DNA of 46,602 nucleotides from positions 1 through 46,602 of the forward strand of contig JAGVGK010000027.1 of NCBI GenBank assembly GCA_020057185.1. The letters run 5' to 3'. A program made the position numbers and the translations under genes. The DNA is from Minisyncoccota bacterium (GTDB lineage: Bacteria > Patescibacteriota > Minisyncoccia > Phycocordibacterales > JACOZG01). The notes beneath the pieces were generated by a model. The model did no database searches and was not told the origin of the DNA. It saw nothing but the letters and a program-made list of their open reading frames with translations. Position 1 is the first letter of the stretch, and each line of letters opens with the position of its first letter. Positions 1 to 46,602 of the stretch are shown piece after piece.

Positions 1-182
1 AAATCGCTCCGTTACCGGAGCGCTAATGAAGTGGCGAGAGAGTGTGGTATATTGAAATGATTAGTAATCGGGAAATTGCATTTCAGCCCAGAATTTACAT
101 CCTTATTTGATTTTTAATGTACCATACACGACTCACTATGAGCGTGATTCTATTCATAAAGATAACATAAGATGTAATTTAA

Positions 183-318
183 ATCAACATCACCGGTACG
201 GGTCTCGGACTCTATGTGGCGAAGCAGATCGTGGATGGACATCAGGGAAAAATTTGGGCGGAGAGCGATGGGGTAGGGCAGGGGTCGGTTCATTGTGGAG
301 TTGGAGACGAAAAAATAA
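183..318 (+). pseudogene. Decayed, frameshifted 3' remnant of a sensor histidine kinase (HATPase_c G2 box to C-terminus)
   Basis: Frame from 183 reads INITGTGLGLYVAKQIVDGHQGKIWAESDGVGQGS (GxGLGL G2 box). After a 1-nt shift near 288 it continues FIVELETKK-stop (316-318). There is an in-frame stop at 180-182 and no N/G1 boxes upstream. Confidence 0.5.
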
Positions 319-330
319 AACCCCGTTCGT

Positions 331-354
331 GGTGGCGAACGGGGGTGAGAGTGT
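331..354 (-). terminator. Intrinsic terminator of the 365..742 gene
   Basis: Perfect 9-bp stem CCCCGTTCG/CGAACGGGG with a 6-nt loop. On the minus strand it is followed by TTTTATTTTTT. Confidence 0.65.
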
Positions 355-364
355 TTTGAGAGAG

Positions 365-742
365 TCACCAATTGTTCCAGTAAACAAGATCTACGGTGGC
401 AATTCCGCATTCATTGCAGTCGGCTATGTGACAAGTTGGTTCAACGCAGGATTGATCACAGGAATCTGTTATGGCTGACAGAGCTTCTAAGTCGCCAGCA
501 CCCAAGTCTCGCGCTTCTCGCGTTACGCGGATTAACAAGTCAATACTGTAATCATCGGCGTATGGCAACCGCCCACAAATCTCGTAAACATTGTCAATTT
601 TACTTTGATTGGAATTGCTCGATTGCCCAACTCCCGAACTGCAACCAGAAGTGAAAAGACCGACGCCACAAATGATCAAGGTAATGATCAGGGCGACTTT
701 TGAAAACCAACCACTCTCTGTCGTTCTGGCATTTTGTGTCAC
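365..742 (-). CDS. Small Cys-rich putative lipoprotein, hypothetical
   Basis: GTG start with GGAGG 8 nt upstream. N-terminal hydrophobic helix ends in a lipobox-like FTSGC. A terminator lies downstream. Confidence 0.6.
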   Translation of the reverse strand: MTQNARTTESGWFSKVALIITLIICGVGLFTSGCSSGVGQSSNSNQSKIDNVYEICGRLPYADDYSIDLLIRVTREARDLGAGDLEALSAITDSCDQSCVEPTCHIADCNECGIATVDLVYWNNW

Positions 743-773
743 TAGTTATCCTCCAAATTTTTGAAGACCATCT

Positions 774-794
774 GATCAATCACACTGATTGATC
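774..794. promoter_or_regulatory. Perfect 21-bp palindrome (operator-like) in a divergent promoter region
   Basis: GATCAATCA-cac-TGATTGATC lies between the divergently transcribed 365..742 gene and folD. Confidence 0.35.
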
Positions 795-830
795 TCTCTA
801 ACTTCAGACTATCATATTTTGTTTTGTTTG

Positions 831-836
831 TATAAT
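831..836 (+). promoter_or_regulatory. -10 box (TATAAT) 8 nt upstream of the folD ATG; possible leaderless transcript
   Basis: TATAAT-atagtgaa-ATG with no Shine-Dalgarno motif. Confidence 0.4.
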
Positions 837-844
837 ATAGTGAA

Positions 845-1714
845 ATGGTAAAAATTCTTGATGGGCGAGTGGTGCAAGCGGGGATTAAAAAGAAGCTAAT
901 CGCAACTTGCAGTGGGCTAGTGCGTAAACCACATCTGGTGATTATCCAAGTCGGTAAACGGCCGGAATCGACGCTTTATATTGAACGGAAAAAGAAATTC
1001 GGTGAGCAGATCGGAGTGAAGATTACCCACGCGCACTATCCTCAAGCGATTAGCGAAGTGAAGTTAATTTCTGAAATAATTAATTTCAATAATGATGGAG
1101 CGGTGCACGGCATCATTGTCCAGATCCCATTACCGAAACAATTAAACACTACGCGAATTCTCAATACGATTAGCGCGGTGAAAGATGTAGATGGTTTATC
1201 GGCGGTCAATCTCCAACGGGCTTGGCAGAATGATCAAGGCGGTTTCCGACCGGCGACGGCGTGCGGGGTGTTGATCTTGCTTGAGCATTATAAGATTCCG
1301 CTTCGCGGACGAACGGTCGTGATCATCGGTCGCTCGGCCCTAGTTGGCAAACATCTGGCGCTAGCTTGTCTCAACGCCGGTGCGACCGTCACGATTTGTC
1401 ATCGCGAGACGAAAAATTTGTCCGCTATTACTAAACAGAGTGACATTTTAATTGTCTCGGCGGGTTCGCCCGGACTAATTACCAAAAAATATGTTCGAGC
1501 CGGTCAAGTGGTGGTTGATGTGGGAATTAATGTTTTGCCCGGTCAAAAATTATTAGAAGAAGTGGGGAAAAGGAAAATTGTGGGTGATGTCGCTTATGAC
1601 GAAGTGGCGTCGATCGTCCGAGCGATTTCGCCAGTCCCGGGTGGCGTGGGGCCCCTAACCATCGCTTGCCTGTTTGAAAATTTAGTGGAAGCCTACAAAT
1701 TTCACTCGAGATAA
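845..1714 (+). CDS. folD: Bifunctional methylenetetrahydrofolate dehydrogenase/cyclohydrolase
   Basis: 289 aa, FolD-like along the whole length (ILDG..., RPESTLY, VQIPLP, GRSALVGKHLA, PVPGGVGPLT). Confidence 0.95.
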   Translation: MVKILDGRVVQAGIKKKLIATCSGLVRKPHLVIIQVGKRPESTLYIERKKKFGEQIGVKITHAHYPQAISEVKLISEIINFNNDGAVHGIIVQIPLPKQLNTTRILNTISAVKDVDGLSAVNLQRAWQNDQGGFRPATACGVLILLEHYKIPLRGRTVVIIGRSALVGKHLALACLNAGATVTICHRETKNLSAITKQSDILIVSAGSPGLITKKYVRAGQVVVDVGINVLPGQKLLEEVGKRKIVGDVAYDEVASIVRAISPVPGGVGPLTIACLFENLVEAYKFHSR

Positions 1715-1720
1715 AGAAAA

Positions 1721-1749
1721 GGGCCCAGCGCAAGAATTGCGCTGGGCCC
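1721..1749. terminator. Bidirectional hairpin between convergent folD and the PEP-CTERM gene
   Basis: 11-bp perfect stem GGGCCCAGCGC/GCGCTGGGCCC with a 7-nt loop. The T-run (TTTTCTTT) is on the minus-strand side. Confidence 0.65.
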
Positions 1750-1776
1750 GAATTAATTTAACTTAACTGCTTTTTG

Positions 1777-2544
1777 TCACGCGATCCGTCGTCGTCCGAA
1801 GTATGTGGCGACTCCGCCGATCCCGAGTAGTGTGAGTGACACTGGTTCGGGGACAATTACACCCGAAATCCCCATGTTCCCGCTCCAGTCGGAGAGGGTG
1901 AACCAATCCGGCTTCGGTCCTCCTTCGCCCGACCAGAAATTCTGACTGAAATCGGACCAACTGTTGGTAATTTGCGCGTTCTGGCCGGTCAGATTGAAGC
2001 TCGAGTAAATGTTGGTCCAAAGTTCCGGTCCGTCGTCCGGATTTTCTGGATTCGAATTGATGTAGTAATTCGTGTTGCCGTTGTACCAAATTGAGAAGTT
2101 GGGTGTTCCCTGGACGTATTCCCCGTTTTGATCCAAAACGAGAGAGTACTCATAGGTTGAAGCCTGGCCGTTGACTGACGGTCCTTGATTGCCTGTAGGG
2201 AAATCATTGGGGCCATGAGCGAAGCTTCCGCTCATATTGATGTTGGCCGAGAATCTCGCGACAATGTTGTCGTCGGGGTTCCCGTCTGGATAGATTTGAG
2301 CACTCCCGCTCATTTCATCGACAATCAACCCGGCTCCGTTGATCGACGCCCAACCACTGGTATCTCGATGCCCGCTTTGGGCGGAGACGTCGGGAAAGAA
2401 ACTTCTACCCCCGCCTCCACCACCAGGTCCGGGATCAGTGGGGATAACCACCGGTCCGGCCAGACTTTGCTCTAGCCCTATTCCCCATCCGGAAAGCACC
2501 ATCGCTACTGCGAGAATTACCGATCCAATCTTCCACTGCTTCAT
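1777..2544 (-). CDS. Secreted PEP-CTERM-anchored protein, function unknown
   Basis: N-terminal signal peptide, a Gly-rich PGPGGGGGG linker, and the C-terminus VPEPVSLTLLGIGGVATYFGRRRIA (PEP motif + TM helix + Arg cluster). Confidence 0.75.
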   Translation of the reverse strand: MKQWKIGSVILAVAMVLSGWGIGLEQSLAGPVVIPTDPGPGGGGGGRSFFPDVSAQSGHRDTSGWASINGAGLIVDEMSGSAQIYPDGNPDDNIVARFSANINMSGSFAHGPNDFPTGNQGPSVNGQASTYEYSLVLDQNGEYVQGTPNFSIWYNGNTNYYINSNPENPDDGPELWTNIYSSFNLTGQNAQITNSWSDFSQNFWSGEGGPKPDWFTLSDWSGNMGISGVIVPEPVSLTLLGIGGVATYFGRRRIA

Positions 2545-2675
2545 GTCTGCTATCTCCTTTGTCGAAGACCAATAAAACGGCTAAACCACACGATTTATAA
2601 CCGTTTCCTATATGCTAGCAAATCTAGTTAAACTTGTCAACCCCGTTAGAGGCAGAGGGTCGCTAGGAATATGAT

Positions 2676-3659
2676 ATGATAATAATGATGTCACAAGAAC
2701 AAAAAATTATTCTCTCTGGTGTGAAGCCAACCGGTCGACCGCATATCGGCAATTATTTCGGTGCGATGAAGCAATTCGTGGATTTGCAAACCGAATATCG
2801 CTCTTTCATTATGATTGCCGATCTTCATGCGTTGACGAGTGTCACGGAGGCAGAAATTCTTCGGCGCGAGACACTGGATGTGGCGATTGATTATCTCGCG
2901 ATTGGGCTTGACCCCGAGCGAGTTACTATTTTTCGACAATCCGATGTGCCGGCGCACACCGAACTTGCATGGATTTTTAATTGCCTCACGACAATGCCGT
3001 ATCTCGCGCGAGCGCACGCTTTCAAAGATGCCGAAGCGAAAAATCGCGAAGTGAATGTCGGCGTTTTCACTTACCCAATCTTGATGGCGGCGGATATCTT
3101 GCTCTATGATCCGGATTTGGTGCCGGTTGGTCAAGATCAGAAACAGCATGTTGAGATTGCGCGCGACACCGCCGAGAAATTCAACCGCCTTTTTGGTGAA
3201 GTTTTTAAATTACCCGAGGCCTTGATTCTTGACCAAGTGAAAACGCTGATTGGCCTCGATGGCCAGAAGATGTCGAAGAGTTATCGCAACACCATTCCAC
3301 TTTTTGCTGATGAACGCGAATTGAAACAACTAATTATGAGTATTAAAACTGATTCGAAGAGCGAGACTGAAGCGAAGAATCCGGAAGAGTGCAATGTTTT
3401 CGCTTTGCATAAACTTTTCTCCGGCGCGATTATACCCGAGGTCAAACGCCGTTATGTCGAAGGCGCGATCGGTTATCGCGAGTCGAAAGAAATTCTTTTC
3501 GAACAGATGAACCACTATCTTGAACCCTTGCGAGCGAAGCGAGTGGAGATTGCGAGTCGACCAGATGAGGTGCGCGCGATTCTCGCGCAAGGCGCGGGCG
3601 ACGCCCGCGCCGTCGCCGAAGCGAAATTGGCAAAAATCCGCGAAGCGGTTGGCTTATAA
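2676..3659 (+). CDS. trpS: Tryptophan--tRNA ligase
   Basis: Class I motifs HIGNYFG and KMSKS, length ~325 aa. The start could be ATG 2685/2688, 9-12 nt after TATGAT at 2670-2675. Confidence 0.95.
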   Translation: MIIMMSQEQKIILSGVKPTGRPHIGNYFGAMKQFVDLQTEYRSFIMIADLHALTSVTEAEILRRETLDVAIDYLAIGLDPERVTIFRQSDVPAHTELAWIFNCLTTMPYLARAHAFKDAEAKNREVNVGVFTYPILMAADILLYDPDLVPVGQDQKQHVEIARDTAEKFNRLFGEVFKLPEALILDQVKTLIGLDGQKMSKSYRNTIPLFADERELKQLIMSIKTDSKSETEAKNPEECNVFALHKLFSGAIIPEVKRRYVEGAIGYRESKEILFEQMNHYLEPLRAKRVEIASRPDEVRAILAQGAGDARAVAEAKLAKIREAVGL

Positions 3660-3661
3660 TT

Positions 3662-5497
3662 ATGTCAAAAAATGAACAAATAACGGTAAATATTGTTCGC
3701 AAGAAATTAGAAGTGATCGGAATCACGACCGATAATGATTTTTTAGTTGATGAACAAGTAATTCAAAATGCCCTTATCAAAAAATTATTACCAAGTAAAA
3801 CCGAGATTGGAAGTGGCAAAGGTCGGCCAGAGTTTTTAATTTCCAAAATCGGAGACAAAGATTTTTTAATCGTTATTGAGTGTAAAGCTGATATAAAATA
3901 TCACAAGTCGCCAAACAAAGATCAACCGGCAATCTTTGCCGTAGATGGAGTTCTTCTTTATGCTTCAAAATTATCACGAGAATTTAATGTGATTGCGGTA
4001 GCGGTAAGTGGACAAACAAAAGAGGAATTAAAAATTACCACCTTCCTTTTTCCAAAAGGTTCTGGTACGCACTCAATTCTTACTGACACAAAAAAAATTC
4101 CAGTGTCTGATATTATTTCTTGGCAAGATTATATCCGCTATGCCACCTATGATGAAAATCTTGTAAACACTAGAAAAAAGGATTTAAACAGATTTTCTCG
4201 TGACTTGCATAATTATCTCCGGGATTATGCAAAAATTACTGTGGCACAAATGCCTTTACTTGTAAGCGGAATTCTCATTGCTCTAATGGAAAAGGGATTT
4301 AAGGTTGCCTATTCCAAATACATTGGGCCGGAACTTGCCCAAAAAACATTTCAAGCAATTAAAGATCAAATTAACAAGACAACGCTTGGAATAAACCAGA
4401 ACGAGAAAAAACGAGCGATTATAAACGCTTTCAGTTTTATTGAATATCATCCCGAACTGCAAAAAATCGATAAAAAGAAAAACGAATCACCTCTAGAACA
4501 TATCGTTCGCGAGATAGACTCGGAAATGAAACCTTTTACACACGACCGCTTTGATTTTGATGTAATTGGTAACTTTTACGGCGAGTTTATTCGTTATACG
4601 GGCGGAGATGCGCAAGGTCTCGGTATCGTTTTAACCCCAAAACATATTACGGAATTGTTTGTTGATTTGGCAAAACTAGACAAAAACGACAAGGTTTTAG
4701 ATACTTGCTGTGGTACCGGTGGATTTTTAATTTCTGCGATGAAAAAAATGACAGAAGGATTAAGTGAAGGTGAAAGAAAGAAAATCTTGGAGAAATCTCT
4801 CATCGGGATTGAACAAGAACCATCAATGTTTGCTCTTGCTGTTTCAAATATGATTTTGTGGGGCGACGGCAAAACTAACCTTTATCAAGGATCATGTTTT
4901 GATGAAGATATTTTCAAACAAGTAAAAAATCAAGCCAGTGTTGGTTTTATCAATCCACCGTTTTCGCAGAAAGGTGAAAATTTACACGAATGGAATTTCG
5001 TCATTACAATGCTTGACGCACTCCAGAAAAATGCGACCGGTATTGTGATTGTGCCTATGTCTTTGGCTATTGCCAAACACCCGTTCCGCGAGCGATTGCT
5101 TAAAGAGCACCGTCTTGAAGCGGTCATGAGTATGCCAAATGACCTTTTTTATCCCGTTGGCGTCGTTACGTGCACTATGGTATTTACTGCGCATGTTCCG
5201 CATGATAGCGACCCGCACCATGAAAGCTGGTTTGGCTATTGGAAAGATGACGGATTTCGAAAAGATAAGCGGGAGGGAAGAATTCCAACGGAGAGGTGGT
5301 CGGGAATTCGCAAAGAATGGCTTGATATGTTTCGTCGTAAAGAAATTGCTGAAAAAAGTGTTTGGAAGAAAGTAGAAGTGAATGATGAGTGGTGCGCTGA
5401 GGCGTATCTTGAAACTGATTATTCGGATATCTCAGAAAAAAATTTTGAGAACGAATTAAAGAGATATGCTTATTTTAAGTTGTTTAAAGATTTATGA
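3662..5497 (+). CDS. Fused PD-(D/E)xK endonuclease / gamma-class N6-adenine DNA methyltransferase (Type IIB BcgI-A-like R-M subunit)
   Basis: The N-terminus has GRPEF...DFLIVIECK (PD..ExK-like). Methyltransferase motif I is VLDTCCGTGGFL and motif IV is NPPFS. 611 aa, with a 4-bp ATGA overlap onto the downstream S-like gene. Confidence 0.8.
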   Translation: MSKNEQITVNIVRKKLEVIGITTDNDFLVDEQVIQNALIKKLLPSKTEIGSGKGRPEFLISKIGDKDFLIVIECKADIKYHKSPNKDQPAIFAVDGVLLYASKLSREFNVIAVAVSGQTKEELKITTFLFPKGSGTHSILTDTKKIPVSDIISWQDYIRYATYDENLVNTRKKDLNRFSRDLHNYLRDYAKITVAQMPLLVSGILIALMEKGFKVAYSKYIGPELAQKTFQAIKDQINKTTLGINQNEKKRAIINAFSFIEYHPELQKIDKKKNESPLEHIVREIDSEMKPFTHDRFDFDVIGNFYGEFIRYTGGDAQGLGIVLTPKHITELFVDLAKLDKNDKVLDTCCGTGGFLISAMKKMTEGLSEGERKKILEKSLIGIEQEPSMFALAVSNMILWGDGKTNLYQGSCFDEDIFKQVKNQASVGFINPPFSQKGENLHEWNFVITMLDALQKNATGIVIVPMSLAIAKHPFRERLLKEHRLEAVMSMPNDLFYPVGVVTCTMVFTAHVPHDSDPHHESWFGYWKDDGFRKDKREGRIPTERWSGIRKEWLDMFRRKEIAEKSVWKKVEVNDEWCAEAYLETDYSDISEKNFENELKRYAYFKLFKDL

Positions 5498-6429
5498 TCG
5501 TAAGTGACTTTTTTAAAGTTGAATACGGGCAAAGAATTTATCACTCAAAAAGTTTTTTGGATGATAAATTTGGAAAGACCCCGCTTATCTCTTCTGGAAA
5601 AAGTGACCATGGTTTTTATGGCATCTTTGGTATAGAACCTCTCTACAGCAATGTAATTTCAGTGGCGAACACTGGTTCAGTTGGTTGGGCATTCTATCAT
5701 AATTATGATTGTTGCATTGATGACAACTGTCTTGTATTGATCCCAAAAACAAGAATGTCTGACCAACAGATGGTTTATTTTGCAATGTTGTTAAGTAAAG
5801 ATAAATACAGATATATGTATGGACGACAAGTTACTCCTATACGAATAGAAAATATTAAATTACCGGATATTCCAAATTTTGTTATTAAAAAAGAATTTCC
5901 AAACATAAATGAAGTAAAAAAGCCAGTATCTAATAAAAAAGTTTTTTTGTCCGACCGAAAATGGAAATGGTTCCATTGCGGAAATTTATTTGACATTGAA
6001 TACGGACAAAGAGAGTACACATCAAAAGATATTTTAGATTTGCCAAATGGCAGCGTACCGCTGATAAGCTCGACGGGTGAAAATAATGGCGTGTATGGTT
6101 TTTATAGCATTCAACCAAAATATTCCCATGTTTTGAGCATCGCTCGAACTGGTTCAGTTGGCGCAACTTTCTATCATGATTATGATTGCTGTATCAGTGA
6201 CGATTGCATGGTCTTGCATCCAATTAAAGAAAATCTCGATATTTTTAATGGTTTATTTCTCTCTTTTATTTTAGGTCAAGATAAATACCGTTATAGTTAT
6301 GCACGAAAAGTGACCCCAACCCGATTGCGAGAATCAAAAATCAAACTTCCGGTTGATAAAAATGGAGATCCCGATTGGCAATTTATGAAGGATTATATAA
6401 AGTCGTTGCCGTATTCAGCGAGTTTGTAA
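5494..6429 (+). CDS. Specificity (S/TRD) subunit with two homologous target-recognition halves (BcgI-B-like)
   Basis: Internal duplication: FKVEYGQRIYHSK...TGSVGWAFYHNYDCCIDDNCLVL...KDKYRYMYGRQVTP versus FDIEYGQREYTSK...TGSVGATFYHDYDCCISDDCMVL...QDKYRYSYARKVTP. Translationally coupled to the methyltransferase-nuclease gene. Confidence 0.7.
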   Translation: MIVSDFFKVEYGQRIYHSKSFLDDKFGKTPLISSGKSDHGFYGIFGIEPLYSNVISVANTGSVGWAFYHNYDCCIDDNCLVLIPKTRMSDQQMVYFAMLLSKDKYRYMYGRQVTPIRIENIKLPDIPNFVIKKEFPNINEVKKPVSNKKVFLSDRKWKWFHCGNLFDIEYGQREYTSKDILDLPNGSVPLISSTGENNGVYGFYSIQPKYSHVLSIARTGSVGATFYHDYDCCISDDCMVLHPIKENLDIFNGLFLSFILGQDKYRYSYARKVTPTRLRESKIKLPVDKNGDPDWQFMKDYIKSLPYSASL

Positions 6430-6435
6430 TAAATT

Positions 6436-7014
6436 ATGACCCGATCGCAAAAAATTATTTTATTTACCGCCCTGGCGCTGATCATTATTCTTTATGCCCT
6501 GATGAATAGTTTGAGGCAAAATGAAAAATTGCCGACGGTTAAAAATCGAAAAGATTTTTCACCTAAAACTGAGGTTGAAATTACTAATCCAATCGCGGTT
6601 ATCCCTAAGCGTGATGGGTTTATAGATACTCAAAATTGGCCAGTTTATCGGGGTGAAGATCTAGGTTTTGAAATACGATATCCAACCGGGTGGGGGATCA
6701 AGCGACTATATTCAGTATACGCTAAAGATGAGATAGTTTTTCTCATTTTTTCTCCAGTACCGTATGATTTTTCTGCTGGCATAAGTATTTTAAACACCCC
6801 ATTTGAAAAAGTTGTTGAGTCAGAGAGTAGTAAAAATCTAATTTCAACTGAAAAGATTAACATCGGGGAGTTAGGTTCTGTTTTACAAATAACCAGAGCC
6901 AATTCTTATGACGAGGATGTTTCTTTTGTTTTTCAACACGGAAATTATACTTATGTAATGCGCTCATCATCGGATTTGGGACGAGCCATGCTTGCCACGC
7001 TTACTTTTATTTAG
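6436..7014 (+). CDS. Membrane-anchored hypothetical protein
   Basis: 192-aa ORF with one N-terminal TM helix (ILFTALALIIILYAL). No recognisable catalytic motif. Confidence 0.55.
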   Translation: MTRSQKIILFTALALIIILYALMNSLRQNEKLPTVKNRKDFSPKTEVEITNPIAVIPKRDGFIDTQNWPVYRGEDLGFEIRYPTGWGIKRLYSVYAKDEIVFLIFSPVPYDFSAGISILNTPFEKVVESESSKNLISTEKINIGELGSVLQITRANSYDEDVSFVFQHGNYTYVMRSSSDLGRAMLATLTFI

Positions 7015-7095
7015 TAACATTATAACCAGAATGCACAGTGTTGTGCATCGAATGGGCAATTTCGCCCGATTAGTTCTTTAAAAAAGGAATGAGAA

Positions 7096-8223
7096 ATGCG
7101 AATTTTCCGTTATGTGTTTGTGGTGTCTCTGGCGAGTGTCGGGAACTATGTTTTAGCTCAACCGGTTGCCACGGATTTCAGCCTTCCTGTTCGACCAGCG
7201 TCTGGTTACTACGATGCTGGCCCTTTCTTATCTGTCTATCAGGGCAAATATCACATGGGTGAAGACTGGAACGGCAATGAGAAAGGCAGTAGTGATTACG
7301 GCGATCCGGTTTATCCCATAGCGGTGGGGAAAGTGGTGAAAATTTCTAATATCACCAAAAAGGATTCAGTGGGCAAGTTCGTGGTGGTCAAACATTTATT
7401 GCCAAATGGTGAGCCGATATTCTCGTATTATTTCCACCTTAGCGAAATTTCGGTGGCTCTGAACCAAATTGTTTATCCTAACCAGCCACTTGGCAAAATT
7501 GGCGACGCCAACGGTTATTACAAAGGCTCGGCGCATCTTCACTTCGAGCTTCGGCGGGTGAATCAGACGCTAAGTTCGAGTTACGCTCCGACTTTACTCA
7601 TCGCGACCGAGCAGAAATATCTTGATCCGTCGCTTTTCCTTGATGACCGAGCGAACAAGGTGACCATGAATCTCACTGCGAATACTTGGTTCAGATCTAA
7701 GAATAAAGGAATCGAGATTTCCGATTATACTCCCGCGGCGTTGGCTTATGTGACTTGTCATGGCAGTACCCGGTCGCTTGGCTCGGCGGTTGAAGCGGGA
7801 TGGATTGATCCGTCAATCTGGACTGACAAAAGTTCATTAGACGGGGATTGGGAAGACAGTCTTGTTTTTGGTCCGGAGATCGACTTCAGGATCAAAGCCT
7901 TTCAGGATTGCATTTTGACCATCGTCATTCCTGGAAATAATTTCCAGGCCGAACGGGCGCGCGATGATATGATCAAAGTGGCTAATCGGGCCGGCTTCAC
8001 GCGGGTGAAGTTAGGGACACTGACTAATCTTGGAAACGATGGGACAGGATTTTATTATCTCCGATCGCTTTGTTTCGACAATGGAGCGAATACTGGTGTC
8101 GGTTGTCTGGTCCAAGCGACGGCTTACGATGGCCCACTTCTGCGTTATGTCATTTGGTATGAACCGGCGACCAATACGGGAATTGGCGATTGGAGCGAAC
8201 TAGATCCGAACGATATTGATTAA
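7096..8223 (+). CDS. Secreted M23 (LytM-type) peptidoglycan metallopeptidase with an uncharacterised C-terminal domain
   Basis: Signal peptide, HMGEDW (HxxxD) and HLHFE (HxH) motifs, RBS AAGGAA upstream. Confidence 0.85.
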   Translation: MRIFRYVFVVSLASVGNYVLAQPVATDFSLPVRPASGYYDAGPFLSVYQGKYHMGEDWNGNEKGSSDYGDPVYPIAVGKVVKISNITKKDSVGKFVVVKHLLPNGEPIFSYYFHLSEISVALNQIVYPNQPLGKIGDANGYYKGSAHLHFELRRVNQTLSSSYAPTLLIATEQKYLDPSLFLDDRANKVTMNLTANTWFRSKNKGIEISDYTPAALAYVTCHGSTRSLGSAVEAGWIDPSIWTDKSSLDGDWEDSLVFGPEIDFRIKAFQDCILTIVIPGNNFQAERARDDMIKVANRAGFTRVKLGTLTNLGNDGTGFYYLRSLCFDNGANTGVGCLVQATAYDGPLLRYVIWYEPATNTGIGDWSELDPNDID

Positions 8224-8257
8224 CTGAAACAGCGATTTCTCATTCACTTCCTTTGAG

Positions 8258-8297
8258 CCCTCTGTTCGCCGTGGCGAATGGAGGGTTTTTATTTTTT
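8258..8297 (+). terminator. Intrinsic terminator after the M23 peptidase gene
   Basis: CCCTCTGTTCGCC-gtg-GCGAATGGAGGG hairpin followed by TTTTTATTTTTT. Confidence 0.7.
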
Positions 8298-8298
8298 G

Positions 8299-8307
8299 TG
8301 TTAAACT
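8299..8307 (+). promoter_or_regulatory. Extended -10 (TGtTAAACT) 9 nt upstream of the aspS ATG
   Basis: TGtTAAACT-ctaaccact-ATG with no SD. Confidence 0.4.
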
Positions 8308-8316
8308 CTAACCACT

Positions 8317-9714
8317 ATGGTAACGGAACGAACAATGATTGAAGCGCTCGCGAAGCAAGTAGGGGAGGAGGTTAAGGCGTGTGGTTGGGTCACCGTCCGG
8401 CGCGATCATGGCAAATTAATTTTTCTTGATCTGCGCGATGCGAGCGGAACGGTGCAAGCTGTGGTTTTGCCGAGTCAACCGGACGCTTACGCGATCGCCA
8501 ACACCTTGCGTCCCGAATGGGTGGTGGAAGTGTTTGGTGTGGTTAATAAACGACCGGAGAAAATGATCAACAAGGATGTTTTGAACGGCGACATTGAATT
8601 AGCAGTCAGTTTAATTAAAGTTTTAAATCCCGCCGAGACTCCGCCTTTCGATCTCACGAGTGACGGGCGGGAGATCGGTGAGGAAAGTCGTTTGAAATAT
8701 CGTTATCTCGATTTGCGCCGACCCCGGTTGGCGAGGAATTTGCGTTTGCGTCATCAGATTATAAAATTTATTCGCGATTATCTCGCCGAACAAAGTTTTA
8801 TCGAAGTGGAAACGCCGATTCTGACCAAGGCGACGCCGGAGGGTGCGCGCGATTATTTGGTGCCAGCCCGACTTTATCCGGGACAATTTTACGCCTTACC
8901 ACAATCACCGCAACAATATAAACAACTACTGATGGTTGCTGGTGTCGAAAAATATTTCCAAATCGCGCGCTGTTTCCGCGATGAAGATACGCGGGGTGAT
9001 CGGCAACCGGAATTTACTCAACTCGATCTCGAGATGGCTTTTGTTGGTCAAGAAGCGGTGATGAATTTAAACGAGCAACTCTTGATTGAATTGGTGCACA
9101 CGTTGGCGCCAGAAAAGAAAATTTTGCAAACTCCTTTCCCGCGTCTCACTTATGCCGAAGCGATGAGTAAGTATAAAACTGATCGACCTGATTTGCGTGA
9201 AAATAAAGAAGATGGAAATGAATTAGCTTTTGCGTGGGTGATAGACTTCCCGTTTTTTGAAAAAATTGAAGGTGGCAAATACACCTTTACTCATAACCCA
9301 TTTTCGGCACCTAAATCCGAGCACCATGACTGGCTGATGAAGGGCGAACGAATCGACGAAATTCTGACTAATCAGTATGACATTACCTTGAATGGTTTGG
9401 AGATCGGCGGGGGCAGTATTCGTAATCATCAACCCGAAGCGTTGAAGGCGGTGTTTAAAATCTTAGGTCATTCCGACACCGACATTGAAGCGAATTTTAG
9501 CCACATGCTCCGTGCGCTGGCTTCCGGCGCCCCGCCACACGGCGGGATCGCCTGGGGACTCGATCGGCTAATTAGTATTTTGGCTGGCGAACCCAACATC
9601 CGCGAAGTGATTGCTTTTCCCAAAACCGGCGAAGGTCGCGATCTAATGATGAACGCCCCCGCAGAAATTAGTCCCGAACAGTTAAAGGAGTTAAAACTCA
9701 AAATCGTTTCTTGA
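8317..9714 (+). CDS. aspS: Aspartate--tRNA ligase, bacterial-type sequence but lacking the GAD insertion domain
   Basis: Class II motifs (FYALPQSPQQYKQLLM, FRDEDTRGDRQPEFTQLD, GGGSIR). After DRPDLR the protein goes directly into WVIDFPFFE. Length is 465 aa. Confidence 0.93.
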   Translation: MVTERTMIEALAKQVGEEVKACGWVTVRRDHGKLIFLDLRDASGTVQAVVLPSQPDAYAIANTLRPEWVVEVFGVVNKRPEKMINKDVLNGDIELAVSLIKVLNPAETPPFDLTSDGREIGEESRLKYRYLDLRRPRLARNLRLRHQIIKFIRDYLAEQSFIEVETPILTKATPEGARDYLVPARLYPGQFYALPQSPQQYKQLLMVAGVEKYFQIARCFRDEDTRGDRQPEFTQLDLEMAFVGQEAVMNLNEQLLIELVHTLAPEKKILQTPFPRLTYAEAMSKYKTDRPDLRENKEDGNELAFAWVIDFPFFEKIEGGKYTFTHNPFSAPKSEHHDWLMKGERIDEILTNQYDITLNGLEIGGGSIRNHQPEALKAVFKILGHSDTDIEANFSHMLRALASGAPPHGGIAWGLDRLISILAGEPNIREVIAFPKTGEGRDLMMNAPAEISPEQLKELKLKIVS

Positions 9715-9715
9715 A

Positions 9716-10483
9716 ATGACTGAAACTTTTGCCGTGCGGGTGGGGGAGTTTGAAGGGCCGATGGAGCTTTTGCTTGAGTTGGTCGAGGAGCGCGAGCTTC
9801 AGATCAATCAGGTCTCGCTCGCGACGGTGGCGGATAGTTTTATTGAGCATTTGAAAAAATTACCGTCTACCCGTTCCATCGGCGGGCAAGCCGAAATGAA
9901 TGTGTTGGGAAATTTTGTCGTCATTGCTTCAACTTTAATTCTCATTAAATCGCTTTCGCTTCTCCCAACACTCGCGGTGACCGGCGAAGAGGAGGAACAG
10001 ATTGGTGACTTGGAACGCCGACTCAAACTTTATCAACTGGTCCGCCAAACAATGTCCTTGCTTCAAACAGCCCTCGCGGGGCCGGCAATTTTTTACCGCG
10101 ATTCGCGAAGCCGAATGATCAATCCCGTTTTCTCACCGACCGCGGAGATAACTTTGGCTAATCTTAAATTAGTGATGGAGCGTTTGATTCATGACTTGCC
10201 GAAGGCCGAAACCCTGCCCCAGACCACGGTCAAACGTTTGGTTAGTCTGGAGGCGGTGATTGAAGACATTACTCAGCGCGTCCAAACCGCGCTCTCGATG
10301 AGTTTCAACGATTTCGTCAAAAATAAATCTACTGATTGGCGAAAAGAAAAAATTAATGTCATCGTCAGCTTTCTCGCTCTGCTTGAACTTTTCAAACAAG
10401 GGCTAGTCAATATCACTCAAACGGAACACTTCGCGGATATTAAAATTGAGACCAAAGATTCCAACATCCCGCGCTATGGCTAA
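9716..10483 (+). CDS. scpA: Segregation and condensation protein A
   Basis: FEGPMELLLELVEERELQINQVSLATVADSF is a typical ScpA N-terminus. 255 aa. Confidence 0.9.
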   Translation: MTETFAVRVGEFEGPMELLLELVEERELQINQVSLATVADSFIEHLKKLPSTRSIGGQAEMNVLGNFVVIASTLILIKSLSLLPTLAVTGEEEEQIGDLERRLKLYQLVRQTMSLLQTALAGPAIFYRDSRSRMINPVFSPTAEITLANLKLVMERLIHDLPKAETLPQTTVKRLVSLEAVIEDITQRVQTALSMSFNDFVKNKSTDWRKEKINVIVSFLALLELFKQGLVNITQTEHFADIKIETKDSNIPRYG

Positions 10484-10500
10484 TTAGGTCCGTCTCGGGT

Positions 10501-10506
10501 TATAAT
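10501..10506 (+). promoter_or_regulatory. -10 box (TATAAT) 9 nt upstream of ATG 10516
   Basis: TATAAT-gaacaaact-ATG with no SD. Confidence 0.4.
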
Positions 10507-10515
10507 GAACAAACT

Positions 10516-11343
10516 ATGAAAATAGGCATAATTGGTTTTGGCATCGTTGGCGGAAATACGGGCAAGGTGTTGGGGAAAAAACACCAGATTTTTCCCTATG
10601 ACAAATATAAGAAACCGTATGATTCTGGGGCTAAATTAGAGAAATTAGTGGCTCAAGCCGAGCTCGTCTTCATCTGTGTGCCGACGCCGATGAAGCCTAG
10701 CGGGGAGATGGATTATTCGGCGATTCATAATTCCTTAGCGGCACTTTTAACTGAATGTCAAAAACAAGCTCGAGAGCCACAGACCTTGGTGGTCGTGATT
10801 CGCTCCACCGCCGTTTCCGGCACGACGGATTTATTAGCTGAAAAATATCCTTTTCGATTTGCTTTCAATCCGGAATTTCTAACCGAGAAGAACGCCTTGC
10901 GAGATATGCAAAAAACCAATCGAGTGGTTATTGGCGCGAATGATCAAATAAGTCGTCGAAAATTAGAAACAATGTATCGGAAGGTTTTTCCTAAAGCGAA
11001 GTATGTTTTTGTTGACCGAAAAACCGCCGAGATGATTAAGTACGCCGCGAATGTGATGTTGGCGTCGCAAATTTCTCTCGCCAATGAAATTTATAATATT
11101 TGCCAAGCGGTAAAAGTTGATTACGAAACAGTGAAAAATATTATTTTACTCGACGAACGAATTGGTCGAAACATTACGGTTCCGGGTTGGGACGGCGATT
11201 TTGGTTTCGGCAAAAAATGTTTTCCTAAAGATTTGAACGCCCTTATTTATCTCGCTCGCGATAATTATTATCGGCCATATTTGCTGGAAGAAGTTTGGCG
11301 ATTGAATGAGAGAGTTAGGAAAAATAAAGATTGGCTCAAGTAA
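10516..11343 (+). CDS. UDP-glucose/GDP-mannose dehydrogenase family protein, short form lacking the C-terminal UDP-binding domain
   Basis: Rossmann IGFGIVGG, CVPTP, NPEFLTE, and central-domain-like AEMIKYAANVMLA...FGFGKKCFPKD. Only 275 aa. Confidence 0.65.
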   Translation: MKIGIIGFGIVGGNTGKVLGKKHQIFPYDKYKKPYDSGAKLEKLVAQAELVFICVPTPMKPSGEMDYSAIHNSLAALLTECQKQAREPQTLVVVIRSTAVSGTTDLLAEKYPFRFAFNPEFLTEKNALRDMQKTNRVVIGANDQISRRKLETMYRKVFPKAKYVFVDRKTAEMIKYAANVMLASQISLANEIYNICQAVKVDYETVKNIILLDERIGRNITVPGWDGDFGFGKKCFPKDLNALIYLARDNYYRPYLLEEVWRLNERVRKNKDWLK

Positions 11344-11344
11344 A

Positions 11345-11878
11345 ATGTTGACTCTCGAAGCCCAAATTGAAGCCGTCCTTTTCTGGAAAGCGGAACCACT
11401 AACGATTTCGGAACTAGCTCAGGCTCTGGTACAGACCGAGGTGGAAATTAACCAAGCACTCGGAACTCTTTCGACCCAGCTTCATGATCGAGGTTTGGCT
11501 TTGGTTCGAACTGGTGATGAAGTAATGTTAGGAACAGCCAAAGAAGCCGGAGAATTGATTGAACATCTAACAAAAGAAGAATTGGCTCGTGAGATTGGGA
11601 AGGCGGGGCTCGAAACTTTAACTGTGATTCTTTATCGCGGTTCAGTCAGTCGGGCCGAGATTGATTATATTCGCGGAGTTAATTCCAGTTTCATTTTGCG
11701 AAATCTTCTAATCCTCGGTTTGGTTGATAAAATTCCGAATCCCGCCGACGCGCGGAGTTTTCTCTATCGACCAACCTTTGAACTTTTTTCTTGGTTGGGA
11801 GTGAAGGAATCTGCGGAATTGCCCGATTATCAGCGTGTGATGGCTGAACTCACTCCGCCAACAGTTGCCACATCATGA
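11345..11878 (+). CDS. scpB: Segregation and condensation protein B
   Basis: MLTLEAQIEAVLFWKAEPLTISELA is a typical ScpB start. I chose ATG 11345 over the track start 11306, which overlaps the previous gene. Confidence 0.85.
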   Translation: MLTLEAQIEAVLFWKAEPLTISELAQALVQTEVEINQALGTLSTQLHDRGLALVRTGDEVMLGTAKEAGELIEHLTKEELAREIGKAGLETLTVILYRGSVSRAEIDYIRGVNSSFILRNLLILGLVDKIPNPADARSFLYRPTFELFSWLGVKESAELPDYQRVMAELTPPTVATS

Positions 11879-12744
11879 AGCCAATTTCATCAATTCCTCA
11901 ATATCTAATCGCGGGGATCGCTTTGGTCTCAGCTTCGTTTGGTCTCTGGTCAAATTTACCCAACTGGTCAGCGCCCCGCGAAATTTTAGCGCGTCCCGCT
12001 TCGGCAATTGATTATTTCGCCTCGCTTAATCTGGAAGCGAAAGCGGTTTTTGTTTACGAGCCCGATACGGGTCGAGTGCTCTATGCTAAAGAGGCGGGGG
12101 AGCGTCTGCCAATTGCTTCGGTCACCAAACTGATGACGGCTCTAACCGCGTCCGAGCTTTTACCCGATTCGACAATTATTCCGCTCGCGCGCCGTCGTTA
12201 TCATCTCAAGGATTTAGTCGCGCTTACATTAGTTAGCTCGTCTAACCAAGGAGCGATGGCTTTATCCTCGGCGACCGCCGAGGATCTTAACCGTGACTTG
12301 GTTAGTGAAATGAACACGGAAGCCGGCGTTCTCGGCCTCAAACAAACCACTTTTTCTAATCCAACCGGGCTCGATCTGGCTGACGGCCAGGCTGGGTCAT
12401 ACAGCACCGCTTATGATATTGCGCATCTCTTTACTCACATTCTCGCGGTGCGTCCGGAATTACTCGCCGCGACCAGATTTGAAGAGATCGAGACCGCCAC
12501 GGTTGAGGGCGTGCGTCATCGTTTCCAAAACACGAATGAAATTATTGGTGAATTGTCGGGGGTGCTTGGCTCGAAAACCGGTTTTACCGATATTGCCGAG
12601 GGTAGTTTGGTAATTGCTTTCGACCGCGGGTTAAATCAGCCCGTGGTCGTCGTAGTTTTAGGTTCAAGTGAACAGGGTCGTTTTAGCGATGTCAAACAAT
12701 TAGTTGAAGCGACGGTTAAAACTTTCTTACCCACCACGATATGA
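11875..12744 (+). CDS. D-alanyl-D-alanine carboxypeptidase (S11 family low-MW PBP)
   Basis: SxxK (ASVTK), SxN (SSSN) and KTG (SKTGFT) motifs, N-terminal membrane anchor, ATGA overlaps on both sides. Confidence 0.85.
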   Translation: MKPISSIPQYLIAGIALVSASFGLWSNLPNWSAPREILARPASAIDYFASLNLEAKAVFVYEPDTGRVLYAKEAGERLPIASVTKLMTALTASELLPDSTIIPLARRRYHLKDLVALTLVSSSNQGAMALSSATAEDLNRDLVSEMNTEAGVLGLKQTTFSNPTGLDLADGQAGSYSTAYDIAHLFTHILAVRPELLAATRFEEIETATVEGVRHRFQNTNEIIGELSGVLGSKTGFTDIAEGSLVIAFDRGLNQPVVVVVLGSSEQGRFSDVKQLVEATVKTFLPTTI

Positions 12745-13799
12745 CCCCCAATGTTGTTCTTGATGTCGTTAAAGTTTTCGCGCCGAGCGCGGTGGCTTTT
12801 TTTATTGGAATATCAATTACGCCGATCCTCACTCATTATTTATACAAACATAAGATGTGGAAGAAACAAGCCGGCAAGATCGCGCCAGATGGTCGCCCGA
12901 CGCCCATTTTTAATCAACTACATCGCGAGCGCGAAGTGGGGACACCGCGTCTCGGCGGAATAATTATTTGGGTGAGCGCTGGTTTGACCACCTTAATTTT
13001 TGCCCTGATCGCGACGGTTTATCCGACCTTGTTGGCCGAAAAACTGACCTTCCTTAGTCGCAATCAAACTTGGTTGCCGTTCTTTACTTTAATTGTGGCA
13101 TCGCTAATTGGACTGGTGGATGACTGGTTAGAAATTAGAAGTTCCAAAGGGGGATTATCTTTCCGCCATCGGCTTCTTTTGGTTACCCTGCTTGGGGTTT
13201 TGGGTGCGCTGTGGTTTTATTTTAAACTCGGTCGTTCGTCAATCGATATTCCGTTCAGTGGCGAGCTGGTAATTGACTGGTTGATTATTCCGTTTTTCGT
13301 TTTAGTGATGATTTTTCTTTTTACCAGCAGTGTGATTGATGGTCTTGACGGTTTGGCCGGCGGAGTGATGGCGATTATTTTCGGCGCTTACGCGGGCATT
13401 GCTTTCTTCCAGAATCAGATTGATTTAGCCGCCTTTTGCGCCGTCGTGGCGGGGGCAATTCTCGCTTTCTTATGGTTCAATATCCCGCCGGCGCGCTTCT
13501 ATATGTCGGAAACAGGAATTCTCGGATTAACTACGATGCTGACGATCGTTGTTTTTCTTACCGAGTCGGTGGTGACGCTACCGATTATCGCCTTTCCACT
13601 TTTCGCGACCGTGTTGGTCAATGTGATTCAATTAGGATCGAAAAAATTCCGTCACGGCAAAAAAGTTTTTCTCGTTGCGCCGTTGCATCACCATTTCGAA
13701 GCGTTGGGTTGGTCGCCGGCAAAAGTCGTGATGCGTTATTGGATTATCGGTGTGATTATGGCGGTGATTGGAATGATTATTACCTTAGTCGGTCGCTAA
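12741..13799 (+). CDS. mraY: Phospho-N-acetylmuramoyl-pentapeptide transferase
   Basis: Polytopic membrane protein with DDWLEI, DGLDGLAGG and PLHHHFE motifs. Confidence 0.95.
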   Translation: MTPNVVLDVVKVFAPSAVAFFIGISITPILTHYLYKHKMWKKQAGKIAPDGRPTPIFNQLHREREVGTPRLGGIIIWVSAGLTTLIFALIATVYPTLLAEKLTFLSRNQTWLPFFTLIVASLIGLVDDWLEIRSSKGGLSFRHRLLLVTLLGVLGALWFYFKLGRSSIDIPFSGELVIDWLIIPFFVLVMIFLFTSSVIDGLDGLAGGVMAIIFGAYAGIAFFQNQIDLAAFCAVVAGAILAFLWFNIPPARFYMSETGILGLTTMLTIVVFLTESVVTLPIIAFPLFATVLVNVIQLGSKKFRHGKKVFLVAPLHHHFEALGWSPAKVVMRYWIIGVIMAVIGMIITLVGR

Positions 13800-13800
13800 A

Positions 13801-14901
13801 ATGATTTCTTTAGCTCGCAAACAAAGTCGCCACTTCTTCTTCTTTATTGTGGCGCTGACTTTAGCAGGCTTCTTGATTTTTTCTTCCGCCGCGCTCGGTC
13901 TCTTGAGCGGTGATGGGGCCAATTATACTCGAATCGTTTGGAATCAATTCTCGGTTTTGATTCTTGGTTTAGTGGGTTTTATTTTGCTCGGCCGATTCCC
14001 ATATCATTGTTGGAATAAAATCGCTATTTGGTTATTGCTAGTTTCTTTTGGCCTGACTTTGTTGGTTTTTATTCCAAATTTGGGAATTAAAGCTGGCGGC
14101 GCTTACCGTTGGTTAGAGATTGGCTCAAGAACTTTCCAGCCGTCGGAATTATTAAAGTTTGCTTTTGTTATCTATCTAGCCGCTTGGCTAGCGAAAATTC
14201 GCGAGCGAGTGACTACTTGGCAGTCGGGATTTTTGCCTTTTTTACTTTTAGTTGGTTTAGCCGGAGCAATACTTATTGCTCAACCAGATATTGGAACTTT
14301 CGTGGTTCTTTTCAGTTCGGCGTTGGCAATGTTTTTTGTCGCGGGCGCGAGATGGCGACAACTAGGTGCGATCCTTCTTATCGCCGGCGTTAGTCTCACG
14401 GTGATTATTTCGATTAATCCTTACGCCCGAGAACGAATTTTTACCTTTTTGAATCCCGAGGCGAAGAAAGATTCTTCCGCTTGGCAAATAAATAAATCTT
14501 TACTCGCGATTGGGTCCGGTCAACTGACCGGTCGGGGCTTCGGTCAAAGTCTCCAGAAATTTAATTCTCTGCCTGAACCGATTGGGGATTCTATTTTTGC
14601 CGTCACCGCCGAGGAATTTGGTTTGCTCGGTAGCGTGATTTTAGTTTTCTCTTTCGCTTGGTTTGTTTTTTGGGGGTTGAGAATTGCTTCGCGCGCGCCT
14701 GATCGTTTCGGGCAATTGTTGGCGGTCGGCTTAACCGTTTTATTAGCCACCGGCGCGTTCATTAATATGGCCTCGATGCTCGGTCTCTTACCTTTAACTG
14801 GCATCCCGCTTCTTTTCGTTAGCCACGGCGGAAGCGCGCTCCTGTTTTCTCTCCTCGGCTGTGGTATCATAATGAACATTGCTCGATCATCTCGGCACTA
14901 A
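13801..14901 (+). CDS. ftsW: SEDS-family peptidoglycan glycosyltransferase FtsW/RodA
   Basis: Polytopic membrane protein with FQPSELLKFAFVIYLA and SHGGSAL motifs. Located between mraY and murG. Confidence 0.9.
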   Translation: MISLARKQSRHFFFFIVALTLAGFLIFSSAALGLLSGDGANYTRIVWNQFSVLILGLVGFILLGRFPYHCWNKIAIWLLLVSFGLTLLVFIPNLGIKAGGAYRWLEIGSRTFQPSELLKFAFVIYLAAWLAKIRERVTTWQSGFLPFLLLVGLAGAILIAQPDIGTFVVLFSSALAMFFVAGARWRQLGAILLIAGVSLTVIISINPYARERIFTFLNPEAKKDSSAWQINKSLLAIGSGQLTGRGFGQSLQKFNSLPEPIGDSIFAVTAEEFGLLGSVILVFSFAWFVFWGLRIASRAPDRFGQLLAVGLTVLLATGAFINMASMLGLLPLTGIPLLFVSHGGSALLFSLLGCGIIMNIARSSRH

Positions 14902-14915
14902 TTAATTATTTTTTT

Positions 14916-16052
14916 ATGAAAATTGTTTTTACGGGCGGGGGGACAGCGGGACACTTCTATCCGATTATCGCGGTGGTGGAGGCGCTCGCCGTGGAGGCGC
15001 GCGAGCGCAAGCTGATTAATCTCAAATATTATTTCCTGTCCGATAATCCCTACGACGAACGGGCATTATTTGAGAATCAGATTGAGTTTCGGCGCGTGCG
15101 CGCCGGTCGTCTCCGACGCTATTTCTCGCTTCGAATTATCCCCGATTTCATTCAAGCCGGTCTCGGCATTATTGAAGCGATTTTCAAACTCTACTCGATC
15201 TATCCCGATCTAGTTTTTTGCAAGGGCGGTTACGCCAGTTTTCCGGTCGTTTTTGCCGCCCGCTTATTACGAATTCCAATTTTCGTTCACGAATCAGATT
15301 CTCGCCCCGGACGAGTTAATCATTTCGCCGCGCGGAGCGCAGTGCGGATTGCCCTCGCTTATTCGGAGGCGGCCACTTTTTTCCCGGCCGAAAAACAAAA
15401 CCGGATTGCGGTGACGGGCAATCCAATTCGTCAGGATTTACTTTATCCGCTCGCGCAAGGCGCTCGCGAGTTCTTGGATCTCGAACCGGAATTGCCAATC
15501 GTTTATGTCACCGGCGGTTCGCAAGGCGCATCTGCCATCAATGAAACTTTGCTCGACATTTTACCCGCTCTGTTGGAGAAATGCCAAATCGTGCATCAGG
15601 TGGGTCAAAATAATTTAAAAGATGTCACTCAACGCGCGTCGGTGGTTTTGGAAAAATCTCCTTGGCGCGCGCGTTACAAACTCTTAGGTTTCCTCAACAG
15701 TTCAGCCATTCGCATGGTCGCGGGCGCGGCAACGATCGTCGTGTCACGCGCTGGCTCGTCCATTTTCGAATTTGCCCAATGGGGCTTACCGGCAATTCTG
15801 ATTCCGATTCCCGAATCAATCAGCCACGATCAACGCACTAACGCTTTCACTTACGCGCGGACCGGTGGGGCGATTGTCATCGAGCAGGGGAATCTGACAC
15901 CTTCTGTTCTGCAATCCGAAATTCTCCGTTTAATTGGTAACCCCGAATTACTCGCTAAAATGCGCGCCGGCGCCAAAACTTTTGCCCGTCCCGACGCCGC
16001 CCGCGTCATCGCCGAAGAATTACTCACCCTCATCCTCCAACACGAGAAATAA
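14916..16052 (+). CDS. murG: UDP-N-acetylglucosamine--N-acetylmuramyl-(pentapeptide) pyrophosphoryl-undecaprenol N-acetylglucosamine transferase
   Basis: TGGGTAGHFYPIIAV N-terminus and GGSQGA motif. 378 aa. Confidence 0.95.
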   Translation: MKIVFTGGGTAGHFYPIIAVVEALAVEARERKLINLKYYFLSDNPYDERALFENQIEFRRVRAGRLRRYFSLRIIPDFIQAGLGIIEAIFKLYSIYPDLVFCKGGYASFPVVFAARLLRIPIFVHESDSRPGRVNHFAARSAVRIALAYSEAATFFPAEKQNRIAVTGNPIRQDLLYPLAQGAREFLDLEPELPIVYVTGGSQGASAINETLLDILPALLEKCQIVHQVGQNNLKDVTQRASVVLEKSPWRARYKLLGFLNSSAIRMVAGAATIVVSRAGSSIFEFAQWGLPAILIPIPESISHDQRTNAFTYARTGGAIVIEQGNLTPSVLQSEILRLIGNPELLAKMRAGAKTFARPDAARVIAEELLTLILQHEK

Positions 16053-16054
16053 AA

Positions 16055-16089
16055 AACCTCGTACAACCCTATTGTGGTTGGACGAGGTT
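16055..16089 (-). terminator. Intrinsic terminator with its U-run on the minus strand (ends the candidate ncRNA; also abuts the murG stop)
   Basis: 14-bp stem AACCTCGTACAACC/GGTTGGACGAGGTT (1 mismatch). On the minus strand it is followed by TTTTTTATTT. Confidence 0.6.
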
Positions 16090-16320
16090 CCCCTGTGTTT
16101 CCCTTCTCGGGCTGAGTCACCCCTAGAGTTCCCCGAGGATCGAGATCTCCAAGAGTCCTGACTTCCCTGACGCGTTACCTAAAATCTGAAATCAGGTCTA
16201 GACTTTGGTAACATGGCTCTTGCTTGTCCGTATTTTACGGAGGGGAGAGCGAGCATCGTGTGGATGATAAGCTATCTTTGCACCCCAATTGAAGACGACT
16301 CTGTAAACTCCACACTAGCT
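16055..16320 (-). ncRNA. Candidate ~265-nt non-coding RNA of unknown class
   Basis: No credible ORF. A minus-strand TTGACA-N16-TATGAT promoter lies upstream and an intrinsic terminator downstream. The interval is divergent from the gltX promoter. Confidence 0.35.
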
Positions 16321-16326
16321 TCCTAC

Positions 16327-16354
16327 ATCATACACGAATCAGTTTTCCTGTCAA
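16327..16354 (-). promoter_or_regulatory. Sigma70-type promoter TTGACA-N16-TATGAT on the minus strand
   Basis: -35 at 16354-16349 and -10 at 16332-16327. No protein gene lies downstream on this strand. Confidence 0.5.
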
Positions 16355-16357
16355 GTG

Positions 16358-16386
16358 TTTGGAAAAAGCGCTTGGGTTGCTACAAT
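16358..16386 (+). promoter_or_regulatory. Candidate gltX promoter TTTGGA-N17(TGc)-TACAAT
   Basis: Extended -10 TGcTACAAT lies 9 nt before ATG 16396. The 9-nt gap contains AGGAG, so SD-led versus leaderless is ambiguous. Confidence 0.4.
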
Positions 16387-16395
16387 AGGAGCATT

Positions 16396-17685
16396 ATGTC
16401 AGCGATTGTCAGATTTGCGCCGAGTCCGACGGGGACGCTTCATGTTGGTGGTGCTAGAACCGCGCTGTTTAATTATCTTTTCGCCAAACAAACTGGCGGG
16501 CAGATTTTTTTGCGGATTGAAGACACCGATCGCGAACGGTCGAAGCCGGAATTTGAGCAAAATATTCTGGAGAGTTTAGACTGGCTCGGTTTTAAGTTTG
16601 ATAACTCTCAACCAATTCGCCAATCTGAACGGACGGCGATCTATCGCGAAGCTTTGGAGAAATTAATTTCGAATGACACAGCTTATATTTCTAAAGAAGA
16701 AATTAGTGATGATAAGAAGAGGGGAGAGGTGATTCGCTTACGCAACTCTGGTCAGAAAATTACTTTTACTGATCTGATTCGGGGTGAGATTAGTTTCGAT
16801 ACCACCGAACTCGGGGATTTTGTCATTGCTAAAAGTCTTGATGAACCACTTTATCACTTCGCCGTGGTCGTGGATGATTGGGAAATGAAAGTCTCGCATA
16901 TTATTCGTGGAGAAGATCACATCTCGAATACGCCGCGGCAAATTTTGATTCAAGAAGCGCTCAGGGCATCGCGCCCCGTTTACGCTCACATCCCCCTTAT
17001 TTTGGCCCCGGATCGATCTAAATTATCGAAACGGTCTGGTAGCGCGGTGTCGGTGACGGAATATCGCGAACAAGGATTTTTGCCCGGCGCGCTTCTCAAT
17101 TATCTCGCTTTGCTCGGTTGGAATCCGGGCACGGACCAAGAAATATTTTCGTTGGACGAATTAATTAAACAATTTTCACTGACTAAAATTCAAAAAGGTG
17201 GTGCGATTTTTAATCTGGAGAAGCTCAAGTGGTTGAATCGTGAACATCTAAAACTAGCCGGGGATTCGATTTGGGAAAATATCTTTACAGTCGATTGGCC
17301 GTCTGATTTGCGCGCTCGAGTGATTCCGATTATTCGTGAACGAGTGGCAACTCTGGCGGAAGGGGAATCTTTAATTGCGAGCGGGGAGTATGATTATTTT
17401 CGGACTGCGCCGACGATCAATCGAACTCTTTTGAAAACTCCCGAGACGTTAGCGAAAACAATAATCTTGCTGGACGCTCTTGCCGAAACTGATTTTACCG
17501 CCCCGCAAATCAAAACCGTGCTTTGGCCGTACGCAGAAGAAGCCGGTCGGGGCGCCGTGCTCTGGCCCTTGCGGATGGCGTTGACTGGCAAAGACCGTTC
17601 ACCCGACCCCTTCACCGTGGCCAGCATTTTAGGCAAAAAAGAAACCTTGTCGCGCTTGCGCCAAATCACTAACAATGTGGAGTAG
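16396..17685 (+). CDS. gltX: Glutamate--tRNA ligase
   Basis: MSAIVRFAPSPTGTLHVGGARTALFNY (HIGH-type) and KLSKR motifs. Start trimmed from the track's 16213, whose extension has no homology-like content. Confidence 0.93.
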   Translation: MSAIVRFAPSPTGTLHVGGARTALFNYLFAKQTGGQIFLRIEDTDRERSKPEFEQNILESLDWLGFKFDNSQPIRQSERTAIYREALEKLISNDTAYISKEEISDDKKRGEVIRLRNSGQKITFTDLIRGEISFDTTELGDFVIAKSLDEPLYHFAVVVDDWEMKVSHIIRGEDHISNTPRQILIQEALRASRPVYAHIPLILAPDRSKLSKRSGSAVSVTEYREQGFLPGALLNYLALLGWNPGTDQEIFSLDELIKQFSLTKIQKGGAIFNLEKLKWLNREHLKLAGDSIWENIFTVDWPSDLRARVIPIIRERVATLAEGESLIASGEYDYFRTAPTINRTLLKTPETLAKTIILLDALAETDFTAPQIKTVLWPYAEEAGRGAVLWPLRMALTGKDRSPDPFTVASILGKKETLSRLRQITNNVE

Positions 17686-18949
17686 GGGAGTCAAAATTAT
17701 TTTTGGTGTCGCTTTCTTTGGGTGGCTAATAATTCAGACCTCATCGGTAAACAGCGCCACCGTAGATGAATTACGCTCGCAAATTGACGGGCATACTAAT
17801 GAAATAAAAAAACTGGAAATCGAGATCACCGGCTATCAGCGTGATTTATCGGCGACGGCTAAAACGGCATCTGGACTTCAAGGAGAAATTAATCGGCTGG
17901 AATTAACGCGTAAAAAGTTGGCGGCTGATATTAAAGTCACCGAGAATAAAATTGACCGGACAGATTTAGAAATTAAAAAAATCACCCTAGAGATCGGTCG
18001 GAAAAATCAAACTGTAGATGATCGCCGGTCGGCACTGGCGGAGAGCTTGCGCGAGTGGCGCGATCGAGATAATGAATCGTTATTTGAGATAATGCTCACT
18101 TATAACCAATTGGCCGATTTCTGGAACGAACTCGACCAGTTGTCGGCCCTGCAACGGCAGGTGCAGGGCAACATCGTCGTTCTCCGTTCTTTGCGGGCGG
18201 AACTAGAGGTGTCGAAATCGGCGACGGAAAAGGAACGCGCCGAGCTGTCGCGTTTACGACTTCGTTTGGCAGATCAAAAAATGTTGGCGGAAGAAAATAA
18301 AGCCGAAAAAGATCGTTTGCTTAAATTAACAAAAAATAAAGAAGCCAATTACCGAACCTTACTCGCAACGACGCAAGCCAAGAAGGATGCCTTCGAACGA
18401 GAGTTGTTTAATTTCGAATCTCAATTAAAAGTTATTATTGATCCAAAAAGTATTCCGTCGGCCGGGAAAGGAATTCTGGCTTGGCCATTGGATGATATTT
18501 TTATCACGCAACGATTTGGTAAGACGGTAGATGCGAAGCGTCTCTATGTTTCGGGAACACATAATGGGGTTGACTTCCGGGCGGCGATGGGGACGCCAGT
18601 CAAGGCTGTGCTCGCTGGTGTCATCACCGGAGTTGGGGATACTGATCGAGCTTGTCCCGGCACTTCCTATGGCAAATGGGTGTTGATTAAACATGCCAAC
18701 GGTTTGAGCACGGTCTATGGTCATCTCTCACTGACCAAGGTGGTAGCTGGCGAAACCGTGACCACCGGTCAGATAATTGCTTACAGCGGGAGCTCGGGTT
18801 ATTCAACTGGTCCGCATTTGCATTTAGGTGTTCTAGCGACCCAAGGGGTCAAAGTGGGGGAGTATGCTTCCAAATCTTGCGCGGGGGCAATCTTGACCAT
18901 GCCCTTGATTAGTGTGGAAGCTTATCTTGATCCGTTGGTCTATTTATGA
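17675..18949 (+). CDS. Coiled-coil M23 peptidase (EnvC-like murein hydrolase or activator)
   Basis: Signal/TM segment, a long heptad-rich region, and a C-terminal M23 domain (HNGVDF, HLHLG). Confidence 0.85.
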   Translation: MWSRGVKIIFGVAFFGWLIIQTSSVNSATVDELRSQIDGHTNEIKKLEIEITGYQRDLSATAKTASGLQGEINRLELTRKKLAADIKVTENKIDRTDLEIKKITLEIGRKNQTVDDRRSALAESLREWRDRDNESLFEIMLTYNQLADFWNELDQLSALQRQVQGNIVVLRSLRAELEVSKSATEKERAELSRLRLRLADQKMLAEENKAEKDRLLKLTKNKEANYRTLLATTQAKKDAFERELFNFESQLKVIIDPKSIPSAGKGILAWPLDDIFITQRFGKTVDAKRLYVSGTHNGVDFRAAMGTPVKAVLAGVITGVGDTDRACPGTSYGKWVLIKHANGLSTVYGHLSLTKVVAGETVTTGQIIAYSGSSGYSTGPHLHLGVLATQGVKVGEYASKSCAGAILTMPLISVEAYLDPLVYL

Positions 18950-18961
18950 TATTTTTATTAA

Positions 18962-19069
18962 ATGTTTAAATTTATTCTCATGGTGGTGGTCATTGTGGCG
19001 GTGCTAATCTACTTTGATGTAGACTTGCGACCTATTCTTGACAAAATCACCTCAATGTTTCAAAACTAG
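18962..19069 (+). CDS. Possible 35-aa single-TM micro-protein
   Basis: MFKFILMVVVIVAVLIYFDVDLRPILDKITSMFQN lies between the M23 gene and a strong terminator. No clear SD. Confidence 0.3.
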   Translation: MFKFILMVVVIVAVLIYFDVDLRPILDKITSMFQN

Positions 19070-19126
19070 ACAGGGGAGGCAAAGTATGCTAGCCTAGGGA
19101 TGGTCTTACATTATAAAGCTATTTTC

Positions 19127-19156
19127 AATAAGTTAGGCAACGATGCCTAACTTATT
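19127..19156 (+). terminator. Strong hairpin (13-bp perfect stem), probable terminator
   Basis: AATAAGTTAGGCA-acga-TGCCTAACTTATT followed by a T-rich stretch. It ends 9 nt before ATG 19165. Confidence 0.55.
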
Positions 19157-19164
19157 TTACTTCT

Positions 19165-19605
19165 ATGATTACCTTTAACAGCATCGGCTTAGCCGGTCTA
19201 ACGGCGTTGGCCCAATTTACTTCTTTAGCCACTGGCACGACTTCAACTCTCCCGCCGGAGAGTATTCCTAGTGAGACAGTGACGGCGGAAGTTCGAGAGT
19301 ACACGGTTCCCGAGCTGATTCAGGGGTTAAGCTCCCACTATGGTGTGGATGGCGCGTTAGCGCTTGAAATTGCCCGTTGCGAGAGTCGTCTCCAGCAATT
19401 CCGTGAAGACGGGTCTTTGGTGCGTGGTCGGAAGAATCCTGCTGATGTGGGTGTTTTCCAAATTAACGAAAAATATCATCTAGCGCGAAGCCGGGCCGAG
19501 GGATTCGATATTTATACGACTGCGGGCAATATTGGCTACGCGATGTGGCTAATGAAGCACGACGGCGATCGGCATTGGCATTGGAGTGAGAAGTGTTGGG
19601 GGTAG
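19165..19605 (+). CDS. Secreted lysozyme-like / lytic transglycosylase (SLT-type) domain protein
   Basis: ALEIARCESRLQQF...VGVFQINEKYH...GNIGYAMWL resembles the SLT catalytic Glu-Ser motif and the following helices. Confidence 0.6.
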   Translation: MITFNSIGLAGLTALAQFTSLATGTTSTLPPESIPSETVTAEVREYTVPELIQGLSSHYGVDGALALEIARCESRLQQFREDGSLVRGRKNPADVGVFQINEKYHLARSRAEGFDIYTTAGNIGYAMWLMKHDGDRHWHWSEKCWG

Positions 19606-19655
19606 TTAGCTTCGGGTTGGGTCGGGAAAGATATATTATGCGACCCACTACATAT

Positions 19656-20261
19656 TTAAACAGATCCCACTCCCCCTTGGGCTATTATTTGAATCCAATT
19701 TACTTTACCTGACGGAGTAATCGACTCAAAAACAATCTCAAGACCTTCTTTAGTTAAATAGTTTTTAATTTCTTCCATTGTAAAATAACTAAAAAATCTG
19801 CCGTCGTCTTTTTTCACCTCTTCTTCTGGACCATCCGGTTTTTTCTCTTTAACGGCGAGATATAGATGACCGTGGCTTTTAAGTTTTTTTAGTAATCCCT
19901 TTATTGTTTCTCCAACTTTTACCTTGGGGATATGGAGCAAAACTGCTCGTAGAAAAATAGCGTCAAAAACTTGGTCCAGTTTCCCCACATTTGCTAAATC
20001 CATCACCAGAAAAGAACCGCTGGGAACTTCTCTCTTAGCAATATCAACCATTTTTTCTGAAAAATCTATTCCGACTACTTTAAATCCTTTGCTGATCAAA
20101 TATTTAGATATAGTTCCACCACCGCAACCAGCATCAAGAATTAGAGCTCCCGGCGTCAAAAAGTTAACAAATTTATTTGTACCCACTATCCCCCAGTTAT
20201 CATTCTGATGTTCCTTATGCCAATCCTCGGCGGTTAGATTGTAAATTGATTTTAGGTCCAT
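19656..20261 (-). CDS. Class I SAM-dependent methyltransferase
   Basis: Motif I ILDAGCGGGTIS and post-I acidic residue IDFS. 201 aa. Confidence 0.8.
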   Translation of the reverse strand: MDLKSIYNLTAEDWHKEHQNDNWGIVGTNKFVNFLTPGALILDAGCGGGTISKYLISKGFKVVGIDFSEKMVDIAKREVPSGSFLVMDLANVGKLDQVFDAIFLRAVLLHIPKVKVGETIKGLLKKLKSHGHLYLAVKEKKPDGPEEEVKKDDGRFFSYFTMEEIKNYLTKEGLEIVFESITPSGKVNWIQIIAQGGVGSV

Positions 20262-20273
20262 ACAATAATTTTA

Positions 20274-20669
20274 TCACAACCCCGGGCAGTTGGCGGCGGG
20301 CGTGTAGCCCGCGCGCTTGGCTTCCTCTACTGACGCGAACCAGACTTTATTTTCCTCCTTAATCCTTTGCGCCCCTGAACACCACGGGTAATGATATTTG
20401 GTGCCGTTCTTTGAGCCGACCAAAGTGCCGGTTTTTTGACTTGGAATGTTTTTTGTAGATGTGGCGAGTGAAGTCCCGACGCTTCGGTCGGGACCCCGAC
20501 TTAACGTCGGGGCTACCTGCTCCCCTACCGAGTTCTCAATTAAAACCGGCGTTTTGGCCTCTTCAATTTTCGACCACCGGCCGAGACCGAAGCCAAGTGT
20601 CCCGACCAAGATAATATTGATCGGCAAGAGCCAGGGCTTGATTTTATTTAAGCGTTCGATTATACTCAT
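20274..20669 (-). CDS. Membrane-anchored hypothetical protein with a C-terminal Cys/His motif
   Basis: One TM helix. C-terminal sequence is [12 protein letters not shown]...[20 protein letters not shown]. Confidence 0.55.
20661..20666 (+). promoter_or_regulatory. -10 box (TATACT) 8 nt upstream of the rpmA ATG, inside the divergent neighbour's coding region
   Basis: TATACT-catatctt-ATG. Only 5 bp separate the two divergent start codons. Confidence 0.4.
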
Positions 20670-20674
20670 ATCTT

Positions 20675-20947
20675 ATGGCGCATCGTAAAGCTGGCGGTAC
20701 CGCTCGAAATCTTCGTGATTCCAACCCCCAATATCTCGGGGTGAAGCTTTCGCATGGCTCCACCGCCAAACCCGGCGCGATTATTATCCGCCAACGCGGG
20801 ACTTATTTCACGGCAGGAAAGAATGTCGGGCTCGGTAAAGATCATACCATTTTTGCTCTCACCTCGGGCATCGTCAATTTCAAAACTAAACGGAAAACTA
20901 ATTATGACTCTCGTCAGCGTTTGGTGAAGGTCGTGAGTGTGGTTTAG
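20675..20947 (+). CDS. rpmA: 50S ribosomal protein L27
   Basis: [24 protein letters not shown]... is a canonical L27 with no N-terminal pro-peptide. Confidence 0.95.
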
Positions 20948-21389
20948 ATTCTGATTCAACAACAAGTTGGAAACTGGTTTTTATTTCGCCGTGTTCAACT
21001 GGGATAGTGTGCGCACCAACTTCCTTGATCGGCCGATCTAGTTTAATCCAATCCGACTCAATATCGAAACTCGTTTGCGCGCGGAGCGCTGTGGCGAGAT
21101 CATTGGCATCAAGACCGTCGAAGAGATGACCGAGGTCGTTGGCGCGCTTGGTGAGACGAACCGTGACCTTCGCTAGATCAACGGCCTCTTTAGTCAAGCG
21201 CTCGCGTTTCTCGGCGAGAGCCGTTTCCATTCCTTGTCGTTTGAGTTCGGCTTGGGCGAGATTCGATTTCGTCGCAATCGCACCTAGACCGCGGGCAATA
21301 ATAAAATTTCGTCCGTAACCGGACTTAACTTCTTTCACCTCATACTGCCGACCCAATTTCGGCACATCCTTCAGTAAAACAATTTTCAT
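20898..21389 (-). CDS. rplI: 50S ribosomal protein L9
   Basis: [32 protein letters not shown]-domain. The 3' end overlaps rpmA by 50 nt. Confidence 0.9.
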
Positions 21390-21396
21390 ATCGCCA

Positions 21397-21402
21397 ACTA
21401 TA
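21397..21402 (-). promoter_or_regulatory. -10 box (TATAGT) 7 nt upstream of the rplI ATG
   Basis: The minus strand reads TATAGT-tggcgat-ATG with no SD. Confidence 0.35.
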
Positions 21403-21521
21403 TCCTATTTCCCCTCTCCTGCCACTATTGACAAACCATTTCGTTAGGTATTCAATAAGAAAGGAATTTGTTCTTGAGTGTGTACTCAAGATTGACAATA
21501 AAAAAGAATAAGGAGATGGTT

Positions 21522-21815
21522 ATGAAGAGTTATGGTAAATTTTGGTTTGTTGTTATTGCCACTACGATATTAGTAGTATCTGAAGTTGTATTTATTGTTT
21601 TCTTAGCGAGATCATGGATTTTCCGGGAGTCGGTGCCAAAATATCAGTTGTCCGATGACGATCTAAGCACAGGAAATTTTGGATTGGTTCTGATCGGAGG
21701 AGTATCATTCATGGTTGTTAGTTTTCTAGTGATATTGGCTTGTGCTTATTTGTTTAGAGACAAAACTTGTGTGACTAACAATGTTGATGATGGTAGTTGG
21801 AGCTGGCCGCCCTGA
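21522..21815 (+). CDS. Two-TM hypothetical membrane protein
   Basis: AGGAG 6 nt upstream of ATG 21522. Two hydrophobic helices. Confidence 0.55.
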   Translation: MKSYGKFWFVVIATTILVVSEVVFIVFLARSWIFRESVPKYQLSDDDLSTGNFGLVLIGGVSFMVVSFLVILACAYLFRDKTCVTNNVDDGSWSWPP

Positions 21816-21913
21816 GAAGATTCAATTTTGTCATGGGTTAGTTGCAGTTAATTCCCGGGTGACCAGCAATGGCCGCCCTTTTCTTTTTTAAAATTTTTCA
21901 TCAAATTTCTTCC

Positions 21914-21949
21914 TATACCACAACCATCCGATCGTACAGATGTGGATAG
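21914..21949 (-). repeat. 36-bp dyad element, copy A (minus strand reads CTATCC-N9-CGATCG-N9-GGTATA)
   Basis: Shares the outer hexamers, the central CGATCG and the exact N9 spacings with copies B and C. Confidence 0.6.
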
Positions 21950-21980
21950 GTAGAACTTAGTTTAGTCAGATAAATAAAAT

Positions 21981-22010
21981 TTGACAGACAAATAAGAATG
22001 GGTGCATAAT
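21981..22010 (+). promoter_or_regulatory. Promoter TTGACA-N18(TGc)-CATAAT for the zinc-ribbon gene
   Basis: -35 at 21981-21986 and -10 at 22005-22010. The -10 overlaps the track's GTG 22002 start, which argues for a downstream start. Confidence 0.5.
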
Positions 22011-22034
22011 GATTTTAGAAAGCGAGGTGTGGCT

Positions 22035-22358
22035 GTGAAAGGTATTTGTGAAGACTGCGGGGGAAATAAAAAGGTTCATAAAAATACTAAGACTGGCAAA
22101 ATCGTTTGCCCAATTTGTTGTCGTAAAGATCCTAATACCCACGAAGAATGTTTTGGGTGTAAAGAAAAAAGACCAGTCGTGGCGTATGATGAATCTAATA
22201 ATCCTCTCTGTATAAAATGTTACAACCAAGACTCGACTTTATTTGAAAAATGTTTCGGTTGTGAAAGAGACAAACCGGTCCACATCCGCGACATGTCGGG
22301 TAAACCAATTTGCCATACCTGTTATCAACCCCAATGGCGTTTGGTTACCAAATCCTGA
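22035..22358 (+). CDS. Cys-rich protein with three tandem CxxC...CxxC zinc-ribbon units
   Basis: CEDCGG..CPICC, CFGCKE..CIKCY, CFGCER..CHTCY. GTG 22035 is preceded by GAGG. Confidence 0.6.
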   Translation: MKGICEDCGGNKKVHKNTKTGKIVCPICCRKDPNTHEECFGCKEKRPVVAYDESNNPLCIKCYNQDSTLFEKCFGCERDKPVHIRDMSGKPICHTCYQPQWRLVTKS

Positions 22359-22391
22359 ACTCCCCTACCACGCACGGGGAGTTTTATTTTT
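22359..22391 (+). terminator. Intrinsic terminator of the zinc-ribbon gene
   Basis: ACTCCCC-taccacgcac-GGGGAGT followed by TTTTATTTTT. Confidence 0.7.
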
Positions 22392-22404
22392 CATTATCTA
22401 AGAT

Positions 22405-22440
22405 TATACCGTAACAACACGATCGTAGATGAGTGGAATA
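22405..22440 (-). repeat. 36-bp dyad element, copy B (minus strand reads TATTCC-N9-CGATCG-N9-GGTATA)
   Basis: 27/36 identical to copy C in the same register. Sits between two convergent terminators. Confidence 0.65.
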
Positions 22441-22464
22441 ATCTTTTATTTTAAAATTTTGGAC

Positions 22465-22507
22465 AAAAAAAAGGGACCCGCCTGATATAAAATATCATTT
22501 AGGTCCC
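22465..22507 (-). terminator. Intrinsic terminator on the minus strand
   Basis: GGGACC..TGATAT-aaa-ATATCA..GGTCCC composite hairpin, followed on the minus strand by T8. Confidence 0.6.
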
Positions 22508-22668
22508 GGACTTCGGACAAGTACCACGGACATTGGACTTTAGTACGAAGTATGCAAGGAATTATGCGTCCTGCCGCGCATGCGTCGTGTTGGAAAGACC
22601 TAAATAATGGGTGGCGGGGTGAATACATCTATTACCGATGGTTCACCCCACCACCAAGTGCACAACTA
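22465..22668 (-). ncRNA. Candidate ~200-nt structured RNA downstream of ctpA (independent sRNA or structured 3' UTR)
   Basis: Has its own TTGACA-N16-TAAAAT promoter and a 14-bp hairpin GGUGGUGGGGUGAA/UUCACCCCGCCACC, and ends at a T8 terminator. The only ORF is a poor 60-aa one. Confidence 0.3.
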
Positions 22669-22674
22669 TTTTCT

Positions 22675-22702
22675 ATTTTACTTATTCACCAATCACTGTC
22701 AA
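22675..22702 (-). promoter_or_regulatory. Promoter TTGACA-N16-TAAAAT on the minus strand, just after the ctpA stop
   Basis: -35 at 22702-22697 and -10 at 22680-22675. Confidence 0.45.
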
Positions 22703-22728
22703 CCTTGACTTCACTTTATTTCTGTTGG

Positions 22729-23940
22729 TTATTTTCCTTGTTTAAGAAACTCAATGGCGCGGAGGAGAACGGGATCGGTCGAAGTGGCGCTGGTGCTAGT
22801 CGCGGCTTTGACGAGAATGTCGGGCTCGAGACCATTGTCTACGAGCGACTTGTGTTTCGGCGTCAGCCACTTGGCGATGGTTACTTTAAGCGAGCTATCG
22901 ACGGTGACGGGAATAAGTTCTTGAACCGAACCCTTACCGAAACTCTTTTCTCCAATCAAAGTGGCGATGTCATATTCCGATAGCGCGCCGGCGAGAATCT
23001 CGGAGGCCGAAGCGCTCCCGCCGTCAATCAGAATCGCCATTTTTAATTGCTTGGTAAAAATATTATAACCGTAACTATTATAACTTTTTTCCTCTCGATT
23101 TTGTCCCCGACTTTCAATCACGATTGGTTTGCCAAGGGGTAGGAACCAAGACGCCATATCCACTGCTGACTCGAGCAGGCCACCGGGATTACCGCGCAGG
23201 TCAAGAATTAATTTATCGGTTTTAGTCGTGATGAACTCACGGAGGGCGGTGCGGAAAGCGCTCGAAGCATTGGCGTTGAAATTATAAAGCTGGATGATAA
23301 AAACGCCATCCTTCACTTCGGTATCAAGCGTGGGAATAGAAATCTTCGCCCGCGTGACCGAGATAGTCTGATCAGGTTGATCGGCACGTCTCACGGTGAG
23401 AGTCACCGAGGTGCCGATCTCGCCTCGGATTAAATTAACGGACTCGACGAGTGATAAGGTCCCCGTCTTGTGCTCGTCAATTTTAATAATCTGATCTCCC
23501 GATTTAATCCCCGCCCGCTTCGCGGGCGTGTCTTTAAGCGCAGTCACCACGGTCAAGATGTGGTCGCGGACGTCAATCTCCATTCCGACCCCACCGAAAT
23601 TGCCAGTGATATTTTCCTCAAAGCTCTTTTTCTCTTCTGGCGGAAGGAAGATGGTGTACGGATCGCCGAGCGAATCGGTCATACCGCTAATCGCTCCCCA
23701 AACGCGTTTCTCGGTAGTCGAAGTCGCGGTGGAGGTACTGGAATGACTATTCACAAATCTTTCGTCCAGAATTTGCCACGCTTTCCAAAAAGCCGTCAGA
23801 TCAACATTAATTGGCGACACCACGGCGCCGTCGGCGATGGAAGTTTTTCCCGCGCCGATGAGCAGACCACTACCGAAAACAATCGCAAGAACGAGTACGG
23901 CGCTAAGTCCAAGGATAAGATGTTTAATCGCGCGAGGCAT
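22729..23940 (-). CDS. ctpA: Carboxy-terminal processing protease (S41, PDZ-containing)
   Basis: PDZ region, LDLRGNPGG, GGSASASEI and FGKGSVQ motifs. Start trimmed to ATG 23940 (MPRAIKHLILGL..., a signal anchor), because the track start 24111 overlaps corA. Confidence 0.9.
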   Translation of the reverse strand: MPRAIKHLILGLSAVLVLAIVFGSGLLIGAGKTSIADGAVVSPINVDLTAFWKAWQILDERFVNSHSSTSTATSTTEKRVWGAISGMTDSLGDPYTIFLPPEEKKSFEENITGNFGGVGMEIDVRDHILTVVTALKDTPAKRAGIKSGDQIIKIDEHKTGTLSLVESVNLIRGEIGTSVTLTVRRADQPDQTISVTRAKISIPTLDTEVKDGVFIIQLYNFNANASSAFRTALREFITTKTDKLILDLRGNPGGLLESAVDMASWFLPLGKPIVIESRGQNREEKSYNSYGYNIFTKQLKMAILIDGGSASASEILAGALSEYDIATLIGEKSFGKGSVQELIPVTVDSSLKVTIAKWLTPKHKSLVDNGLEPDILVKAATSTSATSTDPVLLRAIEFLKQGK

Positions 23941-23985
23941 AGTTTGAGTTTTAATTATATATGATATACTGGAAGAACTGCAAGT

Positions 23986-24912
23986 ATGCTTACACGACGC
24001 GAGTACAAAGGTTTGACTTGGATTGATCTCGAATCTCCTACCGAGTCGGAGCTCAAACAAGTCGCGGATGAATATAAGATTCATCCTTTGGTTGTTGGCG
24101 AGTTGACTCAACCGTCATTGCGCTCGAAAGTTGATCTTTACAGCGACTTTATTTATCTCATTCTCCACTTCCCAATTTGCCAGATTTGCTATGGCGAGCG
24201 GAAGGAGAGCAATCTTGATACGGAAGAAATTGATTTTGTGATTGGTCGAGAATTTTTAATTACGGCGCATTATCAGCCGATCGCTGGAGTCGCCGAATTC
24301 GCCACTGTTTTCCAGCCGAGTCAGCTGGAAGGTCGCGGTCAGGATAAAATGCACGCGGGTTTATTATTTTATCATTTGGTCCGCCAACTCTACGGCGAGT
24401 TGGCGACCGGGCTCGATTATATTAATGGCGTTTTGAAACAAGCCGAAAAGAAAGTTTTTGCCGGTCAAGAATTGGCGATGGTCAAACTCTTAACGGAAGT
24501 TAATCGAAACTTGCTGGACTTCCGTTGGGCGCTCAAACATCACCGCGAAGTGCTCAACTCTCTTATTCTAGTCACTAAAGAATTTTTCGATGATAGTTTT
24601 CGTTATCACTTAGGCGTGGTGATTGGCGAATATGACCGGATCTGGGCGATGCTCGAGAGCAATCGTGAGACCTTTACTGATTTACGCGAAACTAATGAGT
24701 CACTTCTTTCGATCAAGACCAATGAGACGATGAAAGTTTTTACGGTGGTGGCGGTTATCTTTTTCCCACTCACTCTCATCACCCAATTTTTCGGGATGAA
24801 TGTGACTTTGCCGATTGCCGATTCGCCTTATAGCTATTATTTTGTTCTCGCGTTGATGTTGGGGACATTTTTTGTAATGTTGGCGTTGGCTAAATATCGT
24901 CGATGGCTCTAA
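23986..24912 (+). CDS. corA: CorA-family magnesium/cobalt transporter
   Basis: C-terminal FFGMNV (GMN motif) between two TM helices. 308 aa. Confidence 0.9.
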   Translation: MLTRREYKGLTWIDLESPTESELKQVADEYKIHPLVVGELTQPSLRSKVDLYSDFIYLILHFPICQICYGERKESNLDTEEIDFVIGREFLITAHYQPIAGVAEFATVFQPSQLEGRGQDKMHAGLLFYHLVRQLYGELATGLDYINGVLKQAEKKVFAGQELAMVKLLTEVNRNLLDFRWALKHHREVLNSLILVTKEFFDDSFRYHLGVVIGEYDRIWAMLESNRETFTDLRETNESLLSIKTNETMKVFTVVAVIFFPLTLITQFFGMNVTLPIADSPYSYYFVLALMLGTFFVMLALAKYRRWL

Positions 24913-26279
24913 CTTCTCCACTGCAAATTTACGATACTCTCGCCCGCGGGGTTATCCCCTTCCGACCGCCGGCGGGGAAAAAGGTGACGATGTACACTTG
25001 CGGACCGACGGTTTACGCGCCGGCGCATATCGGGAACTTGCGTACTTTCGTAGTGAGCGACTGGTGGCGACGGACGCTTGAGTGGAGTGGTTATCAAGTT
25101 GAATCGGCAATGAATGTGACTGATGTGGATGATAAAACAATTAAAGGGAGTCGAGAAGCTGGTCTCCCGCTTGCTGGTTTCACTAATCAATATGAGAAAA
25201 CTTTTTTTGCCGATCTTGAATCACTAAATGTTGAACGATCAGACATTGTCCCTCATGCCACTGAATATATAAAGAATATGATTGAGATGATTAAGGTCTT
25301 ACTGGCTAAAGATTTTGCCTATCAAGCCGACGATGGAATTTATTTTCGCATTGCCAAAGTGAAGGGGTATGGCGCCTTGGCTCAACTTAAAAATCAACCA
25401 TCTGATGATAAAGAGACGCCGAGCGATTTCGCCCTTTGGAAATTCTGGGACGAAGCTGATGGCGAAGTAAGCTGGGAGGCGCCATTTGGCGATAGCCTCG
25501 CCAACAAGGCGGGCAAAGGTCGGCCTGGCTGGCACATTGAATGTTCGGCGATGATCCGTGCGGTTCTCGGTGACACCATTGATCTTCACTTGGGTGGCAC
25601 GGATCTTATTTTTCCCCACCACACGAATGAAATTGCCCAGTCCGAGGCGGTGACTGGTCAACCACTCGCGAGGCACTGGCTTCATATTGCTTTCGTCAAT
25701 ATGGCGGGAGGCAAGATGGCGAAGTCAGAGGGGAATACGATTACTCTGGCTGATATCATCAATCACGGCTTTTCGCCGTTGGCCTATCGCTATTGGCTTC
25801 TCTCGGCACACTATCGAACACTAATGAATTTTTCGTGGGACGCGCTCGAAAGTTCGGCGATAGCTTTAAAAAAATTACAAAATCGCATTGCCGACCTTAC
25901 CACTGTCCAACACTCGGTGTTGGACAAAGTGGGTACGCCGATTATTGAGTATTTAAATAAATTTACGGAAGCCATCAACAACGATCTTAATTTACCGGTG
26001 GCGCTGTCTATTGTCTGGGAACTTCTTGACGATCACAATTTCGCTCCAGAAAACACGCTGGTCACCATTCTCGAATTCGACAAAATTCTAGGTCTCGACT
26101 TAATTTCCGCCACTCAACCCCTCGCTATTCCTTCCGAAGTCGCACAACTTCTCGCCGACCGCGAGTCGGCGCGAGGCGCGGGCGATTTCGCCCGCGCCGA
26201 TTCCCTTCGCCAACAAATCACCACCGCCGGTTATACTGTTGATGATACTTCAGATGGTCCTAAGTTGAGAAAAATTTAG
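24903..26279 (+). CDS. cysS: Cysteine--tRNA ligase
   Basis: HIGN and KMAKS class I motifs, plus the CGPTVY / WHIECS zinc-site context. Confidence 0.95.
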   Translation: MALTSPLQIYDTLARGVIPFRPPAGKKVTMYTCGPTVYAPAHIGNLRTFVVSDWWRRTLEWSGYQVESAMNVTDVDDKTIKGSREAGLPLAGFTNQYEKTFFADLESLNVERSDIVPHATEYIKNMIEMIKVLLAKDFAYQADDGIYFRIAKVKGYGALAQLKNQPSDDKETPSDFALWKFWDEADGEVSWEAPFGDSLANKAGKGRPGWHIECSAMIRAVLGDTIDLHLGGTDLIFPHHTNEIAQSEAVTGQPLARHWLHIAFVNMAGGKMAKSEGNTITLADIINHGFSPLAYRYWLLSAHYRTLMNFSWDALESSAIALKKLQNRIADLTTVQHSVLDKVGTPIIEYLNKFTEAINNDLNLPVALSIVWELLDDHNFAPENTLVTILEFDKILGLDLISATQPLAIPSEVAQLLADRESARGAGDFARADSLRQQITTAGYTVDDTSDGPKLRKI

Positions 26280-26304
26280 TTCATACAATAATGAAATAAT
26301 AAAT

Positions 26305-26340
26305 TATTCCGTATCTACACGATCGTGGCGTTACGGTATA
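26305..26340 (+). repeat. 36-bp dyad element, copy C (TATTCC-gtatctaca-CGATCG-tggcgttac-GGTATA)
   Basis: 14 of 18 positions are self-complementary. Located after the cysS stop, ~45 bp upstream of a TTGACA -35 box. Confidence 0.65.
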
Positions 26341-26366
26341 TTTTAATTTGAAACCATTACGCGCTA

Positions 26367-26395
26367 TTGACAAAATAATTTAATTTTGCTAAGGT
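26367..26395 (+). promoter_or_regulatory. Promoter TTGACA-N17(TGc)-TAAGGT
   Basis: Upstream of the 98-aa ORF, leaving a ~75-nt 5' UTR that ends in an AAGGAG SD. Confidence 0.5.
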
Positions 26396-26475
26396 AAAAG
26401 TGGCTTGGATCATTGAGAATCCGCCCCTAGCGCGAGGGTTTCGCGTTTAATCTGAATCTCGAAAGGAGAAGTAAG

Positions 26476-26772
26476 ATGTTCCACCCTATCCAATGGTGTC
26501 GACAAAGACGAATTCGCGCTCTGCAACTCCGTCTACTCGAGCTTGATATGGAGATTGAGCGGTACCAGAAATGCTTTGATCTTCTGGTCTCAACAACCAT
26601 GTTGGCAAGTCGTATGCCGGGGCGCATGCGACTGATCGACTTAAATGTTGATATTGCGAGATGCCAGTTCGTTCTTGACCAAGTTGGTCCTCGTTTGATT
26701 CATCTGAAGGACGAAAAGTTTGAGACCGTAAGGAAAAGGAGGAGTCTAGAACTTCTGATTGAGCAGAACTGA
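26476..26772 (+). CDS. Hypothetical 98-aa coiled-coil-like protein
   Basis: Strong SD (AAGGAG) with its own promoter and terminator. No recognisable motif. Confidence 0.55.
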   Translation: MFHPIQWCRQRRIRALQLRLLELDMEIERYQKCFDLLVSTTMLASRMPGRMRLIDLNVDIARCQFVLDQVGPRLIHLKDEKFETVRKRRSLELLIEQN

Positions 26773-26799
26773 AAAAGTGTGATGATCGTTAATGTGAAG

Positions 26800-26829
26800 G
26801 GGGTGGGCAATGCGCCTGCCCCTTTTTTT
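26800..26829 (+). terminator. Intrinsic terminator
   Basis: GGGGTGGGC-aatgc-GCCTGCCCC (two G-U pairs) followed by T7. It lies inside the track's extended dnaB ORF, which supports the later dnaB start. Confidence 0.65.
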
Positions 26830-26902
26830 ATCCCCACGCCATCCCCTCTTCATCCACCAATTAAGCTTTGCATTTTACACTTTTAACTTTACACTTGCAG
26901 GT

Positions 26903-28264
26903 ATGGCGACTGCCACTGCTCCATTTACTAAACCCGGCCTGCGTGTGCCTCCGCAGGATATTGTCGCCGAGCAGGCCTTGCTCGGTTCAATTATGGTCAA
27001 CTCGGCCGGTTTGAATGAGATTGCCTCTTCGATTAAGCCGGACGATTTCTACGCCGAGAAACACCGCCGGATTTATAAAGCGATGCTGAAACTTTTTGAC
27101 AAGAGCGAGCCGATTGACTTGGTTTCGTTGACCTCTGCCCTTCAAAGTGCCAAACAACTCGAGTCAATTGGGGGTGCTAGTTATCTCGCCGAGATCGTCA
27201 ACACGGTCCCGTCGGCGAGCAACCTTGGTTTTTACGCCGCAATTGTTCGCAAGAAATCCCAGCTTCGTCACTTGATCGAATCCGCCGAGAAAATTTCACA
27301 ACTTGGTTATGACGAAGGCGAAGACATTGATAATATTTTCGAATCCGCCGAGAAGGCGATTCTCGGAATTATCAGTTTTACGAAAAAAAGTTTTACGACC
27401 CTTAAGGATAGTTTGGCTGAAGCCTGGGAACGATTCGAGCGACTCCATAAGTCAGATGGAACGCTTCGGGGTGTGCCCACCGGTTTCAAACAACTGGATG
27501 ATAAATTAGCCGGCTTACAAAAGTCTGACCTCATTATTCTCGCCGCGCGTCCGTCGATGGGCAAGACTTCGCTGGCGCTTGATATCGCTCGCCATGTGGC
27601 GAAACAACAAATTCCCGTCTGTGTTTTTTCGCTCGAAATGAGTTCGCAACAACTCGTTGATCGTCTGATTGCCGCCGAGAGTCATGTGGATTCTTGGAAG
27701 CTTCGCACCGGTCGATTGTCGGCCGATGATGAATTTGCGCGGATTCGCGACGCGCTGGATAATCTCTCCAAAGCGCCACTTTTTATTGATGATGATGCTT
27801 CTAACAATATTACAAAAATGAAATCCGTGGCCCGCCGACTGAAGGCCGAACACAATCTCGGCTTGATTGTCGTGGATTATCTTCAACTAATGATCCCGCG
27901 TCGCGATAGTGATTCGCTCGTTCAACAAGTGACCGAAATCTCGCGCTCGCTCAAGGGTCTCGCTCGTGAGCTCGATATCCCAGTGCTCGCGCTCTCGCAA
28001 CTTAATCGCGCTGTCGAACAGCGCGGTGGTCGACCGCGGCTCTCGGATCTCCGCGATTCCGGTTCCATCGAACAGGATGCTGATGTGGTAATGTTTATTC
28101 ATCGGCCGGATAAATATGACGAGGCCTCGGACAAGAAAAATATCGCCGAAATTATGATTGAGAAGCACCGCAATGGTCCGACCGGTTCGATTGAACTCTA
28201 TTTCGACGAACAGCGCGTGAGCTTCACGAGTATTGAAAAAAGTGATTTCGGCGCGTTTACTTAA
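26903..28264 (+). CDS. dnaB: Replicative DNA helicase
   Basis: PPQDIVAEQALLGSIM N-terminus, Walker A ARPSMGKTS, and the LSQLNR and DLRDSGSIEQDAD motifs. No intein. Confidence 0.93.
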   Translation: MATATAPFTKPGLRVPPQDIVAEQALLGSIMVNSAGLNEIASSIKPDDFYAEKHRRIYKAMLKLFDKSEPIDLVSLTSALQSAKQLESIGGASYLAEIVNTVPSASNLGFYAAIVRKKSQLRHLIESAEKISQLGYDEGEDIDNIFESAEKAILGIISFTKKSFTTLKDSLAEAWERFERLHKSDGTLRGVPTGFKQLDDKLAGLQKSDLIILAARPSMGKTSLALDIARHVAKQQIPVCVFSLEMSSQQLVDRLIAAESHVDSWKLRTGRLSADDEFARIRDALDNLSKAPLFIDDDASNNITKMKSVARRLKAEHNLGLIVVDYLQLMIPRRDSDSLVQQVTEISRSLKGLARELDIPVLALSQLNRAVEQRGGRPRLSDLRDSGSIEQDADVVMFIHRPDKYDEASDKKNIAEIMIEKHRNGPTGSIELYFDEQRVSFTSIEKSDFGAFT

Positions 28265-28272
28265 TTTAATTT

Positions 28273-28278
28273 TATATT
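28273..28278 (+). promoter_or_regulatory. -10 box (TATATT) 9 nt upstream of the recR ATG
   Basis: TATATT-ttttaatct-ATG with no SD. Confidence 0.35.
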
Positions 28279-28287
28279 TTTTAATCT

Positions 28288-28917
28288 ATGCCCGATAATA
28301 TTGTTGATCGTCTCGTGGAGATTTTCCGACGCTTTCCCGGCATTGGCCCGCGCCAGGCGCGTCGTTTTGTTTATCACTTGCTTCACGAAGGGCGAGGGTC
28401 AATCGATCGTTTTGTCGCTGATCTCCGCGCGCTTCATACGGCGGTAACACAGTGCGAGCAGTGTTTCCGTTTTTATTCGGCCAACACTAATTATCGCTCG
28501 GGTCACACTTGCGATCTTTGCAGTGATAGTAGCCGAGATAATAGTCTCTTAATGATTGTGGAGAAAGATGCTGACTTGGAAGCCATCAGACAATCGGGTA
28601 CTTATCAAGGAAGCTTTTTTGTTTTGGGTGGGCTAATTCCGATTTTAGAAAAAGATCCTAGATCCAAACTTCGTCTCCCTGAACTGAATGCGACCATCAC
28701 CAAACGGTTGAGTGAAAAAAGTTTAGTCGAAGTGATTGTCGCCTTGGCAGTTAATCCCGAAGGCGATCACACCATTGAAATTCTTAAACAAACGCTTGAA
28801 CCGTGGACCAAGAAAGGATTGAGGTTGACTGTTTTAGGCCGAGGACTTTCGACCGGCACCGAGTTGGAATATTCCGATGCCGATACAATTAAGAACGCGC
28901 TGGAGAATCGATCTTAG
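28288..28917 (+). CDS. recR: Recombination protein RecR
   Basis: FPGIGPRQARR helix-hairpin-helix, CxxC...CxxC zinc finger, Toprim region. Confidence 0.93.
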   Translation: MPDNIVDRLVEIFRRFPGIGPRQARRFVYHLLHEGRGSIDRFVADLRALHTAVTQCEQCFRFYSANTNYRSGHTCDLCSDSSRDNSLLMIVEKDADLEAIRQSGTYQGSFFVLGGLIPILEKDPRSKLRLPELNATITKRLSEKSLVEVIVALAVNPEGDHTIEILKQTLEPWTKKGLRLTVLGRGLSTGTELEYSDADTIKNALENRS

Positions 28918-29227
28918 AAATTTTAACTTTAGTGAAAAGCTGACGATGACCGCGCTTCACGCGATAGCGGACTTTCGGTTTGTATTTAATCACCACCACT
29001 TTCTTGCTCTTGCCGGTGGCAATCACTTCGGCGGTGACGGTAGCGCCAGAAATAGTTGGCGTGCCGAGAATTGTTTTCTCACCGTCGTCGGTGAGTAGCA
29101 CTTCCTTAAACACGACTTTCTTCCCGACTTCCCAATTAGCCGAGTCAGACAATTTCTCAATCGTCAAGGTTTCGCCCTCGGCGACTTTATATTGTTTTCC
29201 CCCGGTTTTAATCACTGCAAATTTCAT
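28889..29227 (-). CDS. rplU: 50S ribosomal protein L21
   Basis: MKFAVIKTGGKQYKVAEGETLTIEKL. Start trimmed to ATG 29227. The 3' end overlaps recR by 29 nt. Confidence 0.9.
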   Translation of the reverse strand: MKFAVIKTGGKQYKVAEGETLTIEKLSDSANWEVGKKVVFKEVLLTDDGEKTILGTPTISGATVTAEVIATGKSKKVVVIKYKPKVRYRVKRGHRQLFTKVKISKIDSPARS

Positions 29228-29279
29228 TACTTCATTATACATATTGCCTATTTTTGCGCAAGGCGGTAGAGGCTGGTTT

Positions 29280-29720
29280 CTATTTCCAGTATTGTTGGAA
29301 AAATTCTTGAGGCGTGACGATAATAGTGGGCAGAGAAAACTTTTTTAATTTCGGCGTCAGGAAATCTTTTCGATCTAAGGTGATTAAGAAATCTGCTTTA
29401 TTATCCAACGCCCCGGCTAAGATTGGAGCATCTTCTAAATTGATCAAGTTACTAATCTTTTTTACCCGACTAGGTTTGGGATTAGAAACGATGTTGATTT
29501 TACTCCATTCGAACAGCAAATCTAGTTTGTTGAGATTGGTAAAATATTTGCGACTGATTACTTCTCTCACTTCCATTTGAACATACTGATTGATATAAGT
29601 TGTCAAATTACCGGCTCTAGATTCACGACAGAGACGAAAAGAACCGCCCGTCGAAGAAAGTGTTGCGGCGACGAGGATACTTGAATCTAGGAAAACCCTT
29701 ACTCGCGATAACGGTGTCAT
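29280..29720 (-). CDS. PIN-domain ribonuclease toxin (VapC-like)
   Basis: VFLDSSILVAA (N-terminal Asp) and DAPILAGAL...ADFLITLDRKDF acidic motifs. Confidence 0.8.
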   Translation of the reverse strand: MTPLSRVRVFLDSSILVAATLSSTGGSFRLCRESRAGNLTTYINQYVQMEVREVISRKYFTNLNKLDLLFEWSKINIVSNPKPSRVKKISNLINLEDAPILAGALDNKADFLITLDRKDFLTPKLKKFSLPTIIVTPQEFFQQYWK

Positions 29721-29909
29721 TTAACCAAGTGATGGATATGATTTGCGAAATAATTCCTTACGAATCTTCTTCGCTAGCGGTTTAACTTTTTTCCAAATTA
29801 AAATGTCTTGATCGGGAGCGACTTCTTCCCACCCCAGCCGATAACGACGTAAAACGGTCGCAATTTCACGTCGCGCTTGAGTAATTGGTTTTTCAATAGT
29901 GTTAAGCAT
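29721..29909 (-). CDS. Putative cognate antitoxin (62 aa)
   Basis: Small ORF abutting the PIN gene start with no gap (its stop at 29721-29723, the PIN ATG ending at 29720). No recognisable DNA-binding motif. Confidence 0.5.
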   Translation of the reverse strand: MLNTIEKPITQARREIATVLRRYRLGWEEVAPDQDILIWKKVKPLAKKIRKELFRKSYPSLG

Positions 29910-29946
29910 GTTCCTAATCCTACCCTACTTTTCCCCTTCCGCCAAC

Positions 29947-29975
29947 TTGACAACCAAATTTAGTGATGCTAACCT
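29947..29975 (+). promoter_or_regulatory. Promoter TTGACA-N17(TGc)-TAACCT
   Basis: -35 at 29947-29952 and extended -10 at 29967-29975. No annotated + strand gene before the terminator at 30052-30099. Confidence 0.45.
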
Positions 29976-29981
29976 AGACAT

Positions 29982-30099
29982 GGGTAGTTTGAGTAGGTCA
30001 TTGGCAAGTCAGAGTTAAACCTTGATGGTGTTTGTTATCATCATCGAACCGCGCCATCGAATAAACTCTCACGAGTTGCCGGTGGCGTTTTTTATTTTT
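29982..30099 (+). ncRNA. Candidate ~115-nt sRNA (or leaderless 12-codon micro-ORF transcript) upstream of gdh
   Basis: Promoter as above. Internal hairpin GAUGGUG/CAUCAUC. Terminator CGCCAUCG...CGGUGGCG followed by TTTTTTATTTTT. Confidence 0.3.
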
Positions 30100-30120
30100 C
30101 ACCTAGTATCTCATAAAATC

Positions 30121-30144
30121 CACGACCGTATTTTTTATGGTATA
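30121..30144 (+). repeat. Partial copy D of the dyad element (CACGACCGTA-N8-GGTATA)
   Basis: Core variant CGACCG, with the right arm GGTATA one nt further out than in A-C. The left arm is weak. Overlaps the gdh -35 box. Confidence 0.35.
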
Positions 30145-30170
30145 GACAAATGTTTCTATTCGATTAGAAT
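30143..30170 (+). promoter_or_regulatory. Promoter TAGACA-N16-TAGAAT, 8 nt upstream of the gdh ATG
   Basis: TAGAAT-atagatct-ATG with no SD. Confidence 0.45.
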
Positions 30171-30178
30171 ATAGATCT

Positions 30179-31273
30179 ATGGTAGATAATATCGGTCCAA
30201 AATATATCATCAAAGTTTATAATCACGAGTTTGGCGTGCACGGCGTCTTGGTGATTGACAATACTAAACTCGGTCCGGGCAAGGGTGGAATTCGCATGAC
30301 GCCAACGGTTGGTGAAGAAGAAGTGGGTCGGCTCGCGCGCGCCATGACTTATAAGAACGCACTCGCCGGCATCCCCTTCGGTGGGGCGAAGGCGGGTATC
30401 GCTTTTGATCCCAAAACGATTAACCCTAAATCGGCTGACGCCGATCGGGTAAAAAAGAAAATCGTCGAATGGTTCGCTCGTGAACTTAGACCTTTGCTAT
30501 TTAAATATTACATTGCCGGTCCAGATATCAATATGACCGAGAAAGAGATGGCGATTTTTGTGCGCGCCGTGAGTAACAAGCGCACCGCGACCGGCAAGCC
30601 CAAACACTTAGGTGGTCTACCGCATGAGCTTGGCTCGACTGGTTATGGTGTCGCGGAAGCAGTTAAAATTGCTTTGGCACATAAAGGAATTCCCTTGGCT
30701 GGCGCTCGCGTGGCGATTGAGGGTTTCGGCAATGTTGGCGTCTTCGCCGCGCGTTTCCTCACCGAAGCGGGAATGAAAATTGTGGGGATCTCGGATTCGA
30801 AAGGAGTAATTTATAATCAGAACGGTTTACCATGGAAAGAAGTGCTTAAAGTTAAAAAAGTGAAGGGTTCGGTGATCAACTTTTTAAATAGCGAGAAATT
30901 AAGTAATGACCGAATTTTTACTCTGCCGGTGGATGTGCTGATTCCCGCCGCTTTGCCCGATGTCATCAACGCCAGCAACGCCGATCAGATCAAAGCGTCC
31001 GTGATTGTGGAAGGCGCGAATATCGCGGTCACCCCCGAAGCGGAAGCGAAACTCTTGGCTCGTGGTGTGCTAATTGTTCCCGACATTATTGCCAATGCCG
31101 GTGGGGTCATCTCCTCTTACGCCGAACATCGCGGTTATTCCGCCGAAAAAATGTTTAAACTAGTCAAACAGAAAATTACGAAAAGTGTGACTACTGTTCT
31201 GGCCGAATCTCAAAAAACTGGCGAATCCCCCCGCGTTGTAGCCATAAAAATAGCAAAGCAAAAATTGTTTTGA
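30179..31273 (+). CDS. Glu/Leu/Phe/Val dehydrogenase family enzyme (short, ~364 aa form)
   Basis: Catalytic GPGKGGIRM motif and NAD-binding GFGNVG. Substrate (Glu versus branched-chain) is not assignable from the sequence alone. Confidence 0.85.
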   Translation: MVDNIGPKYIIKVYNHEFGVHGVLVIDNTKLGPGKGGIRMTPTVGEEEVGRLARAMTYKNALAGIPFGGAKAGIAFDPKTINPKSADADRVKKKIVEWFARELRPLLFKYYIAGPDINMTEKEMAIFVRAVSNKRTATGKPKHLGGLPHELGSTGYGVAEAVKIALAHKGIPLAGARVAIEGFGNVGVFAARFLTEAGMKIVGISDSKGVIYNQNGLPWKEVLKVKKVKGSVINFLNSEKLSNDRIFTLPVDVLIPAALPDVINASNADQIKASVIVEGANIAVTPEAEAKLLARGVLIVPDIIANAGGVISSYAEHRGYSAEKMFKLVKQKITKSVTTVLAESQKTGESPRVVAIKIAKQKLF

Positions 31274-31340
31274 AATTTGCTTTTCAAAAAGAAAACAAGT
31301 AGTGTTATTGTAGTCACATGATCTTTGAAAGGAGATGTGA

Positions 31341-31841
31341 ATGAACCAGCAGCAAAAAGAAATAGAGAGAAAACTAAATAGTACGAGTTACCCTCTCTGG
31401 GGATTTGCTTTACCCACTATTGGTCGGGTAACAGGAAGATGTACAGGGGATATTTATTGTTTTGGAGACAATTATGGATTCGAAAATGGTAACGGCGTAG
31501 AATATGAGGAAGAAGATTATGCAGTCTTTCTTGAAAAAGTACGAACTCTGGAGGATTTGCGTCAGGGTTTACAAGAGTTAAGCCCTTTCGCTAACGATGC
31601 TTTGGCGATAGCTGAAACAATGGACGAGGAAGAATTTATCGAATTTAAGATCGCCCTGGCCTACGAGAGAGGAATAATGATGGCCGGTGTCGGTGAAAGT
31701 AAACTTACAAACAGATACTTGAGTTTAGTTCTGCCAACTTGTCTTTTGAAAGCTGCCCCACTTGCGCGAGAGGCCAATGTTTCTATCGGTGTAGCCATGT
31801 TGCGACTGGTTGAAGAAGGTATCGACATATTTCCCCCCTGA
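31341..31841 (+). CDS. Hypothetical 166-aa protein
   Basis: Strong SD (AAGGAG) and a terminator downstream. No recognisable motif. Confidence 0.55.
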   Translation: MNQQQKEIERKLNSTSYPLWGFALPTIGRVTGRCTGDIYCFGDNYGFENGNGVEYEEEDYAVFLEKVRTLEDLRQGLQELSPFANDALAIAETMDEEEFIEFKIALAYERGIMMAGVGESKLTNRYLSLVLPTCLLKAAPLAREANVSIGVAMLRLVEEGIDIFPP

Positions 31842-31844
31842 ACG

Positions 31845-31871
31845 CCGCTATCTTTCGATAGCGGTTTTTTT
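31845..31871 (+). terminator. Intrinsic terminator
   Basis: CCGCTATC-tttc-GATAGCGG followed by T7. Confidence 0.75.
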
Positions 31872-31995
31872 ATAAACTCGGCTTGCGGAAGTTTTGCTTA
31901 AAAGCGTTCTTTTTGCCGGGCGCACCCTTGAACCACGACGGCGTGCGGTATGCCGGCTTACCTTGCTTCCCGCCCGTTTTGTCATAATTTTTCAT
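31870..31995 (-). CDS. Possible 41-aa highly basic micro-protein overlapping the rmuC stop
   Basis: MKNYDKTGGKQGKPAYRTPSWFKGAPGKKNAFKQNFRKPSL. It fills an otherwise empty, relatively GC-rich 110-bp gap. No SD. Confidence 0.25.
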   Translation of the reverse strand: MKNYDKTGGKQGKPAYRTPSWFKGAPGKKNAFKQNFRKPSL

Positions 31996-33070
31996 ATGGT
32001 TTTTCAATAGTTAACGGTTCAATTTCTGAACCAGTGTTGGTAATTCTAATCACATCCTTATCAATTTTTCCAAATTCTTTCCGCGACGAATTGAAGTGAT
32101 TAACGGTCGTAGCAAGCGCGTTGCCGAGTTTGTCGTGGTAATCTTCATAACTTCGGAGATGCTTCTGCAAATTCTCAATATTTTTGCGAATCTCTTTGGC
32201 CGATTCCTCGATTTGCAGAGCTTTCAATCCTTGCAACACGGTTTGCAAATAAGCCAGGAAAGAAGTGGGCGAGACAATAATAACATGCTTTTCTTTGAAA
32301 GCATACTCAATCAAGTCGCGAGTATTGAGCTTGACTGTGCCCACTTGTGCCACGAGCAGATCGTAATAAATTGCTTCGTGCGGAATAAACATAAAGGCAA
32401 AGTCCATTGTTTTCTCGGCGGGCTTTACATATTTCGCCGTCTCATCAATTCGGCCCTTGAGATCTTGCTTGAAAAGTTTTTCCAATCGTTCTTTCTCGGC
32501 TGGATCGCGCTCACCCACGAGCCGATTATAGTTCTCGAGCGAAAATTTGGAATCAATCGGGATAATCTTATCTTTTACAAACACGACCGCGTCCACAATC
32601 GTGCCGTCGGTAAAAGCGTATTGCATCTGATAACTGCCCGGCGGTAAAACATTCTTGAGTAAAGTTTCGAGATAATACTCACCCAAAATCCCGCGTTGTT
32701 TCGGATTTTTGAGAATGTCTTGAAGCGACTGGAGTTGATCGGTGAAAGAAATGACCTGTTTATTGGTTTCGTCGAGCTTGGTCAAGCGCTCTGTCACATC
32801 GCGGACAATTTTGTTCGTCTCCCCAAATTGCTTCTCGAGTGATTGGTGTACCGTCTTATTTGATTCCACCAATCGCGCGTCGAGGACGCGTGAGAGCTCG
32901 GCATTGGTTCGCGCCAGTTCGTTCAACTGGTTCTGAATTAGAAGTAAACTCTGATCATTTGCTCCGTTACTCCCCTCCTCTTTTCGCCGGCCCATCACGC
33001 GAGCAACCACAATCCCGACCCCGATCCCGACCACGGCAATAATTACGAAAGTAATAGTAGTATTAGACAT
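31982..33070 (-). CDS. rmuC: DNA recombination protein RmuC
   Basis: N-terminal TM helix, a long coiled coil, and a C-terminal RmuC nuclease-like domain (MFIPHEAIYYDL...VSPTSF). Confidence 0.88.
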   Translation of the reverse strand: MSNTTITFVIIAVVGIGVGIVVARVMGRRKEEGSNGANDQSLLLIQNQLNELARTNAELSRVLDARLVESNKTVHQSLEKQFGETNKIVRDVTERLTKLDETNKQVISFTDQLQSLQDILKNPKQRGILGEYYLETLLKNVLPPGSYQMQYAFTDGTIVDAVVFVKDKIIPIDSKFSLENYNRLVGERDPAEKERLEKLFKQDLKGRIDETAKYVKPAEKTMDFAFMFIPHEAIYYDLLVAQVGTVKLNTRDLIEYAFKEKHVIIVSPTSFLAYLQTVLQGLKALQIEESAKEIRKNIENLQKHLRSYEDYHDKLGNALATTVNHFNSSRKEFGKIDKDVIRITNTGSEIEPLTIEKPYEKL

Positions 33071-33143
33071 GATTTGATTTTAGCACAATTGCCATAATTT
33101 GCTAAAAGCTATAAGCTGAAAGCGACCTGCTCGGCCCTATCGT

Positions 33144-33191
33144 TCCCGATCCCGATTCTACAAGGAATCGCGGATCGCGGATCCTCGATTT
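33144..33191 (+). repeat. 48-bp direct repeat, copy 1 (upstream of the GIY-YIG gene)
   Basis: 47/48 identical to 33483-33530. Contains an internal hairpin GATCCCGATTC/GAATCGCGGATC. Confidence 0.85.
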
Positions 33192-33217
33192 CGTAAACGA
33201 AATCGGGACTAACTATT

Positions 33218-33460
33218 ATGTATCATGTATATATCCTCAAACTGAAAGATAATTCCTATTACACTGGCAGTACTAGTGATTTGGAAAAACGTTTGTTAAA
33301 TCATAAAAATGGTCGAGTGAAATCAACAAAAAATAAACGACCTTGTCAATTGATTCATGAAGAGAGTTACAGTAATCGAAGCAAAGCTCAAACCAGAGAG
33401 TACCGAATCAAAGGTTGGAAAAGTCGCCTAGCGATTGAACGTCTTATCAAAAAAGAGTAG
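33218..33460 (+). CDS. Small GIY-YIG nuclease-superfamily protein (UPF0213-like)
   Basis: MYHVYILKLKDNSYYTGSTSDLEKRLLNHKNG carries the GIY..YTG motifs. 80 aa. Confidence 0.85.
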   Translation: MYHVYILKLKDNSYYTGSTSDLEKRLLNHKNGRVKSTKNKRPCQLIHEESYSNRSKAQTREYRIKGWKSRLAIERLIKKE

Positions 33461-33482
33461 TATCAAGATATGATCGATGTGG

Positions 33483-33530
33483 TCCCGATCCCGATTCTAC
33501 AAGGAATCGCGGATCGCGGACCCTCGATTT
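33483..33530 (+). repeat. 48-bp direct repeat, copy 2 (immediately upstream of tRNA-Glu)
   Basis: See copy 1. Looser similarity continues to the tRNA 5' end (..AAATCGGG in both copies). Confidence 0.85.
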
Positions 33531-33558
33531 TATAATAAACTTCGTTTAATAAAATCGG

Positions 33559-33630
33559 GGCCTCATCGTCTAGCGGCTAGGACACAAGCTTCTCAAGCTT
33601 GGAACCGGAGTTCGATTCTCCGTGAGGTCA
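33559..33630 (+). tRNA. tRNA-Glu (anticodon CUC), CCA not encoded
   Basis: Hand-folded cloverleaf: acceptor GGCCTCA/TGAGGTC, D arm GTCT-AGCGGCTA-GGAC, anticodon arm CAAGC-TTCTCAA-GCTTG, 4-nt variable loop, T arm CGGAG-TTCGATT-CTCCG, discriminator A. Confidence 0.85.
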
Positions 33631-33648
33631 CAAATCGTAGCGAAACTA

Positions 33649-33681
33649 GGACGACAACTGCTTGTCGTCCGGGCGATTTTT
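33649..33681 (+). terminator. Hairpin terminator after the tRNA
   Basis: GGACGACAA-ctgc-TTGTCGTCC, with TTTTT six nt downstream. Confidence 0.55.
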
Positions 33682-33875
33682 GAAGGCACAGGCATAATTT
33701 TTCAGAAGAAAAATCGCCGAACCGGGGTCGGCAAGTACTTACATTTTTTGCGAATTTGTGAAGCAAAAAATTTAGTAACTTGTGATCAAAATAGATGAAG
33801 CACGCGAAGCATTCAACCCGTCTCGCAAAATCCACCTAGAAATGCTAGAGTTTTAGTGTTATTTGAAATAAATTT

Positions 33876-35075
33876 ATGGCAAACAAAAATCTTACAAACG
33901 CGAAACGGGTAAAGAACGACGAATTTTATACCCAGTTCGACGATATTCAGAAAGAGATTGGAGCTTATCTGGAATACAACCCTGATGTTTTCCGTGGCAA
34001 GGTGGTGTATTGCAACTGTGACGATCCGTTTGAAAGCAACTTCTTTCGCTATTTTGTGCTCAATTTCAATAAGCTTGGATTGAAACAGCTTATCACCACC
34101 AGCTACAAACCCTCGCCCGTAGCCAACACGCAACTGGCTTTGTTTGGTGATGACAAAACTCTCACAAAATCTAAAAGCCTGCCTGCCGGTAGGCAGGGTC
34201 GTCCGAAGGTAAATGCCAACAAATTTATTATAAACGAAGTGCACGACATAGACGGCGACGGCGAGTTCAACTTGAAAGATGTTGCCAAGCAGTTAAAGAC
34301 AAACAAACACAACGAATGGACGCCGCTAGAGAGCGACGGCGATTTCCGTAGTGATGAGTGTGTAAAACTACTTAAACAATCCGACATCGTGATAACAAAT
34401 CCGCCGTTTAGCTTGTTTCGTGAGTATCTAAAACAACTCATGGATTATAAAAAGAAATTTCTGATTATCGGCAACATGAATGCTATTGCTTACAAAGAAA
34501 TATTTCCATTACTTAAAGAGAATAAAGTTTGGTTAGGTAATAATTGTAAAGTCAATGCAGGCGCAATGTTTTTTGAGATACCCGAAAAAATTGCCAATTT
34601 GGAACAAGTCCGTGAAATAAAAACAAATGAAAGTGGTAAGAAAATATATATCACCAGAGTGCAAGGAGTTCGCTGGTTCACCAACCTCGACCATGGGCGC
34701 CGTCATCAACCGATACCACTTATGTCCAAAGCAGAGGTTATAAAGTTTGTAACAAAAAAACCATTTGATCAATATTACAATTATGATGCGATAGAAGTTT
34801 CATTGGTAAAAAATATTCCAAGCGATTGTAAGGGTGTAATGGGTGTGCCGATTAGTTTTCTTGATAAATATAGTCCTGAACAATTTGAGATTATTGGTTT
34901 AGGAATAGCAAATTTGGGTCTATCAGTAGGAGTTAAGCCGTATAAGCCAGAGCATAAAAAATTTCGGAAAGAAATACAAAAAAGAGGAACGGTTAATGGT
35001 GATTTATATATGATAAAAAACGGAATTGTTGAAGTCCCGTATGCGAGAGTTTTAATTAGACATAAGAAAAAATAA
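33876..35075 (+). CDS. M.EcoRI-family N6-adenine DNA methyltransferase
   Basis: N-terminal KNDEFYTQ...KVVYCNCDDPFESNFF and catalytic NPPFSLF motifs. 399 aa, AT-rich. Confidence 0.85.
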   Translation: MANKNLTNAKRVKNDEFYTQFDDIQKEIGAYLEYNPDVFRGKVVYCNCDDPFESNFFRYFVLNFNKLGLKQLITTSYKPSPVANTQLALFGDDKTLTKSKSLPAGRQGRPKVNANKFIINEVHDIDGDGEFNLKDVAKQLKTNKHNEWTPLESDGDFRSDECVKLLKQSDIVITNPPFSLFREYLKQLMDYKKKFLIIGNMNAIAYKEIFPLLKENKVWLGNNCKVNAGAMFFEIPEKIANLEQVREIKTNESGKKIYITRVQGVRWFTNLDHGRRHQPIPLMSKAEVIKFVTKKPFDQYYNYDAIEVSLVKNIPSDCKGVMGVPISFLDKYSPEQFEIIGLGIANLGLSVGVKPYKPEHKKFRKEIQKRGTVNGDLYMIKNGIVEVPYARVLIRHKKK

Positions 35076-35076
35076 T

Positions 35077-36096
35077 ATGACAATTAAAAATAATTCCGGC
35101 GAGATGATTATCTATGAAGGCGCGGATGGGGCGCCTAGTATTGAGGTGCGTGTTGAGGGTGAGACGGTATGGCTTTCGCAAGCGAAGTTGGCGGAGCTTT
35201 TTGGTGTTACTCCGCAAAACATAACGATTCATCTAAAAAACATCTTTACGGAAAGAGAGTTGGATGAAGTCCGAACTTGTAAGGAATCTTTACAAGTTCA
35301 AAAAGAAGGAAATCGCAATGTTAACCGCACGGTTAAAATTTACAATCTCGATGTCGTGATATCGCTTGGGTATCGTATAAGCTCGGATATTGCCACTCGC
35401 TTTCGTCAGTGGGCTACTGCGCGACTTCGTGAATATATTGTTAAGGGTTTTGTGATGGACGATAAGCGACTCAAGGAAACTGGCGGGGGCAATTATTGGA
35501 AAGAACTTTTGTCTCGCATCCGTGATATTCGATCTAGTGAAAAGATGTTGTATCGGCAAGTTTTAGATCTCTATGCCACAAGCGCGGATTATGATCCAAA
35601 ATCTCTACACTCAATTAAGTTTTTCAAAATTGTGCAAAACAAATTGCACTATGCTGTCCATAAAGAAACAGCGGCGGAAGTTATTTACAATCGCTCTGAT
35701 AGTAATAAAGAATTTATGGGTTTGACGGTTTTTGAGGGAGATTTACCTGTGTTGGAAGAAGTGAGAATTGCTAAAAATTATTTGTCCGCGCGAGAGTTGG
35801 AAAAATTAAACAGACTGGTCTCGGCATATTTTGAATTGGCGGAATTGCGCGCTATGGATAAGAAAATGATGCATATGACAGAACATATTGCGTCATTAGA
35901 TAAATTACTTTCTGGTTATGGCGAAGGAGTTTTGATTGATGCGGGGAAAGTAACACATAAAAAAGCTATGGAAAAAGCTGAAGCGGAGTATAAAAAATTT
36001 CAAGCCAAAACACTTTCTCCCGTTGAAAAAGCATATTTGGAAAACATTAAATTGTTGGAGAAAAAGGTGGAGAAAAAATTAAAAAATAAAAATTAA
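35077..36096 (+). CDS. RhuM-family protein, paralog 1
   Basis: WLSQAKLAELFGVTPQNITIHLKNIF...ISLGYRISSDIATRFRQWAT is the RhuM signature. 1-nt gap after the methyltransferase gene. Confidence 0.85.
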   Translation: MTIKNNSGEMIIYEGADGAPSIEVRVEGETVWLSQAKLAELFGVTPQNITIHLKNIFTERELDEVRTCKESLQVQKEGNRNVNRTVKIYNLDVVISLGYRISSDIATRFRQWATARLREYIVKGFVMDDKRLKETGGGNYWKELLSRIRDIRSSEKMLYRQVLDLYATSADYDPKSLHSIKFFKIVQNKLHYAVHKETAAEVIYNRSDSNKEFMGLTVFEGDLPVLEEVRIAKNYLSARELEKLNRLVSAYFELAELRAMDKKMMHMTEHIASLDKLLSGYGEGVLIDAGKVTHKKAMEKAEAEYKKFQAKTLSPVEKAYLENIKLLEKKVEKKLKNKN

Positions 36097-36112
36097 TAAA
36101 AATTTTAATATT

Positions 36113-36160
36113 ATGAAAACAACTTTAAAAACCAACATCACTGTGAAAGATATTTGCGAG
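36113..36160 (+). pseudogene. Orphan duplicate of the first 48 nt of the DUF262-HNH gene (17-codon stub)
   Basis: 48/48 identical to 37226-37273. Reads [16 protein letters not shown] then R-stop. Confidence 0.85.
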
Positions 36161-36171
36161 AGATAAAAAAT

Positions 36172-37224
36172 ATGAAGAAAAAAGATAAAAATAGTATGAA
36201 AAAGAAATTGCCTGACAATCAAATTGCGTTTTATCAAACACCGGATGGCTCGGTGAATATTGAGGTTTTGTTTGCCGAAGAAAATATTTGGCTTACGCAA
36301 AAAAAAATGGCGGAGCTTTTTGGCTGTTCTGCTGATAACATTTCACTTCATTTAAAAAATATTTATAAAGATGGCGAAATTGACCAAAAATCAACTAACG
36401 AGGAATTCTCGGTAGTTCAAAACGAAGGCGGACGGAATATTGAAAGAAAAATTATGATGTATTCTTTGGAGGCCATTATCGCTGTCGGCTATCGCGTGAG
36501 TTCCGAGCGAGGCGCGCAGTTCCGCCAGTGGGCGACTAAAATTTTGAAAAACTATATTCATAAGGGCTATGCCTTGGATGTTAATCGTATGAAATACGGA
36601 TCCCGTTTTAGCGCCAGATATTTTGATGAGCTTTATGAAGAAATAAAAGATATTCGCACGAGCGAGCGGAGAATTTATCAAAAAATTACCGATATCTACG
36701 CGACGGCGATTGATTATTCGCCTAAAGCGGATGAGAGTAAAGAATTTTTTGCCACCGTGCAAAACAAACTGCATTTTGCCATCACTGGAAAAACGGCGGC
36801 GGAAATTATCACAGAGCGGGTTAGTGGTAAAAAAGAAAAAATGGGATTGACTTCATGGCGGCGATCTCCGCAAGGCAAAATTATGTCAAGCGACACGGTG
36901 ATCGCTAAAAATTATTTAGACAAAAAAGAACTGGAACATTTGAATCGCATAGGCAATATGTATTTGGATTATGCCGAAATGCAAGCGGCGCGTGGCAAAG
37001 CGATGACAATGCAGGACTGGATTGTAAAGCTCAACGCGTTTTTGAAATTCAGCGAATATGAAATTTTAACCAACGCCGGAAAAGTGAGCCATGAGGTCGC
37101 CGAGGCGCTGGCGCTTAAAGAATACGAAAAATATCGCGTCATTCAGGATAAAAATTATATTTCTGATTTTGATCGGGAAGTCAAGCAATTAAAAAACAGG
37201 GTAATAAAAAATGTAAAAAAATAA
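36172..37224 (+). CDS. RhuM-family protein, paralog 2
   Basis: [26 protein letters not shown]...[20 protein letters not shown]. Roughly 45% identical to paralog 1 by eye. ATG 36172 chosen over the track's TTG 36154. Confidence 0.85.
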
Positions 37225-37225
37225 T

Positions 37226-38392
37226 ATGAAAACAACTTTAAAAACCAACATCACTGTGAAAGATATTTGCGAGGGGTTCGTCTATAACGAACTTGAAGGA
37301 AAGGGTTTGTTTGGTTTGTCTGGCAAGCTGACTATCCAACCAGAGTATCAACGCAATTATATTTATGCGTCTGACGGCGGTAAAAGAGAGATTGCCGTTA
37401 TTGAATCACTACTCAAAGATTACCCAATAGGATTGATCTATTTTAATAAAGTTTCTGAAAACAAATTAGAAGTTTTAGACGGGCAACAGCGTATCACCAG
37501 TGTTGGACGTTTTGTGACTGACAAATTTGCCATCAAAGATGAAAATGGGATGCAATATTTTGGCACTATGGCAGAAGACAAGAGAGTCAAGATATTGGAA
37601 ACAAAACTGCTAATTTATGAATGTGAAGGGACAGAAAGCCAAATAAAAGAGTGGTTCAAGACAATTAACATAGCTGGAGTTCCGCTCGTTCCCCAAGAAT
37701 TGTTAAATGCGATCTATTCTGGACCATTCGTTACGCTAGGTAAAGAAGAGTTCAGCAACAGTCAAAATGCCAATATCCAAAAATGGAGCGCGTACATAAA
37801 AGGCAGTGCAAACCGACAGGCATTTTTTGAGAGAGCTTTAGACTGGGTGAGTAAAGGGAATATTGATGATTACATGAGTATTCATCGTAACGACAAAAAT
37901 ATCAATGAGTTAAAAAAATATTTCAACGGTGTGATTGACTGGGTTTCTAGTATATTTACTGAAGTTGAAAGCGAGATGAGCGGACTTGAGTGGGGACGAC
38001 TGTATGAAAAGTATAATACGAAGGCGTATAATTCAGCGAAGATATCAGCCGAAGCACAAAAGCTTTACGCTGATCCTTATATAAAAAATCGCAAAGGTAT
38101 TTTTGAATATATTCTCGGTGGTGCCACTGACACAAAATTGCTTGAAGTCCGAATTTTTGATGAAGCAACCAAGAAAGCGGTTTACACAACACAAACCGCT
38201 ACGGCTGAAAAGAAAGAGAAATCAAACTGCCCGCATTGCGCCATTGGTCATGACGCTAACAAGAGTAAAATTTGGAGTTTTAATGAAATGGATGCCGACC
38301 ACGTAGCCGCTTGGAGTAAGGGCGGTGCAACTTCGGCAAAAAATTGCCAGATGTTGTGCAAGACACATAATCGAGCAAAAGGTAATCGGTAA
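37226..38392 (+). CDS. DUF262 (ParB-like NTPase/nuclease) domain protein with a C-terminal HNH endonuclease motif
   Basis: [10 protein letters not shown] and LDGQQRITS (DUF262 motifs). C-terminus CPHC...[12 protein letters not shown]...[15 protein letters not shown] (HNH). Confidence 0.85.
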
Positions 38393-38464
38393 TAACTAAA
38401 AAGGGCTGTTCTCGCTAACCCTACTAACCCTAAAGGTTTGTGTTTTGCTTGTGTACCATATTTA

Positions 38465-38493
38465 TTGACTTAAAACATAAGGGGCGATAGTAT
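38465..38493 (+). promoter_or_regulatory. Promoter TTGACT-N17-TAGTAT
   Basis: Upstream of the 38565 ORF, leaving a ~65-nt 5' UTR ending in GGGAGG. Confidence 0.45.
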
Positions 38494-38564
38494 ATAGGAG
38501 GATAGCAAGTCCTGAAATTGCGTAATTTTAGGCAAACCTTGAAATAGTGTAGGGAGGATTGGCG

Positions 38565-39041
38565 ATGAAAAGTTCGAGAGCCGAAAGAGCCGCTGGTCAA
38601 TTAGAGGAGAGGGAACGCGCGGTTGAATTTTGGCGGAAGCATATCGAGCATCTGATAAGCAAAAGATTAGTGGAAGATCTCGCCCTGCAAGCTCTCGTCG
38701 ATCTTGGTGTTACTAAAATAAAAAACATTGGCTGGCAAGGAGGGAAAATTCGGCCGGGCAAGCCAGGTCAATGGGATGTCTTCCGTGCTCTTGCGGGGAA
38801 ATTCAGCCAAGTTGAATGCTTAATTCTCTCCGATCTTTCGGTCATTGATTTGGCCATCGCCACGCGACGGGTTCGTTTGTTGAAAACAGGGGTTGACCCA
38901 AATAATTCCACTGAAGTTGCAGAATTTGATCGTATCCAGCGGATGTCGTCTAGCGAAGTTGAACGCTTGACTGAAACTTATTTTGATCTTGAGCTTGAGC
39001 GTCTCGAGGCTAGTCTCGCTGACTGTGATCCAAGTCGTTGA
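38565..39041 (+). CDS. Hypothetical 158-aa protein
   Basis: GGGAGG SD 7 nt upstream of ATG 38565. Terminator downstream. No recognisable motif. Confidence 0.55.
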   Translation: MKSSRAERAAGQLEERERAVEFWRKHIEHLISKRLVEDLALQALVDLGVTKIKNIGWQGGKIRPGKPGQWDVFRALAGKFSQVECLILSDLSVIDLAIATRRVRLLKTGVDPNNSTEVAEFDRIQRMSSSEVERLTETYFDLELERLEASLADCDPSR

Positions 39042-39048
39042 ATTACAG

Positions 39049-39075
39049 GAGACCCATCGCGGGTCTCTTTTTTTT
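39049..39075 (+). terminator. Intrinsic terminator
   Basis: GAGACCC-atcgc-GGGTCTC followed by T8. Abuts the murF stop on the other strand. Confidence 0.75.
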
Positions 39076-40372
39076 ATCGCTTCTGCCACTCTGGTTCTTG
39101 TCTAGCCAGAAGTTTTTCTTTGTCTTCGGGATGAAGCATAATTTCTTCCACGACTCGTTCGAGTCGCCCGGCTTGCGAACCTTTAACTAAAATAACATCG
39201 CCCGATGCCAAAAGAGGTTGAAGTGCTTGTCCCGCTTCGCGGGCGTCGTCGAAATGGAAAAGTTTTTTTGACTCGAAGCCAGCCTCTGCAGCGCCATCAT
39301 TGATAAACTTAGCCCGCACGCCGACTGTAATAATCAGCCCGCAAATTTTAGCGGCTATTTTTCCAATTTCCCGATGCGCGTCAATAGTGTAAGTACCGAG
39401 TTCGAGCATATCACCCAAGACGGCAATTTTGCGCCCGTCATTGGGAAAATTTTTAAGTGTTTCCAAAGCGGCAGTTGTTGCTTCCGGCGAAGCATTATAA
39501 CTATCATCAAGAATTAAAGTATTTTTAATTCCCTCGATCAATCGGCCTCGCCCGGGTGGCGGTTGATAAGTTTCTAACGCTTGAATAATCGGCAAAATTG
39601 GATAGTTCGCCGAAACGCCAACGGCAAGCCCGGCCAGAATGGCGTAGAGTTGTTGGCGACCGTAGAGCTGGGTGAGTCGGAGAGGCAGAGTGTGGCCGGC
39701 GTAGTCAATTTTGCCCGTCAATCCTTTTAACGAGAGTTGATCGTCACTAATTCTAATCTCCGCTAAATTATTCCAACCGAAACGAATAATTTTCCGTTGT
39801 CCCAATTTTTTCTCCGCGATAAGTTTCTCCACCAATTCTCGAACGCGCTCGTCATCGGCGTTTATCACAATCGTCCCCTTCGGTTTGACCACCTTGAGCA
39901 GGGCTCCCTTCTCGGCAAAAAGTGCTTCTGGTGAGGGGAAAAATTCAACATGCACTGGCACGAGAGGTAAACTAGTGAGAACGGCGATATCCGGACGAAG
40001 CCACCGACCGAGTGATTGAATATCGCCAACACGATCCGCCCCGATTTCAAGAACTAGCCATTCCGGATACGGCGTTCGGAAAATAATCAGACGAAGACCG
40101 TGAATAATATTTTTCAACCACCCAAGCGGATGGTGCCAAGCGTTGGCGGCACCCAAAATTGTGAGTGGCACGCCGATCTCGCTGTTATAACTTTTGGGAC
40201 TTGCCCGAACGGTGGTCGCGGTTTGGAGCGCCAGAGCGATCGCGTCTTTAGCGCTGGTTTTGCCCACACTGCCGGTGATCGCCACAATTTTGGGCTGATA
40301 ACGGTAAAGAATCAGCTTGGCTTCCCAGCGAAGAATTAGGGTAATTAAATAACGGAAAAATGATTTAATCAT
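39074..40372 (-). CDS. murF: UDP-N-acetylmuramoyl-tripeptide--D-alanyl-D-alanine ligase
   Basis: Mur ligase P-loop ITGSVGKTS. 432 aa. Sits downstream of ftsI. Confidence 0.92.
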   Translation of the reverse strand: MIKSFFRYLITLILRWEAKLILYRYQPKIVAITGSVGKTSAKDAIALALQTATTVRASPKSYNSEIGVPLTILGAANAWHHPLGWLKNIIHGLRLIIFRTPYPEWLVLEIGADRVGDIQSLGRWLRPDIAVLTSLPLVPVHVEFFPSPEALFAEKGALLKVVKPKGTIVINADDERVRELVEKLIAEKKLGQRKIIRFGWNNLAEIRISDDQLSLKGLTGKIDYAGHTLPLRLTQLYGRQQLYAILAGLAVGVSANYPILPIIQALETYQPPPGRGRLIEGIKNTLILDDSYNASPEATTAALETLKNFPNDGRKIAVLGDMLELGTYTIDAHREIGKIAAKICGLIITVGVRAKFINDGAAEAGFESKKLFHFDDAREAGQALQPLLASGDVILVKGSQAGRLERVVEEIMLHPEDKEKLLARQEPEWQKR

Positions 40373-40375
40373 ACT

Positions 40376-42082
40376 TTAGCGATCGGGGGTAATTTGGTAG
40401 TAGTTTAGCAGAAATTTGGTGATATTAAAAAATGGTTTAGTTAAAGTTGCGGAAGCATACTCGGCGCCTTGAGGTTCAACCGCGAAGAGAAAGACACTAA
40501 ATCGCGGCTGGCTGGCGGGGAAATAACCAAAAAAGGAGTGCAAAAAACGATCGGGATAATAACCGGCACCGGGTTTCGAGATTTGAGCCGTCCCGGTCTT
40601 GGCGGCCACTTGATAACGAGGCAGACTTTCTTGGATATGAGACAGGGCCTTGTCACCGACCTTAACGAGCATTGCGGTAATCGTGTTCGCTGTTTCGGCG
40701 CTAACCACTCGACTCTTGATCACGGGCTTAGTTTCCACCGTCGGCTGATTCTCATAATCAATTTCTTTAGTGACAAAAGGTTGAACTAGCTGACCGTCAT
40801 TGGCCAACGACGAGAGCGCGGTAAGCGCGGTGAGTGGGGTCATCGAAATGCCTTGACCGAAAGAGGCGGTGGCGTATTCAACCGCGCGATGATTTTTAAA
40901 ATTGTCCTGGCCACTAATCTCGCCCGGGAGATCAATCCCCGTTTTTTCGTTCAAAAGACCAAAGGTTTGAAAATATTTTTCGAACCGATCCATGCCTAAT
41001 TGTTGCATCACATAAATCGCGCCGGTGTTGAGTGATTGATTGAGAACTTCTTGCATTGAGACAATCCCCCGTCCACGGCGATCCCAATTTCCAATCTCTT
41101 GATTGCCGAAGGCAATAACTCCGCGATCATCATAAGTGCTGTCGGGAGTAACGACTTTGGCATCGAGACCGGCGCTCATGGTTAGCAGTTTGATAATCGA
41201 ACCCATTTCGTAGGCGCCTTGAACTAGCGGATTGGTTAGATTTTTGATATCAAATTGTTTACCACCCGGATCGAAACCGGGCCGAGCGCCGAGAGCGATA
41301 ATCGCGCCAGTTTTAGGATCCATAATAATTCCCCCGATTAGCTTTGGATGCCAAGCGGTGTTAATCGCTTCTAATTCTTGTTCCAAAAAGTTTTCCACTG
41401 TTGGTTCGATAGTGGTCACGATGTCTCCAAATTGTGCATCGGACGTTGACGCATCAGTTAGACCAAGGAAAAAGTGCCCGAGGAAATTGGAAAAACCGAG
41501 TGGGTCGGCGCGACGCAAAATTTGATCATGCTGTTTCTCGAGGCCATATTGACCGGCATAATCATTTTCTCCGCCCTGGGAACTCATCCGGCCGAGCAAG
41601 TGCGCCGCTAATGTCCCGCCTGGGTAGTAGCGCCAATTTTCTTCAACGAGTTGAACACCAGCGAGCTGGAGATTTTTAATTGCCTCGGCTTGTTCGGCGG
41701 TTAAATGAGAAGCTAATTCTTCGTACGGATCATTAGGTTTGCCGGCGCGTTTTAAAAAATTAGCATAATCAAGCGGGGTAATTGCGGTGAGTGCGTTGTA
41801 AACTGCCTCAGGATTTTTAAGCTGGGTGGGATTAATGACGAGAGAATAACCCGACTGAATGGTGGCGCCAGAAACCCGCTGGCCGTCACGGCTGGTGAAA
41901 TAAATTGTTCCACGGTCAAAGACTTTATTCGCGGGTTTTTTATATTCCTGATCCGCTTCAGTTCGATAATTCTCCCCTTTCACGACCTGAACGAAAAAAA
42001 GTTTCGCGGTCAAGAGACTGGCCACGACCAGAAAAATTGCCGAAAGAAGATGGAGACGGAGATTTTTATTCTTGGCCATCAC
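40376..42082 (-). CDS. ftsI: Class B penicillin-binding protein (peptidoglycan transpeptidase)
   Basis: SxxK (GSIIK), SxN (SLN) and KTGTA motifs, N-terminal TM anchor, dcw synteny. Confidence 0.9.
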   Translation of the reverse strand: MMAKNKNLRLHLLSAIFLVVASLLTAKLFFVQVVKGENYRTEADQEYKKPANKVFDRGTIYFTSRDGQRVSGATIQSGYSLVINPTQLKNPEAVYNALTAITPLDYANFLKRAGKPNDPYEELASHLTAEQAEAIKNLQLAGVQLVEENWRYYPGGTLAAHLLGRMSSQGGENDYAGQYGLEKQHDQILRRADPLGFSNFLGHFFLGLTDASTSDAQFGDIVTTIEPTVENFLEQELEAINTAWHPKLIGGIIMDPKTGAIIALGARPGFDPGGKQFDIKNLTNPLVQGAYEMGSIIKLLTMSAGLDAKVVTPDSTYDDRGVIAFGNQEIGNWDRRGRGIVSMQEVLNQSLNTGAIYVMQQLGMDRFEKYFQTFGLLNEKTGIDLPGEISGQDNFKNHRAVEYATASFGQGISMTPLTALTALSSLANDGQLVQPFVTKEIDYENQPTVETKPVIKSRVVSAETANTITAMLVKVGDKALSHIQESLPRYQVAAKTGTAQISKPGAGYYPDRFLHSFFGYFPASQPRFSVFLFAVEPQGAEYASATLTKPFFNITKFLLNYYQITPDR

Positions 42083-42368
42083 TACGCGAGGCGAGATAAG
42101 AGGCGTGGGGTTCAGACGCTAGGAAACCGCGAGCCAAAGCTAATTCAAGAGTGATACTATTGCGAAGCGCGAACGCCCGTGTTTCCAAAGAAGTAATTTC
42201 CTTAGCCACGGCGCTAGTTTTATGTTCTAGCGCGCCAATTTCTTTGATTTGGAAAGCGATACCATAGGTGAAAAAAATATAACCAACAATCGCGAGCGCA
42301 ATAAAACCAAGCAGAGCAATAGTCTGCCCTTCGCGATGATCGTATGTTTTGGAAACAGTGCTAGTCAT
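42066..42368 (-). CDS. ftsL: FtsL-like cell-division protein
   Basis: 100 aa with a single TM helix followed by a coiled coil. Assigned only by position between rsmH and ftsI. Confidence 0.55.
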   Translation of the reverse strand: MTSTVSKTYDHREGQTIALLGFIALAIVGYIFFTYGIAFQIKEIGALEHKTSAVAKEITSLETRAFALRNSITLELALARGFLASEPHASYLASRSDGQE

Positions 42369-42372
42369 GTTA

Positions 42373-43266
42373 TTAATTTATTTTAGAAATAATCCGCAGG
42401 GTGGCACTACGAGAGCGTGGATTTCGAAGTTGTTCGGCTCGGCTAGGTTTAATGGCGTGTTTAGTCAGAAGCTCTCCTTCCCCGGCTCGAACCCAATTAC
42501 GAAAACATTCCTTCACGATCCGAGCTTCCAAACTATGAAAGCTGATCACCGCCAGTCGACCGCCTGGATTCAAGTGTCGCCAGATAGCCGAGAGACCGTC
42601 AGTGAGCGCGCCGAGTTCATTGTTGACCGCAATTCGCAAGGCTTGGAAAGTTTTGGTGGCGAAATGTTTCCGACCGAAACGATAACCTTTCGGCACCGCG
42701 CGGGCGATAATTTCGACGAGCTGGAAGGTGGTGAGAATCGGCGCGGTTCGGCGAGCGAGAACAATGGCTTCAGTAATCCGTCGGGCGTAACCTTCTTCAC
42801 CGTAACGAGCGATGAGATCGGCGAGATCGGTGGCTGGCAATTCATTCACCAGTCGCGCGGCGTTCAAGCCTTCCGTGTCACCGTCCGTGAAAGTCATCAG
42901 AAGTGGGCCATCGGTCTGAAAGCTGAACCCGCGGGCCGGATCAACGAGTTGGGGTGATGAGAGTCCGAGGTCAAGCAACGCGCGGTCGAGGCGATCAATC
43001 CCGAGCGCCGAGAGATGAGTATCCAGATCGCGAAAGTTGCCAGGCCGAAAAAGTTTGGCGCTTGCAAGGTCGGCAAGATTTTGCTCCGCTCGGGCAACCG
43101 CTTCGGGATCGGCGTCCAAACCAATTAGTCGTCCCGTCGCGCCGATTATTTCGCCAATCGCTCGCGCGTGTCCACCATCACCGAGAGTGCCATCCAAGAC
43201 GGTCAATCCGGGATGGAGATCCAAACCCGCAATCACTTCGTGTAAAAGAACTGGTTCGTGACTCAT
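42373..43266 (-). CDS. rsmH: 16S rRNA (cytosine1402-N4)-methyltransferase
   Basis: HEPVLLHEV start, DGTLGDGGH SAM motif and SFHSLE motif. Confidence 0.95.
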   Translation of the reverse strand: MSHEPVLLHEVIAGLDLHPGLTVLDGTLGDGGHARAIGEIIGATGRLIGLDADPEAVARAEQNLADLASAKLFRPGNFRDLDTHLSALGIDRLDRALLDLGLSSPQLVDPARGFSFQTDGPLLMTFTDGDTEGLNAARLVNELPATDLADLIARYGEEGYARRITEAIVLARRTAPILTTFQLVEIIARAVPKGYRFGRKHFATKTFQALRIAVNNELGALTDGLSAIWRHLNPGGRLAVISFHSLEARIVKECFRNWVRAGEGELLTKHAIKPSRAEQLRNPRSRSATLRIISKIN

Positions 43267-43278
43267 GTCAGGCGAGAT

Positions 43279-43713
43279 TTAGAAGACGCCGATCTCGCCC
43301 AACTTCTCCGCTAAAACATCCGCTTGCTTCTCAATCTTCGCCACATGCTCACGCCACCTCTCTTCATCCCAAATCTCGATTCGATCGCTGATACCAGCAA
43401 CGACCACTTTCGTCTTCAACCCGGCGAATTCTTTCAAAAAATCGGGAATCAAAATTCGCCCCATCGAATCCACCGCACTCTCGACCGCGCCCGCGAGCAT
43501 GAAGCGATTGAAGCCACGGGTATCGGCCTGCCCCATCGATAAGCGCGAGAGCTTCTCCACCATCTTCTCCCACTGCTTGACCGGATAGACGAAGAGACAA
43601 GTGTCGAGACCGCGCGTGATCACCACCTTACGCCCAACGGTTCGCCGGAAAGTCGCCGGCACGGCAATTCTCTTTTTCAAATCTAAAATGTGCCGATATT
43701 CGCCGATGAGCAT
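43279..43713 (-). CDS. mraZ: Transcriptional regulator MraZ
   Basis: MLIGEYRHILDLKKRIAVP... with two SpoVT/AbrB-like halves. Start trimmed to ATG 43713, because the promoter and operator lie inside the track's N-terminal extension. Confidence 0.9.
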   Translation of the reverse strand: MLIGEYRHILDLKKRIAVPATFRRTVGRKVVITRGLDTCLFVYPVKQWEKMVEKLSRLSMGQADTRGFNRFMLAGAVESAVDSMGRILIPDFLKEFAGLKTKVVVAGISDRIEIWDEERWREHVAKIEKQADVLAEKLGEIGVF

Positions 43714-43731
43714 AAAATTTTTATTCCCAAA

Positions 43732-43794
43732 ACCAACTCGCCCCACTTCAACCCACTGCCACTCTATTATAAACCACTCTCCCCCACTGTCCAA
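43732..43794 (-). promoter_or_regulatory. mraZ promoter (TTGGAC-N17-TATAAT) with phased GTGGG direct repeats (candidate MraZ boxes)
   Basis: Minus strand: -35 at 43794-43789 and -10 at 43771-43766. These are followed by GTGGG (43756-43752), GTGGG (43746-43742) and TTGGT (43736-43732) at exact 10-bp phasing. Confidence 0.5.
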
Positions 43795-43846
43795 CATACT
43801 TATCCACAGGCAAATTTAGACCCCAGTTTGAAGATTGATTACACGC

Positions 43847-43876
43847 TTGACTGAATTACTAGTAATAAGGTAAACT
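43847..43876 (+). promoter_or_regulatory. Promoter TTGACT-N18-TAAACT
   Basis: Upstream of the 53-aa zinc-ribbon ORF and divergent from mraZ. Confidence 0.4.
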
Positions 43877-43932
43877 AAAAATGAGAGTCTGAGTCGTTCC
43901 CGTTTGTTTTGTTGGATGAAAGGAAATAAAGA

Positions 43933-44094
43933 ATGTCTCTAAAGGTAAGATTGATCACCAAAGAGTTGAAATGCTCTACGTGCGGAAACATTCAAAGCAT
44001 TCAACGAAAGCGAAGTAAGAATAGGGCTAAGGGGCACATTAAACATTTGTGGTGTTACCTTTGCAAAAAAAGAACACCTCATCAGGAACAGTAA
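43933..44094 (+). CDS. 53-aa basic zinc-ribbon protein (not in the ORF track)
   Basis: MSLKVRLITKELKCSTCGN...HLWCYLCKKRTPHQEQ has CxxC...CxxC. AAAGGA lies upstream. Has its own promoter and terminator. Confidence 0.45.
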   Translation: MSLKVRLITKELKCSTCGNIQSIQRKRSKNRAKGHIKHLWCYLCKKRTPHQEQ

Positions 44095-44114
44095 GTAGAA
44101 TAGTAGGTCTAACT

Positions 44115-44153
44115 CCTACCCTAAGCGCTCATTTGCGCCGGGTGGGTTTTTTT
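44115..44153 (+). terminator. Intrinsic terminator
   Basis: CCTACCC...GGGTGGG stem (inner GCGC/GCGC pairing) followed by T7. Confidence 0.65.
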
Positions 44154-44199
44154 ATTTATCTTCTCGAAAACTTTTGTGAACTTAAATTGGTTAACCATT

Positions 44200-44241
44200 T
44201 TTCGGTCTTAAGGTTGGGAAATAAATCACTTCGCGAATGTT
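44200..44241 (-). pseudogene. Displaced duplicate of the last 14 codons of lysS
   Basis: 37/42 nt identical to 44761-44802. Both encode NIREVIYFPTLRPK, and all 5 differences are synonymous. A stop codon lies immediately upstream. Confidence 0.8.
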
Positions 44242-44325
44242 TTATTGGATGGGAGGAATTTCCTCCTGACAAGGTCCGGCGTTTTCTTTTTGTTTAAATG
44301 TCTAAAACCGATATGCTAAATAATT

Positions 44326-44400
44326 CACGACCGTGCGCTATTTATCATACGGGTATAAGCGGGTATAAGTTTTTGATGTCTTACAAAACTCACGATCGTG
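44326..44400. repeat. Two 10-bp palindromic cores of the dyad element (CACGACCGTG at 44326-44335, CACGATCGTG at 44391-44400) plus tandem GGGTATAAG x2 (44351-44369)
   Basis: Same core as copies A-D. The flanking arms are not in the canonical N9 register. Confidence 0.4.
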
Positions 44401-44432
44401 GATTTATTAAGAACAGGGCTCGCTTTTACTTT

Positions 44433-44462
44433 GATAACAAAAGCGACCCTTGTGAGGTCGCT
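44433..44462 (-). terminator. Intrinsic terminator of the lysS / 66-aa ORF transcript
   Basis: The minus strand reads AGCGACC-tcacaag-GGTCGCT followed by TTTTGTTAT. Confidence 0.6.
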
Positions 44463-44481
44463 ACGCAGTTCATGAAGCAGA

Positions 44482-44682
44482 TTAAATGGTCGTTGATCGG
44501 TGTAATTCTTCCAACGGGAGAATCCGATCCTCGAGAAGCTTCTTGATCGCCATGTCAGCCTTACTCGATGGATCGAGAAATCCAGTAGTTTCAAATTGGA
44601 TGACCCTTTTCTCTGCTCGCTCGATTGCTTTTTCTAATGCCATCCGTACATCGGTGGAAACAGTTTTTTCCCACATTACCAT
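44482..44682 (-). CDS. Hypothetical 66-aa protein downstream of lysS
   Basis: GGGAG 8 nt upstream of the ATG. Helical-looking sequence. Followed by a terminator. Confidence 0.5.
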   Translation of the reverse strand: MVMWEKTVSTDVRMALEKAIERAEKRVIQFETTGFLDPSSKADMAIKKLLEDRILPLEELHRSTTI

Positions 44683-44757
44683 TATATAGCTCCCAAAAAA
44701 GAACTGGTTGAACGAGGCTAGTCACTAATTTATATCAACTAGATTATGATGTCAAAT

Positions 44758-46224
44758 TTATTTCGGTCTCAAGGTGGGGAAATAAATGACTTCGCGGATA
44801 TTGGTGGTGTTGGTGAGAAGCATCACGAGACGATCCACACCGATGCCGACGCCACCCGCCGGGGGCATGCCGTATTCTAACGCCTCCAGGAAGTCGTTGT
44901 CTTTTAGTTGCGCTTCACTATCCCCTGCCGTGTGATTCGATTCTTGGGCGTTGAAACGTTCAGCCTGCTCAAGAGGATCATTCAATTCCGAAAACGCCTT
45001 GGCAATCTCGAGTCCGCCAATCACCAATTGGAAAGCGTCCACCAGGGTTGGGCTATCAGTTCGACCTTTCGCGAGAGGCAAAGCTGATTTCGGATAATCA
45101 ACAATGAAGGTTGGCTGAATCAGTTTCGGGCGACACACTTTTTTATAAATATAATCCATCACCATTTCTCGATTGGCGCCGGGTGGTAAAATGATTGCCA
45201 ATTGCGTCGCCTTAAGCGTCAACTCGCGGAGATCGGCGGTTTCGGGATTGGCGATGAGCGCTTGCCGTTTGAGCAAATCAAAAAAAGAAATTACCTTAAA
45301 TCGTTCACTAAAATTAATGAGTTGGGTGTTGTAAGTTAAACTGGCAGTTTTAGTTATTTTACGAACTAGTTTCTTAATTAATTCTTCGACAAAAGCGCGC
45401 TGGGCTTCAACGTCGCTGTAAGCTTCATAGAATTCCAACATCGTGAATTCGGGATTATGCGTCGCGTCAATCCCCTCATTGCGAAAACAGCGCGAGAATT
45501 CATAAATTTTAGAAAAGTTACCGACTAACATTCGTTTGAGGTAGAGTTCGGGAGAAATTCGAAGGTAGAGAGGCAGATCCAACGCTTTGTGATGTGTTTT
45601 GAAAGGGACAGCACTGGCGCCACCGTAGAGTGGTTGGAGAATTGGTGTCTCAACTTCTAGATAATCAGCTTTGTTCAAAATTTCACGCAAGGCAGTAATT
45701 ATTGATGAGCGAATAAAGAAACGATTTTTAACCACTTCGTCCATCAAGCTATCCAGATAGCGTCGACGAAATCGTTCTTCAATATCGGTTAATCCATGCC
45801 ATTTATCAGGTAGAGGACGAAGCGTCTTGACCAGTGGTTGCCACTCCCGGGCGAAGAGCGTGCGTTCTTGCCGTTTAGTGAGACCGACACTGCCCGTCGC
45901 GGTGATGAAATCACCACGATCAATCGTCTCGATGAACAAATTGAAACTCTCGTCACCGACCACATCTTGTTTGATGAGTGTCTGTAGTCGTCCGGTGCCA
46001 TCATCAAGATCAACGAAACATAACGCGCCCTGATGTCGAAGTCCCATTACCCGACCGGCGATGGTCAGCGGTTTGCATCGTTTGGTGAGCGTGGCGAAGC
46101 GAGCGATTACTGCCTCAATGGTCAACTCGCGGTTGGTGGTGATGGGATAAGGATCCTGTCCTGTCGCGCGAAGGGTCGTTAGTTTTTGGATTCGTTCCCC
46201 ACGAAGCTCATCGAGTGAAGCCAT
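44758..46224 (-). CDS. lysS: Lysine--tRNA ligase (class II)
   Basis: OB-fold N-domain and class II motifs (FRNEG, GGVGIGVDRLVMLL). 488 aa. Confidence 0.95.
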   Translation of the reverse strand: MASLDELRGERIQKLTTLRATGQDPYPITTNRELTIEAVIARFATLTKRCKPLTIAGRVMGLRHQGALCFVDLDDGTGRLQTLIKQDVVGDESFNLFIETIDRGDFITATGSVGLTKRQERTLFAREWQPLVKTLRPLPDKWHGLTDIEERFRRRYLDSLMDEVVKNRFFIRSSIITALREILNKADYLEVETPILQPLYGGASAVPFKTHHKALDLPLYLRISPELYLKRMLVGNFSKIYEFSRCFRNEGIDATHNPEFTMLEFYEAYSDVEAQRAFVEELIKKLVRKITKTASLTYNTQLINFSERFKVISFFDLLKRQALIANPETADLRELTLKATQLAIILPPGANREMVMDYIYKKVCRPKLIQPTFIVDYPKSALPLAKGRTDSPTLVDAFQLVIGGLEIAKAFSELNDPLEQAERFNAQESNHTAGDSEAQLKDNDFLEALEYGMPPAGGVGIGVDRLVMLLTNTTNIREVIYFPTLRPK

Positions 46225-46233
46225 GGCAAGTGA

Positions 46234-46602
46234 TTAAGCAATTCGAATAATTTCGTAGACCACTTCGCCCTTAGGCGTCGGTACCGTCACTTGGTCACCT
46301 TTTTTCTTTTTTAACAAATTTGAACCAAGTGGTGATAAATAAGAAATTTTACCCGCGGCGAGATCAACTTCTTCGGGCCCGACAATTTGATATTTTATTT
46401 CTTCACTTCCCGATTGCTTTTTAACCGTCAAGGTTGAACCGACTTCCGCTTGAGAGCCGTGATGAGTCGAGGGCGAAATAATCTCCGAAATTTTGAGCAG
46501 GTTTTCCAATTGGGCGATGCGATCTTCAGCCTCGGCTTGCTCTTCTCTGGCTGATTGATATTCAGCATTCTCCGACAAGTCGCCAAGCGATTTGGCAAAT
46601 TC
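46234..46602 (-). CDS. greA: Transcription elongation factor GreA (5' end runs off the window)
   Basis: GDLSENAEYQSAREEQ coiled-coil tip motif and the C-terminal globular domain. The reading frame stays open to position 46602. Confidence 0.9.
   Translation of the reverse strand, partial: EFAKSLGDLSENAEYQSAREEQAEAEDRIAQLENLLKISEIISPSTHHGSQAEVGSTLTVKKQSGSEEIKYQIVGPEEVDLAAGKISYLSPLGSNLLKKKKGDQVTVPTPKGEVVYEIIRIA

Follow-up and report, generated by a model that had tools for sequence, protein, structure and literature searches.

A coupled EcoRI-family methyltransferase and DUF262-HNH nuclease pair with a junction occupied by RhuM and other defence genes in Patescibacteria

In a 46,602-nucleotide stretch of DNA from a Minisyncoccota bacterium (contig JAGVGK010000027.1; 'the window'), a tRNA-Glu gene is followed by four co-directional genes, M, rhuM1, rhuM2 and R, in a block of low GC content (Table 1). 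The open reading frames, all on the + strand, run from 33876 to 35075, 35077 to 36096, 36154 to 37224 and 37226 to 38392, with gaps of 1 nt at 35075/35077 and 37224/37226, and there is no terminator-like site on the + strand inside the four-gene block. Its GC content is ~0.34–0.40 (34–38.5 kb) against ~0.44–0.49 in the flanks. An earlier note made from the sequence alone had described the same gene order, co-direction, AT-richness and 1-nt gaps, and the Pfam families that it named for the four proteins were all matched.

Table 1. Features of the four-gene block and its upstream neighbour in the window.
Feature	Position	Strand	Evidence or remark
tRNA-Glu(CTC), upstream neighbour of the block	33559..33631	+	ARAGORN
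M, EcoRI-family N6-adenine DNA methyltransferase, 399 aa	33876..35075	+	PF13651 EcoRI_methylase, E 7e-124
M hypervariable segment A, presumed target-recognition element	34536..34661; residues 221-262	+	allele-like types
M hypervariable C-terminal segment	34896..35072; residues 341-399	+	at least 23 types
Junction copy 1, CATAAGAAAAAATAA-T-ATG: M stop, 1 nt, first cargo start	35061..35079	+	
rhuM1, RhuM-family, 339 aa, cargo cassette 1	35077..36096	+	PF13310, 1.6e-101
Duplicated junction and R 5' end remnant, scar of rhuM2 insertion	36107..36166	+	54-nt direct repeat
rhuM2, RhuM-family, cargo cassette 2	36172..37224	+	PF13310, 2.8e-102
Junction copy 2, AAAAAATAA-T-ATG: cargo stop, 1 nt, R start	37213..37228	+	repeat D10
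R, DUF262-HNH nuclease, 388 aa	37226..38392	+	PF03235 GmrSD_N/DUF262, 2e-20; PF01844 HNH, 4e-6

M was correctly recognised in that note as an N6-adenine methyltransferase of the M.EcoRI family: besides its Pfam match, it is assigned to MTase_II by PADLOC (9e-101) and aligns with canonical M.EcoRI at 47% identity. Divergence among M proteins is concentrated C-terminal to the NPPF motif (residues 175–178), in the two hypervariable segments. Segment A, which corresponds to residues 186–221 of M.EcoRI and is of type 'A2' in the window, falls into at least 11 unrelated types among 64 loci, and identity of the hypervariable segments is 0.89 within a type and 0.17 between types. The C-terminal segment closes with a conserved tail, ...R(I/V)(L/F)I(K/R)HKKK-stop, and its types recombine freely with those of segment A. 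Segment types are common to M proteins of Patescibacteria (CPR), Enterococcus, Moraxella, a Flavobacterium phage and E. coli (M.EcoRI itself), one C-terminal type of this set being shared with the phage M. The domain order of gamma-class methyltransferases places target recognition in this region, and because of this order and the allele-like behaviour, rather than a structure, both segments are presumed to be target-recognition elements.

R likewise joins DUF262 to a C-terminal HNH in one protein, as had been read from its sequence. It comprises a ParB/Srx-like NTPase fold (DUF262, residues ~36–164, with the motifs QPEYQRNY and DGQQR), a helical middle part and a C-terminal zinc-HNH domain (~335–388), whose CxxC...DH...N...HN motif is intact, as are the other motifs described at the locus. 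With an AF2 model of R (pLDDT 93), the closest folds were BrxU, ParB N-domains and the Gme HNH nuclease, all weak matches, BrxU ranking first (E 8e-3, TM 0.23). An NTP-driven HNH restriction module is a plausible reading of this architecture. The claim that the locus matches no named restriction-modification (R-M) type or defence system did not survive at the level of profiles: R is matched end to end by the PADLOC profile REase_II PDLC03418 (4e-78), and since M and R are both captured by REBASE-derived Type II profiles, the pair is not unnamed. A literature search found no paper or experimental description of it.

A close relative of R is encoded in at least 563 species-representative genomes. 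In a comparative set of 74 loci with M upstream, picked by similarity to the R of the window, M abuts R in 41, usually with a 1-nt gap. M lies directly upstream of R not only in Patescibacteria but also on plasmids and chromosomes of Firmicutes, Actinobacteria and Moraxella and in a Flavobacterium phage, and 17 of 18 viral contigs carry this arrangement free of cargo. Natural M-R fusions exist as two distinct 688-aa proteins on independent contigs. The M-R unit is ancient and widespread: many lineages of Patescibacteria have it, as do chromosomes, plasmids and phages from other phyla. The adjacency across phyla together with the single-chain fusions bears out the proposed coupling of methyltransferase and DUF262-HNH protein as a modification/nuclease pair.

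At the remaining 33 loci, other genes (inserts of 0.6–3 kb) sit exactly between the M stop and the R start. They belong to more than 20 unrelated families, among them RhuM, SoFic/Fic, Old-type ATPase-TOPRIM, HEPN_AbiU2, PIN_8, T5orf172 (PDC-S57), Bro-N (PDC-S13), AntA, DUF2130 and ~10 without profile match. The junction motif flanks the cargo on either side, and in empty loci the sequence of junction copy 1 links M straight to R. In the Patescibacteria clade, other defence genes dock at the M stop/R start junction (...HKKK-stop-N-ATG), with the motif preserved at each end of the insert. The predicted linkage across genomes therefore holds for M and R and fails for RhuM as a component: the empty junctions and the diversity of families in the slot make M-R, and not the M-RhuM-R order supposed earlier, the ancestral unit.

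The history of the two cassettes in the window can be read from their junctions. The RhuM products, both assigned to the PADLOC candidate PDC-S05 (3e-138 for rhuM1, 1.7e-142 for rhuM2), are 43% identical by BLASTP. The 3' flank of rhuM1 is of the same type as the RhuM|R junctions at three other loci (L020, L021, L081). Between the two cassettes, a short open reading frame (36113–36166) is what remains of a duplicated R 5' end and falls largely within a 54-nt direct repeat (36107–36160 and 37220–37273, 98% identical), and an identical 16-codon R remnant precedes the RhuM cassettes in L007 and L020, with a degraded form in L008. Because the TTG at 36154 called by the ORF finder falls inside this remnant, the ATG at 36172 is the likelier start of rhuM2. 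These junctions indicate two independent cassettes that arrived separately, rhuM1 first; rhuM2 later entered after R codon 16, duplicating 54 nt. The earlier view of rhuM2 as a later addition to an M-rhuM1-R arrangement stands.

An obligate three-component machine, in which M and the DUF262-HNH protein would work with RhuM as their sensor or accessory subunit, as the earlier note had it, might appeal to the tight junctions of the window and to RhuM being the commonest junction gene (12 of the 33 occupied loci), lying just outside the M-R unit in L020, L021 and L004, and accompanying R in L011, a locus whose contig lacks M. It is nevertheless contradicted by the comparative data and in our judgement very improbable, as M-R is free of RhuM in more than half of the loci, in nearly all viral ones and in every plasmid, phage and Moraxella example inspected, the slot is shared with unrelated families, the two copies in the window are diverged separate arrivals, and RhuM genes have equally been described in Type I R-M operons (PMC3710099). 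The comparison of loci indicates instead that RhuM genes are hitch-hiking defence modules and not system components. Nor does the block look like an integrative island brought in one piece by a site-specific recombinase acting at tRNA-Glu. It does begin 245 nt downstream of that gene, with GC content 6–10 points below the flanks, but the 31–42 kb interval has no ORF for an integrase or recombinase, and no direct (att-like) repeat of the tRNA 3' end bounds the block, so that a tRNA-integrated island is not demonstrated. Other genomes hold the M-R unit in many differing, non-tRNA contexts, and the GC content of R follows that of the host (rho 0.71), which indicates long residence; an origin of this kind has very little to recommend it.

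The two genes of the core evolve very differently. Synonymous sites are saturated in both M and R (pS 0.72), whereas pN is 0.093 for R and 0.201 for M, and median amino-acid identity is 0.84 and 0.69, respectively, an asymmetry that also holds with loci selected on M instead of R. Purifying selection on R is much stronger than on M. R pairs 96% identical carry unrelated M segments, and no R column co-varies with M type (AMI 0.134 versus a null of 0.114±0.029), although subtle specificity determinants in R would escape this test of 64 sequences, in which M-core columns, the positive control, reach 0.95. Intact R is found with only a remnant of M (L039), beside a split M (L095) and on a contig that lacks M (L011), in metagenome bins whose M could be encoded elsewhere. 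Together with the fusions, these cases are suggestive of a dependence of R on M.

We favour, with a probability of roughly 0.6, an M-R core with RhuM cargo in which M alone sets specificity and a constant NTPase-HNH nuclease depends on M. The core would be a two-gene R-M unit, an EcoRI-family N6-adenine methyltransferase followed by the translationally coupled R, a ParB/DUF262-type NTP-binding domain with a zinc-HNH. Sequence specificity would reside only in M, its two hypervariable segments acting as exchangeable target-recognition modules, while the near-invariant R, having no matching specificity, would be recruited or licensed by M or would read its marks. The RhuM proteins would be facultative, self-contained cargo, presumably toxin or abortive-infection modules that would profit from being co-expressed with the R-M operon and stabilised by it, and may serve as a second defence layer or guard.

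A classical Type II system with RhuM passengers, in which R would be an ordinary sequence-specific endonuclease that independently reads the site of M and is stopped where M has methylated it, would account for the Type II profile matches (full-length for R), for M and R being strictly adjacent and travelling on small plasmids and phages like typical Type II modules, and for the mild under-representation of GAATTC in host loci (O/E 0.80, z −3.5). This reading is unlikely, though not negligible: many unrelated recognition-like alleles of M accompany an R that is ~84% identical without co-variation, an NTPase-type domain is not expected of a Type II enzyme, intact R occurs alongside broken or absent M, and M-R fusions exist. 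Moreover, AATT is not avoided, the avoidance of GAATTC is weak (only 10th of 64), and the palindrome-avoidance analysis of host loci revealed no target site. R could, alternatively, be a modification-sensing enzyme with M providing marks and not a protein guide to the target; it would be either Type IV-like and directed against modified DNA of foreign origin, or SspE-like, nicking invader DNA only under the licence of host m6A. All the characterised DUF262 nucleases, GmrSD, BrxU and SspE, read DNA modification (PMC4619093, PMC12707154, PMC12065111), BrxU is the top structural match, and a context-independent m6A reader would explain both a constant R with variable M alleles and the tolerance of R without M. 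That we consider this quite improbable reflects the zinc-HNH in place of DUF1524, the weakness of the BrxU likeness, the absence of any reason for a pure Type IV enzyme to be strictly coupled or fused to a methyltransferase, and the suicidal effect expected of a nuclease cutting m6A DNA beside an m6A methylase.

The pair combines traits of several known systems. With Type II systems, EcoRI included, it has in common the methyltransferase family, the matching profiles and a two-gene operon on plasmids and phages. As opposed to EcoRI, the partner is ParB/DUF262-HNH and not a PD-(D/E)xK enzyme like R.EcoRI, M precedes R instead of following it, and R, besides being far better conserved than M, shows no co-variation with the variable, recognition-like segments of M. 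Akin to GmrSD, BrxU and SspE, R has an N-terminal DUF262 with the DGQQR motif, but it ends in a PF01844 zinc-HNH, is much shorter and, instead of standing alone, is linked or fused to an m6A methyltransferase. Within R, the DUF262 part also matches the NsnA profile of Menshen (NsnABC; E 1.7e-24); this match is partial and far weaker than that to REase_II, and NsnB and NsnC partners are lacking. The cargo repertoire (RhuM, Fic, HEPN, ABC-ATPase/Old-type) is shared with defence genes that lie within Type I R-M operons (PrrC in EcoprrI; RhuM, Fic/DOC, HEPN; Anantharaman et al., 2013), as is the idea of a multilayer defence inside an R-M operon. Here, however, the genes are hosted by a two-gene M-R unit instead of a Type I operon, and they enter at one precise stop/start junction, whose motif, and sometimes the first 16 R codons, is duplicated.

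Closest to the logic of the favoured M-directed reading are Type III (Mod/Res) and Type I (HsdS/M/R) systems, in which a conserved nuclease/NTPase is likewise served by a methyltransferase with many exchangeable recognition alleles; in the M-R pair, too, the nuclease is apparently tolerated when the methylase is missing. The M-R pair differs in having no SF2 helicase motor, PD-(D/E)xK domain or separate S subunit, its NTPase being a ParB/Srx-fold domain, its nuclease a zinc-HNH and the dependence of R on M inferred; a ParB-type NTP switch would replace the helicase motor. An R that stays nearly unchanged while the DNA-reading parts of M are swapped suggests a hitherto undescribed means of aiming restriction.

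ORF calling, ARAGORN and GC profiling confirmed that four co-directional genes follow tRNA-Glu in a low-GC block, as the earlier note had described: an EcoRI-family N6-adenine methyltransferase (M), rhuM1, rhuM2 and a DUF262(ParB-like)-HNH nuclease (R). The GC content of the block is 0.34-0.40 against ~0.44-0.49 in the flanks, gaps of a single nucleotide separate M from rhuM1 (35075/35077) and rhuM2 from R (37224/37226), 57 nt lie between rhuM1 and rhuM2, and no + strand terminator-like site was found inside the block. The catalytic motif of M, NPPFSLF (residues 175-181), conforms to (N/D)PP(F/Y/W), and RhuM1 and RhuM2 each span about 250/252 positions of the RhuM profile PF13310. An NCBIfam search with five proteins and a PDB sequence search with R, RhuM1 and M gave no match, and a search for a solved structure or characterised homologue of RhuM found none. 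The flanks are of housekeeping type, with rmuC and a small GIY-YIG ORF (just upstream of tRNA-Glu) on one side and murF and PBP on the other. A tRNA-integrated genomic island was considered and rejected, as there is neither an integrase ORF nor an att direct repeat from the tRNA 3' end at the block; a murF-relative search of the genome collection for an empty tRNA-Glu/murF site found no close relative. Between R and the convergent murF lies a 160-aa ORF with host-like GC, which has no match in Pfam and gives only insignificant Cas12 models in PADLOC (E about 0.006); a terminator follows it.

Features of the window, with coordinates and supporting matches
Feature	Coordinates	Strand	Evidence or annotation
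Type I-like N6_Mtase, 611 aa	3662-5497		
Methylase_S specificity protein, 311 aa	5494-6429		
Unannotated ORF, 192 aa	6436-7014		
Stand-alone GIY-YIG ORF, 80 aa	33218-33460		PF01541 E 8e-16
tRNA-Glu(CTC)	33559-33631		ARAGORN; sole tRNA of the window
M ORF	33876-35075	+	EcoRI_methylase PF13651 E 7e-124; PADLOC MTase_II 9e-101
rhuM1 ORF	35077-36096	+	PF13310 E 1e-101; PDC-S05 E 3e-138
54-nt direct repeat, first copy	36107-36160		
R 5'-end remnant ORF	36113-36166		
rhuM2 ORF	36154-37224	+	PF13310 E 3e-102; PDC-S05 E 2e-142
54-nt direct repeat, second copy	37220-37273		
R ORF	37226-38392	+	GmrSD_N/DUF262 PF03235 E 2e-20 plus HNH PF01844
160-aa ORF	38559-39041		
Terminator	~39047-39075		Strong, bidirectional

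The operon had been taken to match no named system and to include RhuM as one of its components, and neither view survived a wider comparison. PADLOC already has profiles for both partners, M as MTase_II and R as REase_II, with R residues 7-387 aligning to positions 6-371 of the 372 in PDLC03418 (E 4e-78), and both RhuM proteins correspond to its single-gene defence candidate PDC-S05. Relatives of R are abundant (more than 8000 cluster representatives at 87-92% identity, nearly all from Patescibacteria), and we drew a sample of 80 loci from the at least 563 species-representative genomes with an R relative. An EcoRI-family M lies upstream of R in 74 of the 83 loci that we inspected; of the remaining nine, seven are truncated by a contig end and two (L011 and L039) have no intact M. 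M abuts R directly in 41 of these 74 loci, mostly with the same 1-nt gap, and an insert of 0.6-3 kb occupies the M|R junction in the other 33; in three independent genomes the gene between the EcoRI-methylase and R encodes DUF2130 or an Old-type ATPase-TOPRIM, not RhuM. Outside Patescibacteria, cargo-free pairs reside on Enterococcus faecium optrA megaplasmids, small Pediococcus and Moraxella plasmids, actinobacterial plasmids, the Flavobacterium phage laban6-1 and Moraxella chromosomes, and 17 of 18 IMG/VR contigs carry the pair without cargo. A search with P0169, a distant R relative, returned Moraxella loci alone, again with M-R, the contigs of two others (P0138, P0232) were under 2 kb and uninformative as to context, and at L093 the ORF upstream of the R relative is not an EcoRI-type MTase. 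The two genes M and R are coupled, and because most loci are cargo-free and the slot admits many alternative occupants, the ancestral unit is M-R. We place the probability of an M-R core with facultative RhuM cargo at about 0.85. The operon of the window is thus a catalogued but uncharacterised R-M pair with cargo of known type; a literature search found no paper on the pairing of an EcoRI-family methylase with a DUF262-HNH protein.

The M|R junction gathers defence cargo. Clustering of the 33 occupied loci, together with Pfam and PADLOC, resolved the inserts into more than 20 families, of which RhuM is the commonest (12 loci, window included), followed by T5orf172 (PDC-S57; seven loci) and Fic (SoFic, 1e-104; three loci). 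Others are DUF2130, the Old-type ATPase-TOPRIM, HEPN_AbiU2, Bro-N (PDC-S13), AntA, PIN_8 and a cargo with a weak PD-(D/E)xK match, and about 10 families have no match in Pfam or PADLOC. At empty loci M ends in …CAT AAG AAA AAA TAA, and a single nucleotide separates this stop from the start of R (ATG; MKT·LKTN…). At occupied loci the M tail is kept and the ATG after M now opens the first cargo ORF, while most loci show …AAAAAATAA-T-ATG once more at the cargo|R boundary, despite unrelated cargo genes; one Fic cargo ORF terminates in the exact M tail. This kept stop-N-start motif suggests selection for translational coupling. Three loci with Fic or RhuM cargo (L017, L020, L084) have a common short leader, ATGAAAATTGAACTGCACCTAGTTTACATCTC… (MKIELHLVYISLA…), directly after the M stop.

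That rhuM2 was a later insertion, as the earlier note had proposed, is borne out by the 54-nt direct repeat (98% identity), which shows that insertion of rhuM2 duplicated the junction together with R codons 1-16. Since the first copy leaves an R 5'-end remnant ORF, ATG 36172 is the likely start of rhuM2. This 16-codon remnant recurs ahead of the RhuM cassettes of L007 and L020, and L008 has a degraded form of it. RhuM1 and RhuM2 are only 43% identical, and at the 3′ flank of rhuM1 the sequence corresponds to the RhuM|R junctions of L020, L021 and L081. Repeat and flanks therefore give the order M|R, then M-rhuM1-R, then M-rhuM1-[R remnant]-rhuM2-R.

As to what RhuM contributes, a published comparative study already described it inside R-M operons, as a presumed toxin (PMC3710099), and the location of rhuM1 and rhuM2 inside an R-M operon is that of the PrrC paradigm. 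RhuM1 and RhuM2 most likely work on their own, as toxin or abortive-infection modules that gain from co-expression and from stabilisation by the R-M pair; by analogy, a putative PrrC-like guard role is possible, in which toxicity would be unleashed once a phage inhibits the R-M enzyme. L020 and L021 carry extra RhuM-family genes just outside M-R, upstream of M and downstream of R, so RhuM accumulates around M-R units beyond the junction slot.

Several loci depart from the usual arrangement. At L039 (3184-8167) only a 110-aa remnant of the EcoRI-family M is left, whereas R is intact. Ahead of R, the slot contains an unannotated protein of 470 aa, a D12-class (Dam-like) N6-adenine methyltransferase and RhuM, which may represent a second R-M pair nested as cargo. 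A Saganbacteria bin (L011, 3405-5623) has RhuM and an intact R inside a menaquinone (futalosine-type) biosynthesis gene cluster, and a methyltransferase is absent from its 9.3-kb contig. On the Moraxella macacae chromosome (L095, 2795-3987) M is split near the catalytic motif into ORFs of 189 and 208 aa next to an intact R, and this split could reflect a frameshift, phase variation or a sequencing error. A Kuenenbacteria locus (L004-L006, 4908-5102) encodes, immediately upstream of M, a 64-aa HTH_3/HTH_19 protein reminiscent of Type II controller (C) proteins; the window has no counterpart.

Comparison of M and R divergence over 64 loci (2016 pairs) revealed that the two partners evolve very differently. 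Synonymous sites are saturated in both (pS 0.72), pN is 0.093 for R versus 0.201 for M, median amino-acid identity is 0.84 for R versus 0.69 for M, and the GC of R follows that of the host (rho 0.71). A recent sweep by horizontal transfer as the cause of R conservation is at odds with the saturated synonymous sites and the host-like GC, which instead identify the M-R family as old and resident. Nor is the higher conservation of R a selection artefact, as it persists with M-based selection and in viral contigs. In a plasmid search with M, the best match had 49% identity and true EcoRI plasmids ~40%, with R at 59-68% in the same records. Divergence of M is concentrated in residues 221-262 and 341-399, and the M core is as conserved as R (median 0.81). 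The two segments exist in at least 11 types (221-262) and at least 23 types (341-399) that combine freely, with an identity of 0.89 within a type, above that of the core, versus 0.17 between types. Segment types are common to different phyla, on different cores: that of the Patescibacteria locus L002 matches canonical M.EcoRI and an E. faecium plasmid, that of the CPR locus L010 matches Moraxella, and the C-terminal module of CPR L010 and L042 matches a Flavobacterium phage. Gamma-class methyltransferases have their target-recognition region C-terminal to NPPF, and the variable segments, equivalent to M.EcoRI residues 186-221 and 296-326, lie C-terminal to this motif. R proteins 96% identical to each other are paired with unrelated M segments, and R identity is 0.849 within M types versus 0.843 between them. 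No co-variation of R with M type was detected (best R column AMI 0.134 versus a permutation null of 0.114±0.029), whereas M-core columns, the positive control, reach AMI 0.95. M is modular and R is constant.

An AF2 model of R built on an alignment of 94 diverse sequences (pLDDT 93, pTM 0.80; a shallow alignment at ~88% identity gave pLDDT 39) has an N-terminal α/β domain, a helical middle and a C-terminal ββα HNH. Foldseek ranked BrxU (GmrSD family), ParB CTPase N-domains, and the Gme and McrA HNH nucleases highest; these matches are weak and domain-level, and as none is better than E 8e-3, R is without a close solved relative. Invariant residues include Q42, R43, D85, G86, R89, C335 and H359, and C338 and D358 are nearly invariant (at least 90%). 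The wider family comprises 429 clusters at 50% identity (E≤1e-30), mostly full-length at ~380 aa. In a 2025 survey of the ParB fold, ParB–HNH fusions appear only as novel, with function unassigned (PMC12704722).

These features set the pair beside several named systems. Akin to GmrSD-family Type IV enzymes, R has an N-terminal DUF262 of ParB/Srx fold (DGQQR at residues 85-89), but those enzymes end in DUF1524, for which Pfam gives no match in R, whereas R ends in a PF01844/PF14279 HNH with a CxxC...CxxxC zinc site. The GmrSD-family enzymes, which are modification-dependent, also stand alone with no cognate methyltransferase, whereas R has M upstream, in loci, plasmids, phage and viral contigs, or fused to it. 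Exchangeable TRD alleles with a conserved restriction subunit are a feature of Type III Mod/Res, and the M/R pattern fits, although Res joins an SF2 helicase ATPase to PD-(D/E)xK and R has DUF262 and HNH only, with a ParB- and BrxU-like rather than helicase-like fold. Menshen (NsnABC) was rejected, as there is a partial match to the NsnA profile alone (1.7e-24) and no NsnB or NsnC gene in the block.

How R is aimed can be read in more than one way. In a classical Type II system R itself would recognise the site of M and need no NTP, and by PADLOC/REBASE standards the window does hold a SAM-dependent DNA methyltransferase and an adjacent gene matching a restriction-endonuclease profile. Among host loci (967 kb), GAATTC (O/E 0.80) and CAATTG (0.85) are weakly avoided and AATT (0.97) is not, so that no target site for M-R could be inferred from palindrome avoidance. 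The comparative data speak against such a self-guided R, though it keeps some weight as a minority reading: M is modular while R is constant, without co-variation, and R carries an NTPase-fold domain. Moreover, some loci have an intact R but a remnant (L039), absent (L011) or split (L095) M, whereas a pair with a self-sufficient Type II endonuclease would be expected to decay the other way round. These loci are consistent with dependence on M, as are two distinct 688-aa M-R fusion proteins on independent contigs. An R that stays constant while M swaps recognition-like modules presumably cannot carry a matching specificity of its own, and would then probably depend on M. On these sequence patterns, we give roughly even odds to R depending on M for targeting or activation, counting two versions together. 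Either M would recruit R in a complex at unmethylated sites, in a Type III/I-like manner with a ParB-type NTP switch, or R would sense marks made by M, as in SspE. More tentatively, and with the odds somewhat against it, the narrower claim is that M directly recruits or licenses R as an unrecognised R-M class, in which M would be the sole specificity determinant via its swappable modules, R a constant, NTP-gated ParB-like HNH nuclease, and the junction a docking site for single-gene defence cassettes.

Elsewhere in the window, a second low-GC patch (0.35-0.40; 3662-7014) encodes the Type I-like N6_Mtase and the Methylase_S protein, with no HsdR-like gene in the immediate vicinity. Over the 46.6 kb, ACGT is strongly under-represented (19 observed versus 82 expected under a Markov model) and GGCC is low (97 versus 170). 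These deficits suggest that other restriction systems, with no relation to the EcoRI-family unit, have exerted pressure.

Three things appear to be new: the precise junction hotspot with its large cargo repertoire, the constant-R, modular-M pattern, and how large the family is in Patescibacteria. As a hotspot, the M|R junction has exact limits and is easy to search for. Because the genes known to occupy it are either validated or candidate defence genes (SoFic, Old, RhuM/PDC-S05, PDC-S13, PDC-S57), the ~10 unannotated families are strong new defence candidates. RhuM, long familiar as an uncharacterised gene, now turns up in another type of R-M operon, unrelated to the first, and this adds weight to the view that it acts alongside restriction. 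CRISPR is largely absent from Patescibacteria, which are believed to rely on R-M, and the M-R pair occurs in hundreds of their species, as well as in plasmids and phages of cultured bacteria, yet no experimental description of it was found. If the constant-R, modular-M pattern reflects M-directed restriction, it would be a new R-M architecture in which a ParB-type NTP switch and HNH replace the helicase motor and PD-(D/E)xK; this would give ParB–HNH fusions a function, and the pair would represent a new class of R-M system.
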